Assembly (NCBI GenBank): GCA_965217775.1
Contig: CBDCJH010000002.1
Span: forward strand, 5,952,001 to 6,016,000
From: Acidobacteriota bacterium
GTDB taxonomy: Bacteria; Acidobacteriota; UBA6911; RPQK01; JAJDTT01
Direction of reading: 5' to 3'
DNA: 64,000 nucleotides
The translations under genes were made by a program, and so were the position numbers. Under the pieces are notes generated by a model. It made no database searches. It was given only the letters and a program-made list of their open reading frames with translations, and had not been told where the DNA came from. Each line of letters opens with the position of its first letter. Positions within the stretch are counted from its first letter, which is position 1. Shown one piece after another: positions 1 through 64,000 of the stretch.

Positions 1-863
1 CCCTCATCTACCTGCTGGGAGCGGCACTGGTCGGGCGCTTCGGCGAACTCTCCAACGGCTGGGCCATTCCCTGCGCCACGGACATCGCCTTCAGCTACAT
101 GGTGGCCCGGATCGTCTTCGGCGCCGGCCATCCCGCGATTCCATTCCTGTTGCTGCTGGCGATTGCCGACGACGCCATGGGCCTGCTGATTCTTGCGGCC
201 TTCTACCCGCAGGGGGAAGTGCAGATGCTCTGGATGATCCTGGCCGTGGTGGGCGTAGGCGTCGCCTTCCTGTTTCAGCGCCTGCGCCTCCGCAGCTTCT
301 GGTGGTATCTGGCCGTTCCCGGCACCCTATCGTGGATCGGGTTTGCGATGGCTGGCCTGCATCCGGCTCTGGGTCTCCTGCCCGTCATTCCTGCCATGCC
401 TCACCACGACTCCGACAGGGGCCTTTTCGATTGGAAAGAGTTGGAGGCGACGGACACGCTGAACGAATTCGAGCATTGGTGGCAGAAACCGGTGGAATTG
501 ATCCTGATGCTCTTCGGCCTCTTCAACGCCGGCGTATTGTTCAGCGCAGTGGATTCCCCCACCTTCCTGGTCCTGATCGGACTCCTGGCGGGAAAGCCGG
601 TGGGAATCTGGGCCGGAGCCATGCTGGTCGCCAGAGGGTTCCGGTTGGGACTCCCCGAAGGGATCGGCACGCGGGACCTGGTGGTTGTGGGGTTCGCTGC
701 CGCGATCGGGTTCACGGTGGCGCTTTTCGTGACGACCGTGGCGTTTCCGGTGGGACAGATCCAGGACGCCGCCAAAATGGGCGCGCTGGGTTCTTTCGCC
801 GCCGCCCTGATCACTTACTGCGTGGCCCGGGCCACAGGCGTCACGCCGAGCACTGCGAAGTAG
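1..863 (+). CDS. nhaA: Na+/H+ antiporter NhaA (5' end outside window)
   Basis: Frame open from window start; GWAIPCATDIAF and LAIADD motifs, GKPVGI, IGFTVALF; very hydrophobic. Confidence 0.92.
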   Translation, partial: LIYLLGAALVGRFGELSNGWAIPCATDIAFSYMVARIVFGAGHPAIPFLLLLAIADDAMGLLILAAFYPQGEVQMLWMILAVVGVGVAFLFQRLRLRSFWWYLAVPGTLSWIGFAMAGLHPALGLLPVIPAMPHHDSDRGLFDWKELEATDTLNEFEHWWQKPVELILMLFGLFNAGVLFSAVDSPTFLVLIGLLAGKPVGIWAGAMLVARGFRLGLPEGIGTRDLVVVGFAAAIGFTVALFVTTVAFPVGQIQDAAKMGALGSFAAALITYCVARATGVTPSTAK

Positions 864-885
864 AAGTCGTTCCGCGGCTTTCGGC

Positions 886-2349
886 TCACGCCAGCAGGGG
901 CTTCACCACTTCACCGTGGATGTCGGTGAGCCGATAGTGGCGTCCCTGGAACTTGAAGGTGAGCCGGGAGTGGTCGATTCCCAGGCAATGGAGGACCGTC
1001 GCCTGGAAATCGTGGACGTGGACCGGATCCTTCACCACGTTGTAGCTGAAGTCGTCGGTCTCGCCGTAGCTGATCCCGGGACGGATGCCGCCTCCCGCCA
1101 TCCACATGGTGAAGCAGCGGGGATGGTGGTCGCGCCCGTAGTTGTCCTCGGTGAGCCGGCCTTGGCAATAGACGGTTCGCCCGAACTCGCCCCCCCAGAT
1201 GACCAGGGTCTCGTCCAGCAATCCCCTCTGCTTCAGGTCGGTGACCAGCGCCGCCGAGGCCTGATCCGTGTCCTCGCACTGTCCCCGAATCTGGGCCGGC
1301 AGGTTGTTGTGCTGGTCCCAACCCCGGTGGTAGAGCTGCACGAAGCGGACGCCCGCTTCGCTGAGTCGCCGGGCCAGGAGGCAGTTGGCGGCGTAGGTTC
1401 CCGGCTTTCCGGAGTCGGGCCCGTAGAGCTCGAAGATATGGTCCGGCTCGTTCGAGACGTCGGTCAGCTCGGGGACCGAGAGCTGCATCTTGTAGGCCAT
1501 CTCGTATTGGCTGATCCGGGTCGTGATCTCGGGGTCGCCGAGAGATTCGGCTCGCATCCGGTTCAGCTCACCGATCCCGTCCAGCATCCGTCTCCGGCTC
1601 CGGTGGTCCACGCCGGGCGGGTTGGACAGGTACAGGACCGGGTCCCCGACGCCCCTGAATTTGACGCCCTGATGGTCCGAGGGAAGGAAACCGGCCCCCC
1701 AGAGGCGGGAGAAGATGGGCTGGGGATTGGTCTTGATCCTGCCGATGGAGACCATCACGACGAAGCTGGGAAGGTCCTGGCTCTCGCTTCCCAGTCCGTA
1801 GCTCAGCCACGCACCCAGGCTGGGACGGCCCGGCTGCTGACTTCCGGTCTGGAAGAAGGTGATGCCCGGATCGTGATTGATGGCTTCGGTGTGCAGGGTC
1901 TTGACGACGGCGATGTCGTCTGCGATCCGGCCGGTGTGGGGCAAGAGTTCGCTCACCCAGGCGCCCGACTCCCCGTGCCGGGCAAACTTGAAGATGGACG
2001 GAGCCACGGGGAGGGTTTTCTGCCCCGAGGTCATGCCGGTGATTCTCTGGCCCCGGCGCACCGAATCGGGCAGGTCCGTCCCCCGATGTTTCTCCAACTG
2101 AGGCTTGTGGTCGAACAGGTCCATCTGAGCCGGCGCGCCCGACTGGAAGAGGAAGATGACCCGTTTCGCTTTGGGAGCAAAGTGAGGCAGGTCAGGCCGG
2201 ATCCCGGTTAGAGACGCCTTATCGGTCCGACCGGAGAACAGATGGGGATTCAGAATCGAGGCCAGGGCGGCCGTGCCGATGCCGGTGCTGGTTCGGCCGA
2301 AGAACTGGCGCCGAGTGATCTCGAGTCGCAATCGGGTTTCCGGGTCCAC
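886..2349 (-). CDS. DUF1501 family protein (sulfatase-like fold, Tat signal)
   Basis: ITRRQFF Tat-like motif, PHFAPKAKRVIFLFQSGAP, GWDQH, WGGEFGRT, GRDHHP; likely GTG start at 2349, 6 bp after upstream gene; ORF-track N-terminal extension is spurious. Confidence 0.88.
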   Translation of the reverse strand: MDPETRLRLEITRRQFFGRTSTGIGTAALASILNPHLFSGRTDKASLTGIRPDLPHFAPKAKRVIFLFQSGAPAQMDLFDHKPQLEKHRGTDLPDSVRRGQRITGMTSGQKTLPVAPSIFKFARHGESGAWVSELLPHTGRIADDIAVVKTLHTEAINHDPGITFFQTGSQQPGRPSLGAWLSYGLGSESQDLPSFVVMVSIGRIKTNPQPIFSRLWGAGFLPSDHQGVKFRGVGDPVLYLSNPPGVDHRSRRRMLDGIGELNRMRAESLGDPEITTRISQYEMAYKMQLSVPELTDVSNEPDHIFELYGPDSGKPGTYAANCLLARRLSEAGVRFVQLYHRGWDQHNNLPAQIRGQCEDTDQASAALVTDLKQRGLLDETLVIWGGEFGRTVYCQGRLTEDNYGRDHHPRCFTMWMAGGGIRPGISYGETDDFSYNVVKDPVHVHDFQATVLHCLGIDHSRLTFKFQGRHYRLTDIHGEVVKPLLA

Positions 2350-2354
2350 GCTAC

Positions 2355-5300
2355 TCACTCCCGGGTAATGGTTTCGTCCAGGTTCAGAATGCTGCCGGTC
2401 ACGGTGGTCCATGCGGCCAGCTCCACCGGGTCCAGGCTCGGATCGAAGGGGGATTCGCCCACCTCGATCAGACGCCGGGCCGCCTCGGGATCCGACCTGT
2501 AATAGCTTCGCTGCTGCTGGAGGATCCGGTCCAGGATCGGGGTCTCCCGAGAGTTGGGTGCCCGTCCCGTGGCCAGACGGAAAGCAAAGTGGATCCGATC
2601 CTCCGTGTCCGAAGCCGTTCCTCTCAGAGTGTGTTGGGCCAGGGATCGGGCCGCCTCCACGTAAGTCGGGTCGTTCAGCAGGATCAACGCCTGCAGCGGA
2701 GTGTTGGTCCGCGGCCGCCGCATGGTGCAGGTTTCCCGGTCGGGTGCGTCGAATGCCATCAATGTCGGCGGAGGAATCGTCCGCTTCCAGAAGGTGTAGA
2801 GGCCACGGCGGTAGAGGTTCTCGCCCTCTCCTTGGACATACTCCTGGGCCGTGTACTTCTCGCCGTAGGCCATCTCCTTCCACAAACCGGGGGGCTGGTA
2901 AGGAAAGACGCTGGGTCCACCGATCGTGTTCACCAGAAGGCCGCTGGCCCTCAAGGCGTTGTCACGAACCAGCTCGGCCGGGAGCCGGAACCTGGAGGCC
3001 CGCGCCAGCAGCCGGTTTTCCGGGTCCCGCTTCAACAACTCGGGCGTGACGCGGGAACTCTGGCGGTAGGTGGCGGACGTGACCAGGAGCCGCTGCAGAC
3101 CTTTCACGTCCCAGCCCGAGGCCACGAACTCGGTGGACAGCCAGTCCAGAAGTTCCGGGTGACTGGGCTGATCTCCCTGGGAGCCGAAGTTCTCCGCCGA
3201 CTTGACGAAGCCGATGCCGTAGTACATCTGCCAGAATCGGTTTACGGTGACCCGGGCCGTCAACGGGTGGTCCGGGTCGACCAGCCATCGGGCCAGGCCC
3301 AGACGGTTCGGAGAGGCATCTTGCGGAAACGGCGGCAGCGCCGCCGGGACTCCCGGCTCCACCTTCTCCCCTCGATTGCGGTAGTCTCCCCGATCCAGGA
3401 CGACCGTATCCCGCGGCTCCCCCATTTCCTCCATCACCATGATGGTGGGAACGGTTGCCTGTAGCTCCTGCTCTTCCCGGCGAAGGGCCTCCTGTTCCCG
3501 GTGCAGTTCCCGATAGAGGGCAGGTGCATCTCGCTCCATGTAGAACCGGAACAGATCCTCCTGCTTCTGCTCGGTCCGCTCCTCTTCCGGCTCCTGCAGG
3601 ATGGCTCGGATGGGATGATAGACGGCCAACTGCTCCACTTCGTTCGCTGTCAGGTTCCGATCGTAGATGCGCACCTCGTCCATCTGGCCGTCGAACATCC
3701 CCTTGGCGTGGCGCCGGCCCAGAAGCAGCGGCCGTTCGGTTCTGATGGAACCGGTCAGGCTGGCGTGCAGGGCCTCGACTTCCTGACGCCTCCCGTCCAG
3801 GTAGAGGGCCACGCCGGAAGCTCTGCCGGAACCGTCGTAGGTGAGGGCCAGGTGATGCCATTCGTTCAAGGAAACAGGGGTAAGCGTCCGAACCTTGACG
3901 GCGTTGTCGGGCCAGGCATGAACCAGGTGCGCCATGAGCAGGGGGCCGCTGTACTTGGGACCGTCATGCTCTTTGAAGTCGCCCACGAAGAGGTCATATC
4001 CGCGGAGCCCCTCCACATCGTCCATGCGGGCGACGATGGCCTGGTCCCCTTCGTTCCTGAGACGAACCCAGGCCAGCAGAGAGAAGGCGTCGGTCCGCTC
4101 GAAGCCACCCAGGTCGCCGAGGTTCACATGGGTCCGGGTGGTGAACTTGAAAGCGCCGCCGACTTTTCCCTCGGTCGGCACCAGTTCCTCGCCTCTGGGT
4201 TTCCCGTGACGATAGTGGCCGCTGGTGTCCGAGGTGTGGTGGTCCAATTCGTAGTGGGCCAGGAGGCCCTGGCGTGGACTCTCGCGGAGCTTGGCCAGTG
4301 TGGGCGCCTCCCACTCCCGTACCAGGGACTTCAAGCGGCTTTCCGGCATCCGGGTCTCGATGGCTTCCAGCCTTTCCCGCAACTTCCGCAGGCGCGTCGC
4401 CTGTTCGGGATAGGGCAATTGCATGACCGGAGCCGCGTTGCCTTTTCGGCCGTCCAAGCCCTTTTCGGGGATGGTGTTGAAGAAGGCCGAAAAGCGGTAG
4501 AACTCCCGCTGCCGAATCGGGTCGTACTTGTGGTCGTGGCAGCGGGCGCACCCCATGGTCAGGCCCATCCAGACCGTCGACGTGGTGTTGACCCGGTCGA
4601 CCACGTACTCCAACTGGTACTCCTCGGGAATGGCGCCGCCCTCGAAGTTGATCATGTGATTGCGATTGAATCCGGTGGCCAGCTTTTGTTGAGCCGTGGC
4701 GCCCGGGAGAAGGTCGCCGGCCAGTTGCTCGATGGTGAACTCGTCGAAGGGCTGGTTCCGGTTGAAGGAGTCGATGACCCAGTCCCGCCAGAGCCACATG
4801 TCCCGGTGGCTGTCGATGTGGTAGCCGTGGGTGTCCGCGTAGCGGCTGGAGTCGAGCCACTCCAGGGCCATCCGCTCCCCGTAACGCCGGGAGGAGAGGA
4901 GCCGTTCCACCACCCTTTCGTAGGCTCCGGGGCTCCGGTCCGCCCGGAACGCGTCCACCTCCTCCGGCGTTGGAGGCAGTCCGGTCAGGTCCAGAGTCAC
5001 CCGGCGGATCAAGGTGACGCGGTCGGCTTCGGGTGATGGTTCCAGCCCCTCGCTTTCGAGTCGGGCCAGGATGAACCGGTCGACGGGGTTGCGGACCCAG
5101 GAGACGCGCTTCACCTGCGGAAGAGGCGGCCGGCGAGGCTTGACGAAGGCCCAGTGGTCTTTGGCCTCGGCGCCTTCGCTGATCCAACGGCGGATGAGGT
5201 CGATCTGGTTCTGGTTCAGCTTCCGGTCGAATCCGGGCGGCGGCATCCGCGCCGCCTCGTGCTCCGCCGATATTCTCTGGTACATACGGCTCGATTCAGC

Positions 5301-5579
5301 GTCTCCCGGAGTGACGATCTTGTAGCCGTCCCGGTCCTGGAACAGCCCGTCCTTCGAATCCAGGCGCAGACCCGCCTGTCTCACCTTTTCGTCCGGACCG
5401 TGGCAAGCGAAACAGTGGTCCGAGAGGATGGGGCGTATCTGGCGGCTGTAGTCGACGCCGCCGGCCGCCGCCTCGGCTTGAGCCGGTGGCAGAAATGCAC
5501 CGGAAGCCATCAACCCCGCCAGAACCGCCGCCCTCACCGTCAGTTCCGCAATGCTCTTCCTGCCGTCTGATTGCTTCAT
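2355..5579 (-). CDS. DUF1549/DUF1553 (PSCyt/PSD1) protein with planctomycete-type cytochrome c and inserted LamG-like domain
   Basis: CFACHG and CARCHDHKYDP heme motifs, NPVDRFI, PSHPELLDWL, TNTPLQAL; WHHLALTYDG...GQMDEVRIY LamG-like insert; ATG at 5579 followed by signal peptide. Confidence 0.88.
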   Translation of the reverse strand: MKQSDGRKSIAELTVRAAVLAGLMASGAFLPPAQAEAAAGGVDYSRQIRPILSDHCFACHGPDEKVRQAGLRLDSKDGLFQDRDGYKIVTPGDAESSRMYQRISAEHEAARMPPPGFDRKLNQNQIDLIRRWISEGAEAKDHWAFVKPRRPPLPQVKRVSWVRNPVDRFILARLESEGLEPSPEADRVTLIRRVTLDLTGLPPTPEEVDAFRADRSPGAYERVVERLLSSRRYGERMALEWLDSSRYADTHGYHIDSHRDMWLWRDWVIDSFNRNQPFDEFTIEQLAGDLLPGATAQQKLATGFNRNHMINFEGGAIPEEYQLEYVVDRVNTTSTVWMGLTMGCARCHDHKYDPIRQREFYRFSAFFNTIPEKGLDGRKGNAAPVMQLPYPEQATRLRKLRERLEAIETRMPESRLKSLVREWEAPTLAKLRESPRQGLLAHYELDHHTSDTSGHYRHGKPRGEELVPTEGKVGGAFKFTTRTHVNLGDLGGFERTDAFSLLAWVRLRNEGDQAIVARMDDVEGLRGYDLFVGDFKEHDGPKYSGPLLMAHLVHAWPDNAVKVRTLTPVSLNEWHHLALTYDGSGRASGVALYLDGRRQEVEALHASLTGSIRTERPLLLGRRHAKGMFDGQMDEVRIYDRNLTANEVEQLAVYHPIRAILQEPEEERTEQKQEDLFRFYMERDAPALYRELHREQEALRREEQELQATVPTIMVMEEMGEPRDTVVLDRGDYRNRGEKVEPGVPAALPPFPQDASPNRLGLARWLVDPDHPLTARVTVNRFWQMYYGIGFVKSAENFGSQGDQPSHPELLDWLSTEFVASGWDVKGLQRLLVTSATYRQSSRVTPELLKRDPENRLLARASRFRLPAELVRDNALRASGLLVNTIGGPSVFPYQPPGLWKEMAYGEKYTAQEYVQGEGENLYRRGLYTFWKRTIPPPTLMAFDAPDRETCTMRRPRTNTPLQALILLNDPTYVEAARSLAQHTLRGTASDTEDRIHFAFRLATGRAPNSRETPILDRILQQQRSYYRSDPEAARRLIEVGESPFDPSLDPVELAAWTTVTGSILNLDETITRE

Positions 5580-5832
5580 GGAGACTCCGATGCCGGTGTC
5601 GAATCCGTCCGGGCCCGGTCGGCTCCTGGGAACGCTCCCCAAGGCCGTGCCAAGAGTGTACGCCCGTGGAAGTCTGCCCGGCAACCCGCGGATACATTGA
5701 GGCTTCAATCTATCTTCACGGCTTCTTGAAACACGCCACGTACACTCCCAGCGGTTCTTTTCCGTGTCGAGGGAGGAGGACTGCGCATGGTCACATACGC
5801 GAAAAATGGATCGGCCGGAGGGGTTGCCTGGT

Positions 5833-7359
5833 CATGAGAGCCGGAACTATTACCGTTCGGCAGGTCAGGGGAAGCTCTCCCCGCTGCGAGAATATGAGAT
5901 GGACTTCAGCACCCGCTCCATCCTCACCGGCATCACCGCAAACTTCGCCTACGAGCTCACCGGCAACAACCGGATCCGGTTCCAGAACTTCTTCAGCAAG
6001 GACACCAGCGACGAGTCCCGGTTCTTCGAGGGTTTCGACTCGGACGGGCAACAGCGGGTCCGCAACCAGCGCATCCGCATGATCGAGGAGGACGTGGGCT
6101 CCACCAAGGTCTCGGGTGAGCATTACCTGACCGCCCTGGGCCACAGCTTCCTGACTTGGCGCCTGTCTTATTCCCTCTCGACTCTGGACGAACCGGATCT
6201 GAGAGAGGCCCTCTACGAAGAGCGGAACGACCGCTTCCTGCTGGCCGACGAGAGCCAGAGCGGCTTCCGGCTCTTCAACGACCTGGACGAAAACATCTGG
6301 GAGCCGGGTCTCGACTGGACCACCTACTTCAACCGCGGGATCGTGAACAGCTCCATCAAGGTCGGCGCGTCCTACCGGTCGCGCCAGCGGGACTTCCTCT
6401 CGCGGCGGTTCCGGTTCGTTCCCCTGCGGACGGCGGGGATCGATCTGGCACGGGCGCCGGAGCAGATCTTCGCCCCCGAGAGTATCCATCCCAGCGGATT
6501 CGAGCTGCGGGAGGAGACGCGCCCCACCGACACCTACGACGCCAAGCAATTGACCCGCGCCGGTTACGCCATGTGGGATCTGTCCATCAACAATTGGCGG
6601 TTCATCGGTGGCGCGCGGGTGGAGGCCGACTCGCAACGCGTTGAAACCTTCGATCCCTTCGACCGAACGGCCCCCACGGGCGTCTCAACGCGCTTGGACA
6701 ACACGGACCTGCTCCCCGCCTTCTCGGTGGTGTACCGCCTCGACAACGACATGAATCTGCGGGGTGGCTACGGCAGAACCCTGAATCGTCCCGAGTTTCG
6801 CGAACTGTCTCCCTTCGAGTTCACCGACGTCGTGGGAGGCCGAGCCGTGGTTGGAAACCCGGAACTGGTCCGGGCCCGGATCCGGAACTGGGACGTTCGG
6901 TGGGAATGGTTCATGAGTTCCAATGAACTGCTTTCGGCCAGCTTCTTCTTCAAGGACTTCGAGAACCCCATTGAAAGAGAGATCCAGTTGACCGCTCAGC
7001 TCAGGACCTCCTTCATCAACGCGCAGGGCGCCAAGAATCTGGGGATGGAGTTGGAGACACGCAAGAACCTGGGCGGCCTCTCGTCAGCTCTTCAGAACTT
7101 CTTCGTCTCGGCCAACTACACCTTGGTCGACTCGGCGGTGGAAATCTCCCGGGAGCAGGCTCCGTTGCTCACCAACTTGAATCGGGCGCTGGAAGGACAA
7201 TCCCGGCACGTTTTCAACGGGGTCCTTCAGTACGAGCACCCGACCGCCGAGTCCATGGCCCGGCTGCTCTACAACTACCAGGGGGACCGGATTCAGCGAT
7301 CGTATCGAATCGGACGGAGCTTCTCCGTCAGTATTTCCAAGACTTTCTTCAGAGAGTAG
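5833..7359 (+). pseudogene. TonB-dependent receptor remnant (barrel only; N-terminal plug missing, probable deletion near C-terminus)
   Basis: Barrel motifs RPEFRELSPF, GNPEL, DVRWEWF, FFKDFENPIE, ANYTLVDS; only ~510 aa, no signal peptide/plug; YNYQGDRI joins directly to QRSYRIGRSFSVS. Confidence 0.72.
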
Positions 7360-7401
7360 ACGACCAACCCTGAATCACTTGTAGGAAAGGAGCCAAGACC
7401 C

Positions 7402-8980
7402 GTGCGAAGAACCATTGCGGTAATGATTCTGACTTTGATCCCGATCCTGGCGGTCGCCAATCTGGCGGCGGCTGCGGAGGGTGGCGGAGCGGCTGGGGAC
7501 GTCCAGTTCGTGCGGATGATGGATCAGTCCAGCGGCCCTCACGCCAGCATCTTTCTGCGGACGAACGAAGTGGGCTATTTGACCCAGTTCGACGATCCGC
7601 GGAACCAGATCATGGTGATGGTGGACCTGGACCCCAACGGCCACATGTACGATAAGACCTATTTCATTTCTTTCCTGAATAAGGAGACGGGTGAGTCACG
7701 GTACCTCGATGTGATCGGTGGCCGACTGCAGGAGGCCTCCGAAGGAATCGTTGATTTCGAAGGGAATCCCCCCGGATCGGTCAACGCCTATCCCATTCCG
7801 TCCCTTGCGGCGCCCCTGAACACTCTCGTAGGCCCCCCGCCTGCTCCCGTGAGCACGTTGGATCCCGGTGACTTGGGCGCCGGCCGCTGGGCCGTTGTCT
7901 TCGACATCCGGGACGTCACCGGAACCCGGATCTTCCAGCGTGCCTATTGGCATTTCGTCATCGCCGGGCAGGCGATGGAACTGCCCGCCGAGATCAACGC
8001 CGATATGACGCTTGACTGGAGGACCCTCTGGATTCTGCCATCGCGACTGCATACCGTTGGTCCTGGCGCCACCCTGACCATCGAGCCCGGCACGGTGCTG
8101 TTGGGTGCCGACATCGCGACCCTGCTGATTGGACGGGGCGGTCGGATTCATGCCGAGGGAACCGCGCTCAGCCCGATCATCATGACCTCCGACGAGAGCG
8201 TGGGGTCCCGGCGCGTCCAGGGTTGGGGCGGACTGGTGCTCGCCGGCAACGCTCCCATCAATGGTTGCGAGGGAGGCAATTGTGAAGGAGACGTCGAGGG
8301 TGTGAGCAATGCCCAATACGGCGGCAATGATCCGGCGGATGACGGGGAGTGCTGAAATATGTCCGAGTGGAATTTGCGGGAGCAGAGTTCTCGCCCGAAA
8401 ACGAGCTCAACGGTATCGCCTTCCACGGTATCGGAAACCAGACCGAAGTCGACTATGTCCAGGTCCATTACAAGAAGGATGACGGCATAGAGATGTTCCG
8501 GGGTACCGCCAATATCAGACACGCACTCCTGACGGGGGTTGCCGACGACAGCCTCGATTACACGGAAGGCTGGGTGGGCAAGGCTCAGTTCATCTGCATC
8601 CAGCAGGACAAGTCCGATGCCGACAACGGTTTCGAGTTCGACAGCAACGGCGACGCCAACGATCTGCTGCCCCGCTCCAATCCCACGATTTCGAATGTGA
8701 CGCCGGTGGTTACGGGGTTGACGCCTGGATCCGGGGTGCGTCCCAGATGAATCGCTTTGCCGATTCGGCGAGTGGAGTCGGGTTGGCCGATCCGTTCAAC
8801 GCTCTTTCCCCCGACTTCTGGCCCATGCCCAACTCCATGGCCCTTGACGTGAACTACGTCAAGACGCTGCCGGAAGACGGTTTCTTCACGCCGGTGACCT
8901 ATGCGGGTTGTGTGGGCCCGAACGACGATTGGACCCACAGCTGGAGCACCAGTGAACCGTCACTTGCCTCTGGGAACTAG
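7402..8980 (+). pseudogene. Secreted beta-helix-type protein typically paired with TonB receptors; frameshifted and internally deleted
   Basis: Signal peptide; LTIEPGT...WGGLVLAG...YGGNDPADD continues in another frame as VLKYVRVEFAG at ~8345; third fragment 8747-8980 carries the C-terminal Y.G....DDWT..W motif. Confidence 0.75.
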
Positions 8981-9054
8981 TCAGCCGGAGGACTTCAGGG
9001 CGGGCTCGGCGGTTGTCGCCGGGCCCGCCGCAGCACGGCGTATCGCGCAACAGG

Positions 9055-9637
9055 ATGACGATGCTGTCAGATAGGCTCCAATCCACGAGGAAATCTGTGG
9101 CGAGCCCCTGGCTCTTGGGAATCGGGGGCATGGTGGTCCTGGCAGCGTCCCTGGCGTTGCTGTTGAGCGGATTCAGCCACAGTTCGCTGCTGTTCGAAGA
9201 CGGCGAGTTGAAGGGTTCCGCGGTCTCGCCGCATGCGTTGGGGCGCCTTCTGCTGGAGAGGCTGCGAGAAGGGGATCTCTCGGAGGTCGCCCAACTCGGG
9301 CTTTCCAAGGAGGAGTGGGTCCGCCACGTCGGGCCGGTGAGTGCGGCGAATCGGCCCGGCTCCAATTTCACACCCGATTTCGTCTGGGGTCCGGACGCCT
9401 TCAGGAGCCGGCGAGATCTTTCCGACACCGTGCGGCGTTATAGTGATAAAGAGTTGGAGTTGATACGGGTCCGATTCCGGAAGGGAATATCGGGACTATG
9501 ACGGCTTTCGCCTGCACCGGGACGCCCGCTTGGAGGTGGGTCTTCCGGACGGCGGCAAACGGGAATTGAAGCTGTTCGGTTCCGTCTTCGAGCGAAACGG
9601 GGAGTTCAAGATCTTTAGCTTCAAGACTGACAATTGA
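9055..9637 (+). pseudogene. Hypothetical membrane-anchored protein, frameshifted at ~9492
   Basis: ORF ends KGISGL* at 9501 but shifting one base gives DYDGFRLHRDARLEV...KLFGSVFERNGEFKIFSFKTDN* (TGA 9635-9637) with coding-like codon usage. Confidence 0.6.
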
Positions 9638-9655
9638 AGCGGGGGAGGAAAAAGA

Positions 9656-10408
9656 ATGTCGGGTTTCAGAATTCTAATTTTGTCCATTTTCTGCGGGGCG
9701 GTCCTGGCCCAGGACCAACCCGTATACGTTGCCCAGGTGGGTCACGGCGGCGGGTTCGAGACGACGCTCAGCTTCGTCGGACTCACCAACACCACCACGA
9801 ACGTCCTGATCGAAACCTTCGATGAAGACGGCGACCCCATCGCTCTCCTGGACCGGCCCAGCCTCACCAGTCAGTTCGGCGTTCCTGGAGGAGGTGCAGC
9901 GAGCAGCTACGGCATCGAGGTGTCTGCTAAGGGAACGCGAGAAGTCCGGAGCCTGAACGAAAACGAGGCCGTGATCCAAGTGGGCTATGCGAAGATCACA
10001 TCCGACAGCGCGGTTGGTGTGGAAGTCGTGTTCCGCAATTTTGCGAACGGCGTTCGAGTCACCACGACCAGCGTCCTGCCGGAGAGTCCGACGATGGCTT
10101 TCTCGATACTGGCCTACGGGCGAACCGGATTTGCGCTCTTGAATCCGCCTGACAACGGCGGAGCTGCAGAGGTCACGGTGACCCTTTTTGACGGTGCCGG
10201 CAGGATGGTAACGGAAACCGAGTTCTCGTTGGAGGCCGGCAGCAAAACGACGAAATTCCTCTATGAGGAGCCTTTCTTCGATCGGACGCTCGTGCCGGCC
10301 GATTTCTTCGGGTCCGTAGAGATCAGTTCGACCCAGCCGGTGGTGCCAGTTGTCATCAAACTCGAAGGCAGCGCCTTGGTCACCCAGACGGTACAGCCCG
10401 CCCGATAG
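9656..10408 (+). CDS. Hypothetical secreted protein
   Basis: Purine-rich RBS, signal peptide (AVLA-QD), beta-rich 250 aa, coding-like GC3. Confidence 0.7.
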   Translation: MSGFRILILSIFCGAVLAQDQPVYVAQVGHGGGFETTLSFVGLTNTTTNVLIETFDEDGDPIALLDRPSLTSQFGVPGGGAASSYGIEVSAKGTREVRSLNENEAVIQVGYAKITSDSAVGVEVVFRNFANGVRVTTTSVLPESPTMAFSILAYGRTGFALLNPPDNGGAAEVTVTLFDGAGRMVTETEFSLEAGSKTTKFLYEEPFFDRTLVPADFFGSVEISSTQPVVPVVIKLEGSALVTQTVQPAR

Positions 10409-10421
10409 ATCAAATCACGTT

Positions 10422-10451
10422 CGGCGCCGGCGGCGGTTGCCGCCGGTGCCG
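10422..10451. terminator. GC-rich hairpin between convergent genes
   Basis: cggcgccggcggc-ggtt-gccgccggtgccg, 13-bp stem with one G.U; no U-tract. Confidence 0.35.
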
Positions 10452-10558
10452 GCGCGGACCGCACCCAGACGCCGAGAATCGTCGCGGCGCAACCTCACTG
10501 GCCCTCGCCGGCCGCAGCTTCCCAACGCTTTTTCTCCTCGTCCGTCCGTCCTGGTCTT

Positions 10559-11869
10559 CTAGATCTTCTCCGGCAGCGTCCAAGGCTCCCGGTACGACTT
10601 GGTGAGCATGGCATTGGCTTCCGAGTCGTGGGGAAAGGTTTCCGTCTCAGGATCGAACTCCAGGACGCGGCCGACCCGGTACGCGATCTCGGCCAAGTGA
10701 ATGACGCCGCAACTCAGATGGGCTACGTCGGCCGGAGCATACGGTTGCTTGCGGGTCTTGACGGAATCCAGGAAGTTGTCCATGTGGGCTCTCGAGTTCT
10801 GGCGGAACTCCCGTCCCGTGACGCCCGGTCCCTTCTCCTCCTTGCGGCCCATGTAGACCTGGAAGTGGCCGCGGCGGGAGAAGATCATGTAGCCCTCCGT
10901 CCCGTAGAAGGCATTGCCGTTGTCGTACCCATGGAGCCCGTACGGAGTCCACAACCGGTCCTCGTAGAGAAGCACCTTCCCTTCGGCGTACTGGAGGGCC
11001 ACCGTCATGTTGTCCGGGTACTCCCGCTCCCCCTCCAGATCGATGGTGCTGCCGTGGGACGTGATCCGGACGGGATGGGTCGTCACACCCAGGGCCCAGC
11101 AGGCCATGTCGATGTCGTGGGCGCCGTCGTCCCCCATGTCTCCGTTTCCATAGTCCCGATAGACGCGCCAACTCCGGTGGAAACGATTGGGGTTGAAGGG
11201 ACGCTTGGGCGCAGGACCCAACCACCGGTCGTAGTCCACGCCGTCGGGGACGGGACCGTCGGGCTTGGGCTCCAGGGCGTTGCCGCGCTGGACGTTCCAG
11301 GCCTTGGTCATCTTGATCTCACCCATCAGGCCCGACTTCAGCACCTCCGCAGCCCGCAGCGTCACATTGGTGGAGCGCATCTGGGTTCCGTGCTGCACGA
11401 TCCGGTCGTACTTTCGGGCGGCCTCGACCAGAAGCCGACCCTCCCGGAAGACGTGAGAAGCGGGTTTCTCCACGTAGAGGTCCTTTCCCGATTGCAGAAC
11501 CGGGATGGCGATGGGGATGTGCCAGTGGTGGGGTGTGGCCACCACCACGGCGTGAATGGAGGCGTCTTCCAGAAGCCGCCGGTAGTCCTTCACCAGCCGG
11601 GGTTTCTTGCGATTCGCCTTCTGGACCGTGCCGGAAACCTGTTCCAGAACCGCGTCGTCCACGTCGCACACGCAGGCGATGTGGACGTCTTCTCTCAGGA
11701 GCAGGTTCCTCAGATGGCCGCGTCCCATGCCGCCGGCCCCGATGAGACCCACGGATATCTGATCGTTAAGCGACGCCCGGGAGGCCTTCAGAGCCGGCGC
11801 GGCAAGTGTTGCGGCAGCCGTGGTTCCGGCCAGAGCGGTGAGGAATTCTCTTCGAGCTACGGATTTCAT
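10559..11869 (-). CDS. Gfo/Idh/MocA family oxidoreductase, Tat-exported
   Basis: ARREFL Tat motif, IGAGGMG, ATPHHWH, YVEKP, WLGPAP. Confidence 0.92.
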   Translation of the reverse strand: MKSVARREFLTALAGTTAAATLAAPALKASRASLNDQISVGLIGAGGMGRGHLRNLLLREDVHIACVCDVDDAVLEQVSGTVQKANRKKPRLVKDYRRLLEDASIHAVVVATPHHWHIPIAIPVLQSGKDLYVEKPASHVFREGRLLVEAARKYDRIVQHGTQMRSTNVTLRAAEVLKSGLMGEIKMTKAWNVQRGNALEPKPDGPVPDGVDYDRWLGPAPKRPFNPNRFHRSWRVYRDYGNGDMGDDGAHDIDMACWALGVTTHPVRITSHGSTIDLEGEREYPDNMTVALQYAEGKVLLYEDRLWTPYGLHGYDNGNAFYGTEGYMIFSRRGHFQVYMGRKEEKGPGVTGREFRQNSRAHMDNFLDSVKTRKQPYAPADVAHLSCGVIHLAEIAYRVGRVLEFDPETETFPHDSEANAMLTKSYREPWTLPEKI

Positions 11870-11988
11870 GCCGATTTCCTTTCCGTTTTCGAAATTCAAC
11901 GGTCAACAGTGACTAACCGGCAGCGCATCCGCGCTGGGATGCCGCGCCGGTCAAATGGCGCTCCGGCTCTTGCCGTATGCAGCCGATA

Positions 11989-13053
11989 TCAGACGTCGAC
12001 GCCGGACGCCTGCAGCAGGGCTCGCTGCACTGCAAGATCGTGCTCCGGCGTGAAGAATTCGACCCCTCTGCCTCCGCGGATGGCTCCGGCCAGATCGTCC
12101 ACGTCGGGCAGGTAGCGGGGCGAAGGTCCCACCGGCACGTCGTGGACTCCGGCGCCGAATTCACCGTGAGGATGGCTCAGGGCCAGCCTCACCCTTGGAC
12201 GGTCGGGAGAGTCGATCTGGATGGAGCCCTCCTCTCCGAAGACGTAGAAATAACGGCTCCCGTTGAGGCTGTGGCTCTTGACCACGGCCACCGCTAGGTC
12301 GAACTCGAAAGTGGCCAGCACGTCGTCCTCCAACTGGTCCGGAACCGGATCGCTGTGCCGCAGCACCGGGCTGACGCGATTGGGAGCGCCCAGGAGCCAG
12401 ATCAGGGCGTCGATCATGTGGCCGCAGATCTCGAACATCTGTCCGCCGGGGTAGTTGTCGAGGCGCCGCCGGCCGACCGGACTCAAGGTATCGTTCATCT
12501 GGCAGACGGCGGATCGAATCGGGCCCAGCCAACCCTCCCGGATGGCTCGGTGGGCCAGCCGGAAGGCGGGATTGTAGCGATAGACATACCCCATCTGAAT
12601 CAGCAGGTTCCGGCGGCCGGCTTCCTGGAAGAGACGCTTCAGGGCCGTCAGATCGGCCCCTGGAGGCTTGTCGATCTTCAGGTGCTTGTTGGCGACAATC
12701 GCCCGGTGGGAGTAGCGCAGGGCCTCCAGCGGATCGGTTTCGACGCACACCATCCGCACCCGGTCGTCTCTCAGGACCTCATCGACGCTGGTCCAGGGAA
12801 CGCCTTCCCAGCGGGGACTCTTCTCGGCCCGGGCGCGCAGCTCGGGGTCCGGCTCCGCCACGCCCAGAACTTCGTAGTTGGAGGACTTCCGCAGCGTCTG
12901 CAGGTGGCCCACGGCGTGGGAATGGACGGTGCCGATAATGGCGGCCCCGATGGGGTGCGACGCCGCGGGAGCGGCGGCACGCGCCTCCAGGGCCGCCAGA
13001 CCCGCCGCCGCGGCCGTGTGGGTGAGGAACTGACGTCTGGCGATCTCAGTCAT
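11989..13053 (-). CDS. Gfo/Idh/MocA family oxidoreductase, Tat-exported
   Basis: ARRQFL, IIGTVHSHA, IDKPPG, GYVYRYNP. Confidence 0.88.
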   Translation of the reverse strand: MTEIARRQFLTHTAAAAGLAALEARAAAPAASHPIGAAIIGTVHSHAVGHLQTLRKSSNYEVLGVAEPDPELRARAEKSPRWEGVPWTSVDEVLRDDRVRMVCVETDPLEALRYSHRAIVANKHLKIDKPPGADLTALKRLFQEAGRRNLLIQMGYVYRYNPAFRLAHRAIREGWLGPIRSAVCQMNDTLSPVGRRRLDNYPGGQMFEICGHMIDALIWLLGAPNRVSPVLRHSDPVPDQLEDDVLATFEFDLAVAVVKSHSLNGSRYFYVFGEEGSIQIDSPDRPRVRLALSHPHGEFGAGVHDVPVGPSPRYLPDVDDLAGAIRGGRGVEFFTPEHDLAVQRALLQASGVDV

Positions 13054-13155
13054 TCGGTTGTCTCCCGGAGTAGGTGCCGACTAGCATAATCCAGCGCCTT
13101 ACGCGCATCAATCATGCCTTGCCTCACCTCCTCCGGTGTGATTCTATTTGAGCCA

Positions 13156-14565
13156 ATGATCGACACTCCGGATCGGCCAAACCGCCGCCGTTTCCTTTCC
13201 AGAACCGCACTGGCGGCGGGGTCGGCCGCCGGCGTTTCGCTGCCCGCCGCCCTGGCCTGTAATCCGAGTTCCAGCCCTGCCATCGCCACCCCCTTGGATC
13301 TGACTGTGGCGCGGACGGAGACCGTGACGGTCAACGTCCCCTTCCGTCCGGTACCGGCCCGGAACATGATCCGGGAAATCCCCCACTGGACGGTGTTCGA
13401 AATCTGCCGGGTGGAGCTCAAGTGCGGGGTCAGCGGATTCGGCGAGACCATGGAGTACTACACCTGGAGCCGGGTTTCGGAGGAGAGCCTGCAGCGGGTC
13501 CGGGGAAAAAACGCTGCCGAGCTCATGTGGGACGATTCCCTGGGCGCCGGCCTTCAAATGGCTCTCTTCGACGCTGTCGGCAAGGCCTGGGGCGTTCCCT
13601 GCCACCGGCTGCTGGGACATCAGGTCCGGGAGCGGGCGCCGATCAGTTGGTGGGACATCGACATGCCCGGCTCCGACTGGGTCCTGGAGTGCGCCGAGGC
13701 GATGCGGCAGGGCTACAAGGCCTTCAAGACCAAGGGCCGGCCCTGGTTCGACCTGGACCAGCAGTTGGCGACCCTGATGCCGACTCTTCCCGAAGACTTC
13801 GAAGTGGACATGGACTTCAACGGGTTTCTCCTGGACGCCGACCGGGGCGCCGAGCGGCTCAAGCGCTGGGAGGCGTATCCGCAGATCGCCATCTACGAGA
13901 CCCCCATCCCCCAGGGCGACATCCCGGGAAACCAGCGCCTCAAAGCGGCCACCCGGGTCCCCATCGCCATGCACTACGGGAATCCGGAGCCGGCCGTGGC
14001 GATCCGTGAAGAGGTCTGCGACGGGTTTGTGGTGGGGGGCGGGGCCTCCAGGGTGATGGGAGCCGGGCACTTCTCGGCCGAGGTGGACCTGCCCTTCTGG
14101 CTCCAGTTGGTGGGGACCACCATCACGGCCACCTTCTCCCTCCACCTGGGAGCCGTCCTCAAGCAGGCGGTCTGGCCGGCGGTGAACTGCCATCAACTCT
14201 ACACTCACGCCATGGTGCGCCAGCCCATGCGGGTGTCGGGAGGGACGGCTCCGATCCCGGAGGGTCCCGGTCTGGGCGTGGATCTGGATGAGGACGCGGT
14301 GGAACGGTTTCGCATGGAGCCCCTCAAGGAAAGGCCCTACCCGGCTCCGGGGCTCCTGATCGGAATCCGGTGGCCGTCCGGCCGCACCAGCTACTACACC
14401 CACGCGCGCCAGTACTGGGAAGATTTCCATGCGGACAAGCTTCCGGTTTTCGAGTCCGGCGTGGATCTCAAGAGTATCCCGGACGACGGGTCGACGGCGT
14501 GGAGAAAGCTGCAGGCCCAGGCGCAGGAGGGGGGAGTGCACCTGGAGGAGCCCCGATTGTGGTAA
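13156..14565 (+). CDS. Mandelate racemase/muconate lactonizing enzyme (enolase superfamily) with Tat/lipoprotein-like leader
   Basis: NRRRFL, ALAC, MALFDAVGK, FKTK, DMDFN, YETPI, PEGPGLGVDLD. Confidence 0.85.
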   Translation: MIDTPDRPNRRRFLSRTALAAGSAAGVSLPAALACNPSSSPAIATPLDLTVARTETVTVNVPFRPVPARNMIREIPHWTVFEICRVELKCGVSGFGETMEYYTWSRVSEESLQRVRGKNAAELMWDDSLGAGLQMALFDAVGKAWGVPCHRLLGHQVRERAPISWWDIDMPGSDWVLECAEAMRQGYKAFKTKGRPWFDLDQQLATLMPTLPEDFEVDMDFNGFLLDADRGAERLKRWEAYPQIAIYETPIPQGDIPGNQRLKAATRVPIAMHYGNPEPAVAIREEVCDGFVVGGGASRVMGAGHFSAEVDLPFWLQLVGTTITATFSLHLGAVLKQAVWPAVNCHQLYTHAMVRQPMRVSGGTAPIPEGPGLGVDLDEDAVERFRMEPLKERPYPAPGLLIGIRWPSGRTSYYTHARQYWEDFHADKLPVFESGVDLKSIPDDGSTAWRKLQAQAQEGGVHLEEPRLW

Positions 14566-14591
14566 TCACCCGAGCCCGAGGAGGACACGAA

Positions 14592-16061
14592 GTGTTGTTG
14601 CTGAGACTGGTCGCCGGCCTGTTGCTGTTGTCTTCGACGAACCTGCCGGCAAAGGATGCGAAGGCGCCGGTGCCGTTGGATCTGGGCTCACGCCTCGAAC
14701 TCTTCGTCGACGACTACCTCATCGAGTCCATGAAGGGGCTGGAGCAGAGACTGCATCACCCCGTGTCCGCGGGAAAGATCCTCACCCTGGACCGGCCCTG
14801 GGAAGGCATCACCTGCGATTATCAGGTGGTCTTCAAGGATGGGGACCTCTACCGCATGTACTATCGCGGAAGCAGTCACGAGGGCTACACCATCCCGTCG
14901 TTCCTGAAGCCGGGAGAGACGGTGGTCCCGGTGCATCCCCAGTTCGCGCTTTACGCCGAGAGTCCCGACGGCTTGACCTGGACGCGGCCGGAACTGGGGT
15001 TGATCGAGTTCAACGGTTCCAAGCAGAACAACATCGTCCTGGAGGGAGACGGGGCCCACAATCTGGCGCCCTTCCGGGACCGGAACCCGGCTGCTACCGA
15101 GTCGCAACGTTACAAGGCGGTCGGTTCCGGCTCGCTCAACCGGAATCCGGTCCTATGGGGGTTCGTCTCGCCCGACGGCCTGAGATGGAGCAAGATCCGA
15201 GAGGAACCCGTCATCACCGACGGCAAGTTCGATTCCCTGAACGTGGCCTTCTGGGACACGATCCGGAAAGAGTACGTGGCCATCTACCGGGATTTCCGGC
15301 ACGGGGTCCGAACCATCCGCCACTCGACGTCACCGGATTTCGTGAACTGGACGAAGGGTGAATGGGGCCAGTTCGGCGACGTGGAGCGGGACCATCTCTA
15401 CACCAACGCCACCACACCCTATTTCCGTGCGCCCCAGATCTACCTGGCGTTCCCCCGGAGGTACATCCCTTGGAAGACCCGTCTCAGCGAGTCCCCTTGG
15501 CCGGGAGCCTCGGACACGGTCTTCATGACCAGCCGCGACGGTGTCCACTGGGACCGGCGTTTCATGGAGTCGTTCATTCGGCCCGGACGGCAGAGGCGGG
15601 CCTGGATGCATCGCACCAATCTGGCCTCGTGGGGCGTCGTTCCCACGGGCCCCGATGAGATCTCCCTCTACGTGCTCCGGGAACGGGATTTCCCCTCGGT
15701 CCATTTCGAGCGCATGGTCCTCCGGACCGACGGCTTCGTCTCCCTTCGAGCCGGCTACTCCGGAGGCGAACTGGCGACCCGGCTGTTCACCTTCGACGGC
15801 GGCGCCTTGGTGCTGAACTTCTCCACTTCGGCCGCCGGGAGCATCCGGCTGGAGTTGCAGGACATCAATGGTCATCCCGTCCCCGGTTTCTCTCTGGCCG
15901 ACTCCCCGCTCATATTCGGAGACGAAATCGAACACCGCGTCGAATGGGAGCGCCCCACCGGCCAGACCGACCGGGAACCCTTGAAGCACTTGTCCGGCAA
16001 ACCCCTGCGGTTGCGCTTCGTGATGAAGGACGCGGATCTCTATTCCATCCGATTCCAGTGA
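14592..16061 (+). CDS. Secreted Asp-box beta-propeller protein (GH32/GH43-like fold, function unknown)
   Basis: GAGGAGG RBS + GTG; ELFVDDYLI, RPWEG, YRMYYRG, repeated S.DG..W motifs, LRTDGFVSL, DADLYSIRF. Confidence 0.75.
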   Translation: MLLLRLVAGLLLLSSTNLPAKDAKAPVPLDLGSRLELFVDDYLIESMKGLEQRLHHPVSAGKILTLDRPWEGITCDYQVVFKDGDLYRMYYRGSSHEGYTIPSFLKPGETVVPVHPQFALYAESPDGLTWTRPELGLIEFNGSKQNNIVLEGDGAHNLAPFRDRNPAATESQRYKAVGSGSLNRNPVLWGFVSPDGLRWSKIREEPVITDGKFDSLNVAFWDTIRKEYVAIYRDFRHGVRTIRHSTSPDFVNWTKGEWGQFGDVERDHLYTNATTPYFRAPQIYLAFPRRYIPWKTRLSESPWPGASDTVFMTSRDGVHWDRRFMESFIRPGRQRRAWMHRTNLASWGVVPTGPDEISLYVLRERDFPSVHFERMVLRTDGFVSLRAGYSGGELATRLFTFDGGALVLNFSTSAAGSIRLELQDINGHPVPGFSLADSPLIFGDEIEHRVEWERPTGQTDREPLKHLSGKPLRLRFVMKDADLYSIRFQ

Positions 16062-16903
16062 GGATCCCTGGGTTGACCGAGAGAACAGCCGGGAGCGCAT
16101 TCGGGACCGGTCGCCTCGAGGCCGAGGTGAGGCGGGCGCGCTCGGCGCCGGTTCTCAGACGGGAATTCCTGAAGCGGAGTCTGGTGGCGGCGGGGGCCGC
16201 AACCGCCGCCGGAAGCCGGATGCCCCAAACCTCCGCCGCGCCCGGTCCGGTCCGGGTCCTCTGCTGGTCGGAGCGGACGGAACCCAAGGAGGTCTATCCG
16301 GAGGGGATCAGCGGGGCCATCGCCCGGCACCTCCGCTCCGTCCCCGAGGTGACCGTCCAGACCGCCTCCATTCGGGATCCGAACCAGGGGCTCGCCTCAT
16401 CGGTCCTGGACGGCACCGACGTTTTGATCTGGTGGGGACACAAGAAGCACAAGGACGTCCTCTTCGACCGTGTCGCCGACGTGGTGGCCCGGGTGCGGGC
16501 GGGCCGGCTGGGGTTCATCGGGCTGCACTCGGCCCACTGGTCCAAGATGTTCAAGAGCATCCTGGAGTGCACCGGGAACCTCGGGGGCTGGAGGCACGGC
16601 GCCGGGCCGGAGCATCTGAAGGTGGTGGCTCCGTCGCACCCCATCGCGCGGGGGATTTCGGACTTCACCATCCCAGAGACGGAGATGTACGACGAGCCCT
16701 TCGACGTACCGCCGCCGGAGAAAGTGGTCTTGTTCGGCTACTGGGCCACGGGAGAACAGTTTCGCAGCGGTTGCGTCTGGACGGTGGGCAAGGGGAGGGT
16801 CTTCTATTTTCGTCCCGGTCATGAAACCGACCCCGTGTATTTCCATAAGGAGCCGCTTCAGGTGGTGGCCAACGCCGTCCAATGGTGCGCCCACCGGACC
16901 TGA
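16058..16903 (+). CDS. ThuA-like (trehalose utilization) protein, Tat motif; start uncertain
   Basis: RREFLK, DVLIWWGH, LHSAHWSK, EMYDEPF, FYFRPGHET. Confidence 0.88.
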   Translation: MRIPGLTERTAGSAFGTGRLEAEVRRARSAPVLRREFLKRSLVAAGAATAAGSRMPQTSAAPGPVRVLCWSERTEPKEVYPEGISGAIARHLRSVPEVTVQTASIRDPNQGLASSVLDGTDVLIWWGHKKHKDVLFDRVADVVARVRAGRLGFIGLHSAHWSKMFKSILECTGNLGGWRHGAGPEHLKVVAPSHPIARGISDFTIPETEMYDEPFDVPPPEKVVLFGYWATGEQFRSGCVWTVGKGRVFYFRPGHETDPVYFHKEPLQVVANAVQWCAHRT

Positions 16904-16983
16904 TGGCGGGCTTCCTGGCGCGGCTCTGAAGCGTCGCGGACGCCGAGGACCTGGATGGGACCGGCCGGCATGGGAGGTAGAAC

Positions 16984-18162
16984 ATGGAATCGTGGAAACG
17001 GAAGCTGAGAATGGGAATGGTGGGAGGCGGCCAAGGCGCCTTCATCGGGGGTGTTCACCGCATGGCCGCCGCCCTGGACCAGCAGGCGGAGCTGGTGGCG
17101 GGCTGCTTCTCTCAGGATCCTGAGAACACCCGAATCACTGGAGAACAGTTGTATGCCGATCCTGCCCGCTGCTATGCCACGTATCAGGAGATGGCGGCCC
17201 GGGAGTCGGAGTTGCCGGCGGACAGGCGGATCGACTTCGTCAGCGTCGTGACCCCCAATGCCTCCCATTTCGACATCTCCAGAACCTTTCTGGAGGCGGG
17301 CATCCACGTCGTGTGCGACAAACCCATGACCTACTCCCTGGCGCAAGCGGACGAGTTGTGCCGGCTGGTGGAGCGGACAGGCCTGGTCTTCGGCCTGACC
17401 CACAACTACACGGGACATCCTTTGATCCGGCACGCCCGCCATCTTTTCCATACCGGCCAGATGGGTACGGTGCGCAAGGTCATCGTCGAGTATTTGCAGG
17501 ATTTCCTCTCGGTCCCGCACGAAAAGCTGGGGCAAAAGCAGGCCTCGTGGCGGGTGGACCCGGCCCAGGCCGGTGCGGGAGGGACTCTAGGCGATCTGGG
17601 AGTCCACTGTCTGAACCTGCTGGAGTACGTGACCGGAGATCCCGTGACCTCGATCTGCGCCGACACGAGCCATTTTCTTCCGGACCGGACACTGGACGAG
17701 GACGCCAATATCCTCTTGAGGCTCAAAGGGGGCGGCAAGGGTGTTTTGACCATCAGTCAAATCGCCACCGGCGAAGAGAACGGGCTGCGCCTGAGAGTGT
17801 ATGCGTCGGAGGGAGCCATCCTCTGGGCCCAGGAGGATCCGAACCAGATGCAATTCTACCGATACGGTGAGCCCCGTCAGACTCTCACCCGCGGGCGCGG
17901 CGAGTACCTGGACGAAGCGGCCGGAGCCGTGACCCGTATTCCACCGGGGCATCCGGAGGGGTACCTGGAGGCCTTCGCCACCATCTACTGCGGCGCCGTC
18001 GAGGCGATCCGGCGGCATTTGGAGGGCGCGCCGCTGAAACCGGAAGAATACGGCTGTCCCAACGTCTATGACGGGCGCCGGGGATTGGAGTTCATCGAGA
18101 AGGCTGTGGAGTCCAGCGGCCGGGGCGCGGTCTGGATCGAGATGTCGGAGGGAGCTCCGTGA
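16984..18162 (+). CDS. Gfo/Idh/MocA family oxidoreductase (cytoplasmic)
   Basis: MGMVGGGQGAFIGGVHR, VTPN, CDKP, GHPEGYLEAFA. Confidence 0.92.
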   Translation: MESWKRKLRMGMVGGGQGAFIGGVHRMAAALDQQAELVAGCFSQDPENTRITGEQLYADPARCYATYQEMAARESELPADRRIDFVSVVTPNASHFDISRTFLEAGIHVVCDKPMTYSLAQADELCRLVERTGLVFGLTHNYTGHPLIRHARHLFHTGQMGTVRKVIVEYLQDFLSVPHEKLGQKQASWRVDPAQAGAGGTLGDLGVHCLNLLEYVTGDPVTSICADTSHFLPDRTLDEDANILLRLKGGGKGVLTISQIATGEENGLRLRVYASEGAILWAQEDPNQMQFYRYGEPRQTLTRGRGEYLDEAAGAVTRIPPGHPEGYLEAFATIYCGAVEAIRRHLEGAPLKPEEYGCPNVYDGRRGLEFIEKAVESSGRGAVWIEMSEGAP

Positions 18163-19424
18163 AGACGACACTGGTTTCCGCATTTCTGGGTCTGTTGCTG
18201 GCTATTCCGTCCTCCCCCGCGTTGCGCGCCGGAGAGCCGGAACCGGGTTTCATCTCCCTTTTCAACGGCCGGGACCTGACCGGATGGAGGACGATCCGAC
18301 AGCGGAATCAGGGTTGGCTGGTCCGGGACGGCCTTCTGATCTGTCCCGAAGGGGAGGGGGCCAAGCTCCTGACGGAGAAGGAATACGCCGACTTCATTCT
18401 GCGCTTCGAGTTCAAGCTGCGGCCGGGAGGCAACAATGGCGTCGGCGTCCGGGCTCCCATGGATGGACACGCCTCCATCGAGGGCATGGAGATCCAGATT
18501 CTGGACAACACGGCGACCAAGTACGCCGGGATCAAGCCCTATCAGGCGCATGGATCGGTCTACGGACTGGTTCCGGCCCGCCGCGGCGCGCTGGCGCCGG
18601 TGGGGGAATGGAACCGGCAGGAGATCGCGCTCCTGGGCCGCCGGGTGAAGGTCACGCTCAATGGAACGGTGATCGTCAGCGCTAATCTGAACGACATCCG
18701 CGACGCCGAGGTTCTCCAAAGGCATCCGGGAATGATGCGCTCCCGAGGGCATGTGGGTCTTCTGGGGCATTCCACTCACGTGGAGTTTCGAAACATCCGC
18801 ATCAAGGACCTGGGTGGGGAGCAGCCGGACAATCTGGCTCCCGAGGGTTTTCAGGCCCTGTTCAACGGCATGGACCTGGAGGGCTGGAAAGGCTTGGTGG
18901 CCAATCCCAAGAAACGGGCCGCCATGGACCCGGCGGAACTGGCGGCGGCCCAGCGCGAGGCGGACGCCAAAATGCGGAAGCATTGGACGGTCGAAGAGGG
19001 TGTGCTGCTCTTCGAAGGCAAGGGCGGCAGCCTCTGCAGCCGCCAGGACTTTCGAAACTTCGAATTGTGGGTCGATTGGAAGATCGAGCCCAAGGGAGAC
19101 AGTGGCATCTACCTGCGAGGGAGTCCCCAGATTCAGATCTGGGCAGACCCCGAGGGCTCAGGGGCCATGTGGAACAACAAGAAGAACCCGTCCAAGCCCA
19201 AGTTGGCGGCCGACAATCCGGTGGGGGAGTGGAACCAGTTCCGGATCCTCATGTCCGGCGAGAAGGTGACCGTCTGGCTCAACCACCGCCTGGTGGTCCA
19301 TAAGACCACCATGGAGAACTACTGGGAGCGGGACAAGCCCATCTATCCCACGGGCGCCATCGAGCTCCAGGCCCACGGGAACCCCCTCTACTTCAAGAAC
19401 GTCTACGTCCGCCGGCTCGACTGA
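18159..19424 (+). CDS. Tandem DUF1080 (3-keto-disaccharide hydrolase-like) protein
   Basis: Signal peptide; two LFNG.DL.GW repeats, GNNG/GDSG, EIQILD, GEWN, IELQAHG. Confidence 0.9.
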   Translation: MKTTLVSAFLGLLLAIPSSPALRAGEPEPGFISLFNGRDLTGWRTIRQRNQGWLVRDGLLICPEGEGAKLLTEKEYADFILRFEFKLRPGGNNGVGVRAPMDGHASIEGMEIQILDNTATKYAGIKPYQAHGSVYGLVPARRGALAPVGEWNRQEIALLGRRVKVTLNGTVIVSANLNDIRDAEVLQRHPGMMRSRGHVGLLGHSTHVEFRNIRIKDLGGEQPDNLAPEGFQALFNGMDLEGWKGLVANPKKRAAMDPAELAAAQREADAKMRKHWTVEEGVLLFEGKGGSLCSRQDFRNFELWVDWKIEPKGDSGIYLRGSPQIQIWADPEGSGAMWNNKKNPSKPKLAADNPVGEWNQFRILMSGEKVTVWLNHRLVVHKTTMENYWERDKPIYPTGAIELQAHGNPLYFKNVYVRRLD

Positions 19425-19426
19425 AA

Positions 19427-20032
19427 TCAGGATTCGGGCGCCACGGCGTTGCGGACCAGAAGGTGAAGGGATTCCGGCAGCGTTCCGGCCACCGCCAGGG
19501 CTGCCTCCCGCCCCTGCAGGGACATCTTTCGCCAAGTCTTCCGAAGGATGTCGGCCAGTTTGGCGTCGTCGTGCATCCGGGAGAATGCCTCGAACTCGTT
19601 CTCCAGGAAGACCAGGCAGACGGCGTCCTCCAGAAGCTGCGACTCCCGATCCAGCTTGAGGCGCAGTTTCCGGACCAGCGCCTGGACCCGTCCGATGGTG
19701 GTCGCGCCGTATCCTGACGCCCCGAGTATGCGTCCCGCCTCCTGGGCGTGGTATTGGGCGAGAGTCTTCCGCCACCGTCTGTAGCCCGCTCCCCCCAGCG
19801 GGTAGCGGTCACGGGGAATGGTCCAGCGGCGAATGTGCTGGCAATGGGCCGCCAAGACCAGCGCTTCCGAAGCCTCCGGCTCCAGCCGGAGGACCCACGC
19901 CACCAGCCGGCGGTGGTAGTGGACGGACCAGGGGACCTGTCCACCTCCCGTCTCCACGGTGACCGGATCTTCGCAATGCGCCTCCTGGAATCGGGCGACA
20001 GCCACCTGAAATCGGGAGTGGTCGACAAGCAT
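19427..20032 (-). CDS. DUF4202 family protein
   Basis: HCQHIRRWTIPRDRYP...GYRRWR, LEDAVCLVFL, KTWRKMS. Confidence 0.85.
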   Translation of the reverse strand: MLVDHSRFQVAVARFQEAHCEDPVTVETGGGQVPWSVHYHRRLVAWVLRLEPEASEALVLAAHCQHIRRWTIPRDRYPLGGAGYRRWRKTLAQYHAQEAGRILGASGYGATTIGRVQALVRKLRLKLDRESQLLEDAVCLVFLENEFEAFSRMHDDAKLADILRKTWRKMSLQGREAALAVAGTLPESLHLLVRNAVAPES

Positions 20033-20270
20033 CTTCCGATGACTATATCAGCCCGATCTTGCCCGCCGCTAAGGGATGCGAGCTTAGCGCTGAACGCGCA
20101 GCGGCAAAAGCGGCGACCGATGCACCATGAGCCTGGCGAGCAACGTGAAACGTTTCCGGGGCGAGAGCGGATCGGAGCCACGCGCGGCGTGGCGGTTCAT
20201 TCAGAAGGATGTCGTGGCCCTGGACCGAGGCCGCGTTTCCAGACAGGAGGCCTTCTTGTAGACTGTTTCC

Positions 20271-21578
20271 ATGATCCGCCGCATCGAAGCCCTGAACTTT
20301 CGTTGCCTGCGCTACGTGGATGTTCACCTCGACGGCTCGTTTCACATCCTGGTCGGCCCCAACGCCAGCGGGAAGAGCACCCTGCTCGACGTGATCGGTT
20401 TTCTGGGCGACCTCATTCGCGATGGACTCGACGCGGCCGTCGACCGGCGCACCCGAAACTTCCAGGATCTGGTGTGGAATCGCCCGAGAAAGAACCCCGG
20501 TTTCGAGTTGGCAGTGGAGTTCGACATTCCCGAGGCGTTTGCACGCAAGCTGCCTGATAAGGAGGATTATCGAACCTTCCGATACGAGATCGCCGTCCGG
20601 GAGGGAAATGATGGCCTCGGCATCGCTTCCGAAGGAGGCTTTCTGGGTACTGGGTGGCGGACGATCCCCGAGGAAAACCCGTCGTTTGACGAAGACCCAT
20701 TCTCGCTGACAAGGAATTTTCCGTCGTCCAGACCGACCCCGAAGTCGATTCTCACAAATGCCGATGACTACGACTATCGCCCTGTCCTCCAAAAGTCCGC
20801 GAAGGGTACCGACTCCTTCAACATGGAGGCATCACGGCGTCACGCGTATTTAAGTAGTTCGGATTTGAGCATCAGGTTCGGCCCGCGCCGCTCCACGCTC
20901 AAGAATCTGCCGGAAGACTCGAAGCGGTTTCCGGTTGCCACCTATGTGAAGCGGGTCCTGGAATCAGGCGTACAAAAGTTGTTTCTTGACAGCTGGCGGT
21001 TACGGCGGGCCAGTTCGCCAAATACCCGTCGCGTGGGCTTCGTTCCGGATGGCTCCAACCTCGCCTGGGCAATTCAGCGGCTTGGCAAGATCGATCCCGC
21101 GAAATCAACGGAATGGCTTGAACACGTCCGCACGGCGCTCCGCGAAATCGAAGACATTCGCGTCGTGGAACGGGAAGACGACCGCCACGCGTACCTGATG
21201 CTCCGCTACGCGACGGGAGTGGAAGTTCCGTCCTGGACGGTCTCCGACGGCACCTTGCGGCTGCTGGCACTGACGCTTGCGGCGTATCTGCCCGACAGCG
21301 AAAAGATCTACCTGCTGGAGGAACCGGAAAACGGAATACACCCCATGGCCGTCGAGACCGTGTACCAGTCACTCTCCTCCGTTTACGACTCGCAGGTGCT
21401 GGTCGCCACTCATTCCCCGGTCTTTCTGAGTTGTTCCGAGCCGAAGGAGATCTTGTGCTTCGCCAAGAACGACGAGGGCGCCACGGACATCATCGCCGGA
21501 CACCAGCACCCGCGGTTGGCGGATTGGCGCAGCTCCGCCGACGTAGATCTGCTCTTTGCTTCCGAGGTATTCGGGTGA
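20271..21578 (+). CDS. ABC/AAA-type ATPase, MAD3-like (defence-associated)
   Basis: NFRCL, Walker A GPNASGKST, signature VSDGTLRLL, Walker B LLEEPENGIHP, ATHSP. Confidence 0.8.
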   Translation: MIRRIEALNFRCLRYVDVHLDGSFHILVGPNASGKSTLLDVIGFLGDLIRDGLDAAVDRRTRNFQDLVWNRPRKNPGFELAVEFDIPEAFARKLPDKEDYRTFRYEIAVREGNDGLGIASEGGFLGTGWRTIPEENPSFDEDPFSLTRNFPSSRPTPKSILTNADDYDYRPVLQKSAKGTDSFNMEASRRHAYLSSSDLSIRFGPRRSTLKNLPEDSKRFPVATYVKRVLESGVQKLFLDSWRLRRASSPNTRRVGFVPDGSNLAWAIQRLGKIDPAKSTEWLEHVRTALREIEDIRVVEREDDRHAYLMLRYATGVEVPSWTVSDGTLRLLALTLAAYLPDSEKIYLLEEPENGIHPMAVETVYQSLSSVYDSQVLVATHSPVFLSCSEPKEILCFAKNDEGATDIIAGHQHPRLADWRSSADVDLLFASEVFG

Positions 21579-21580
21579 CG

Positions 21581-22210
21581 ATGGGGCGCCAACAGAAGGA
21601 TCTGTTCGTGCTCGTCGCGGATCAGGACATGTACCAAGCCATGCAGAAACTGTTGGCACGTGGCGAAGGTCTTGGAATCCGTTCCATCAGATACTCTGTT
21701 GGTAGACATCTGCAGCGCGATCCGGGCTGTCGAACCGATGCGTCTCGATATCTTCGCCACCGCATTCGCTTTTACCGGTATGCACTCGTAGTGTTCGACA
21801 GAGAAGGTTGCGGTGACGACGCGCCGCGTGGGGAAATTCAGCACAATGTCGAGTGTAACCTGGAGCGCAACGGCTAGGAGCCTGCGCCGCAGAAATTGAT
21901 CTACTGCGAAAGCGGTAGAATCGGTCCAGATTTCCCCGATTTCTCGGCGAATAGAACGACTATGCACCTCAAAATCGAGAAAATCTGGCCTCGATTCCCC
22001 ACTTTCTCGCTACGATCATTTCTACCGCGCAGACTCCTAGAGTGGTCGATCAAAAGCAATCGTGATCGATCCGGAACTTGAGGCGTGGGTTTGGGGCGAT
22101 TCTCAGCGCGTTGCCGAAGTTCTGGGCTGGGGCACCGACTATTCGGGTTTACGGAACTGGCTGTAATCTCAAGATCTTTGGCCGCGCGAATGCCCGAAAC
22201 CTCCGAAACT
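21581..22210 (+). pseudogene. MAD4-like ATPase partner protein, interrupted by 161-bp element and nonsense codons
   Basis: DLFVLVAD, RDPGC, LVVFDREGCG; resumes after insert as AIVIDPELEAWVW...; in-frame TAG 21875-21877 and TAA 22164-22166; truncated after PKPP. Confidence 0.75.
21877..22037. mobile_element. 161-bp MITE-like palindromic element, family A copy 1
   Basis: ~24-bp imperfect terminal inverted repeats GGAGyCTGCGCsGyAGAAAT(T)GATC, flanked by TA on both sides (CTAG target), splits a CDS, second copy at 29322. Confidence 0.9.
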
Positions 22211-22283
22211 TCTTCGCCGGAGCGGTGCTTTTCAGCCGCCGGCTCTTCCTCCGGTCCCGTCGTGCTCCGCTTTGGACCGAAGA

Positions 22284-22308
22284 GGGCACCCACAAGGGGC
22301 GCCCCTAC
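22284..22308 (-). repeat. GTAG-type REP-like palindrome
   Basis: Minus strand GTAG-GGGCGCCCC-TTG-TGGGTGCCC. Confidence 0.7.
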
Positions 22309-22498
22309 CAAATTATTCTTCGTCAATTCGCACAAGAATTCGAGATTGAGGAACTAAATCAGGGCCGCATCCCCTTACCGGAAACTGGACCTACGGACAT
22401 TTGCGGGCAAATGCATTAGCAATTCAGGATCGTGATCTTCACGTAACTCGCTCCGGAATAGTCTCCTTCAAATCCCGGCGTCTCCTCTGGAGACCCGC

Positions 22499-23725
22499 TC
22501 AATAGGACACCAGGTGAGGCCGGAGGGCATCCTCGTCGAACTCCACGCCCAGACCCGGGCGGTCGGGCACCAGCAAGGCTCCGTCCTGAAATACCAGAGG
22601 TTCCTTGAGCACTTCGTCGCGCCAGGGAATGCGGCTGGGGGCGATCCACTCCAGAATGAGCGGGTTGGGAATGGCGGCCATGACATGAGCGGCGGCCATG
22701 GTCCCGACCGGTCCCTTGGTGTTGTGCGGCGCGATGGAGACCTGATGGGTTTCGGCCAGCGCACAGACTTTCTTCATCTCCGTGATGCCGCCGATGTAGA
22801 CGGGGTCGGGCTGTGCCACGTCGACGGCGCCGGCCCGGAAGAAGTCGTTGAAACGGTGCTTGTTGGTCAGGCGTTCGGAACCTGCGATGGGGGTCAGGGT
22901 GCCTTGCCGCACTTGAGCGTATCCGGCGGGGTCTTCCGGGATGGTAGGTTCTTCCAGAAACAGCAGGCGATACGGTTCCAGAAGACGGGCGACCTCCAGC
23001 GCGGCGCCGGGAGCGAAGGCGGCATGCGGATCGTCCATCAGCAGCACCTCTTCCCCCAGCGACCGGCGAAGGGCGGCATAACGCCGGTCGATGTTCCTCA
23101 GCTCCTGACGGCTGATCCCGGGTCCCCGAGTCTCCTGGATGGTGATGCCCGACTTGAGCGCCTTGAAGCCCTCGCCCAGGACCCTCTGCGCGTTGGCCAC
23201 CAGCGTGTCCTCATCCCGTCCGCCGAAATGGGAGTAAACGGGAATTCGGGCAGAGCGGGGGCCGCCCAGAAGGGTGCAGACCGGGGCTCCCAGGGCCTTT
23301 CCCTTCAGGTCCCAAAGAGCCTGGTCGATGCCGCTGATGGCGCTGGTGAAGATGATCCCTCCGGTTCGATAGGCGGTGCCGCCACCGGAGTAGAGGTCCC
23401 GATAGATGCCTTCGATGTCGAGAGCGTCCCGGCCCAGGATGTAGGATTTGAGCTCTTCGACCATTCGAGCGACCACCGTCTCCTTCCGGCTGTAGGTCGC
23501 CTCGCCGATGCCGGTCAGGCCTTCCCCGGTGTGGACCCGCACGTGGGTCCACTTGCGCCCGCAGTCGGACTGAACCAGTTGAACGGTGATGTCCCGGATC
23601 GGCAAGGAGACACCGGACTCGGCCGTTGAAGCCCGGCCGCGAGCCACGCCGGAGCCGCGCGCGCCAAGCCCCCACATCCCGGACCCGAATCCGGCGGTCT
23701 GCAGGAGAAACCTTCTTCGGTTCAT
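22499..23725 (-). CDS. Mandelate racemase/galactonate dehydratase-like enolase-superfamily protein, Tat motif
   Basis: MNRRRFL, TGIGEA, SGIDQALWDLKGK, FLEEP, IAGSER, PDRPGLGVE. Confidence 0.9.
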   Translation of the reverse strand: MNRRRFLLQTAGFGSGMWGLGARGSGVARGRASTAESGVSLPIRDITVQLVQSDCGRKWTHVRVHTGEGLTGIGEATYSRKETVVARMVEELKSYILGRDALDIEGIYRDLYSGGGTAYRTGGIIFTSAISGIDQALWDLKGKALGAPVCTLLGGPRSARIPVYSHFGGRDEDTLVANAQRVLGEGFKALKSGITIQETRGPGISRQELRNIDRRYAALRRSLGEEVLLMDDPHAAFAPGAALEVARLLEPYRLLFLEEPTIPEDPAGYAQVRQGTLTPIAGSERLTNKHRFNDFFRAGAVDVAQPDPVYIGGITEMKKVCALAETHQVSIAPHNTKGPVGTMAAAHVMAAIPNPLILEWIAPSRIPWRDEVLKEPLVFQDGALLVPDRPGLGVEFDEDALRPHLVSY

Positions 23726-23775
23726 GGTGGAAGCCTCTCTGTCCAAAGGTTCGGAACCCGAAGTCCGACCTCGTT

Positions 23776-25482
23776 TCACGACGGTTCGATACGATCGGCC
23801 CCCTCGATCCCCTCGGGACGGGCGAAGCTCCGATACCGCGTCTGGATCTCCACTCCGCTGACGAAGCGCGTCCAGCTTGCCGTCGGCGTCAGCCTCCGGG
23901 CCAGGATCTCGACCGTGTTCTCTCCCTGTTTCAGAAGTTCCGGATCCAGCTTCGTCCGGAGCCAGTGGGCGGCAAAACCGGACGGCGCCTCGATGGGCCG
24001 GCGCAGGCGGACCGGAATTCGAAGCGCGCGTTCATCCGTCACTTCGAAGCGCTCCAGGGGCAGAAGCCGTCCGTTGAAGCGGATCCGGATCTCGTCCTCC
24101 ACCGGGAAGTTCTGAAGCCGGAGGGTGAGCCTGGGTCTCCTCAGCTCGCCGTCTTTCTCCGCTCCCTTCAGATCGTCGGCGACCTGAAGCGTCAAACTGG
24201 CCCACTCGCCTTCTTTCAGTGCGAGTGGCAGCATTCGTTTCGGCGGTGGATCGGTGAAGGTTCCGGCTCCTTCCACCGGCTGGAGAAAGTAACGCTTGTC
24301 CTCTCGTTGGTAGGTCTCCGGATAGGCCATCTCCCGGAGGATCTGATGCTCCTTCCGGTCCAGGGGCCAGCGCAGGTAGCCGAGATAGAGGCCGGTGGCT
24401 CCCTGGGACCTGAGGGACTGTCCCAGGGCTCGATACATCTCGATGGTGGGTCGGGGCGTCCTTTCGTCGTAGACTCTCAAGGGAGGACGGACATAGACTC
24501 CGGCCCTTTGCCCGGACGCCTCCACCAGCCAACCCACGTCCACGGCCGGCTCGAAGAGCTGGTCCGGGACCTGGCCCACCACCAGATCCAGGTTGCCCTG
24601 GCGGAGCCACGCTTCAACGTCGAGGCCCAGCTTGAGGTTCTCGTCCTTCCGGTGGAACACGCGGGCGCTGACGGTAACGGGTCGATTCCGCTTGCGGCCG
24701 ACCTCATCGGCCAACTCGCGGACCTGGCTCACGAAGCGGTTCATGAGGGGGATGTTCTTCTCCACTTCCCGCTGCTTGAAGTAGGAGGCGAAGAACATGA
24801 AGTCCAACTCGATGCCGTCGGCTCGGTAGTCTTCCAGAACCTCACGGACCATGGCCAACTTGTCCGCCCGGACGCTCTCCAGGGAGAAGTCATAGCAGAA
24901 CTGGAATCCGGGATGTTTCTCATCCGTCTCCCCGATGCAGACTGACTTTCCCCGTCTCCACTTGAGCCACCCGCAACGCTGGGAGCCGGGTCTGTTCCCG
25001 TCCTGAAGCTTCAAGCTGGGGAGAACCGGAAGTCTCTCTTTCCGTCCCCGTCGGATCACCTCGCGGAGCTGGTCCGTCCCCAGCTTTCTGGCGTCCCGAA
25101 CCATGCACATGATCCGCCAGTCGATGATGTGTTCCCAGGTCTGCTTCTCCTGTCCCACCACTCGCCCGGCCTTGCTGGCGTGGAAATACACGTCGCCATA
25201 GCCCAACCCCAGGACCAGCATTCCCACTCCCGTTCCCAGCACTTCGTCCACCGGCCGCTGGAGCTGAAAGCGGCTCACCGGCGGATCGATCCTCTTGGCA
25301 TGGAAGTGGTGGGCGTCGTTGTAGTAGATGAGGCGAGGCAGCGTCGGAACGCCACGATCCGCGGCGGCCGGCGCTGCTCGGCCCGATTCGCGGGCAGAGA
25401 CCCCACGGGACGCCGCCAGCGAGGTGGCCGCTACTCCCGGCCCCACGCCCACGAATCGTCTCCGTGTCCAGTTCGGTTTCAT
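23776..25482 (-). CDS. Tat-exported hypothetical protein, glycoside hydrolase-like TIM barrel (GHL10-like)
   Basis: TRRRFV, LIYYNDAH, YRADGIELDF, GLDVEAW; GTGA overlap with downstream ORF. Confidence 0.65.
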   Translation of the reverse strand: MKPNWTRRRFVGVGPGVAATSLAASRGVSARESGRAAPAAADRGVPTLPRLIYYNDAHHFHAKRIDPPVSRFQLQRPVDEVLGTGVGMLVLGLGYGDVYFHASKAGRVVGQEKQTWEHIIDWRIMCMVRDARKLGTDQLREVIRRGRKERLPVLPSLKLQDGNRPGSQRCGWLKWRRGKSVCIGETDEKHPGFQFCYDFSLESVRADKLAMVREVLEDYRADGIELDFMFFASYFKQREVEKNIPLMNRFVSQVRELADEVGRKRNRPVTVSARVFHRKDENLKLGLDVEAWLRQGNLDLVVGQVPDQLFEPAVDVGWLVEASGQRAGVYVRPPLRVYDERTPRPTIEMYRALGQSLRSQGATGLYLGYLRWPLDRKEHQILREMAYPETYQREDKRYFLQPVEGAGTFTDPPPKRMLPLALKEGEWASLTLQVADDLKGAEKDGELRRPRLTLRLQNFPVEDEIRIRFNGRLLPLERFEVTDERALRIPVRLRRPIEAPSGFAAHWLRTKLDPELLKQGENTVEILARRLTPTASWTRFVSGVEIQTRYRSFARPEGIEGADRIEPS

Positions 25483-25516
25483 GGTCAGGGGGCTCCTGTA
25501 GCCACTGCGCCGGATT

Positions 25517-26809
25517 CTATCCCTGGGGATCCCGTTTCCAGCCTTCCATCTGCTCCCGGTACCACTCTTCCCCGTGCACTTCCTTCTTGTTGAGGTACCG
25601 GCTGATGTGGGGGAGGATTTTCAGCTCCCGGTCCTTAACCGGAAGCCGAACGGGGGCGTAACCCTGGCGGTGCGACTGCCGCAGGGCGATGCCCAACTCC
25701 AGGGCCAGCCGGAGGTCGTCTCCGCTGGTTCGCGGCGGGATTCCCTTTTCCAGGGCGTCCACCAGGGACTGGATTCCGGCCATCTGACGGGTGCCGGGGT
25801 GCCGCCACCCTTCCTCGTCATAGACCCTCCGCCCGAGTCCCGAATCGGGGTACAGTCCCCGGATTTCCTCCAGGCTGTCCCGCCGTCGAGGATCCTTGGC
25901 ACTGGCCTTCATCCGGAAGAGGCGGAACGTATACCAGTCGCTCAAGAAGACCCCTTTGCTGCAGAGCACCTCGATCCCCATACGAGCCACAGGCTGGTTG
26001 TGAATGAAGCACTCTATGCCGTTGCTGAAGCGGACGGTTCCGCCCATGCCCTGGTCCTGGTCGCTGAAGGGATCTCCGCGGGTCCAGCCACACACCCACT
26101 CCACGGGTGCATCCCGGGCGAACAGCCTCATGACGCTCAGGCCCTGGCACCCGCCCCCGGAGATCTCGTTGGTGGACTGGTAGAGGTTCAGGCCGCGGAC
26201 TTCGCCCAACTCCCCGGATTCCAAGGCGTCTCGAGCCTGCCAGAACTGGGGAAAGTTGCGGTACATGTCGCCGCCGGCGAAGACGATTCCCTTTCTCTTG
26301 CAGGCTTCGACCATCTCGTCCGCCTGCCGTAGACTGGCGGAAATCGGTTTCTCGCAGTAGATCGCCTTGACCGGGAACTCGGTACATCCCACGACCACGC
26401 CCGGGTTGGCTTTCACCGGAAGGATAGGCGAGACGATGTCCACCTTCTCCCGGGCCAGCATCTCCCTGTAGTCCCTGTATCCCGGAACGCCGAACCTTCT
26501 GGTGAAAAGCTCCAGGTTCTCCGGGTCGATATCGGCGGCGGCCACGACCTCCGTCCTGGGATGGAGCACATAGCCCCTGGCGTAGCCGGTCCCCTTGCGG
26601 CCGCACCCCACGATGGCGGCCCGGTACGGGGACCCCGTGGCGGGCGTAGCAGCCTTGAGGGAGGACTCCTGCGAGGCGACCGCGAACAGGGAGACTCCGC
26701 CGGCCCGAAGGAATTCACGCCGGTTATGACCCGAGGCTTCCCGGGAAGAGGTCTCGATGTCTTGAGCCCCGGTCGTGCCAACGACGGAAAAGTTTTTTGG
26801 CCTCATCAT
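25517..26809 (-). CDS. Gfo/Idh/MocA family oxidoreductase, Tat motif
   Basis: NRREFL, IVGCGRKG, YCEKP. Confidence 0.88.
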   Translation of the reverse strand: MMRPKNFSVVGTTGAQDIETSSREASGHNRREFLRAGGVSLFAVASQESSLKAATPATGSPYRAAIVGCGRKGTGYARGYVLHPRTEVVAAADIDPENLELFTRRFGVPGYRDYREMLAREKVDIVSPILPVKANPGVVVGCTEFPVKAIYCEKPISASLRQADEMVEACKRKGIVFAGGDMYRNFPQFWQARDALESGELGEVRGLNLYQSTNEISGGGCQGLSVMRLFARDAPVEWVCGWTRGDPFSDQDQGMGGTVRFSNGIECFIHNQPVARMGIEVLCSKGVFLSDWYTFRLFRMKASAKDPRRRDSLEEIRGLYPDSGLGRRVYDEEGWRHPGTRQMAGIQSLVDALEKGIPPRTSGDDLRLALELGIALRQSHRQGYAPVRLPVKDRELKILPHISRYLNKKEVHGEEWYREQMEGWKRDPQG

Positions 26810-27000
26810 TGCACCCCGTGGTTGATCGAGCCCTCGTCGGACGGTCTGGAAACCCTTGCCAGACTGGAGTTCCTGACTGGTTCAAGAGAGTACCCATGGC
26901 CTTGGCCTGTTGGCAAATCCGGAGGCTGTCCTGCAGCCGTGTGCCCGCAAGGCGGCCAACCCGTCCTCGCCCCGGGGAATACGGGAAGACGGGAAATGGT

Positions 27001-27804
27001 TCAGCGAGACTTCTTCAGCGCGTAAAGGGCGATCGGAGTGATCAGTCGAGCCGCCAGCGCCGGCGACAAGCGGTTCAAGCCGACCATGAGCCGACCCAGC
27101 CCGGTCAGGTGCACTTCCCGGCGCCGCCGGCGAACCGCCTCCACAATGGTACGAGCTACGGATTTCGAGGTGGCGGCCGCCCGGAAAAGACTGATGGCGG
27201 GAGCAGCGCTGGCAGTGCGGTGGGCCGCCTCAAGGAACTCGGTTTCGGTCAGGCCGGGACAGATGAGACTGATCCCGACACCGCTCCCTCGAAGTTCTCC
27301 CCAGAGCGCTTCGGCCAGGGCCGCCTGGGCGAACTTGGTCACGCAGTACGCCGAGAAATAGGGCATGGCCAGTCTGCCGACGACGCTGCTGACCAGGACG
27401 ATGTGTCCGCTCCCTTGCCGGAGCAGTCCGGGAAGGGCCGCGTGGATGGTCTCGTATCCGGACTGAAAGTTGACCTGCCAGATTCGGGTCAGCTCGTCCG
27501 GAGGAGTCTCGACGACGGGCCCCACAATGCCGTATCCGGCGTTGGAGACGACAATATCGAGGCCTTGGAGTCGACTCCGGCATTCGCGGACGATTTCCGT
27601 TCCGCGGCCCGGCCGGCTCAGATCATGGGCGGCCCAGACGGCCTCTCGTGCACCCCGGCGGCCGCACTCAAGTGCCACCTGCTCCAACCGTTCGGTCCGG
27701 CGAGCCACCAGAAAGAGCTCGCAGGATTCCGCGGCGAACGCGTAGGCGGTGGCTTCCCCGATGCCGGACGACGCCCCCGTAATGAGGACCTTTCCGCCCC
27801 TCAT
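27001..27804 (-). CDS. Short-chain dehydrogenase/reductase (SDR)
   Basis: TGASSGIG, NAG, YCVTK catalytic motif. Confidence 0.92.
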   Translation of the reverse strand: MRGGKVLITGASSGIGEATAYAFAAESCELFLVARRTERLEQVALECGRRGAREAVWAAHDLSRPGRGTEIVRECRSRLQGLDIVVSNAGYGIVGPVVETPPDELTRIWQVNFQSGYETIHAALPGLLRQGSGHIVLVSSVVGRLAMPYFSAYCVTKFAQAALAEALWGELRGSGVGISLICPGLTETEFLEAAHRTASAAPAISLFRAAATSKSVARTIVEAVRRRRREVHLTGLGRLMVGLNRLSPALAARLITPIALYALKKSR

Positions 27805-27850
27805 TTCTGGGCTCGGATTGCTCGCCGCGGGGTGCGAGGAGAAATACCGG

Positions 27851-29245
27851 TTAATCTTCGTCGTCCAGTTCTTCCGGCATGAGGACGAACTCGGGATAGG
27901 CTTCCATGCCCAGCTCCCCCACGTCCTGTCCCAGCCGTTCCACCTGGGCCGACACCCGCACGCCCATCGTCACCGCCAGCACCTTCCACACGATCAGTGA
28001 AGTCGCGAACACGAACGCACCCACCGCCAAGATGCCCAGCAACTGGACGCCGATGTTGCCGCCCGCCGCGATGCAGACCGCGATCGTTCCCCAGGTCCCC
28101 GCAAACAGGTGCGCCGGCACCGCCCCCACCACGTCGTCGATCTTGAACTTCTCCAGGAACTTGATCCCCGCCGTGCACAGGATCGCTCCGATGGCGCCGA
28201 TGATGATCGACCAGTGGTGCGACACGATGTCCGGTCCCGCCGTGATCGCCACCAGGCCCGCTATCGCCCCGTTCAACGTGGCGAACAGGTCATTGCGCCC
28301 CAGTATCGGCCTCGACACGATCAGGGCCGTCACCACCCCGGCCGCCGCCGCCAGGTTCGTGTTCACCAGCACGTGGCTCATCGCCATCGCGTCCGCCGCG
28401 CTCCCCAGCGCCAACTGCGACCCGCCGTTGAATCCGAACCACCCGAACCAGAGGATGAACACCCCCAGCGTCACCACGATCACGTTCGACGGCGGCGTCG
28501 GCTTCACCGTCCCGTCCTTCCGGTACTTGCCCAGCCGCGGCCCCACGATCAGGATCCCCGCCAACGCGGCCCAGCCGCCCGTACTGTGCACGATCGTCGA
28601 ACCGGCGAAATCCTGGAATCCCATCGCGTTCAGCCAGCCGCCGCCCCAGGTCCACGCGCCCACCACCGGGTAGATCACCGCCGTCAGCACCGCCACGAAC
28701 ACGAAAAACGACCACATCTTCACCCGCTCGGCCAGCGCCCCCGAGACGATCGACGCCGCCGTCGCCACGAACACCATCTGGAAAAACCAGTCCGACATGG
28801 TCGAGTACTTGCTGTCGGCCCCCGTCACCGCGGCCGCCGCCCCGTCCTGGCCCGCCACCAGCGCCAGATCTTCCGCCGACGGCCCGTACAGCAGCTTGAA
28901 CGACCCGATCACGCTCCCCACGTCCGTGTACATCAGGTTGTACCCGATCACGTAGTAGGCCAGCCCCGCGATCGAGTACAGCCCGATGTTCTTCATGCAG
29001 ATCATGGAGGCGTTCTTGGTCCGCACCGATCCCGACTCCAGCATCGTGAACCCGGCGCACATCCACATCACCATGGCGCCCCAGATCATGAACGAGAAGG
29101 TGTTGAAAACGTACAGCACCTCTTCGTCCACCGCCGCCTGCGCCGCCGCCGTCCCGCAGAGCAGACAGATCACCAACAGCAACAGCTTTCCCACCACGCC
29201 CCGCACCAGCCGTCTGTGCAGCGGGGTCTTCGCTCCTTCTCTCAT
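27851..29245 (-). CDS. amt: Ammonium transporter
   Basis: GF..LESGSVR.KN, FFQMVF, DFAGSTIVHSTGG, GWFGFNGGS, DDVVGAVPAH. Confidence 0.95.
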   Translation of the reverse strand: MREGAKTPLHRRLVRGVVGKLLLLVICLLCGTAAAQAAVDEEVLYVFNTFSFMIWGAMVMWMCAGFTMLESGSVRTKNASMICMKNIGLYSIAGLAYYVIGYNLMYTDVGSVIGSFKLLYGPSAEDLALVAGQDGAAAAVTGADSKYSTMSDWFFQMVFVATAASIVSGALAERVKMWSFFVFVAVLTAVIYPVVGAWTWGGGWLNAMGFQDFAGSTIVHSTGGWAALAGILIVGPRLGKYRKDGTVKPTPPSNVIVVTLGVFILWFGWFGFNGGSQLALGSAADAMAMSHVLVNTNLAAAAGVVTALIVSRPILGRNDLFATLNGAIAGLVAITAGPDIVSHHWSIIIGAIGAILCTAGIKFLEKFKIDDVVGAVPAHLFAGTWGTIAVCIAAGGNIGVQLLGILAVGAFVFATSLIVWKVLAVTMGVRVSAQVERLGQDVGELGMEAYPEFVLMPEELDDED

Positions 29246-29321
29246 TGCTCCCTCCCAACTTGTAATCGTGGCGAACGCAGAATCCGTTGGACCCGCAGTC
29301 GAGATAAATTGATCTCAGCTA

Positions 29322-29482
29322 GGAGCCTGCGCGGCAGAAATTGATCTACTGCGAAAGCGGTAGAATCGGTCCAGATTTCCCCGATTTCTCGGCGAATAGA
29401 ACAACTATGCACCTCCAAATCGAGAAAATCTGGCCTCGATTCCCCACTTTCTCGCTACGATCATTTCTACCGCGCAGACTCC
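29322..29482. mobile_element. 161-bp MITE-like palindromic element, family A copy 2
   Basis: Differs from 21877-22037 at 3 of 161 positions; flanks CTA...TGG. Confidence 0.9.
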
Positions 29483-29541
29483 TGGAATTATCGAATCCAT
29501 CCAGTCGATGCCGAACTTCCCGGGACGTCTACCGCGAGCAC

Positions 29542-29877
29542 TCAACCCGCATATGCGGCACGGGCTTCGGATCGTGAACCATGGGTTTGGATGACTCTGT
29601 CGAAGCCACTGATGGTGAAGACCTTATCGATGGAATCCGAAAGCGAACAGATCGAGAATCGTCCGCTTCGTCTCCTGACTTCTTTCGCAGTCAGCAGAAA
29701 GACACGCAGGCCCGCGCTGCTGACGTAGGAGAGACCCTCCAGATCCAGGATCACGTCATCGTCGTCGCCGATCGCCGCTCGCAGCGCGTTCTGAAACTCC
29801 AGAGCGTTGGCGCCATCGACGCGACCCACTGCCCTGGCAATCAAGATGCCATCTTCCTTCTCTGCATGTACCTTCAT
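29542..29877 (-). CDS. STAS-domain anti-sigma factor antagonist
   Basis: GRVD, LDLEGLSYVSSAGLRVFL, VFTISGF; GGAGG RBS. Confidence 0.92.
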   Translation of the reverse strand: MKVHAEKEDGILIARAVGRVDGANALEFQNALRAAIGDDDDVILDLEGLSYVSSAGLRVFLLTAKEVRRRSGRFSICSLSDSIDKVFTISGFDRVIQTHGSRSEARAAYAG

Positions 29878-30142
29878 TTATCCAAACCTCCCGCGATTCG
29901 CCAGCCGCAAGCCCCCCATTACTCGTGCCTCGGATTCTCCCGGATGACTAGGCCCAAAGCTAACAAGTCTAACCGGTCACTCGTCCAGATAACAGGCTGG
30001 GAAACGCCTGGATCGAACCCCGCTCCATGGGAGTCCAGTCGATATCCGGGATCTCGAAAACCGCGGAAAAATCTCGCCACCCGTTCAATTGACTCCCCGT
30101 CCGGGAACGTGGTACGTCTCTGCACGGAACGTCGGCAGCATA

Positions 30143-30304
30143 GCAGTCCGTGGTGAAAGTCTCGCGAGCACCGAGACCGCTCCTGCGCCCGCCGGACAAG
30201 GCGCAACGGAGGGAGCATACCGGGAGTATGTGAGCCGATAGCAACGCAGTCCGCGCACGATGCAGGGACGGTCGAATGCCGTGACGACTTATGGCACGGG
30301 CTGG
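30143..30304. repeat. 162-bp imperfect palindromic element (family B), TA-flanked
   Basis: Left arm gcagtccgtg..aagtc..gaccgctcctgc pairs with right arm gcagggacggtc..gactt..cacgggctgg; TA at 30141-2 and 30305-6; central catac-cggga-gtatg hairpin. Confidence 0.65.
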
Positions 30305-30322
30305 TAACCAAGGAGACCACTC

Positions 30323-31828
30323 ATGAAGTCAAGTCGTATCCCGGGATTCACCCTGATCTTCTTCTGTCTGGCTGCAACGGGTTTTCCGGCCAAACCGCCG
30401 ACCTACGTCCACATCCCTACGGGCCAGCATCAACTGTTTCTCGACGACTTCATGGTCGGCGCCCTGTACCGGGTCGAGCGGCGCGTCAATCCGCCCGCGA
30501 AGTACGAGGGCAACCCGGTGGTCCGGGCGGACCGGCCCTGGGAGCAATCGCCGGGACCCGATTGGAATCCCGGAGTCAGCAAGTCGATCCAGATCCGCAG
30601 CGCCCCCTGCTGGGACCCCCAGGAGGAGGTCTGGAAGATGTGGTACCACGCTAATGGGGAAACGGCGTTCGCCCGTTCCCGGGACGGGATCCACTGGGAG
30701 AAACCGTCTCTGGGAATGCGGGAGTTTAAGGGATCCAAGGACAATAATCTGGTGGTTCTTCGAGACGCGCCCGGGACCTTCATCCAGCACGTACTGCTGG
30801 ACCCCGACGCGGGGCCTGAACGGCGATACAAGGGACTGACCGGCTCTCATAACCGGCATCCCGTGGTCTCATCCGACGGCTACGAGTTCACCAAGCTGGA
30901 CGTGCCCGTGATCCCCAGCCAGGATGAGTCCCATCTGAACTACGACGAGGTGAAAAAGCGGTTCATCGCCACGGTCAAGCACCGGGGCCCCTTCGGCCGA
31001 TCCGTTTTTCTGTCCCTGAGCACCGATTTCGAGAACTGGACCGATCCCGTGCTCATCTTCCACGCCGATGCCTATGACCAGTTGCTGGGCGAGAAACGGG
31101 TCCGCGAACATCTGGCCAATCCCAAGCTCCGCCTGATGACCGTCAACCAGCCGGAGCACTACAACACCGAGATCTACAACATGCCCATCTTCCCCTACGA
31201 GGGGATCTACATCGGGCTGCCCAACCACTTCGAAGCCGCCGGCCACTCTCCCAACCGGAACCAGGAAGGGATCAACTCGGTGAAGCTGTCCACCAGCCGC
31301 GACCTCCGGCGGTGGGTCAAGGTGGGCAACCGGGGATCCTTCATTCCGGTCTCGGAATTGGGTAAAGGGGTGATCGACACGGGCCAGGTTCTGGCCGCCT
31401 CCCGGCCCCAGGTCCACGGAGACGAACTCTGGTTCTATTACACCGGCCTGAACCATCGTTTCCAGACCGACGATCCCTACCGGGGCGGTATTCACCTGGC
31501 GAAGCTGAAACGGGACCGGTTTGCCTATTTCGGGGCCGACCAGGAGGGTGGGTTCGTGGAGACCAGAGCCATCCGCTTCGACGGGAACCGGCTCTTCATA
31601 AACGCCGACGCCACGGACGGAGAAGTTCGAGTCGAAGTGATCGACCAACGGGGCCGACGGGTGCTGAAAGGGTGGAGCCGGGACCGGTCCCAGCCGATCC
31701 AGGGCGACCACCTGCGGGCCGAGGTGAAGTGGACGGGCAAACCGGACCTGGGCGCCTTTCAGGGTGAGTCGATCCGTTTCCGGTTCCGCCTCTACAACGC
31801 CCGTCTGTTCTCATTCTGGCTGGAGTAA
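30323..31828 (+). CDS. Secreted Asp-box beta-propeller protein (GH32-like fold)
   Basis: AAGGAG RBS, signal peptide, QLFLDD, RPWE, SRDGIHWEKP, ELWFYYTG, ARLFSFW. Confidence 0.75.
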   Translation: MKSSRIPGFTLIFFCLAATGFPAKPPTYVHIPTGQHQLFLDDFMVGALYRVERRVNPPAKYEGNPVVRADRPWEQSPGPDWNPGVSKSIQIRSAPCWDPQEEVWKMWYHANGETAFARSRDGIHWEKPSLGMREFKGSKDNNLVVLRDAPGTFIQHVLLDPDAGPERRYKGLTGSHNRHPVVSSDGYEFTKLDVPVIPSQDESHLNYDEVKKRFIATVKHRGPFGRSVFLSLSTDFENWTDPVLIFHADAYDQLLGEKRVREHLANPKLRLMTVNQPEHYNTEIYNMPIFPYEGIYIGLPNHFEAAGHSPNRNQEGINSVKLSTSRDLRRWVKVGNRGSFIPVSELGKGVIDTGQVLAASRPQVHGDELWFYYTGLNHRFQTDDPYRGGIHLAKLKRDRFAYFGADQEGGFVETRAIRFDGNRLFINADATDGEVRVEVIDQRGRRVLKGWSRDRSQPIQGDHLRAEVKWTGKPDLGAFQGESIRFRFRLYNARLFSFWLE

Positions 31829-31855
31829 CTCTCGCGACGTGAAAGGAACGAAAGA

Positions 31856-33028
31856 ATGAAGGACAGGCCCAGGATCACCAGCATCGAGGTCTTCCAGTAC
31901 GAGCGGGACGTCAACGACGTGGGGGTCGAGCCGAACATCGGCATTTTCATCTACCAGCCGGCCGGGGTTCAGAAGTTTCGCGGCCGGGGCCTCCGGATCC
32001 ACACCGACCTGGGAGTCACGGGGGAGTATTTCGGGGGATTCGAGGCCGACTACGCCGTCGTCGCCGGGCTGGCCCACACCCTCATCGGCCGCAACGCCCT
32101 GGAGCGGGATGCCATCTACGACGACCTGAAGCAGGCCACCCGGCAGCAGTCCCGAATGGGTATGGGGGTGGTGGACATCGCCCTCTGGGATCTGGCCGGC
32201 AAGTACTATGACGCGCCCATCTATGAGCTTCTCGGCGGACCGGCCGGCAAGAAGCTCCCCTGCTACGCGAGCACCTACGTCGGCGATTACGAAGAGGGAG
32301 GGCTCAACAGCCCCGAGGCGTACGCCGACTTCGCCGAGGAATGCCTGGAAATGGGCTATCCCGGCTTCAAGATCCACGGCTGGCAGGACGCCCCTCTCAA
32401 GGACCAGATCGAATTGGTCCGGGCCGTGGGACGGAGAGTGGGAGGACGGATGGACTTGATGCTGGATCCCTTCTGCGCCATCCGAACCTTCGCCCATGCC
32501 CTGAAGCTGGGCCGGGCCTGCGACGAGTTCGACTATTTCTGGTACGAGGACCCGTTCCGGGACGGCGGGGTCTCGGCTTTCGCCCACCGGAAACTGCGCC
32601 AGCTCATCAAGACACCGCTCCTTCAGTTGGAGCATCTGAGGGGGCTGGAGTCGCATGTGGACTTCATCGTGGCCGACGGCACCGACTTCGTCCGTATCGA
32701 TACCGACTACGACGGTGGCATCACCGGGGTGATGAAGATCGCCCACGCCGCCGAGGGCTTCGGCCTGGACGTGGAGCTGCATGGACCGGGCCCGGACCGG
32801 CGGCACGTGATGGCCGCCATCCGCAACACCAACTACTACGAAATGGGCCTGCTCCATCCCCAACTGGGTCCCTTCCACATGGCGCCCTTCAAGTGCGGTT
32901 ATCGGGACGCCATCGACGCCGTCGATGCGGACGGCTGCGTCGTCGCCCCCGACGGTCCGGGACTGGGCGTCGAGTATGACTGGGACTACATCGGCGACCA
33001 CTGCACGGACCGGGCGGAGTACAAATAG
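31856..33028 (+). CDS. Mandelate racemase/muconate lactonizing enzyme family protein
   Basis: VDIALWDLAGK, FKIH, LMLD, WYEDP, PDGPGLGVEYD. Confidence 0.9.
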   Translation: MKDRPRITSIEVFQYERDVNDVGVEPNIGIFIYQPAGVQKFRGRGLRIHTDLGVTGEYFGGFEADYAVVAGLAHTLIGRNALERDAIYDDLKQATRQQSRMGMGVVDIALWDLAGKYYDAPIYELLGGPAGKKLPCYASTYVGDYEEGGLNSPEAYADFAEECLEMGYPGFKIHGWQDAPLKDQIELVRAVGRRVGGRMDLMLDPFCAIRTFAHALKLGRACDEFDYFWYEDPFRDGGVSAFAHRKLRQLIKTPLLQLEHLRGLESHVDFIVADGTDFVRIDTDYDGGITGVMKIAHAAEGFGLDVELHGPGPDRRHVMAAIRNTNYYEMGLLHPQLGPFHMAPFKCGYRDAIDAVDADGCVVAPDGPGLGVEYDWDYIGDHCTDRAEYK

Positions 33029-33069
33029 GGCGCGCTCGAGCCGTTTCGAGACCGGAGGATTGAACTGAG

Positions 33070-34461
33070 ATGGGCACGCAGGGTTGGCAGGATTATCTCA
33101 AGGACCATCAGGACCGGTGGATCGAGGAACTGAGCGATTTCCTGACCATCCCCAGCATCTCGGCGCTACCCGAGCACGCCGGTGACGTGCAGCAAGCGGC
33201 CCGTTGGGTCGGCGACCGGTTGCAGGGGGCGGGCATCGAGAACGTCGAGGTCCTCCCCACCGAAGGGCATCCCGTGGTCTACGGCGACTGGCTTCACGCC
33301 TCGGACCGCCCCACGCTCCTGGTCTATGGACATTTCGACGTGCAGCCGGTGGATCCGGTGGAACTCTGGAGCCACCCTCCCTTCGAGCCGGTGGTCCGGG
33401 ACGGCCGGATCTACGCTCGAGGCTCGTCCGACGACAAGGGGAACATGCTGGCTCCGATCCTGGCCGTTCAGGCCCTGCTGGAGACCACGGGGACCCTCCC
33501 CTTGAACCTGAAATTCCTGCTGGAGGGCCAGGAGGAGATCGGAAGCCCCCATCTTCCCCCCTTCATGAAGGCCGAGGCGGGACGGTTCGCGGCCGACATG
33601 GCGGTGAGCGCCGACGGCTCCCAGTGGAGCGAGGAGGAGCCGGCCACCTGGGTCTCGCTACGCGGTCTCTGCGGTTTGCAGATCAATGTCCATGGACCTT
33701 CCCGGGATCTGCATTCGGGACTCTTCGGAGGTGCCGTCCAGAACCCCGTGCACGCCCTGGTTCGGCTGCTGGACTCCATGCGCGCGGCCGACGGCCGAGT
33801 TCTGGTGCAGGGCTTCTACGACGACGTACGACAGCCCGACGACAGGTTGAGGAGCGAGCTGGCCCGGGTACCCTACCGGGAGGCGGAACTGCTGGCCTCC
33901 ATCGGAGTGAGTGAGACGTTCGGCGAGCCGGGTTACAGCACCTACGAGCGGGAGTGGATTCGGCCGACCCTGGAGATCAACGGCATCTGGGGAGGTTTCC
34001 AGGGAGACGGTATGAAGACGGTCCTGCCTCGCCAGGCTCACGCCAAGGTCACCTGCCGCCTGGTGGCCGATCAGGAGCCGGACCGGATCTTGGAGGCCGT
34101 CACCCGTCACGTCGAGCAGAACACGCCTCCCGGCGTCGAGGCGGAGGTCGTCGCCCTGGGATCGTCGTCCATGCCCTACTCCATCCCCATCGATCACCCG
34201 GGAAACCGGACGGCCGGCGAAGTGCTGGAGGAACTCTACGGCAAAAAGCCCTACGTGGTTGGGTCCGGCGGTAGTATCGCCACCTGCGGACTCATCCTGG
34301 ACCACCTGGGGATCCACACCGTGAATCTCTCCTTCGGCCTGGATGACGAATGCGCCCACAGTCCCGACGAGTTCTTCCGTCTCGCCAGTTTCGAGCGGGC
34401 CCAGATCGCCCACGGCAGGTTCATGGAGGTCCTGGCCACCGACTCCGGTCTCGGATCTTGA
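33070..34461 (+). CDS. M20 family dipeptidase
   Basis: YGHFDVQP, ARGSSDDKG, EGQEEIGS, DLHSG, AHSPDE. Confidence 0.92.
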   Translation: MGTQGWQDYLKDHQDRWIEELSDFLTIPSISALPEHAGDVQQAARWVGDRLQGAGIENVEVLPTEGHPVVYGDWLHASDRPTLLVYGHFDVQPVDPVELWSHPPFEPVVRDGRIYARGSSDDKGNMLAPILAVQALLETTGTLPLNLKFLLEGQEEIGSPHLPPFMKAEAGRFAADMAVSADGSQWSEEEPATWVSLRGLCGLQINVHGPSRDLHSGLFGGAVQNPVHALVRLLDSMRAADGRVLVQGFYDDVRQPDDRLRSELARVPYREAELLASIGVSETFGEPGYSTYEREWIRPTLEINGIWGGFQGDGMKTVLPRQAHAKVTCRLVADQEPDRILEAVTRHVEQNTPPGVEAEVVALGSSSMPYSIPIDHPGNRTAGEVLEELYGKKPYVVGSGGSIATCGLILDHLGIHTVNLSFGLDDECAHSPDEFFRLASFERAQIAHGRFMEVLATDSGLGS

Positions 34462-34542
34462 TGAACTGGAGCAGCCGGGAAGGTTCTGCAACCTTTCCCT
34501 CGATTTGAACAACTGATGATTCAACTCCCCATAACCAAGAAA

Positions 34543-34555
34543 GTAGGGGCGCCCT
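34543..34555 (+). repeat. Partial GTAG-type REP
   Basis: GTAGGGGCGCCC identical to first 12 nt of the REP at 22284-22308. Confidence 0.4.
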
Positions 34556-34789
34556 TTCGCCGTTTCCCAGGGTCGCTCTAAGATAAGTTTGAATTTGCAA
34601 GGTGAATTTGCAAGATCGACCTTGCTACAGGCGCATACGACTCCGGCCGGTATGGGGAGTAAGCGTTTGAATCGGGAAGAATGGTCGCCGTGAAGATCTT
34701 GCCGGTCCCGGTGCCGCGCCAGCCCGTCTCCGCAGGGCAGCAGAGTTCTGACCGCTCGCCCGGCGAGAAACCGCTCGATACGCGTTCGC

Positions 34790-36109
34790 TCAGGCGACGC
34801 CGCACCAGTCCATGGCCACCTGGGCATAAGCCTTGGTGGCGACCATCAACTCCGAGATGTCCAGGAACTCGTCCACGGCGTGGGCCTGGAGCAGGCTTCC
34901 GGGACCGTACACCAGGCTGGGAATCCCTTTGGCGCTCAGGAACGCCGCGTCGCACACGGCGTAGAATCCCTGCATGGCGGCGGGTCCCTCGAAGGGCGTG
35001 CCACGGGCGGCGGTCTCATGGGCCGCGGCCATGGCCTTGCAGATGGGATGCTCCCGGTCCACCGAGAAGGGTGGCCAATGCAGCTTCCACTCCACTTCCG
35101 GGGGATTCTCGCGGAGCCACTCGTCCAACTGGGCGGCGTGGTGGATCTGGTTCTCCACCTCCTGTTTGACCTCTTCCTCCGACTGCTCCGGGTGGTACCA
35201 GATGGCGTACTCGATGGTGCAGTACTCGGAAATGAAGAAGGGGACTCCCACGCCGTGGGGCGCTCCCATGACCACTCCGGGGTGGAGCGTGAAATGCCCG
35301 GGCTTGAACAGGTCGTGGACCTTGGTGAGCCCCCATTCGTCTTCCAGCTTTCGGAGGCACTCGAAGATGAACACGCCCTTGTCGATGGCGTTGACGGCCA
35401 CGCTGGCTCCGAAACCGCCGGCTCGGAAGGTCTCGGCCCGGGTGGACGCATGACTCGACTTGCCGCGGCAGGTGACCGCCATCCAGAGGAGGCCTGGACT
35501 GATGGGAACGATCGCCAGGGGCCGCACCGGCGCCGAGGCCTCGGAGACCACGGCCGCATCCGCCCGGTAGCCTCTTCGAACCGTGGCCGTGACGCCCGCC
35601 TCGTGGTCCATCACCTCTTCGCCCACCACGCTCTCCAGGAGCAGATCCCCCTTGAGCCGGATCCCCAGCCGCTGCAGCGCCTGGGCCGCCATGGCTTGGC
35701 TCACCACCGGACCCTTCATGTCGCAGGAACCCCGGCCGTAGATCTTTCCCCCGTCCACCTTGCCGCTGAAAGGGTCGGACCATCTCCAGTCTTCCGGCCG
35801 TCCGGTGGGCACGGTATCGATGTGGCCGTTGAAGATAAGGGACTGTCCCCCGCCGGCTCCCTTGAGGACGCCCACGGCGTTGGCTCGGCGGGCCTCTGCT
35901 TCCCAGACGTCGACTTCGCACCCGACGGTCCGGTAGAGCTCCGCCACGATCTGGTTGGCATTGGTCTCCCCTCCCAGGACCTCTTCCTTGACCACTCCCG
36001 GATACTTGGGATTGATGCTGGGAATCCGGACGACTTCGCTGATCTTCTCGACGATCTCGTCCTGCATTCCGTCGATGGTCTCGAATACCTTGGCCGTGAG
36101 TTCCGTCAT
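34790..36109 (-). CDS. ArgE/DapE family M20 deacylase
   Basis: FNGHIDTVP, GRGSCDMKG, VGEE, AHAVDE. Confidence 0.9.
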   Translation of the reverse strand: MTELTAKVFETIDGMQDEIVEKISEVVRIPSINPKYPGVVKEEVLGGETNANQIVAELYRTVGCEVDVWEAEARRANAVGVLKGAGGGQSLIFNGHIDTVPTGRPEDWRWSDPFSGKVDGGKIYGRGSCDMKGPVVSQAMAAQALQRLGIRLKGDLLLESVVGEEVMDHEAGVTATVRRGYRADAAVVSEASAPVRPLAIVPISPGLLWMAVTCRGKSSHASTRAETFRAGGFGASVAVNAIDKGVFIFECLRKLEDEWGLTKVHDLFKPGHFTLHPGVVMGAPHGVGVPFFISEYCTIEYAIWYHPEQSEEEVKQEVENQIHHAAQLDEWLRENPPEVEWKLHWPPFSVDREHPICKAMAAAHETAARGTPFEGPAAMQGFYAVCDAAFLSAKGIPSLVYGPGSLLQAHAVDEFLDISELMVATKAYAQVAMDWCGVA

Positions 36110-36254
36110 GATTGACTCCTTGATGGTCTAATCTGCCTGAAATTTGGCGGTTCGGATGCTATGGGCTGACCGCCGCCCGGTCAAGCCCTCGGGCGCCGAA
36201 CCCGAGCGCCGGGGGCGTTACGTCCGGCCGGACCGCCGGACCTGTGATCGAGCC

Positions 36255-38957
36255 CTACAGAGAAACCCCGAGGGGACCCCGGGTGATCTGGAAATCCACG
36301 TTTCCCTGGTCCTGAAGCACGGGAACGTATCTTCCCGAGGCCAAGTCCAGAACCAGAGCCGACAGCCTCTCCTCCCACGTCTCGGGAGGACCCGTGAGGA
36401 CGAGGTCCAGGTCCTGACCCCGGTCCCCGGCCATGCTCCCGGCAGCGGACACCTGCAGCGTCGGGACCATGACGTGCCCCGGCAGGGGTTCCTGGCCGAC
36501 CCATACCAGGAGGATCTCCGCTCCTGTCGCCCCCAAGCCGGTCAGGAGCTCGACCCCGTGGTCGGTAGCGGCTTCCATGATCTGCAGGCCCGTCCCCTGC
36601 GCCTTCTCTCCGAAGAGAAGTGTAGGCCCCGACAGGTCCGGCTCCAAGAGGATCTCCCGCCACGGCGGGCTCTCCATCAGGGCATCCCCTTGCGGGATCA
36701 CGACGGTGGCGCCCGCATGGACAAAACGCTGTACGAAAGCGCTCAGAGCCCGGCAGGCGGCCTCGGTCAGCCGGCCCGAAGTCAGGACTGCCATCCTCAA
36801 CGATTCCAGTCCCACGGCTTGCCGCCGGGGAGAGGATCGGCCCGAGAGTGCGTCCTGAAACCAGCTTTCCACCCTGTGTCCGACCTTCTCGATCCCTCCG
36901 TCCAACTGGATGCTGGCCTTGCCGTAGGCTTCGACGTCGCCTCCCATCCGGGTCAACTGCCCGGTCATGTAGTCGTTATGGGTCGCCTCGCAACCGTGCT
37001 CCAGGAAAAGGCCGGCCGCGACCGTGGGATGAGTCAGATGGCCCAGGAGGGTACGCGAGTAGAGTTGCCGCGTCTGACCTCCCGAGCAACCGCAGCCTTC
37101 GGTGTGAGGGAGCGCCACGAACCGGGAAACGGAGCGGTCCTTCCCTGCCTGCCGGCGGTTGAGCCGCAGGGCGAGGAGACGGGCAATCTGGCTGGAGCAG
37201 AGGCTGGTGGGCAGTATGAGTCCGACCTGACGGGTGACCCAGCCTTCGGGGGTCCGGATTCCGTCGAACTGGAGCCGGCGACCGGAAACGGGGGCTTTGA
37301 GCCGGATCGGGACCTCCACCTGCGGCCGGCGCACGTTCTGGAGACGGACCAGGTTGGAGTCGTCGGACTGTTGCCAGTTCCGCCAGAGTGAGACCTGGGA
37401 GTGACCCGCCTTCTCGCCGACACTCCGGAGACCCGAAGCCACCCGCAAGCTCAGGTCCAACAGTTCCCGGCCCAGCTCCGGGAGGGGCGTCCCCTCCAGA
37501 TAGGCGCCGGCGTTGAAGTCCATGTCCCGCGAGAGCAGACGGAATCGTCCGCTTGTGGTGACGATCTTGATGGTGGGAACGAAGGGGAAGTTGGTGACCG
37601 ACCCGTTACCGGTGGTGAAGAAGATGAGGTTGGTTCCCGAGGCCACCTGACCGGCGAGGCTTTCCAGGTCGTTGCCGGGGCTGTCCATGAAGTAATAACC
37701 CGGCTCCGTCATCCGCTGGGCATAGTCGATGACGTAATCGAGCCGCACGCCGGGGTGGCGCTTGGTGGCGGCTCCCAGGGACTTGATCCCGATGTTGTAG
37801 AGTCCCCGGAGGATGTTGCCGCCGGAGGGGTTGCCCTGGGCCGATTCGCCGTGCCACGCGGCCCGCTCCTGAAACTGGGCCACCTTGGATAGAAAAGTCC
37901 GTGCCGTCGCCAGGTCGCGGACATTCTGGAGCACGTAAGCCTCGGCCCCGATGAGCTCATCGGTTTCGGCCAGATTGGCCGATCCTCCCTGGCGCAGGAG
38001 CTCCCTGGCAACCCAGCCCGAGAGAGGATTCGCGGAAATGCCGGAGAAGGCGTCCGAACCGCCGCACTGGAGAGCCAGGCGCAGGCTCGTCATTGGCTGG
38101 GGCGAACGCCGGCAGGCATTGATTCGCGGAAGCCAGTCCCGCACGATTCGCTCGCTCCGGCTCAATTCGTTCCGGAAGCTGTCCTCCAGGGTAAGGAAAT
38201 GGTGCGGGACGTCCTCGAGGGGATAGCCTTTTCGCAGCAGGTGCCGTCGCAGGCGGCCGTTGGTCACGGCTTCGGTCCCGCGGTCCACGCAGAGCACGGC
38301 TCCCACGTTGGGATGGACCACGAACCCTGAGAGGGTGGAAAGAACCAGTTCCAGGTTGTTGGGGTCCTCATCCTGCCCCCCCTCGGTGTGGGCCACGGCC
38401 ACGACGCCGTCCACGTTCTCCAGTGGCTCGGCTTCACCCTTGAGCCGTTCGGCCAGGATCCGGGCGAAGCTGCCGGTGCGGGAGGAAGTTCCCAGGATCA
38501 CGATGTAGTTGCGGGTCCCCACCCCTCGGGCCGGAGACCTTTCGTAGCCCAGGAAGGTCCTGCCCGGAAGGTCGCGGGGCGCCTGGAGACCCGGCTGGAA
38601 TCCGTCCTCGTCCATGAGGTAGGGGTCGATCCGATCCTCGAAGTTGGGCGCCTCAGGCAGGGAGATCTCCAGGTTCCGGCCGGAGAGGGCCTCCACGGCC
38701 CTCCGATTGCAAACGTAATTTCCCGGCGCGATGTCCCGGCAGGCGAATCCGAAGGGAAATCCCCAGGACAGAAGCGCTTCCCCCTCGGCTATGGGGGCAA
38801 CGGCGAATCGATGCCCCTCCAGTACGGTGTGATCCAGAACCAGCTCGCCGCCCTGGTATTCGATCCGGGTCCCTGGAGCTAGGGTGCGGATGGCGATGGC
38901 GACGTTGTCGACGGGAGCGGGGAGCCTTCCAATTTCTTGGAACTGGTAGTGTGGCAT
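36255..38957 (-). CDS. UxaA/GarD family dehydratase with SAF domain and duplicated C-terminal module
   Basis: DNVAIA, GHRFA, VGTRNY, HTEGG, LQCGGSDAFSG, NPSGGN; second HTEGCG/LEHGCE copy. Confidence 0.85.
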   Translation of the reverse strand: MPHYQFQEIGRLPAPVDNVAIAIRTLAPGTRIEYQGGELVLDHTVLEGHRFAVAPIAEGEALLSWGFPFGFACRDIAPGNYVCNRRAVEALSGRNLEISLPEAPNFEDRIDPYLMDEDGFQPGLQAPRDLPGRTFLGYERSPARGVGTRNYIVILGTSSRTGSFARILAERLKGEAEPLENVDGVVAVAHTEGGQDEDPNNLELVLSTLSGFVVHPNVGAVLCVDRGTEAVTNGRLRRHLLRKGYPLEDVPHHFLTLEDSFRNELSRSERIVRDWLPRINACRRSPQPMTSLRLALQCGGSDAFSGISANPLSGWVARELLRQGGSANLAETDELIGAEAYVLQNVRDLATARTFLSKVAQFQERAAWHGESAQGNPSGGNILRGLYNIGIKSLGAATKRHPGVRLDYVIDYAQRMTEPGYYFMDSPGNDLESLAGQVASGTNLIFFTTGNGSVTNFPFVPTIKIVTTSGRFRLLSRDMDFNAGAYLEGTPLPELGRELLDLSLRVASGLRSVGEKAGHSQVSLWRNWQQSDDSNLVRLQNVRRPQVEVPIRLKAPVSGRRLQFDGIRTPEGWVTRQVGLILPTSLCSSQIARLLALRLNRRQAGKDRSVSRFVALPHTEGCGCSGGQTRQLYSRTLLGHLTHPTVAAGLFLEHGCEATHNDYMTGQLTRMGGDVEAYGKASIQLDGGIEKVGHRVESWFQDALSGRSSPRRQAVGLESLRMAVLTSGRLTEAACRALSAFVQRFVHAGATVVIPQGDALMESPPWREILLEPDLSGPTLLFGEKAQGTGLQIMEAATDHGVELLTGLGATGAEILLVWVGQEPLPGHVMVPTLQVSAAGSMAGDRGQDLDLVLTGPPETWEERLSALVLDLASGRYVPVLQDQGNVDFQITRGPLGVSL

Positions 38958-39021
38958 GGTCTTCAGAGAGGGAACACGGTCCCTCCTCGTTCACCCCCGT
39001 CCGCGCTGCCGGAGCGCTCCC

Positions 39022-39588
39022 CTACTTGATGAGGGAGGCCACCTGTTTGAACTCGGCGGTGCCCGAGACTTCCAGGAGCTCGAACAGAGCCGACTCGACA
39101 CTGGTCAGGATCACCCCCGACCGGGCCATGCGATCCAGCGCCGTCCGGTAGTCCAGCTCCTTGCGGGAGGCGACGGCGTCCACGGCCAACTGGACCTGAA
39201 AATCCCGGGAGAGCAGATCCAGAGCCGTCTGCTGCACGCAGACATGCGCCTCCGTCCCCGAGACCAGGATCTGCCGGACTCCCTGACTCCGGATGTTGGA
39301 AACCAGGTCCGGGGCCCCGCAACAACTGAAGGTAGCCTTCACCACGGCGGAGTTCCCGCCGAGCGCCTCCAGGATCCCGGGTTCGGTGTGACCGAGACCC
39401 TTGGGGTACTGCTCGGTGACGAAGATGGGAAGGCCCAGGATCCGGAATCCGCGGACCAGCTTGACGATTTCGGCGACCATAGCCTGGCCGCTTCGGACCG
39501 CCTTCGTAAGCCTGGTCTGGACGTCCACCACCAGCAGGGCCGTGTGAGCCCGATTCAGGATTTGAGGGTGGCGCTTCATGGCATTCAC
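39022..39588 (-). CDS. Isochorismatase family hydrolase
   Basis: LLVVDVQ, TEQYPKGLG, KATFSC, EAHVCV. Confidence 0.92.
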   Translation of the reverse strand: MNAMKRHPQILNRAHTALLVVDVQTRLTKAVRSGQAMVAEIVKLVRGFRILGLPIFVTEQYPKGLGHTEPGILEALGGNSAVVKATFSCCGAPDLVSNIRSQGVRQILVSGTEAHVCVQQTALDLLSRDFQVQLAVDAVASRKELDYRTALDRMARSGVILTSVESALFELLEVSGTAEFKQVASLIK

Positions 39589-39607
39589 GGACGGCGACCG
39601 GAGCGCC

Positions 39608-40300
39608 TCAGTCGTCCCGGCCTCCCAGAAGGCCGGCTCGCAGCAGGAAATAGAGCAACGTCATCAAGGTGGAGACGGCGGCGGCCACATAGGTCAGGGC
39701 GGCCGCGTTGAGCACGCGGTCCACGCCGCGCCGTTCCTGGGCCGTGACGATACCCTGTTCCACGGCCAGCTTCTTGGCCCGTGCCGACGCATCGAACTCC
39801 ACGGGAAGGGTCACGACCTGGAAGGCCAGGACGGCCGAAAAGAGGATCGCTCCCACCAGGACCATGTCCTGGCTGGCCATGAAAAGGCCCACGAGCATGA
39901 CGATGTATCCCACCGAGGACCCGATGTTGGCCGTCGGAACCAGGATCGACCTGAGCCAGAGCGGTCCGTAGCCCTCGGCGTGCTGGATGGCATGTCCGGC
40001 TTCGTGGCAGGCCACACCGATGGCGGCCACCGAAGAGGAGCGGTAGACGTTCTCGGACAGCGCCAGGGTCTTGTTCGTCGGGTTGTAATGGTCCGACAGC
40101 ATTCCCGCCGTCTGCACGATCTTCACGTCGCTGATGCCGGCGTAATTCAAGAGCTGGCGGGCCGCCTGGGCTCCGGTGAGGCCCCGCATGGACAGGACTT
40201 TGGAGTATTTGTTGAAAGCCGATTTGGTCTTGAAGCTGGCCCACAGGGAAAGACCCAGGGCCGGCAGAATCATCATCAAATAAAGCGGATCGAAAAACAT
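39608..40300 (-). CDS. Membrane neutral zinc metallopeptidase (YugP-like)
   Basis: LSDHYNP, HEAGHAIQH, TLPVEFDAS, AAALTYVAA. Confidence 0.92.
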   Translation of the reverse strand: MFFDPLYLMMILPALGLSLWASFKTKSAFNKYSKVLSMRGLTGAQAARQLLNYAGISDVKIVQTAGMLSDHYNPTNKTLALSENVYRSSSVAAIGVACHEAGHAIQHAEGYGPLWLRSILVPTANIGSSVGYIVMLVGLFMASQDMVLVGAILFSAVLAFQVVTLPVEFDASARAKKLAVEQGIVTAQERRGVDRVLNAAALTYVAAAVSTLMTLLYFLLRAGLLGGRDD

Positions 40301-40514
40301 GGACTCACCTCCATCGGGATGGATTGCCGGCGCCGCCAGCATCCGCTCCCGATACTATCCCGTATTTCCTGCGTCCAGTCCACCCGGACCGCGCCGAGTG
40401 GAAATCGCCTCCAGTGAACCGGACTCGGTTGCACGAAGCCCAGCCGGCATATGCAATCCGGCCGGTAAGATATTATACGATAGAGATCGAGAAACGGTTT
40501 CGTCAGAGGAGCTT

Positions 40515-42944
40515 ATGGACGACCATTCCGAGTCCGAATTCAAGGCGGGAGAAGTCCGGCAATCACCCGGGGAGGGCGTTGGCCGGGAGACCGGAGACGG
40601 TGAGGGACTGGTCTTGGTCTCGGAGCTCCTGCCCGAAGAGATCCCCATATTTCCGTTGGCGGTCCGTCCGTTCTTTCCCGGTCTTCCGGTCCCCATGGAA
40701 TTGAGCGGCGACCAGTTACCGCTCGTGGAGCACGCCGTCGAGTCCTCGAACAAAACCATGGGGCTGGTCCTGGTTCGCAACCCGGAAGCCGGTAGCTCTC
40801 CCGAGAATCTCCACCGCATGGGGGTAGCAGCGAAGATCGTCCAGGCGAGTCAGGCCGAGGACCACAACGCGGCCCATCTGGTGATGAACTGCATCGAGCG
40901 GTTCGAGATCCGGGAAGTCCGTTCGATTTCAGCCGGGATAGTGGCCCGGGTGGAGTACCATCCGGCCCCGGAGCTGTCGGTCAACCCGGAGCTCAAGGCC
41001 TACTCCATGGCCATCGTCTCCACGCTCAAGGAACTGATCAAGCTGAATCCTCTCCAGTCGGAGGCGATCCGCATGTTCCTGAGCCGCTCCACTCTGGACG
41101 ACCCGGGCCGGCTGTCCGACTTCTCCGCCAGTCTGACCACGGCCAGCGGCCCGGAACTGCAGAGGATTCTGGAGACCCTGGACGTCCGCCGGCGCATCGA
41201 CCGGGTCCTGGTCCTGCTGCGGAAGGAATTGGACCTGACTCGCCTCCAGAACAAGATCACCAAGCAGATCGAGAAGAAAATCTCCAGTCAGCAGAGGGAG
41301 TTCTTCCTGCGGGAGGAGTTGAAGGCCATCAAGAAGGAGCTGGGTCTGGAGAAGGAAGGGAAGGACACGGAAATCGAGAAGTTCCAGCGCCGGTTGCGCC
41401 GGCTGCGGCTGAACGAGGAGGCGGAGAAGGCCATCGAGGATGAGATCCGGAAGCTGCAGTTGCTGGAGGCCGCTTCTCCCGAGTATGCGTTGACCCGCAA
41501 CTATCTGGACTGGCTCACCATCCTCCCCTGGAGCCGGTTCAGCAAGGACTCGTACAACCTGAAGCGGGCCAGACGGGTCCTGAACCGGGATCACTACGGA
41601 CTGGAGGACGTCAAGGAGAGAATCCTGGAGTTCGTGGCCGTGGGCCGGATGAAGGGGGACATCACCGGCTCCATCATCTGTCTGGTCGGTCCGCCCGGGG
41701 TGGGGAAGACTTCCATCGGAAGGAGCATCGCCGCGGCGCTGAACCGGAAGTTCTACCGTTTCTCCCTGGGCGGGATGAGGGACGAGGCTGAGATCAAGGG
41801 GCACCGCCGGACCTACATCGGAGCCCTTCCGGGAAAGTTCATCCAGGCCATGAAGACGGCGGGAACCTCCAATCCGGTGATCATGCTCGACGAGATCGAC
41901 AAGGTGGGCACCTCCTTCCATGGCGACCCGGCGTCCGCCCTGCTGGAGGTCCTGGACCCGGAGCAGAACGAGGCCTTTCGGGACCACTACCTGGACGTGC
42001 CCTTCGATCTTTCCCACGTCCTGTTCGTGACCACAGCCAACCAGATCGACACCATTCCCGGTCCGCTCCTGGATCGAATGGAAGTGATTCGCCTTTCGGG
42101 CTACATCCTGGAGGAGAAGCTGGAGATCGCGCGACGTTTTCTGATTCCCAAGAACCTTGAGCATCACGGTCTCAAGAAGGGGCAGCTCAGGATCCACAAG
42201 CTGGCCCTGGCCCGAATCATCGACCACTATGCCCGGGAAGCCGGAGTACGCGGCCTGGAGAACCAGATCAAGAAGATCATGCGCCGGGCGGCCGTGACCC
42301 TCTCCGAGAATGGCGACGGACCCATCGTGGTCCTGAAGAGGAACGTGGAAACTTACCTGGGACATCCCGTCTACGAGGGGGACGAGATCTTCGACGTGGC
42401 GCCGGGCGTCGTGACGGGATTGGCGTGGACGAACCGGGGCGGGGCGACGCTACAGGTGGAGGCCAGCGCCGTCACCGCCAAGAACAAGGGGTTCAAACAG
42501 ACGGGTCAACTGGGAAACGTGATGGTGGAGAGTTCGGAGCTGGCCTACTCCTACGTGAGGGCCCACATGGCGGCGTTCGGAGGCGAGACCGGGTACTTCG
42601 ACCGTCACTTCATCCACCTCCACGTCCCCGCGGGCGCCACTCCCAAGGACGGTCCCTCCGCCGGAATCACCATGGCCACGGCGTTGATCTCCATGGCCAC
42701 GGGCAGGATGGTCCGGAAGGGCTTGGCCATGACGGGCGAGTTGACCCTGACGGGACGCGTGCTGCCCATCGGCGGAGTCAAGGAAAAGGTCATCGCCGCG
42801 CGCCGGGCCGGGTGCAAGACCCTCATCTTTCCCGAAGAGAACGAGAAGGGCTTCCGGGACCTTCCCGACTACCTGAAGAAGGGTCTGGAAGTGCACTTCG
42901 CCCGGGACTACGAAGACGTGTTCCGGATCGCGTTTCAGAACTGA
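40515..42944 (+). CDS. lon: ATP-dependent protease La (Lon)
   Basis: GPPGVGKT, HRRTYIGALPG, LDEIDK, PKDGPSAG, IGGVKEK; GAGGAG RBS before ATG 40515. Confidence 0.97.
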   Translation: MDDHSESEFKAGEVRQSPGEGVGRETGDGEGLVLVSELLPEEIPIFPLAVRPFFPGLPVPMELSGDQLPLVEHAVESSNKTMGLVLVRNPEAGSSPENLHRMGVAAKIVQASQAEDHNAAHLVMNCIERFEIREVRSISAGIVARVEYHPAPELSVNPELKAYSMAIVSTLKELIKLNPLQSEAIRMFLSRSTLDDPGRLSDFSASLTTASGPELQRILETLDVRRRIDRVLVLLRKELDLTRLQNKITKQIEKKISSQQREFFLREELKAIKKELGLEKEGKDTEIEKFQRRLRRLRLNEEAEKAIEDEIRKLQLLEAASPEYALTRNYLDWLTILPWSRFSKDSYNLKRARRVLNRDHYGLEDVKERILEFVAVGRMKGDITGSIICLVGPPGVGKTSIGRSIAAALNRKFYRFSLGGMRDEAEIKGHRRTYIGALPGKFIQAMKTAGTSNPVIMLDEIDKVGTSFHGDPASALLEVLDPEQNEAFRDHYLDVPFDLSHVLFVTTANQIDTIPGPLLDRMEVIRLSGYILEEKLEIARRFLIPKNLEHHGLKKGQLRIHKLALARIIDHYAREAGVRGLENQIKKIMRRAAVTLSENGDGPIVVLKRNVETYLGHPVYEGDEIFDVAPGVVTGLAWTNRGGATLQVEASAVTAKNKGFKQTGQLGNVMVESSELAYSYVRAHMAAFGGETGYFDRHFIHLHVPAGATPKDGPSAGITMATALISMATGRMVRKGLAMTGELTLTGRVLPIGGVKEKVIAARRAGCKTLIFPEENEKGFRDLPDYLKKGLEVHFARDYEDVFRIAFQN

Positions 42945-42979
42945 CCTTGGCGTCAAGCCACACTGGGGACTGTGGCCGG

Positions 42980-43209
42980 GTCACTTCGTACTCGATGAGG
43001 TTCTCCCGATCCTCGGCCTGCCGCAAAGCCTCGCGTGTCTCGGCGTTCGGAAAATTCACCGCGAAAGGAAGGTCATGGTGCGAGGTGACATGCTTGTAAA
43101 ACAAGGCGATCGCATCGGTCGGCGACAGCCCGAGCGTGGAAAAGACTTCCTCAGCCTCCTGCTTCAAGTCAGGTTCGACAAGAACGCGAATCATGCCGGT
43201 CTTGGCCAT
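42980..43209 (-). pseudogene. RelB/DinJ family antitoxin remnant, no cognate toxin
   Basis: IRVLVEPDLKQEAEEVFSTLGLSPTDAI...LPFAV..PNAETREALRQ; lacks own stop and reads on into lon antisense (stop at 42823). Confidence 0.75.
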
Positions 43210-43393
43210 GGAGTTTCTTCTTGTGTTCGAAAGCGTATCACAACCGGGGAGCAGGTCGGCGTTACTTTGACACGGGCTGTTAAGGATGAATGGAGAACGC
43301 CGGAACATACATCGGGTGGTTTCGACGTTCTTGCCGAGAGAGGTCTGTCAGCCAGTAGCGATGGTCGGGCCCGCGCGCGCCCCCGATCTCGTT

Positions 43394-44845
43394 CTAACGG
43401 AACCGGATCGAGTAAAGATCCGCGTCTTTCAACACGAACCGCAGTCTGACGGGCTTTCCGGCGATCCGTCTCAGGGGCTTGTCGGAAGTAGCGGCAGCCA
43501 GATCCCGTTCCCAGCGGACGACGTGCTCGATCTCGTCTCCCCAGATCAGGGGGGACTCCTCCAGGCCGAAGCTGGGGAGGACCTGGCCTTTGGCGTCCTG
43601 GATCTCCACGTGAATGCTTCCCGCCGCCGAGGTGGCGAAGTTCAGCACCAGGTTGGAGCCTTCGAAGACCAGAGGCTTGGTCACGAACTCACCGCCCCCA
43701 TGACCCGCGTGCATGGAGACGAAGCCGTCGGTGCGCAGCACCATCCGCTCCAGGTAGATGCTGGGGGCCTTGTAGTTGCGAAGCATGTAGAGGGAGAGTT
43801 CGTCGGGAGCGGTGGCCACCGTCCCTGCCGCCAGGAGATTGTTCCGGTTGAGCCAGTTCCTGGGGTCCCGGCCCGGACGGACGAATGCTTCCAGGAACCG
43901 GTGCCAGTGATAGCCGTCCCGGCTGGACATTAGCACCGCATCCGAAACACCCGACCGGGGAGAGTCGGGGTATTGATTGCGCCAGGGATGAAAACGCTTG
44001 GGAAAGCCCAGGAAGATATGGGGAGCCCGGATGTACGGGGCTGTGCCGTTGGTGTAGAGATGCTCCAGCGGCGCGTCCCCGAAATCGCCCCATTCTCCGG
44101 CGGTCCAGTTCAGAAAGTCGTCGGACTCGGCGATCTTGATGGTGCGGACGCCTTCGGTGAAGTCCCGGTAGATGGCCAGGTAGCGGCCCCGCACGTGATC
44201 CCAGACCGGGATGTTCAGGGAATCGAAGGCTCCATCGCTGATGACCGGCTCTTCCTGCATCTTCTCCCAGCGGAAACCGTCCGCCGATTTGAGGGCCAGC
44301 AGGGGTCCGCTGCACAGTGCCTTGAAGCGTTCCGATTCCGGCACTCCCGGTTTGGGGTCGAGCAAGGGAGCCAGGTTGTGAGTGCCCTTGCCGGTCCAGA
44401 CGATGTTGTTGTCCCGCGAACCGTTGAACTCGTAGATGCCGACGGAGGGGCGTTCCCAGCTAATTCCGTCGGAACTTACCAGGACACACGCGACCTCGGG
44501 ATGTTTCTGGATCACTTCCTCACGCGCCGCGAGCATCGAGGGAGGCGTCGCAGTGGGGTCGCTGCTGCCCCGGTAGTACATGAGATAGCGGTCGCCGTCC
44601 TGGAACACGGTGGTGTAGAAGCAGGTGTTCCCCTCCCACGGCTTGTTGAGCTCCAGAAATTTACCCGCCGAAACGGGAGCATGAAGGCGCTTCGTCACCC
44701 CTTGCGTCCGTTCGATCAGGAAGTCGTCGACGAACAGTTCCAGCCGGGAGCCCAACTGCAACGGTTCGTGGCCTTTCGCCTCCAGCGCCATCGATGCGGC
44801 GCCGATCAGGACCCACAGGGACAAGAGACTGAAGACTCGCGACAT
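43394..44845 (-). CDS. Secreted Asp-box beta-propeller protein, paralog of 14592-16061
   Basis: Shares LGSRLELFVDD, FDSLN, HLYTN, LRTDGFVS, DADLYSIRF with 14592-16061; AAGGAGG RBS. Confidence 0.78.
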   Translation of the reverse strand: MSRVFSLLSLWVLIGAASMALEAKGHEPLQLGSRLELFVDDFLIERTQGVTKRLHAPVSAGKFLELNKPWEGNTCFYTTVFQDGDRYLMYYRGSSDPTATPPSMLAAREEVIQKHPEVACVLVSSDGISWERPSVGIYEFNGSRDNNIVWTGKGTHNLAPLLDPKPGVPESERFKALCSGPLLALKSADGFRWEKMQEEPVISDGAFDSLNIPVWDHVRGRYLAIYRDFTEGVRTIKIAESDDFLNWTAGEWGDFGDAPLEHLYTNGTAPYIRAPHIFLGFPKRFHPWRNQYPDSPRSGVSDAVLMSSRDGYHWHRFLEAFVRPGRDPRNWLNRNNLLAAGTVATAPDELSLYMLRNYKAPSIYLERMVLRTDGFVSMHAGHGGGEFVTKPLVFEGSNLVLNFATSAAGSIHVEIQDAKGQVLPSFGLEESPLIWGDEIEHVVRWERDLAAATSDKPLRRIAGKPVRLRFVLKDADLYSIRFR

Positions 44846-44927
44846 GGGGCACCTCCTTCGTTCTGCCGGAGCATAGCAAAGGGCACGTTGCCGGTAAATG
44901 ACGGGTTCGATCAGCGGCGACTCCGGT

Positions 44928-45755
44928 TCAGCTCCGGTTTGGAGAATGCTGGTCCCGGCGCGTGGGAATGGGATTGGACTTCAGCTCCAGGGTCAGATCC
45001 ACCAGGCCCTGCACGGCCGCCTCCAGGAACTTCTCTCCCTTCTCCCGCGTGGCCAGCGTGGCGTCTCCCATGACGCCGCTGGCGGTGAGGGCGCTCCAGT
45101 AGGGCATCAGATTGGCCGAGGCGCTTCCTGCGATGCCGCCCGACAGCAGGTCGAACCGAAAGCTGGACGACATGGGGGAGCGTTCGTCGACGGCCTTCTC
45201 CATCTGCACCAGCTCGGGCTTGAGCGCCAGATAGAGGGAGGTCTCGAACTCACAGGCGTGGGAGGTTCCGCCGAAGTCGGACTCCCTGATTTTCTTGCCT
45301 ACTTCCTTGACCTTGCCCAGCCCCCAGTGATTCACCGACGCGCACAGAATGCGTCCTTCGTATTCCAGAATGGAGAGCCGGGCCGCCAGGTCCAGAGGCG
45401 AGGTGTTGGAGCCGTGCCCGTTGACGATGAGGATCCGCCGGAATCCGTGGTGGGCCAGACTGCAGCAGACGTTCTTCACATAGCGGATGAAAACGTCCCA
45501 ATCGATAGTCAGGGTCCCGTGAAAATCCATGTGGTGGGGGCTGTAGCCGTGCGTCACGGCGGGCGCCAGCACTGCCTCCTCGGGAATCCGGGCGACGGCG
45601 CGTTCGCAGATCTCGGTACAGAGTCGAACGTCCACGTCCACCGGGAGGTGGGGGCCATGGTCCTCATACGTCGCCACTGGCAGGACCGCCACGCGGTCGC
45701 AACGGGCCGCTTCCTTGATCTCATACCAGATCATCTCGGCAAACCGGTATTTCAT
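44928..45755 (-). CDS. Creatininase family amidohydrolase
   Basis: EDHGPHLP..D, SPHHMDF.GT, NGHGSN, HACEFETS. Confidence 0.92.
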   Translation of the reverse strand: MKYRFAEMIWYEIKEAARCDRVAVLPVATYEDHGPHLPVDVDVRLCTEICERAVARIPEEAVLAPAVTHGYSPHHMDFHGTLTIDWDVFIRYVKNVCCSLAHHGFRRILIVNGHGSNTSPLDLAARLSILEYEGRILCASVNHWGLGKVKEVGKKIRESDFGGTSHACEFETSLYLALKPELVQMEKAVDERSPMSSSFRFDLLSGGIAGSASANLMPYWSALTASGVMGDATLATREKGEKFLEAAVQGLVDLTLELKSNPIPTRRDQHSPNRS

Positions 45756-45877
45756 CTCTTCCTCCTTCTGGTTCAGCTGTCCGATGCCGGATTCCACCAT
45801 CCGATAGGACCCGGTATCAAGAGTCGAATCATCAACATCGTAGTAGACTGGGTCCGAAAGCAGACTGGAGGACCCCG

Positions 45878-46927
45878 ATGACCATCTCAAGCGCCCGTCT
45901 TCCGTTTTTCTCGTTGTTCCCCCTGGCTCTGTTCGGATGCACCTCAGAGGAGCAGGCACCGCGCACCGAGCCTGGAGTCGTCGAGGCCAGCGCTCCCAAA
46001 CCGGCTGCGGCCGCTGATGTCAAACTTCTACCCAACAAGAGCCGGACGGGACCCATCGTCTATAACAAGGTCGGCATCGTCACGATGGACGCCAAGCCCT
46101 GGGAATTGGAGTACAACTACGGGCGTCTCGAGTCGTACGTCCGGGAGGCCGCCCGCAGGGGAGCTGAAGTGGTGGTGGCGCCCGAGGCCGTCCTGGACGG
46201 CTACGTCTGCTATGCCGCGCCCGGCGTCACCCGGGAGAGGATGATGGAGGTGGCGCAGAGCCTGCCCGACGGGCCGTACATTGTGCGGGCTCGGCGGCTC
46301 TCCCGGGAGTTGGGAATCTACCTGGTATTCGGGTTCCTCGAACGGTCGGGGAAGGATCTGTTCAACAGCCTGGTCATGACCGATCCTCAAGGGGAGATCC
46401 TCGCCAAATACAGCAAGGTCCACGTGGGAGGCGAGTCCTACATCACTCCCGGCCGCGAGCTGAAACCGTTCGATACGCCGCTGGGACGGATCGGTTTCCT
46501 CATCTGCATGGACCGGACCGTTCCCGAGAACATACGGACCTTGGGTGTGCAGGGCGTCGAAACGGTCTTCCTTCCCATGGACGGAGGGGGCGGACCCGAA
46601 AATACCAAGAGGATGGCTCGCTACGCCGCCGAGAACGGCTGCTGGATCATCATCGCCAACACCTGGAGCGCAGCCATCATCAGTCCGCGCGGAGACGTGC
46701 GCCTGGAGAAGTACGAGAACGAAACGGTGAGCATCGGCCGGGTGACCCCATGGGAGGTCCCGCGGGGACTGGACCGAAGCACCATGGTCAAACGCCGTCC
46801 CGATCTGTACGGTCCTCTCCTGAAGTCCTACGAACCGGTCCGCTGGTACGATGACGAGGGCTACCCCACGGCCTGGGCCGAGGCCCAGAGGGCCAAGCAC
46901 CGGCAGGACATCAGCACCTCCAAGTAG
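45878..46927 (+). CDS. Carbon-nitrogen hydrolase (nitrilase family) lipoprotein
   Basis: LFGC lipobox; E-K-C triad in APEAV, YSKVH, LICMD. Confidence 0.85.
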   Translation: MTISSARLPFFSLFPLALFGCTSEEQAPRTEPGVVEASAPKPAAAADVKLLPNKSRTGPIVYNKVGIVTMDAKPWELEYNYGRLESYVREAARRGAEVVVAPEAVLDGYVCYAAPGVTRERMMEVAQSLPDGPYIVRARRLSRELGIYLVFGFLERSGKDLFNSLVMTDPQGEILAKYSKVHVGGESYITPGRELKPFDTPLGRIGFLICMDRTVPENIRTLGVQGVETVFLPMDGGGGPENTKRMARYAAENGCWIIIANTWSAAIISPRGDVRLEKYENETVSIGRVTPWEVPRGLDRSTMVKRRPDLYGPLLKSYEPVRWYDDEGYPTAWAEAQRAKHRQDISTSK

Positions 46928-46931
46928 GCCG

Positions 46932-48341
46932 GTGGCGACTCCGTCTGTGCGAGATCAAGGGGAATCCGGACCGGGCCTGCGCCGGGCCCTGGGGCCGGGC
47001 ATGGCTCTGGCCATCGTGGTGGGAAACGTCATCGGTTCGGGAATCTTCCTGAAGCCGGGGAGCATTGCCGCCGAAGCCGGGGACTTCCGCCTGATCCTGT
47101 CGGCCTGGCTGGTGGGCGGCGCCGTCTGTGTCCTGGGCGCACTCTGCTTCTCGGAGCTGGCCGCCATGCTGCCCCGCGCCGGGGGCCTCTACGCCTTTCT
47201 CAAGGAGGCCTACGGTAAACCCGCCGGCTTCCTCTTCAGTTGGAACGAGTTCCTCTTCAACCGGCCCGCCAGCATCGGAGCACTGTCGGTGGCTTTCGCT
47301 GGCGCTCTCGGCCTCTCGATGGGCCGGACCCTGACTCAACTGGAGACCATCGTCCTTGCCCTGGGCCTCATCCTGCTTCTGACCTGGGTCAACATCCGGG
47401 GCGTTCTCTGGGGGGGATGGGTGCAGGGCGGCACGACTTTGGTCAAGGCCTCCTTCCTGGGACTGGTGGCGCTGCTGCCGTTTCTCATGACCCCCATTAC
47501 CGAGACCGGGATCGACTGGGCCAATTACAGCTCCCGCGTGGAGCCCTCTGGAGAAATGGCTTCCGGCACCCGCTTCGGCCTGGTGCTGCTCTCGGTCATG
47601 TGGGCCTACAACGGCTGGCACGGAATCACGCCGGTGGCCGAGGAGGTGCGGAACCCGGAACGCAATCTCCCCAGGGCCATGTTCGGCGGCGTCGGTGTGC
47701 TGATCGTGCTCTATGTCTCCGCCAATATCGCCTATCACGGAGTACTCTCGATGGAAGAGATGGCTGCCGCGGGTCCCCACGCCGCCGAGACCATGGTGGC
47801 TGCCCTGCTGGGGCCGTTCGGCGCCGCGGCCATGGCGGCCGTCGTCATGTGCAGCACCTTCGGCGGGATCAACAGCAACCTTCTTCTCTCCACGCGGATC
47901 CCGTTCGCCCTGGGCCGGGACCGCCTCCTGGCACCCGTATTGGGAAAGGTCCACGCCGCCTACCGCACTCCCTTCGTCGCCATCATCGTGCAGGCCGTCA
48001 TGGCGGCTCTCCTGGTGGTCGTCTCCGGGCTGCTCATCGAATTTCTGGGCTGGTCGGGAGAAAAGACCATCTTCCAGATCCTCACCGACTTCATCATCTT
48101 CGCCAACAGCATCTTCTACGTCCTGGCCGCGGCCGCTCTGTTCATCCTCCGCCGCAAACGGCCCGGCTGGAAACGGCCCTATCGGACCTGGGGATACCCC
48201 GTGGTGCCGGTGCTCTATCTCGGCTTCTACTTCTGGTTCCTGACGCAGGTGTATCTGGGAAAGCCGTTCGAGGCCAGTGCGGGAGTCGTCCTCATCAGCA
48301 CCGGCATTCCGGTCTACTGGATCCTGCGCCGGGGCCACTGA
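46932..48341 (+). CDS. APC family amino acid permease (start uncertain)
   Basis: VIGSGIF, ELAAMLPRAGG, WAYNGW, EEVRNPERNLP, RPYRTWGYP. Confidence 0.92.
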   Translation: MATPSVRDQGESGPGLRRALGPGMALAIVVGNVIGSGIFLKPGSIAAEAGDFRLILSAWLVGGAVCVLGALCFSELAAMLPRAGGLYAFLKEAYGKPAGFLFSWNEFLFNRPASIGALSVAFAGALGLSMGRTLTQLETIVLALGLILLLTWVNIRGVLWGGWVQGGTTLVKASFLGLVALLPFLMTPITETGIDWANYSSRVEPSGEMASGTRFGLVLLSVMWAYNGWHGITPVAEEVRNPERNLPRAMFGGVGVLIVLYVSANIAYHGVLSMEEMAAAGPHAAETMVAALLGPFGAAAMAAVVMCSTFGGINSNLLLSTRIPFALGRDRLLAPVLGKVHAAYRTPFVAIIVQAVMAALLVVVSGLLIEFLGWSGEKTIFQILTDFIIFANSIFYVLAAAALFILRRKRPGWKRPYRTWGYPVVPVLYLGFYFWFLTQVYLGKPFEASAGVVLISTGIPVYWILRRGH

Positions 48342-48405
48342 AGCGGGAAAGGCGTGCAAGGAGCGGGGACCGGAGTCACCTCAATACAACTAACGATTTT
48401 CTTTT

Positions 48406-51400
48406 TTATGCCACCCTCGAAGATGCTATTAATCGGGCGCGAGCATGAAACCAGGAGTCTATCGGTAATATTCTCTCTATCTCATCAAGATGATCGAGGA
48501 ACATCCGCAAGCATTTTTTGGGGTGAGGAGGTAAATGGGTCGCGATAATGGCCAATCTCTCCTCAAGCCATTTGAACCACACATCATGCGTTTCATGCGC
48601 GGCAGCGGCTTGAAACATAATCTGGAGAATAATTTGGATAGCTTTTTCTTCGGGAATTCTCGGGACGATCCTGATAACTGCATCCGAGATCCCATCTGCC
48701 AACATAGTATCGCGGTTCGCGGCTGCGACGATGCTGGCCAAACCTAAAAGCTTCCACTTCTCATGCGGCTCGGAATCGGAGTTATTTTCCGCTATTTTTT
48801 TTACAGCTTGCAGTGCGTATTCTATTTCCGGTTCGCCCAAAGCAAAAGACTGAGAAGCTATACTGAGCAGCTGCAAAAGGAATAGTTCACTTCTAGCCGT
48901 CGATTTTTCTCCAAGTTTAACGATGATCTCCTGTGGAACCGGTTTCTTTGGTCGCCTATGACCTTCAAGGGGGCCGGGGAAGAATCCAAAGGCAAACGTT
49001 TGTCCATGATCCTCGTCCCGAACAAGTGCATGAGCTATATCTTCCGACCTCGGTACTTGGTGCCCCACGCGTTCGTGACGGGATTTGAGGATATAGAGGC
49101 GGCCGAGTATTTCATTTCGCAAAGCCTGTGTTGATGATATGCGGTGTGCAAAGAGCATCGGCTCCTTCCTAGCACTTACTAGGTTCGAATAGAAACCGGC
49201 CACTGCCATGTTGTCGCCAGCCCATTCCTGAAGCGCGTCGGCATCGATTGAAGGATTTAAACTTGTTAGGGCTCGGGCAATCAGCCCAGCCTGCATCCAT
49301 GCGCACATCCGTTTCCAATAGCCGGGGTAATTCGATCCGTTTTCCAGAAGATTGATCCGGTTGAGCACAAAGTCCGCGAGGATCGGAAGAAGCCTATATA
49401 AGTTAGGACCATCCTGTTGTCCAAGTTGTTTGTCCAAAAGCGTGGCAACAGCCTCGGCAGAGAAGTCTCGAAACCGATGGTCTCCTTGTCGATACAGCGC
49501 GATGTCGAGGGCACCCAACAACGAGAACGGGTTGCTTTCGACGTCACATGAAGACACTACATCCCAAACGAGATCATCGTTAATGGTGGTACACCATAGT
49601 CCCGGTGTCAGGTCGTCCCGTAATGCGCCTAGGCAACAGATATCGAGCCCTACTCGCACATCTCGGTTCAAAAGTGCCTTCCGGTAGGGAACGAGAACTT
49701 CGTGAAAATATGATTCAGGTTCCCGCAAACCAGGTGCCGGGCCAGCATATTGCTCAAAATAAGAAAACGATTGTGGAATGATGTCTGCAACATTGAAGCC
49801 TCCCCCACGATTGATTTTTTGGATAAAGGTGGCTTGAAGGGCCGCGGCCCCATTAGCAGACTCATTGAATATAGTGGAAAGCTCTTGGTCGTTTGCCTCA
49901 CGGGCTTCCATGTTTGTGAGCAACCCTTGGAGGTCCGGGGCAGTTGGTCCGAATTGTTCAATCAGACTCCGAAGCGCGGCAATCCGCGCTTTTCGATTGG
50001 GTGAAAGTAGCGCCAATTGGGGAAACTTTGCCCGGTGGGGAACGGACTCGGCGTCGGACCACTTAACGACTATGTTCTGGTCTCTCATATCTAGGCCGAC
50101 TAATAATTCCCTCCCAGCAACGCCTTGAACAGATCTCTCTTTACTAGTAGCCAAGACTTCCCTCGCTGCCGCAAACAGCTCGCTGTTTACCAATTGGATA
50201 TTTGATCCTATTTTAAAGATCTGTCTTGTCTCAAAACCACTTCGCTTCGCGAACTCCGCATCTTGGGCAATAACTACTCTGCGAGCGGCCTCTGGCAACC
50301 GGTCCAGAAAAAGATTTCCGTATCTTTCTTGATCGTTTTCAAGGCCTGAAATCGACTCGCGGGCGGAGGTAAGCGCCTTCTCGATGATGCTCTTATTGGC
50401 GGGTCGCAAGGCCTCAAGGACGGATTGGTCGATCCAGTGAGTGTAATGTACTCGGCGATCTTGCGGGAGGATAGCCGTTGGCAAAAGTAGATTCCCTAAA
50501 CGCAGAGGTATCAGTTCTCGGAGCCAAGCCGTATAGTCACCATGTTCGAAATGTTCATGACCCAAAATCGCTTTCATCATCAGATGGCACCAAACCCAGT
50601 CGGATAGCGCCATTGTTCGTTCGATAGTAAGGGATGAATCTTGCCACAAGTGCTCGATGGCGGTGCCAATAGCGCAGTGGATGTTAGCGGACAATGCCAT
50701 CATTTCTTTTGTGGCAGCCAAGCTGAGGGTGTCAATGTGAGTCACGGCCTGACGGAGAATTCTCAGTTCCGCGCTCTCTTTCAATTTGCCGTCGTCCACC
50801 GTCGCCGACTCCAACCAATGCATCAACTCGTCGGATTCAATCGGGACGAAGACAAAACCGCTCTGTCGGAGCTTGTGCCGCGCGATCCAGTGGTCGGCAA
50901 TACTAATGCATCCGCGAGAAACGAGGTAACGCAATATATCCAATACGCATACAATGGGGATTGATTGTCCAGTACGGTTGGTAATGACCGGGTGACTGTT
51001 GATGTAGCGATCATCGATAGAGAGCGCATCACAGGCAGCTTTGCCTGCCAGCACAGATGCCGTTGCTTGGAATCGAATCTCATGCTTCTGAACCCGCTTG
51101 TCCCGCTCGACGGCGCGTGGTAGGAAAGACGCCGTTCCGGAGCTCAGCGCATTTCGCAAGATATCGCTAATCCGTTCTATCTTTTTCACGGATTCACGGC
51201 CCACATCACCTGCGTCGATGAGCGTGTGTATTTCGTCTAGAATGTCTGGATGGATCCGCATGTCCAGCCCACTGGCAGCTAGTGGCTCCAATAAGCTGGC
51301 GCTTTGCAGGTAGGATAGAGCAAGTCCCTCTACGTAAATGGGACCGTTGAGGACCGAAGCTGGGAGATTCGCGTGCTGTGATTGACCCTTGCCGCGCAAG

Positions 51401-54400
51401 AATGAGCTTGCCTGTTGATAAATGTTTGCGTCGATTTGTCCTTCGTCGAGGCACAGTTTGCAGAGATCCATTGTTGAGAGGATCAAGTCGTCATGCTCGC
51501 TCATGTCCGCATGTTGTTCCATCAGCGATCCGACCTTACGGATCGGTAGAACACAAATGACCTTGCCGTTGTCATGTCGGGCCATATGAAAGAGCCCGGC
51601 TAGTTCGAGTCCTACTTCGTCGATGCTAGTCCTGGGAGGCGCACCCAAGTTAATGGCGGCTCGAAGCTGTTCCCGGCTTTGGAGTTCCCGCACATTCGTG
51701 GCTGCGGCTGTACGAAAAGGCTGGTGAAAACGAACTTCATCCCTTTCGCGAAATAGAAACTCCATGATGTTTGGAGCCAGCTCGGTGTGGTGAAATGCCG
51801 CAACGGTGGTTTCCAGTAGATCGAGGCGGTCAAGAATCAATATTGAGGTCAAGTCCAAACCAATCGTCCAGTCGTCCTGCAATTCAATCGGATTCTGTCC
51901 ACCGGCAATGACCGGGAGTATCACTCGGCAGCGACCGTCTAGTTCGATGGCATGCTGATTGGAGAAATGGAGCAGAAGGCGCACAAGCGACTCTTGGCAC
52001 CAAGTTGTGGTAAAGTAAACCCTCGGATTACCTCTCAGTTTCAAGAGGAGCCCGCCAGCCCAATTTGCCCATTCCTCGCCGCGTTTGCGGGCGAGCAACG
52101 CACCCATCACAATGTTTGTTGCAGTCTGGACTTTGAGATCATTGAGTCGTTTGTTAGCCCAGATCGCATTGATGAAATCTGCTGCGAGTCTGATATGTGA
52201 GACAGGCTCTGCGGTCTTGGTGCCGATATAGGCGCAAAGAGCCTGTAGGTGCACAAGCTCGTTGCTCGTATCCCGCTCGAATGCTGAGAGAAGCACCGGT
52301 GTACTAATCGAGACATAATCATCACGATAAGCGGCAAAATGCACAAGCGCTTCGCTATAGTCGCTCAGAGTCATGGTCTCTGCTTGCTGCGCGCTCAACA
52401 GCACCGCCTGGAGCCAAACTCCCTTGGTACCGAATGCCAAGCCAGCCCACTGGCGCATCGTCAGGTCTTCGCAGAGCAGCAATCGGTCTTGGCCTGCGAT
52501 TACTGCCGGGGCGATTGCATCACCGGACGGAAAGCCAAGTAGCGTCTCGCCTACTTCAGATAAATCGTCAGGAATTACGACGGGCTCGACTGTACAGGCT
52601 TCCTGGATGGCCGCGAGTCGTGACTCGATCAAGTCCAGGTGGCCAGCGCGTTCCTCCGGAGTCATGATCTGGCGGATATATTGGCCGTCCTGATAGGTGA
52701 GGCTCATCGTTTCCTCATTAGCTTCGCCAACAGGATCATCGAGCATTTGTTTGAGGCGGCCAAATTCGTTGGCCGGAATGACGAGAAGACCCAGTTGCTC
52801 CTTGAGAACAGGAAAAACTCCGAGTTCTGCGGCACGCCAAGCAGTAAACCCGTCTAGAACTGCTCCGGAACAACCATTGTCTTCGATTAGAGCAAGGGCG
52901 TCGGCGCGCTCATCCTCCGTTCCATAACAGACGCGCATGCCTTCTCCAATCGAGATGAGATACTGGACGAAAGCGATGCTGCCGCCCCGCCTATCTCCAA
53001 CAATGAAGGCGATAGGAATTTTGTCGATGAGATAAAGATTGGCTTGGGAGCGAGCCGCCTCGCTAAGGCGGCGCACCTGCTCCAGGACCGGCTCTATTTC
53101 GCCCTCGGCAATAGGCACGCTAGCAAAACCTCTGGCGTCCGGAAATCGCCGACCGAAATTCCTGCTAAGGTGATGGAAAGCTTGCAACCAACGGGGCTTT
53201 ACGACCGATACGGTCCAGGTTTCGGTCACGTCTAGGGCATCAACGTGTTCGAACGTATCGCCGATTGTTAGCCCAACGGCCTTAGCAACGAAAGTGTTGG
53301 AAGGATCTACCCTTTCACCCCAAGGCCGGTCGGCCGCATCGCCCACAAGCACCTCAAAATCCTCGCCTCGGCTTGATGTCAGACGAACCCAGACACCGGG
53401 TGTAACAATGCCATCGAAATTGTCCGGTCGATTCGGTGTAGGTTTGATGACGAGCCCCAAGAACTTTCTCACCACCTCAGCGCGGTCTAACCCGTCAATT
53501 AGGGCTTGGTACCCGAGTTCGAGCGCGCGTGCGCTCTCACCACAATCGAGAAGGACATGACAAAATTCGATGCGCGCAAGGGGCGAGCCCCGTAACGTGT
53601 CGACGCCGTCACGTTGCAGGAGCGATACAATGGAATCTCTATCTCCGACTCCGGAATAAGCGGCAATGAGGCCCATCAAATTTTCGATACAGGGCTGTTT
53701 CTCAAAGGCAGTGGCAAAGGGATCGACCGCCTCCTCTGGGACTCCGCGTTTGAGATGGAGAACGCCTTCAAAGCTTTGAAAAACAGGCAGACTTCGGATC
53801 TCAGGGGATAGGCTTTCGAAGAAACGCACCGCGCGGTCTCGTATCGGAAAGTCGTGAGCAAGCGCTTGGGCTAGCAAACGCAATGCAGCACTATCGTTGT
53901 CAAGTGGCATATGGCCAGTCAATATATCTGCTGCGATGCTGGGTTTACCGCTCTCCATGGCTTCTTGTGCGATCGAGAAGCGAGAAACAAACTCATCGTC
54001 TCCGCGTTCGAAGGCTGATTGTGCAGTTGTGAAATATGTCCTTGCGAGATCCGTAAATCCATGCTTGCGGGCACCTTGGGCGAGTAATATCAAGGCGCGT
54101 GTATCTTTTTTAAATGTGTCTTGCTCTGCTTCGAAGATTGAACAGCGCTGTTCCACAGGAGATTGTTCTACGTTTGCAAGCACCCGCGCCGCGCGGGCGA
54201 GACCCCGCACCTCTTCGGGAAAGGTCTCTTCATAGTTGTCGATGAGGTCGGAGACAGTGCCCCAGTCTTTAGTGGCCATGGCCACGTTGTAACGAATCAT
54301 CACGGTGTTGGGGCTGGGCTCAAGTTCAGATACCAGAGATAGTGCCCGGTCGATATCGCCCTGTTCGAGTAGTGCGGTTGCGAGGCATTCCTTTACTGTG

Positions 54401-55821
54401 ACGTTGCCGGGAAAGCGGTCGAGCGCTTCGTTCCCAATCGCAATGGCTTTCTCACGTTCCTGCAGCAGCCGGTAGGCGACCATAAGGTTTAGCGGAACAG
54501 ACAGCAGCTTGTCGCCGGCATGATGAGCGTGATCGCGGATCCGCGGCCAGCAGGTCTCATATATGCTGGTTGCTGTTTCGACATCGGTGCGCATATCTTT
54601 GCTGAGAGCCCGGTCGTCGAGAACACCGGCTCTGTCGAGGACCCGTTCGAGGAGTGCGCAGGCATAAACTTCATTAATCGCATCGTTATCTGGGTGCGCG
54701 TCATAAGCGGCGATGGCGGCATCCCACCAAGAGCCGTGGCCGGCCCGAGCCATGAGCCATCGCACGTGAGCTTCTGCGACCTCGGGCTCACCACGTACCG
54801 TTTCTGGCACATGAGCAAGCGGATCGGTTACGGTCTCGTCGGCCACCATGCCTTGGATGTAATATGCGGCAAGCTTGGCGTTGTCGGGGAATTCTGATAG
54901 TTGAGTTTCGGCGAATGTCTTAAGGGCGGTCCAGTCGGCCTGAAGAAACAGACCTAGCGCTTTGTGAGCGATCGCTTTAGAGTTGCTAGGGTCATAGTCG
55001 TAGGCGGCAATGAGGCCTTGCGCGGCGGTTTCTTCTTCTCCGAGGTTAAATTGGCAGGCGGCAATATTAGCCGCAACTCTGAATCGGATATGGTCGGTGG
55101 CGTCGTCATCAAGGTCCGCTTGGAGTTTTTGAAATAACTCTAGGGCTATTGCGGGGTTAGCAGAAATGAGAACAGCATAATCATTGACTTGGCGTTCGAG
55201 CGTGGTATGGGCTTTTGTGTCACTGATGGCTGGGCTGATTGCCGGCTTGATCTTCTCGGCTTGCAGCATCGATTTGAGTTGTGGACCAACTGAATTGGCA
55301 ACCTCACGAGCCAAGTCCTCCATCTTGTTCTCAAACCAGTTTGCGTATGGTGTGTGGGATGGGTCGAACGCTTCAAGCGCCCGGGGATGGCGGCGGATCT
55401 CAAATTCTAGGCTACCCCAACCGAGAACCCGGACTTTGAGATCCTTCTCTCGGTCCTTGCTGGCAGAGATGGACAGTTCAAGGGCCAATGTGTCGAGGTT
55501 GGCGTCATCGGGTGCGGTAGTAACGATGATGTATTCCGAGAGAAGCGGCCTGAATGCCAGTGCCTTTTCGACTTCACTTCTGACTTCAACTTCGGTAAGG
55601 TTTTTGCCGTAGCCCTTCAGCTTGCATTGCACACCAACGATCCGATTTGGGGTATTCTCACGGATACCGATGAGATCGACACCATATTGATTCTGGCCTC
55701 GACGGCCGTATAATTTGACCGTGTCGTCCTTGAGAATATAGCTCCATAGAATCCTGTTGCAGCGCTCGAATGTTTGTTCGTCACTGGGTTTGGGAATCTG
55801 CGTGGCCGTGAATTCAGACAT
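48406..55821 (-). CDS. 2471-aa putative defence protein: Mrr-like PD-(D/E)xK nuclease, TPRs, GreA/B C-terminal-like domain, PIN-like domains
   Basis: Uninterrupted 7.4-kb ORF in lower-GC DNA; FE...GRRGQ.Q.GVD...GVQCK...TT...GW nuclease motifs; helical repeats; VLDG...CED and GLDLTS...IDD PIN-like motifs. Confidence 0.75.
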   Translation of the reverse strand: MSEFTATQIPKPSDEQTFERCNRILWSYILKDDTVKLYGRRGQNQYGVDLIGIRENTPNRIVGVQCKLKGYGKNLTEVEVRSEVEKALAFRPLLSEYIIVTTAPDDANLDTLALELSISASKDREKDLKVRVLGWGSLEFEIRRHPRALEAFDPSHTPYANWFENKMEDLAREVANSVGPQLKSMLQAEKIKPAISPAISDTKAHTTLERQVNDYAVLISANPAIALELFQKLQADLDDDATDHIRFRVAANIAACQFNLGEEETAAQGLIAAYDYDPSNSKAIAHKALGLFLQADWTALKTFAETQLSEFPDNAKLAAYYIQGMVADETVTDPLAHVPETVRGEPEVAEAHVRWLMARAGHGSWWDAAIAAYDAHPDNDAINEVYACALLERVLDRAGVLDDRALSKDMRTDVETATSIYETCWPRIRDHAHHAGDKLLSVPLNLMVAYRLLQEREKAIAIGNEALDRFPGNVTVKECLATALLEQGDIDRALSLVSELEPSPNTVMIRYNVAMATKDWGTVSDLIDNYEETFPEEVRGLARAARVLANVEQSPVEQRCSIFEAEQDTFKKDTRALILLAQGARKHGFTDLARTYFTTAQSAFERGDDEFVSRFSIAQEAMESGKPSIAADILTGHMPLDNDSAALRLLAQALAHDFPIRDRAVRFFESLSPEIRSLPVFQSFEGVLHLKRGVPEEAVDPFATAFEKQPCIENLMGLIAAYSGVGDRDSIVSLLQRDGVDTLRGSPLARIEFCHVLLDCGESARALELGYQALIDGLDRAEVVRKFLGLVIKPTPNRPDNFDGIVTPGVWVRLTSSRGEDFEVLVGDAADRPWGERVDPSNTFVAKAVGLTIGDTFEHVDALDVTETWTVSVVKPRWLQAFHHLSRNFGRRFPDARGFASVPIAEGEIEPVLEQVRRLSEAARSQANLYLIDKIPIAFIVGDRRGGSIAFVQYLISIGEGMRVCYGTEDERADALALIEDNGCSGAVLDGFTAWRAAELGVFPVLKEQLGLLVIPANEFGRLKQMLDDPVGEANEETMSLTYQDGQYIRQIMTPEERAGHLDLIESRLAAIQEACTVEPVVIPDDLSEVGETLLGFPSGDAIAPAVIAGQDRLLLCEDLTMRQWAGLAFGTKGVWLQAVLLSAQQAETMTLSDYSEALVHFAAYRDDYVSISTPVLLSAFERDTSNELVHLQALCAYIGTKTAEPVSHIRLAADFINAIWANKRLNDLKVQTATNIVMGALLARKRGEEWANWAGGLLLKLRGNPRVYFTTTWCQESLVRLLLHFSNQHAIELDGRCRVILPVIAGGQNPIELQDDWTIGLDLTSILILDRLDLLETTVAAFHHTELAPNIMEFLFRERDEVRFHQPFRTAAATNVRELQSREQLRAAINLGAPPRTSIDEVGLELAGLFHMARHDNGKVICVLPIRKVGSLMEQHADMSEHDDLILSTMDLCKLCLDEGQIDANIYQQASSFLRGKGQSQHANLPASVLNGPIYVEGLALSYLQSASLLEPLAASGLDMRIHPDILDEIHTLIDAGDVGRESVKKIERISDILRNALSSGTASFLPRAVERDKRVQKHEIRFQATASVLAGKAACDALSIDDRYINSHPVITNRTGQSIPIVCVLDILRYLVSRGCISIADHWIARHKLRQSGFVFVPIESDELMHWLESATVDDGKLKESAELRILRQAVTHIDTLSLAATKEMMALSANIHCAIGTAIEHLWQDSSLTIERTMALSDWVWCHLMMKAILGHEHFEHGDYTAWLRELIPLRLGNLLLPTAILPQDRRVHYTHWIDQSVLEALRPANKSIIEKALTSARESISGLENDQERYGNLFLDRLPEAARRVVIAQDAEFAKRSGFETRQIFKIGSNIQLVNSELFAAAREVLATSKERSVQGVAGRELLVGLDMRDQNIVVKWSDAESVPHRAKFPQLALLSPNRKARIAALRSLIEQFGPTAPDLQGLLTNMEAREANDQELSTIFNESANGAAALQATFIQKINRGGGFNVADIIPQSFSYFEQYAGPAPGLREPESYFHEVLVPYRKALLNRDVRVGLDICCLGALRDDLTPGLWCTTINDDLVWDVVSSCDVESNPFSLLGALDIALYRQGDHRFRDFSAEAVATLLDKQLGQQDGPNLYRLLPILADFVLNRINLLENGSNYPGYWKRMCAWMQAGLIARALTSLNPSIDADALQEWAGDNMAVAGFYSNLVSARKEPMLFAHRISSTQALRNEILGRLYILKSRHERVGHQVPRSEDIAHALVRDEDHGQTFAFGFFPGPLEGHRRPKKPVPQEIIVKLGEKSTARSELFLLQLLSIASQSFALGEPEIEYALQAVKKIAENNSDSEPHEKWKLLGLASIVAAANRDTMLADGISDAVIRIVPRIPEEKAIQIILQIMFQAAAAHETHDVWFKWLEERLAIIATHLPPHPKKCLRMFLDHLDEIERILPIDSWFHARARLIASSRVA

Positions 55822-55946
55822 GGATTAGAACGAGCGCAAGCCTGACGAGGCAGTGTTTCAATTTCCTTTATAACGTAACGAAAATCAAGGAATACGCGCT
55901 GACTATCACATTGCCAACGACACTTCGTGTTGCTGCTGGTAGGGGG

Positions 55947-56762
55947 TCAAGATGCCACCCAGTGGCGAAAAAGGGGCTTCACGCTTGCCGGCAGGCTGTC
56001 GTAGACGTGCCGCGGCACGGGAACGACGACGTTGTCCATGATCCCGGTTTCGTCCACCATCCGGGTTCGCTCCACGGAGCCCGGCATCAGGATGTCCAGG
56101 TTCAACCACCAGGGCGCGTAACGCACGGCCATTCCCACCCGGGCCTGATCGCTCACGTTGTGGGAGATGGCGTGCCAGAGTCGGCTGTCGAAGAGCAGAA
56201 CACTGCCGGCATCGCCGGTGGCCCGGATCTCGCTGGGGAATGTATCCATGGGGTCGACCCCGATGTCCCCGGTGGGATTGTTAGGTTGCCGGTGACTTCC
56301 GGGCACGATGATGGTGGCGCCCGTCTCCTCGGTGAAGGGGGAGAGCATCCAGAGCGTGGTCAGGTGCTGGACCGCATCGGGATAGGGGGCGGGAATGTGT
56401 CCGGCGTTGTGTTGATTGAAGGGCCAGTCCGCGTGCAGCTTCCCCCGCTGGTTTCCCGGATAGCTGATGTGGGCCGTGGTGTAGGAGATCCGGTAGTGGG
56501 GTCCGAACAGGGTCCCGGCCACCCCCAGAATACGAGGGTCCGCCAAGTAGGGCGCGAAGGACTGGTCGAAGGCCAGGAGTCCCTTTCGGCTGCCCAGCCC
56601 CTGGATGGTCTCTCCGGTCCCGTGCCGGGCCACCGTCTCTTCCACGTGCTTGCAGATCGGGCCGACCCGATCCGCGGGGATGACCCCCTCCAGCACGTAC
56701 CACCCCTGCAGTTCCAGGTGCATGAGCGCCTTCCGGACGATGCTTTCCGTGTCTTGTTTCAT
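55947..56762 (-). CDS. Phytanoyl-CoA dioxygenase (PhyH) family protein
   Basis: GWYVLEGVI, HAD, GAT.IVPGSH, GSVLLFDSRLWH. Confidence 0.9.
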   Translation of the reverse strand: MKQDTESIVRKALMHLELQGWYVLEGVIPADRVGPICKHVEETVARHGTGETIQGLGSRKGLLAFDQSFAPYLADPRILGVAGTLFGPHYRISYTTAHISYPGNQRGKLHADWPFNQHNAGHIPAPYPDAVQHLTTLWMLSPFTEETGATIIVPGSHRQPNNPTGDIGVDPMDTFPSEIRATGDAGSVLLFDSRLWHAISHNVSDQARVGMAVRYAPWWLNLDILMPGSVERTRMVDETGIMDNVVVPVPRHVYDSLPASVKPLFRHWVAS

Positions 56763-57823
56763 GGCGATTGATCCTCATTGTCGTCCAGGCTCAAGCCCAG
56801 ATCATCGGCCACTGCGACCACTTCGCGCCAAGTACGCTCAGGAAGGGAGATGCCCTCCCGGCTCCGCCTGCGCCGCTCCCTGGCCTCCCGCTCGCCCGGG
56901 ATCAGGATCTCGTCGAATCCGGGCGCCCTGGGGGGCGCCTTGATCCGTTCCAGGAAACCCTGCATTTGGGCGTGAAATTTCTCCGGATGGGCGAAGCTGG
57001 CCACATTGATAACGTTGAGAAAGACGGCGTTTCCGCCCCGGATCCGGTCCCAATCGGTGCAGCCGGCGCCGCTCAGAGCTCCGGCCAGAGCCTCCACCGC
57101 GAGACCGAGCCCGAATCCCTTGTAGCCGACCGGCCCGCCCAGGGGAAGCAGGGAACCGGGAGGGTCTTCCAGAATCACGCCCGGATCGTTGGTGGGGCGC
57201 CCGCGGCTGTCGATCAACCACCCGTCGGGAACCGGCTCCCCCAGATTATGCGCCAGAGCCACCTTTCCGCCGGCGGCGACGGTGGTGGTCATGTCCAGGA
57301 TCAGCGGAGTCCCGCCCGTGGGCACGCCGACTCCCATGGGATTGGTCGAGAGGCGGGGATCGATCCCGCCGAAGGGAGCCGCCAGCCCGCGCTGACCGTG
57401 GGCGTTGACCATCATGATGGCCGCCATGCCCTCGCCGGTGACCATCCGCAGGTAGTCGCTGAGGCGTCCCAGATGGTTCGAATGGCGCACACTGACCACG
57501 CAGGTCCCGGCTTTCCGCGCCTTTCGGATACCCCGGAGCGTCGCCTCTCGGACCACCACGTGTCCGAAGCCCCAGTTCCCGTCCAGGACCAGTGTTGAGT
57601 CACTCTCCCGAATCACCTCCACCTTCGCCCCGGGGACGATCTCTCCGTTGGAAATCTTCTCCACGTAGCCCAACAGCGACAGAGTGCCATGAGAATCGTG
57701 GCCCGAAAGATGGGCGTCGATCCCCAGCGAGGCGACGGTCGAGGCCTCCGCCGGTGTCGCCCCGGCGGCCACCAGAATACGTTGCAGGATTCGGCTCAGA
57801 GCTTCCGGCCGAAATCTAGGCAT
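56759..57823 (-). CDS. Ldh_2 (malate/L-lactate/sulfolactate-type) oxidoreductase
   Basis: GHDSHG, DGNWGFG, NHLGRL, STNP, LDMTT, GYKGFGL, IPGE. Confidence 0.92.
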   Translation of the reverse strand: MPRFRPEALSRILQRILVAAGATPAEASTVASLGIDAHLSGHDSHGTLSLLGYVEKISNGEIVPGAKVEVIRESDSTLVLDGNWGFGHVVVREATLRGIRKARKAGTCVVSVRHSNHLGRLSDYLRMVTGEGMAAIMMVNAHGQRGLAAPFGGIDPRLSTNPMGVGVPTGGTPLILDMTTTVAAGGKVALAHNLGEPVPDGWLIDSRGRPTNDPGVILEDPPGSLLPLGGPVGYKGFGLGLAVEALAGALSGAGCTDWDRIRGGNAVFLNVINVASFAHPEKFHAQMQGFLERIKAPPRAPGFDEILIPGEREARERRRRSREGISLPERTWREVVAVADDLGLSLDDNEDQSP

Positions 57824-57871
57824 CGATTGCCCTCCGACACATTCGATGGAGTCCCCGCGATGGACGCATCC

Positions 57872-58948
57872 CTATCCCGGGACCGAGTAATGGGCCAGAA
57901 CCTCCCGGTCCAACTCCAGGCCATGGCCCGGCCGGTCGGGCGCGATGGCGTAGCCGTCTTCGAAACGGATCGGCTCTTGGGCCAGGACGTTCCACATCAG
58001 GTCGGAAAACTCCATGTAGAGGCATTCGGGGAAGCTCACCGCCGCGTGGACTCCGGTCTCCAGAGGAGTGTTCCCCAGCGAGACGGGAATCCCGTAATCG
58101 CCCGCCAGCCGGGCGGCCGTGCGCGACTCGGAGATGGAAGTATGCACGTTGAGAACGTCTACGGCGGTCGCTTCCAACAGGCGCCGCTTCCCGGAAAAGC
58201 CCAAATATTCGCCGGTGTTGATCCGGGTGAATGGAATCTCGGCGCAGAGCATGCGGTAACCGTCCAGATCGTTGCGGTCGATGGGGTCCTCCATCCAGTA
58301 GATTTCGAACCCCTCGTCGCGGTAGCGGTGAAGTCTCAGCAGGGCCTCCTTGGGAGACCAGGCCTCGTTGGAATCGATCATGAGGTCGGGTTCGGGTCCC
58401 ATCTCCTGGCGGGCGATGGTCATCCGGGCCAGATCCCAGGCCACGTCGGGGTGGCCCACCTTAATCTTCATGGCCTTGAATCCCTGCTCCCGAAACCGGA
58501 TCAGCTTGGCCCGGAACTCGTCGTCCGTCAGATGGAAGTCGAGGGTGCTCCCGTAGGCCCGAACCCGGGACCGGGTCCCGCCCAGGAGCCGGTAGAGGGG
58601 GAGATCCAAATGCTTGGCCATCAGGTCCCAGAGCGCCGTCTCCACGACGAGACCGAAGGGAGAGGCGCCGACGTTTCCTCCCCTGGGCCGATCGATGCGG
58701 TTGGCCACGGTGAAGGGGTTCGAGCCCCGGAGGGCGGGCCAGGTCTGGAATTCGAATTGTTCCTTCAGTTCCTTCAGGGCCGCCGGAGGCATACCCTGCT
58801 GGATCTGGAACCCGACCCCCCTCAGGCCGGTGTCGGTCTCCAACTCCAGAATCGAGCCCCAGTGATCCACGAAGGAGACCTGAGAATCGCCGATGGGGTG
58901 GGGCAGTGGGAGATGAACTCTGTGGATGTCGTATTGTTTCAGGTTCAT
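57872..58948 (-). CDS. Mandelate racemase/muconate lactonizing enzyme family protein
   Basis: ALWDLMAK, KIKVG, IDSNE, WMEDP, TGEY, PDRPGHG. Confidence 0.9.
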   Translation of the reverse strand: MNLKQYDIHRVHLPLPHPIGDSQVSFVDHWGSILELETDTGLRGVGFQIQQGMPPAALKELKEQFEFQTWPALRGSNPFTVANRIDRPRGGNVGASPFGLVVETALWDLMAKHLDLPLYRLLGGTRSRVRAYGSTLDFHLTDDEFRAKLIRFREQGFKAMKIKVGHPDVAWDLARMTIARQEMGPEPDLMIDSNEAWSPKEALLRLHRYRDEGFEIYWMEDPIDRNDLDGYRMLCAEIPFTRINTGEYLGFSGKRRLLEATAVDVLNVHTSISESRTAARLAGDYGIPVSLGNTPLETGVHAAVSFPECLYMEFSDLMWNVLAQEPIRFEDGYAIAPDRPGHGLELDREVLAHYSVPG

Positions 58949-60430
58949 TCAACTTCCTTGAAAGTAGGAGACGATGACACGGACGCCCAGTGAGAACATG
59001 ACGGTGCCGGCGACAGCGGTGGCCAGTCTCAGTTTCCAACTCATGCGCAGTGGGGGCGGCAGCCGGTACCGGTCGGCCCAGATCATGGCGAAGCACCAGA
59101 GTCCGCAGGCGGCGATTCCGCCGCTCACCACTCCGGTGAAGGTGATGCGGCCGAGCACGTCGCCGGCGATCTCCTTGGGGAGCCAGACCAGCAGCAATCC
59201 GCCCAGAAAGCAGTAGGAAATGGTCACCGTTCGCAGGGACTTGAAAAAAGGTCGGTCCACGAAACGGGGAAAGAGGCTGCGCACCCCCTCCGAGATGACG
59301 CGGGAGTAGACTTCGAAAGCCCCGTAGAGGGTCCCGATGAAGGCCAGGAAGACGCCCACCCGGTAGAGCCACTTGAGTTGGGGATGCAGAGCGGTCAGGA
59401 AGGACTCCTGGACGGTCAGGAACTCGCTGCCGTCGGGAATCGCCCGGTTCGGATTCAACACCATGGCTCCCAGTACGGCGAACAGCAGGGTCACCAGGAT
59501 GACGAAGGTGAAGGAGAGGGTGGTGTCCAGCAGCGGCGCCCGGGTCCAGACGCGGGCCCGCTCGACCACCTCCGAGGCGGAGTTCCGCGCGGCCTCGGCC
59601 AGTTCCCGGCGGCCGGCGACGCGAATCCCCGCCAAGCCCCATTTCTTCTCCCTCAGGAACCCGATGTAGCCCACGTAGTCCTGGGTGCCTCCTCCCACCG
59701 CTCCGATGTAGAGCAAGATCTCCAGCCAGGGGCTGCGCCCGGAAAAGGTCTCGGAATATTTCTCCAGGACCCAGGGCTGGTAGTCAGTGACCCGGGGCAG
59801 GAAAAGCCCCCGGAGCAGGTCGGGAATGTCGGGCCCCAGGACCACCACGGCCGAAGCGATGCACAGCACCATGATTCCCAGGATCACGGTGGAGAGACGC
59901 TCCACGATGTCGTACGTGGAGATCAGGGCCAGGACCAGGCAGACGGTCAGCACCACCGTCGCCCAGAAATTGAGCCAGAATTCCAGATGTTGCCAGGGAC
60001 CGACGTCGGCTCCCACCACGGCCCCGCCCAGAAGCCGGTGAATGAAGGTCGCCAAGATCTCGGACAACGCCGAAAATCCCACCAGCATAAGCATGATCGC
60101 CGGTACGACGATGAGCAGGGGAAACGCCATGCCCACCACCGGCATGGAGCACCAGGTCGTCATCGGATGCTCACCGGTCAGGACGATGTGCCGGGAGGCG
60201 GTGTAGACCTGGATCCCCTTGAAGATGCCGGCGTAGAGAAAACACCAGAGCATTCCGTAGCCGAAGATGGCGCCGCTCCGGGAGGCGAAGACCAGCTCGC
60301 CGCTGGCGATGGTCACCGAGGCGATGATGACGCCGGGCCCCACGAAGACCCAGAGCGAGGAGAGGGTGGGACGCTGCAGCAGCGGCGGCGGGGATGGATA
60401 GACGTGCGGGTCCGACTCGGGCCGTTTCAC
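58949..60430 (-). CDS. Nramp-like (YcsG-type) membrane transporter
   Basis: GPGVIIASVTIASGEL...GAIFGY, ~11 hydrophobic segments. Confidence 0.75.
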   Translation of the reverse strand: MKRPESDPHVYPSPPPLLQRPTLSSLWVFVGPGVIIASVTIASGELVFASRSGAIFGYGMLWCFLYAGIFKGIQVYTASRHIVLTGEHPMTTWCSMPVVGMAFPLLIVVPAIMLMLVGFSALSEILATFIHRLLGGAVVGADVGPWQHLEFWLNFWATVVLTVCLVLALISTYDIVERLSTVILGIMVLCIASAVVVLGPDIPDLLRGLFLPRVTDYQPWVLEKYSETFSGRSPWLEILLYIGAVGGGTQDYVGYIGFLREKKWGLAGIRVAGRRELAEAARNSASEVVERARVWTRAPLLDTTLSFTFVILVTLLFAVLGAMVLNPNRAIPDGSEFLTVQESFLTALHPQLKWLYRVGVFLAFIGTLYGAFEVYSRVISEGVRSLFPRFVDRPFFKSLRTVTISYCFLGGLLLVWLPKEIAGDVLGRITFTGVVSGGIAACGLWCFAMIWADRYRLPPPLRMSWKLRLATAVAGTVMFSLGVRVIVSYFQGS

Positions 60431-60431
60431 G

Positions 60432-61715
60432 TCAGCGCCGCTTCCTCAGGTCCAGGCATGCGATGTGGTGATGGTCACGGGCATAGATCCGTCCTCCCGC
60501 CAACGCCGGCGGGCTCCAGGCCCGGTGCTGGAGAATCTTCTTCATGCCCGTCTGCCGGTAACCCTCCGGTGTGGCTTGCACCATGGCGATGTGACCCTGT
60601 TCTCCCAGGACGATGAGGTGGCCCTGAGCCGCGATCAGGGAACCCTTGCCCACGCTCCGATGGGCCCAGAGGACCTCCCCGTCCGTCAGCCGCATGCACT
60701 TGAGGACCGAATTGTCGAACCCGTAGAGGTATTCTCCCACCAAGACGCACCCGTTGTAGTGGTTCTGCATGGTCTCCTGGGTCCAGACGAACTTGGACTG
60801 CACGGTGTCGCCCTTCGGGGTCAGACGCAGGAGGCCGCTTCCGGTTCCCCGTCCCGAGGAGATGAACAGGAACGGACTGGCGAAGATGGGGGTGGCGATG
60901 TTCATGTCCGAGGTGGTCCGCCACTCATGCTTCCAATGGAGCGTCCCGTCTCGCGGCGACAGGCCCATGATGGCGCGTCCCCCGAAGAAGACGACCTCCC
61001 GGATGCCGCCCACGGTGATGGCGATGGGGGAGGAGTAGCCGGCCACCTCGTCCAGCGCCTTCCAGATCACCTTCCCCGTCTCCTTGTCGAAGGCAACAAC
61101 GGAAGCTCCCGGGGCTCCCACGTTGACCAGGAGCATGTTCTCTTCCACCAGAGGAGAGGTGGAAACGCCCCAGGTCAGGTTCTCAGCATCCATCTCTTCC
61201 AGGATCTCTCGTTTCCAGATAACCCTTCCTGAGCGCTTGTCCAGACAGAGCAGCGTTCCCGTCGCTCCCAGGGCATAGACCCGCGGACCGTCGACGGTGG
61301 GCGTCGAGCGGGCACCGTTGCCCCCTTGGTATTCCTTGTACGAATCCGCCGACAGCACCTTCCAGAGTTCCAGTCCGGTGCCCGTATCCAGGCACACGAC
61401 CCACTCCTGATCGTTCCGGTCGATCATGGTGTAGAGGCGTCCCTGGGAGACGGAGATCGAAGAAAAACCCTCGCCTCCTTCCACCTTCCAGACCAGGGGC
61501 GGACCCGGCTGGGACCAGGCGGTGATGATCCCTTGTTCTCGGGAGATCCCGTCGCGGGCCGGGCCGCGCCATTGGGGCCAGTCGGCGGCGGCGAGCTCCG
61601 CTGCCGTCAGGAAAAGCGCAGGCGGCGCGAAGAAAATCAGTGCAAGGAGAGTTCTGTTCCAGGTCTTCATCAGGTGTCTCCGATCCGTATCTCCCACCAC
61701 CCGTCCGATTCTCAT
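60432..61715 (-). CDS. PQQ-binding-like beta-propeller repeat protein (start 61715 or 61670)
   Basis: DWPQWRGP, repeated LD..TG..LW motifs, STP, YSSP, WSPPALAGGRIYAR. Confidence 0.88.
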   Translation of the reverse strand: MRIGRVVGDTDRRHLMKTWNRTLLALIFFAPPALFLTAAELAAADWPQWRGPARDGISREQGIITAWSQPGPPLVWKVEGGEGFSSISVSQGRLYTMIDRNDQEWVVCLDTGTGLELWKVLSADSYKEYQGGNGARSTPTVDGPRVYALGATGTLLCLDKRSGRVIWKREILEEMDAENLTWGVSTSPLVEENMLLVNVGAPGASVVAFDKETGKVIWKALDEVAGYSSPIAITVGGIREVVFFGGRAIMGLSPRDGTLHWKHEWRTTSDMNIATPIFASPFLFISSGRGTGSGLLRLTPKGDTVQSKFVWTQETMQNHYNGCVLVGEYLYGFDNSVLKCMRLTDGEVLWAHRSVGKGSLIAAQGHLIVLGEQGHIAMVQATPEGYRQTGMKKILQHRAWSPPALAGGRIYARDHHHIACLDLRKRR

Positions 61716-62134
61716 GACGTGTCGCCCGGATTCCGATGTTGGACACGGGACCGGCCCCGATGGACGGCCGGCGGTTCGCCCTCCAGGTAGGTGGTCCCCA
61801 GAAAGGGGTCCTTGACGGGAAAGAAGGCCATGATCCGGGCCACTCCGGGACCGACGTTGGTGAATCCGTGGGGGGTGCGGGCGGGGACGACGACCGTGTG
61901 GTCGGGACCGACCCGATGCGTTTCGGAGCCCAGGCGGAACTCCAAGGTCCCCTCCTGGACCACGATGAACTCCTCGGCCTCGTGAAAATGAAGCGGCGCC
62001 CCGGCCCCCGTTCCCACCAGGGCCCAGGAAACGCTGCTGGTGGTGGTTCCGTCCCCGTCGCGGGTGATGTCGTAGCTCCGGTAGTTGGGTCTCCAAGCCT
62101 TCTCGGGCAGGCTGCGGTGCTCTACTATGGGCAT
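61712..62134 (-). CDS. Cupin domain protein
   Basis: PLHFHEAEE...EG, VPARTPHGFTN; ATGA overlap with next gene. Confidence 0.88.
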   Translation of the reverse strand: MPIVEHRSLPEKAWRPNYRSYDITRDGDGTTTSSVSWALVGTGAGAPLHFHEAEEFIVVQEGTLEFRLGSETHRVGPDHTVVVPARTPHGFTNVGPGVARIMAFFPVKDPFLGTTYLEGEPPAVHRGRSRVQHRNPGDTS

Positions 62135-62199
62135 GGGTCTCGGCTCCCTTTCGGCTCCTGGGATTGTAGCCGACCCGCCGCTGGAAGAGAATCCGCGAC

Positions 62200-63789
62200 A
62201 TGTCTAAAACCACTGCCGGGAACTTGGTCGACTGCCTGTTGAAATGCGGGGTACGCTACTTGTTCACCCTGTCCGGGAATCAGATCCTCTCCCTCTACGA
62301 CGCCACCATCGGCCGGGACCTGGAACTGATCCACACCCGCCACGAGGCGGCCGCGGTGCACATGGCCGATGCGTGGGGCCGGTTGCAGGAAACACCAGGG
62401 GTCGCCGTAGTGACGGCGGGACCCGGGCACTGTAACTCCGTCGGAGCCCTCTACGTGGCGCAACAGGCCGAGTCGCCTCTGGTCCTCATCAGCGGACACT
62501 CGCCCCTGAGCCAGTTGGGGAAGGGCGCCTTCCAGGAGATGGACCAGATCGCCATCGCCGACCCCGTGACCAAGGCATCCTGGCGGGTCGATTCCCCGGA
62601 ATGGGCGGGAGCCGCGCTGGAGCAGGCTCTTGCTCTGGCCGGCTCGGGGAGGCCGGGGCCGGTTCATCTCAGCGTCCCCAGCGATGTCCTGTCGTCGAAG
62701 GTCGTGTTCCCTGAAAACATCAGTCCTCAACCGGATCCGTGCGAGTCCATTAAAAAGGATGAAGCGGAGCATGTGCTTCGGCTTCTGGCCAGGGCCCGGA
62801 GGCCTCTCCTGTTGGCCGGCGCCGCCATGTCCCGGCCGCTGCGGTGGCGGGCGGTCATGAAACTCTCCGGTGCCTGTGGCGCGCCGGCCCTCAAGATGGA
62901 GAGTCCCCGGGGCGTCAACGACCCCAGACTCTATGGGGCATCCCGTCTGCTGGGCCGCGCCGACCTGGTGCTGCTCTTCGGGAAGGCTCTGGACTTCGCC
63001 CTCCGCTTCGGCGGGCCTCCCTTCGCGCCCGATTGCAGGTTCGTCGGCATCGGCTCGGAGGAAAGCCTCGCGGTGGCCCAATCCAGGATGACGCTGAGTC
63101 TGCGGGCCGACCCCGTCGCGTCAGCCTTGTCACTGGCGCGCCAGTTGCACACAAACGGCTCCGCCTTCGATTCCTGGCGCCACGCCGTCGAATCGGGCCG
63201 CTCGGAGAGGCCGGACCCGTGGAAACGGTGGCGATCATCCTCGAAGAGTCCCATGCATCCTCTCCGCCTCTGCGCAGGCCTCCGGCCGTTCCTGACCGAC
63301 GGCGCCGTGGTGGTGAGCGACGGAGGCGAGTTCGGTCAGTGGGCGCAAGCCGGACTCGACTCCCGGGTGGGCCTGATCAACGGTCCCTCGGGCGCCATCG
63401 GAAGCGCCATCCCCATGGCGCTGGCCTGCAAGCTGGCCCGGCCCGAGCAACCGGTCTTCGCCTTGCTGGGGGACGGGACCTTCGGATACCACGCCCTGGA
63501 ATTCGATACGGCCCTACGTTATGGGCTTCCCATTGTCGCCGTCGTGGGCAACGACGCGCGCTGGAACGCCGAATACCAACTCCAGTTGGACCATTACGGG
63601 CCCGAGCGAACCGTGGGCTGCGAGCTTCTTCCCACCCGTTATGACCAAGTGGTCGAGGCTCTGGGCGGCCACGGAGAGTGGGTGTCGGAGCCGGAACAGC
63701 TCGAACCGGCGCTGGAACGAGCCCTCGATTCGGGTCTCCCCGCCTGTGTGAACGTCGCCATCAAGGGCGTGAAAGCTCCTACGTTCTAA
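62200..63789 (+). CDS. Thiamine pyrophosphate-binding protein (acetolactate synthase/2-hydroxyacyl-CoA lyase-like)
   Basis: RHEAAA, TAGPG, GAFQE, RPGPV, GDGTFG...N TPP motif. Confidence 0.92.
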   Translation: MSKTTAGNLVDCLLKCGVRYLFTLSGNQILSLYDATIGRDLELIHTRHEAAAVHMADAWGRLQETPGVAVVTAGPGHCNSVGALYVAQQAESPLVLISGHSPLSQLGKGAFQEMDQIAIADPVTKASWRVDSPEWAGAALEQALALAGSGRPGPVHLSVPSDVLSSKVVFPENISPQPDPCESIKKDEAEHVLRLLARARRPLLLAGAAMSRPLRWRAVMKLSGACGAPALKMESPRGVNDPRLYGASRLLGRADLVLLFGKALDFALRFGGPPFAPDCRFVGIGSEESLAVAQSRMTLSLRADPVASALSLARQLHTNGSAFDSWRHAVESGRSERPDPWKRWRSSSKSPMHPLRLCAGLRPFLTDGAVVVSDGGEFGQWAQAGLDSRVGLINGPSGAIGSAIPMALACKLARPEQPVFALLGDGTFGYHALEFDTALRYGLPIVAVVGNDARWNAEYQLQLDHYGPERTVGCELLPTRYDQVVEALGGHGEWVSEPEQLEPALERALDSGLPACVNVAIKGVKAPTF

Positions 63790-63816
63790 GTCGTTTTTCG
63801 AGCCTCCCCGGCATTC

Positions 63817-63846
63817 TTGACCCCCTCTTCGGGGCCGGGATAGACT
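63817..63846 (+). promoter_or_regulatory. Putative sigma70 promoter
   Basis: TTGACC-18 bp-TAGACT, 8 nt upstream of ATG 63855. Confidence 0.5.
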
Positions 63847-63854
63847 GCGCCCTC

Positions 63855-64000
63855 ATGAATTCCGATTCCCTGCAGGAGCAGGCCCGGTCCCGGTGCGAAG
63901 AATTGGACGCGCACGTCCGGGCCATGGTCCAGTGGCATTTCGATCCCGAGACCGGATGTCCCTTCTGGCTCGACTGGGCCGGCAAGGCGGACTGGGATCC
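63855..64000 (+). CDS. EhpF/phenylacetate-CoA-ligase-like protein, N-terminus only (runs off window)
   Basis: MNSDSLQEQ...VQWHFDPETGCPFWLDW. Confidence 0.55.
   Translation, partial: MNSDSLQEQARSRCEELDAHVRAMVQWHFDPETGCPFWLDWAGKADWD

Follow-up and report, generated by a model that had tools for sequence, protein, structure and literature searches.

The stretch analysed here, called the window below, consists of 64,000 nucleotides (64 kb) of an Acidobacteriota genome (G000). It holds a 7.6-kb island, flanked by genes for a permease and for PhyH, the sole gene of which is an ORF of 2471 amino acids plus stop (48406..55821, minus strand), with an ATG start and zero internal stops in the ORF list. 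Its product is named P0001 and its copy number in the host genome is one. The island differs from its surroundings by a GC content of 0.50-0.56 vs 0.61-0.68 in the flanks, and the GC3 of the ORF is 0.55 vs 0.78-0.84. Homology to the genomes of relatives ends at 48331 and restarts at 55946, and in four sequencing runs there are contigs that break off at 48332 with a loose end. The same site is empty in the congener G004 and otherwise filled in G001, G003 and G006, where the short inserts carry no remnant of the ORF; 8 of 61 relatives possess the query protein. The gene is thus inserted at a variable locus. Its neighbours in the window are housekeeping genes, not defence genes, and the 64 kb contain no tRNA gene; in the congener G005, on the other hand, the gene adjoins HsdM, HsdS and HsdR (type I restriction-modification, R-M), a Schlafen/AlbA_2 protein and an IS630-type transposase. 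The non-coding ends of the insert measure 74 nt and 124 nt. The longer one, upstream of the ORF, presumably carries its promoter; the promoter scan detects no sigma-70-like site there on the minus strand and, together with the terminator scan, nothing at either end of the ORF, promoter-like sites (2, shuffled mean 4.9) and terminator-like sites (6, against 8.3) being fewer than in shuffled sequence.

The sequence-only reading that preceded this work had claimed an intact ORF of 7.4 kb, and we find indeed one continuous frame with relatives: at E<=1e-3 there are 101 relatives in its own length class, four of them colinear along 100% of the length, and the first half has 161 shorter relatives. 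Judged by these relatives, the frame is real and not due to chance. The motifs quoted in that reading are each found where it had placed them: GRRGQNQYGVD (aa 39-49), GVQCK (aa 63-67), VTPGVWVRL (aa 806-814), AVGLTIGDTF (aa 848-857), WTVSVVK (aa 869-875), AVLDG (aa 987-991), LLCED (aa 1115-1119), IGLDLTS (aa 1320-1326), IYVEGLALSYL (aa 1495-1505) and LSIDD (aa 1600-1604).

Table. Features of the insert and of the protein it encodes (positions in the window).
Feature	Position	Strand	Basis
Low-GC island holding the ORF alone	48332..55945		Borders drawn by comparison with G004, where the site is empty
5' intergenic part of the insert	55822..55945	-	82% identity over 111 nt to the upstream region of the G005 copy
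Putative Mrr-like PD-(D/E)xK nuclease domain, aa 1-157 (E19, D49, Q65-x-K67)	55351..55821	-	AF2 element order, conservation, Atlas, sub-threshold PF04471
Low-confidence linker, aa 158-204	55210..55350	-	pLDDT <50 at aa 162-204; 64% identity to the G005 copy
TPR-type alpha-superhelix, aa 205-795	53437..55209	-	AF2 helices, Foldseek, weak Pfam TPR_19
GreA/B C-terminal-like beta domain, aa 804-876	53194..53412	-	hhalign vs GreA, AF2 strands
Helical connector, aa 877-984	52870..53193	-	AF2
PIN domain 1 (PF20698), aa 985-1135, with D990, E1019, E1118, D1119	52417..52869	-	Pfam, conservation
C-terminal helices of the TGP module, aa 1136-1277	51991..52416	-	AF2, alignments to stand-alone TGP
Fusion junction and last-helix remnant of the HTH (PF24407), aa 1278-1310	51892..51990	-	Start of P0012 similarity at its residue 877
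PIN-like domain A, aa 1311-1453 (D1323, E1359, E1402)	51463..51891	-	AF2 order, PF20698 in relatives, hhalign, conservation (175 sequences)
PIN-like domain B, aa 1454-1683 (E1498, E1549, D1603, D1604, D1628)	50773..51462	-	PF20698 in relatives, hhalign, conservation (181 sequences)
Helical region, aa 1684-1863	50233..50772	-	AF2
Small beta domain, aa 1864-1939	50005..50232	-	AF2 strands at model residues 597-662
Alpha-solenoid tail, aa 1940-2471, with strongly conserved motifs	48409..50004	-	AF2, split relatives

By its alignments the ORF is an in-frame chimera of two separate families, joined between aa 1277 and aa 1278; the two parts are called module A and module B below. The fused form is represented by four full-length sequences at 72-85% identity (the query, the G005 copy and two further metagenomic proteins), and by one genus of Acidobacteriota. 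They share the same junction, with no variation at Q1276, E1277, S1278 and L1279. The fused form may have a single origin. One might suspect an assembly or annotation artefact joining two neighbouring genes, as the halves belong to different families and the assembly is of the metagenome type, its contamination being estimated at 7.5%. This explanation appears extremely improbable: the frame is continuous, the junction recurs in G005 and in the two other metagenomic proteins, and short contigs span window position 51990, those from runs X1 and X2 with 0 differences and those from run X5 of another study with 7 differences in 200 nt.

Module A (aa 1-1277) is, on the domain evidence detailed below, a complete core of the proteins that Kaur et al. 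2021 (Kaur, Iyer, Burroughs and Aravind; eLife e70394, PMC8195603) describe as TPR-GreA/B-C-PIN, TGP hereafter, with 13 kinds of N-terminal effectors including REase. The prior statement that such architectures had been predicted as conflict systems refers to these proteins. Stand-alone relatives of about 1300 aa are common: of the best 120 of the 161 shorter relatives, most have about 1290-1300 aa and cover 99-100% of aa 1-1277 with 44-73% identity, the query module lacking at its end only the last 20-35 residues or so of the stand-alone proteins.

The N-terminal domain had been read as an Mrr-like nuclease, and it does look like an Mrr-type PD-(D/E)xK nuclease from its conservation and its model. 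E19, D49 and Q65 are each found in 102 of 102 relatives and position 67 carries K in 86 of them and R in the other 16; the predicted elements follow in the order H15-29, E50-53, E61-67, H77-87, E96-101, H107-121 and E129-133. In the ESM Atlas the domain falls nearest to an Mrr_cat_2 cluster (0.97) and an Mrr_cat cluster (0.94), the 10 best matches all belonging to one family or clan. Pfam is less generous: PF04471 (Mrr_cat) matches aa 37-102 (window 55516-55713) with 13.9 bits, below its cut-off of 21, PF13156 (Mrr_cat_2) does not match the domain, and a PDB sequence search with it returns archease alone (E 0.3).

The following repeats, about 600 aa announced as helical and TPR-like, agree with this description. 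AF2 predicts helices at aa 205-792, and a Foldseek search of the PDB with the module A model gives 246 matches at E<=1e-3, the top 50 or so being to TPR proteins or to other, related helical repeats (IFT-A, Ctr9, Ski3 and the TPR of OGT among them); the PDB search with the A1 profile finds weak TPR or helical-repeat chains only (E>=0.028). The beta-rich block that comes next, proposed to be GreA/B-C, aligns by hhalign with residues 81-153 of the 158 of GreA when both alignments are diversified (probability 92.9%, E 3.8e-7, the reversed control giving E 0.18); the first comparison, with narrow alignments, had given E 0.047. Its predicted strands are aa 810-816, 821-826, 856-860 and 866-876. Pfam PF01272 matches nowhere in the 2471-aa protein, and the Atlas offers no usable match for this segment. 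Finally, the PIN block previously placed around 52330-52875 is recovered by Pfam itself: PF20698 matches aa 988-1126 with E 7.2e-18 and 65.6 bits vs a cut-off of 27.8, and among the 102 relatives D990 and D1119 are conserved in all and E1019 in 101.

Module B (aa 1278-2471) corresponds, by alignment, to the back 58% of a protein of the PF24407 family, whose members of about 2060 aa are laid out as a TPR-like region, an HTH (PF24407), two PINs, a beta domain and an alpha-solenoid. Residues 1276-2459 are 64% identical to residues 877-2060 of P0012 over 1187 residues, and 71-72% identical to P0008-P0010, the part aligned in common comprising PIN-A, PIN-B, the helical region, the beta domain and the solenoid. 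As the HTH of P0012 extends from residue 845 to 910, the query keeps only the part matching 877-910, and PF24407 itself gives no Pfam match in the query at E<=1. The N-terminal TPR-like region of the family (about 840 aa) is absent as well and a whole TGP protein stands in its place, the two N-terminal parts showing no similarity to each other.

The further PIN-like motifs noticed beforehand fall into two blocks, both within what this family has as its "double PIN" region, and PF20698 matches are found there in relatives: at the equivalent of PIN-A in P0062 (25.7 bits) and P0095, at that of PIN-B in P0078 (29.6 bits, above the cut-off), P0015, P0012 and P0234. Compared with PIN1 by hhalign, PIN-B aligns over 116 columns (E 6.7e-4, probability 27%), so that D990 falls on position 1498 and E1118-D1119 on D1603-D1604, and PIN-A over 37 columns (E 0.0028, probability 11%); the first, narrow hhalign and hmmsearch profiles linked PIN1 to neither. 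The PIN fold of module B is thus moderately supported, by profiles and by the order of its predicted elements. The acidic set, as far as alignments tell, is full in PIN-B and partly degenerate in PIN-A, which over 175 sequences shows no conserved acidic residue after strand 4 and may be inactive.

For the remainder, a helical tail of about 800 aa had been proposed. Helical it is for the most part, but not entirely: a beta domain of about 70 aa is embedded in it (aa 1868-1933), which has no detectable relatives and which hhalign links neither to the Gre-like domain nor to GreA, even with diversified alignments. AF2 models module B with confidence (pLDDT 86.7, pTM 0.78); in a Foldseek search with this whole model of about 1200 residues, only karyopherin/HEAT-like matches appear (TM 0.13-0.17) and no PIN is seen.

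How common is the fusion, and does it matter to its bearer? The fused form is rare. Among the best 150 of the 1875 module-B clusters it is found in the query's own cluster only, and in our sample of the phylum, where 13 of 401 genomes are positive for PF20698, 2 of the 13 contain it. Moreover, none of the other 50 module-B loci has a TGP gene within 10 kb, and therefore the fusion cannot be taken as the "Rosetta stone" of a common gene pair; since TGP and module-B genes are not neighbours elsewhere, genome context provides no independent sign that the halves cooperate. These facts would fit an evolutionary accident in which one half only still works, the double-PIN part being an inert remnant or the reverse, the more so as the fusion cut the HTH of the module-B parent, removed its TPR-like region and carries a PIN-A with an incomplete acidic set. 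Nevertheless, both halves are intact in the four sequences in spite of their divergence, and dN/dS between the query and G005 copies is alike for both (module A 0.42, module B 0.37), with no segment of module B looking neutral (0.27-0.58). The conserved residues of PIN-B and the motifs of the tail are invariant among the fused proteins, and the model of module B is a confident one. We thus hold the accident to be quite improbable, and retain that selection acts on both halves and that the distribution is sporadic and, among relatives, plasmid-borne.

The module-B family is large: 1875 clusters at E<=1e-3, of which 603 at E<=1e-30, spread over many bacterial phyla, a few archaea and plasmids. 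Some members are split in two: a longer protein (about 1430 aa) is then accompanied by a shorter one (about 630 aa) made of the solenoid tail with the beta domain. For this family (PF24407, HTH_upst_double_PIN) we find a Pfam model and no paper, PADLOC model or NCBIfam model. PADLOC and NCBIfam likewise hold no model for TGP. The sequence-only reading had suggested a comparison with defence-system models, for which PADLOC gave a weak match to LmuA only, and an inspection of the neighbourhoods of homologs. In these neighbourhoods, relatives adjoin R-M and toxin-antitoxin genes, with copies on plasmids: module-B genes have as neighbours ResIII, type I S subunits, Eco57I, HepT, AbiEii-like AAA, Mrr_cat and MADS components, and the plasmid copies adjoin VapBC, an integrase, an HsdR-N protein and SIR2. 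A small gene pair, for which PADLOC and NCBIfam have no model, lies downstream of 15 of the 51 family loci and is absent from the query insert. Relatives of both modules exchange their N-terminal effectors, with TIR (P0218, a close TGP relative of the query in which TIR replaces the nuclease), SIR2 (P0032, P0041) or a caspase-family protein. P0006 and P0012 show no relationship in their N-terminal regions.

It is tempting, though still rather speculative, to see in the module-B family a widespread, undescribed family of single-protein immune systems, sister to TGP, with an HTH replacing the Gre-like domain. If so, the chimera would be a natural domain swap, from which it would follow that the double-PIN/solenoid cassette works autonomously, as an effector or as a unit of assembly, and can take its orders from a foreign sensor docking on RNA polymerase; and if the double-PIN family is defensive, a common system is being missed by current defence finders.

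For the query itself we favour, with moderate confidence, a self-contained abortive-infection protein directed against phages (or other mobile elements), born from the in-frame fusion of two conflict-system proteins. By analogy with the published TGP scheme, on which the following steps are modelled, we infer its defence role, its binding to RNA polymerase, its substrates and the order of events. The two conflict-system proteins would act as a single cytoplasmic protein, the TPR array of which would sense an infection cue and otherwise restrain the enzyme domains. The Gre-like domain would dock at the secondary channel of RNA polymerase, PIN1 would cleave transcripts, and the Mrr-like nuclease would cut DNA as effector of last resort. 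The appended double-PIN cassette could supply a second RNase arm and the solenoid a platform for binding or assembly; deprived of its own targeting part, the TPR and HTH, module B would be steered by the TGP half.

PIN and PD-(D/E)xK domains also serve as toxin domains. A non-immune function has thus to be considered: the gene might serve a mobile element as its selfish addiction or toxin module, or else act on host transcription as a regulator or RNA-processing factor. The foreign composition and variable locus of the gene are in line with it, as are those relatives that conjugative plasmids carry next to integrases and toxin-antitoxin pairs, and a Gre-like domain offers, in principle, a means of modulating host transcription. 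However, there is no antitoxin-like small gene inside the insert, its two non-coding ends being short, and Pfam and NCBIfam detect no secretion signal or polymorphic-toxin architecture in the 2471-aa protein. The distribution, sporadic and not lineage-wide, argues against a housekeeping role. Furthermore, a constant core on which REase, TIR, SIR2 and caspase effectors replace one another is what Kaur et al. 2021 set out for sensor-effector immune proteins, and one TGP protein does act in phage defence (Agp, see below). Such a non-immune role seems to us unlikely, and the abortive-infection protein remains our preferred reading.

To our knowledge Agp is the only TGP member with experimental anti-phage evidence. 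TGP are otherwise predicted immune proteins thought to watch the host RNA polymerase, with that one member studied at the bench. The present gene adds to them a single-gene member bearing a putative nuclease, with all its catalytic residues present, and physically joins TGP to the far larger family of giant double-PIN proteins; its sharp junction marks where the halves could be cut apart.

With regard to known systems, the query resembles stand-alone TGP by its first 1277 residues, which contain the full core in order (REase-type effector, TPR, GreA/B-C and PF20698 PIN), and by being a stand-alone gene of sporadic distribution, TGP genes being mostly stand-alone according to Kaur et al. 2021. 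It differs by about 1190 additional C-terminal residues, which take the place of the last 20-35. We find no mention of such a C-terminal extension in the passages of Kaur et al. 2021 that define these proteins, and the architecture tables of that paper may list one; Kaur et al. 2020 (PMC7159879) does not treat Gre-like domains. As far as our searches reach, no description of the extended multi-PIN form is found, as had been surmised, and the sources searched hold no protein names for these proteins.

Agp, of the Bab/Agp system of E. coli ECOR25, confers together with Bab an abortive resistance to T5, and a mutation of its Gre-like domain abolishes signalling, as reported in the preprint of Ibarlosa et al. 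2024 (bioRxiv 10.1101/2024.11.07.622273). Going by this published description, Agp shares the TGP core with the query, but its N-terminus bears an amyloid (BASS11) motif and its signal goes to the separate pore-forming Bab, whereas the query carries a fused putative nuclease and the double-PIN extension, and its insert contains no partner gene. The Lamassu protein LmuA was rejected as a relative, the PADLOC match being weak (aa 16-118, E 1.3e-3) and the insert containing no LmuB SMC partner. Avs/STAND proteins, too, are giant single chains in which a nuclease effector at the N-terminus is combined with a repeat sensor at the C-terminus; a motif scan of the 2471 residues of the query, however, finds no Walker A, and Pfam, NCBIfam and PADLOC no P-loop or NTPase family, which rules out membership and upholds the sequence-only reading on this point.

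The putative nuclease domain shares with Mrr_cat (PF04471) and Mrr_cat_2 (PF13156) the E...D...QxK motif, the alpha-beta-beta-beta-alpha-beta order and the nearest language-model clusters, but would be an effector inside a giant protein and not a stand-alone modification-dependent restriction enzyme. In the same way, aa 804-876 appear homologous to the C-terminal, RNA-polymerase-binding domain of GreA, GreB and Gfh1, but without the N-terminal coiled-coil finger of these factors, and the host encodes GreA as a separate gene. With respect to the PF24407 family, the query keeps the PINs and the C-terminal region and is devoid of the TPR-like region and of the first half of the HTH. Read from these alignments, the first half alone is thus a TGP of the kind already described, and what appears to be new is its rare fusion with the back half of a PF24407-family protein.

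P0001, the 2471-aa product of window positions 48406-55821 (minus strand, ATG start), is encoded by a single uninterrupted ORF, in which all ten motifs quoted by the sequence-only reading were found where that reading had placed them. Its alignments show an in-frame fusion of a stand-alone protein of about 1300 aa with the C-terminal 58% of another one that measures about 2060 aa. Its relatives of similar length (n=101) form three groups. Four proteins are colinear over the full length, P0001 itself, P0002 and P0003 (85% identity) and P0004 (72%), with P0005 (1823 aa) as a fifth relative covering 74% of the query; P0006 and P0007 resemble the first half only, and about 90 others the second half only, the latter being typically 2050-2090 aa long with Pfam PF24407 (HTH_upst_double_PIN). 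In pairwise alignments P0006 is 73% identical to aa 1-1277 (module A), and residues 877-2060 of the PF24407 protein P0012 are 64% identical to aa 1276-2459, module B being aa 1278-2471. A search among shorter proteins gave 161 relatives of module A, the best 120 of which mostly measure 1290-1300 aa, cover 99-100% of it and share 44-73% identity. Since these half-only alignments meet at one seam, the protein has two parents. As the HTH of P0012 spans 845-910 and its similarity to the query starts at 877, the seam lies within the HTH of the second parent; no Pfam match to this HTH is left in the query, whose only confident Pfam domain is PF20698, the PIN of the TPR-GreAB-C-PIN system (aa 988-1126, 65.6 bits for a cut-off of 27.8).

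The accessible text of Kaur et al. 2021 (PMC8195603) describes this TPR-GreA/B-C-PIN (TGP) system as a constant core preceded by an N-terminal effector of 13 kinds, REase included, and its genes as mostly stand-alone. The AlphaFold2 model of aa 1-1200 (102 sequences, mean pLDDT 86.4) delimits the domains listed in the table. Of the 246 matches (E<=1e-3) that Foldseek returned against the PDB, the ones listed belong to TPR proteins or their helical-repeat relatives (e.g. IFT-A, Ctr9, Ski3, the OGT TPR domain), which confirms the modelled TPR array and is uninformative on the small domains. In the N-terminal domain E19, D49 and Q65 are each present in 102 of 102 aligned relatives, position 67 has K in 86 of them and R in the other 16, and the order of secondary structures in the model is compatible with a PD-(D/E)xK core. 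In the ESM Atlas, the named clusters closest to this domain are Mrr_cat_2 (0.97) and Mrr_cat (0.94), with one family or clan common to all ten best matches; Pfam Mrr_cat matches aa 37-102 at 13.9 bits, below the 21-bit threshold, and Pfam Mrr_cat_2 does not match this domain.

For the beta domain of module A, the Pfam GreA_GreB model matched only the host's own GreA, an ESM Atlas search returned nothing, and a first profile comparison with GreA, built on closely related sequences, reached only E 0.047. Once the alignments had been broadened, with seven divergent TGP members of the phylum on one side and six GreA proteins of five further genomes on the other, hhalign paired the domain with GreA residues 81-153 of 158 (probability 92.9%, E 3.8e-7, 71 columns), the reversed control giving E 0.18. 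PIN1, the PF20698 PIN, keeps D990 and D1119 in 102/102 relatives, E1019 in 101/102 and E1118 in 96/102. The nuclease, TPR, Gre-like and PIN1 results thus give module A, at the level of sequence, every feature of the TGP system; it is an ordinary member of a described, barely studied family. Another giant protein with a Gre-like domain is found in Spirochaetia (L116, G435:C1:2728663-2731875), where a 2004-codon open frame includes a genuine GreA_GreB C-terminal domain (PF01272, E 3.4e-8).

Module B found nothing in PDB sequence searches, and its whole AlphaFold2 model (85 sequences, mean pLDDT 86.7, pTM 0.78) had karyopherin-like Foldseek matches only, at TM 0.13-0.17. Its two PIN-like domains, PIN-A and PIN-B, are assigned on four lines: the Pfam family name, PF20698 matches in relatives, hhalign and the order of secondary structures. 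PF20698 matches the PIN-B equivalent in P0078 (29.6 bits, above cut-off), P0015 (27.1 bits), P0012 and P0234, and the PIN-A equivalent in P0062 (25.7 bits) and P0095. First, narrower profiles linked PIN1 to neither domain; the diversified PIN1 profile aligns with PIN-B over 116 columns (E 6.7e-4), with D990 opposite position 1498 and E1118-D1119 opposite D1603-D1604, and with PIN-A over 37 columns (E 2.8e-3). The order seen in the model is beta-alpha-alpha-beta-alpha-alpha-beta-alpha-beta. Among 181 family members PIN-B has D/E at 1498 in 87% and at 1549 in 91%, and D1603, D1604 and D1628 in 98% each; it is probably active. In PIN-A (175 members) D1323, E1359 and E1402 are conserved at 98%, 90% and 96%, with no conserved acidic residue after strand 4, and this domain may possibly be structural.

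Positions of protein domains (query residues), of gaps at the insertion site and of the small gene pair
Feature	Location	Size or strand	Basis
Module A, alpha/beta domain	aa 1-155		AlphaFold2 model
Module A, disordered linker	aa 162-204		AlphaFold2 model
Module A, helical repeats	aa 205-792		AlphaFold2 model
Module A, beta domain	aa 805-876		AlphaFold2 model
Module A, helices	between beta domain and PIN-like domain		AlphaFold2 model
Module A, PIN-like alpha/beta domain	aa 987-1130		AlphaFold2 model
Module B, single helix (HTH remnant)	start of module B		AlphaFold2 model
Module B, PIN-A (alpha/beta)	aa 1311-1453		AlphaFold2 model
Module B, PIN-B (alpha/beta)	aa 1454-1683		AlphaFold2 model
Module B, helical region	between PIN-B and beta domain		AlphaFold2 model
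Module B, small beta domain	aa 1868-1933		AlphaFold2 model
Module B, all-helical solenoid	up to C-terminus		AlphaFold2 model
Permease-PhyH gap	G004	39-40 bp	
Permease-PhyH gap	G001	550 bp	
Permease-PhyH gap	G003	about 850 bp	
Permease-PhyH gap	G006	about 1220 bp	
Permease-PhyH gap	G000	7.6 kb, query gene alone inside	
Permease-PhyH gap	G005	about 19 kb	
Small gene pair	L018:13645-14705	minus strand	
Small gene pair, 14 further loci	L019, L020, L021, L023, L025, L026, L028, L030, L034, L035, L045, L047, L064, L066		

That so long an ORF is an assembly artefact is hardly conceivable: the four colinear fused proteins all have Q1276, E1277, S1278 and L1279 at the junction, and short assembled contigs from two studies span the junction at window 51990, those of the public runs X1 and X2 (one study) with 0 differences and that of X5 (another study) with 7 differences in 200 nt; X1 may be the source sample of the genome assembly. 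Quite unlikely too is the idea that one half of the fusion is an inert passenger. Between the copies of G000, the genome holding the window, and of the compared genome G005, module A has a dN/dS of 0.42 and module B one of 0.37, with no module-B segment above 0.58, and selection on both halves is purifying but relaxed. Over the same pair (window 48406-55821 versus L022:6188-13603) dS is 0.14 for module A and 0.27 for module B; by segment it is 0.05-0.10 at aa 798-1277, 0.16-0.22 at aa 1-157 and 205-795, 0.64 in the linker (aa 158-204) and 0.25-0.32 in module B. This unevenness may reflect recombination within the gene. In the module A tree the fused proteins form one group (FastTree support 0.65); the free module B tree places three unfused proteins (P0008-P0010) among them, yet a single clade of fused proteins is compatible with the AU test (p 0.67), and the fusion may thus have arisen only once.

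The fusion is rare. Among the best 150 of 1875 module-B clusters only the query's own carries module A, and among 51 genome loci with module B only that of G005 (L022) is fused. PF20698 occurs in 13 of 401 sampled genomes of the phylum, with a 2472-codon open frame only in G000 and G005, all other frames having 164-1545 codons; of 61 related genomes, 8 have the query protein, in most cases as a match that is partial or limited to one module. These two tallies and that of the GreA_GreB search each include one genome flagged unpublished (G016), which no other claim uses. At two Acidobacteriota loci, L101 (G002) and L102 (G126), PF20698 PINs (52-54 bits) are encoded in open frames as short as 590 and 548 codons; these represent TGP genes that were truncated, or else short forms without the TPR array.

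The composition of the gene, present in one copy in G000, is foreign: it lies in a G+C trough (0.50-0.56 against 0.61-0.68 either side) and at third codon positions its G+C amounts to 0.55, compared with 0.78-0.84 in four neighbour genes. The flanking genes are ordinary, Lon protease, carbon-nitrogen hydrolase and amino-acid permease on one side, PhyH-type dioxygenase and malate/lactate dehydrogenase on the other, and the window contains no tRNA gene. Permease and PhyH adjoin in all five genomes of the genus examined, with a spacing that varies; the short inserts (G001, G003, G006) hold no remnant of the query gene, and that of G005 (L011, G005:C1:1934000-1947000) contains small ORFs (one weakly YdaS-like) and an IS630-type transposase in two ORFs, then HsdM, HsdS, a Schlafen/AlbA_2-Fic_C protein, HsdR and the fused gene, in this order. 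The locus is an integration hotspot of variable content, and neither a tRNA gene nor an integrase lies close by. Contigs of X1, X2, X3 and X5 continue into unlike sequence exactly at 48332, the left border of the insert, and one X2 contig does so at 55942; this suggests that other alleles of the hotspot coexist in the sampled communities. Elsewhere in G000, outside the window, five ORFs of about 146 aa (G000:C2:313327, 445730, 803508, 838103 and 1567833) match Mrr_cat (25-30 bits), one with an internal TAG; they resemble copies of one small nuclease gene, which may belong to a repeated element.

Among 121 ORFs beside 31 module-B genes, Pfam found ResIII (4), type I S subunit (3), Eco57I (3), HepT, AAA_15, AAA_21, Mrr_cat, PIN and transposase (2 each), plus ordinary metabolic genes, and PADLOC tallied three type I specificity subunits and three MADS components near module-B genes; such per-family counts are not a statistical test of enrichment. 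Relatives of module A lie on 52 plasmids (12 with at least 80% coverage of the query) and those of module B on 8 (2 with at least 80%), one plasmid-borne relative adjoining VapBC, an integrase, an HsdR-N protein and a SIR2 protein. Beside this sporadic and plasmid-borne distribution one has to weigh the alternative of a selfish toxin or regulator, which we find unlikely; a TGP protein, Agp of E. coli ECOR25, is reported in the accessible part of Ibarlosa et al. 2024 (bioRxiv 10.1101/2024.11.07.622273) to confer with its partner Bab an abortive resistance to T5, signalling being abolished by a mutation of the Gre-like domain and no activity independent of Bab being seen.

On the best-supported reading, the query is a TGP-type immune protein that works on its own and has acquired, from another, parallel system, the half that supplies effector and platform. 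This reading builds on the observed architecture, homologies, catalytic residues and variable insertion site; the defence role of TGP, with one member tested, and the proposed docking on RNA polymerase are borrowed from published work. Kaur et al. 2021 (PMC8195603) propose, in their accessible text, that the Gre-like domain contacts the beta' coiled coil of a hijacked RNA polymerase, that the PIN cleaves the transcript extruded by this enzyme, and that the N-terminal effector serves as a suicide device in reserve. In the query, PIN1 and PIN-B would cut RNA, the Mrr-like domain would cut DNA as a last resort, the TPR array would sense and restrain, and the solenoid might serve binding or assembly.

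In a full scan of 1.84 billion representative proteins, the family that supplied module B has 1875 clusters at E<=1e-3, 603 of them still at E<=1e-30, and its members usually measure about 2060 aa. Split forms also exist, a protein of about 1430 aa stopping after the PINs and one of about 630 aa beginning just before the beta domain, their genes being adjacent in genomes and on an Agrobacterium plasmid (with a 4-nt overlap on the plasmid). At 15 of the 51 loci a conserved pair of small genes (about 200 then about 153 aa, 4-nt overlap), usually convergent with the double-PIN gene, lies 0.1-1.5 kb downstream of it; the pair has no Pfam or NCBIfam match, is missing from the window and from G005, and may be an accessory or regulatory part of the family. 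We found no paper on this family, nothing relevant beyond Kaur et al. 2021 and Ibarlosa et al. 2024, no PADLOC or NCBIfam model and no name in any source; as far as our searches reach, the C-terminal extension and its source family are undescribed, and the supplementary tables of Kaur et al. 2021 might list extended forms.

Shorter members of the module-B family retain the HTH, with weak TPR matches upstream of it, and a few members (P0032, P0041) have SIR2 at the N-terminus. On plasmid p1 of Leptolyngbya boryana (L117, NZ_CP092420.1 381922-388563) a 2213-aa "caspase family protein" includes the double-PIN region, 22% identical to aa 49-744 of module B; its neighbours are multiubiquitin, ThiF-family and DUF6527 genes, a UvrD-like helicase and two transposases. 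As their domain order and swapped N-termini (SIR2, caspase) match the TGP layout, the proteins of this family have an architecture parallel to it: an optional effector, TPR-like repeats, a small domain directed to nucleic acid or polymerase, and PINs of the PF20698 kind. They differ from TGP proteins by an HTH in place of Gre-C, and by an additional C-terminal tail that TGP proteins lack.
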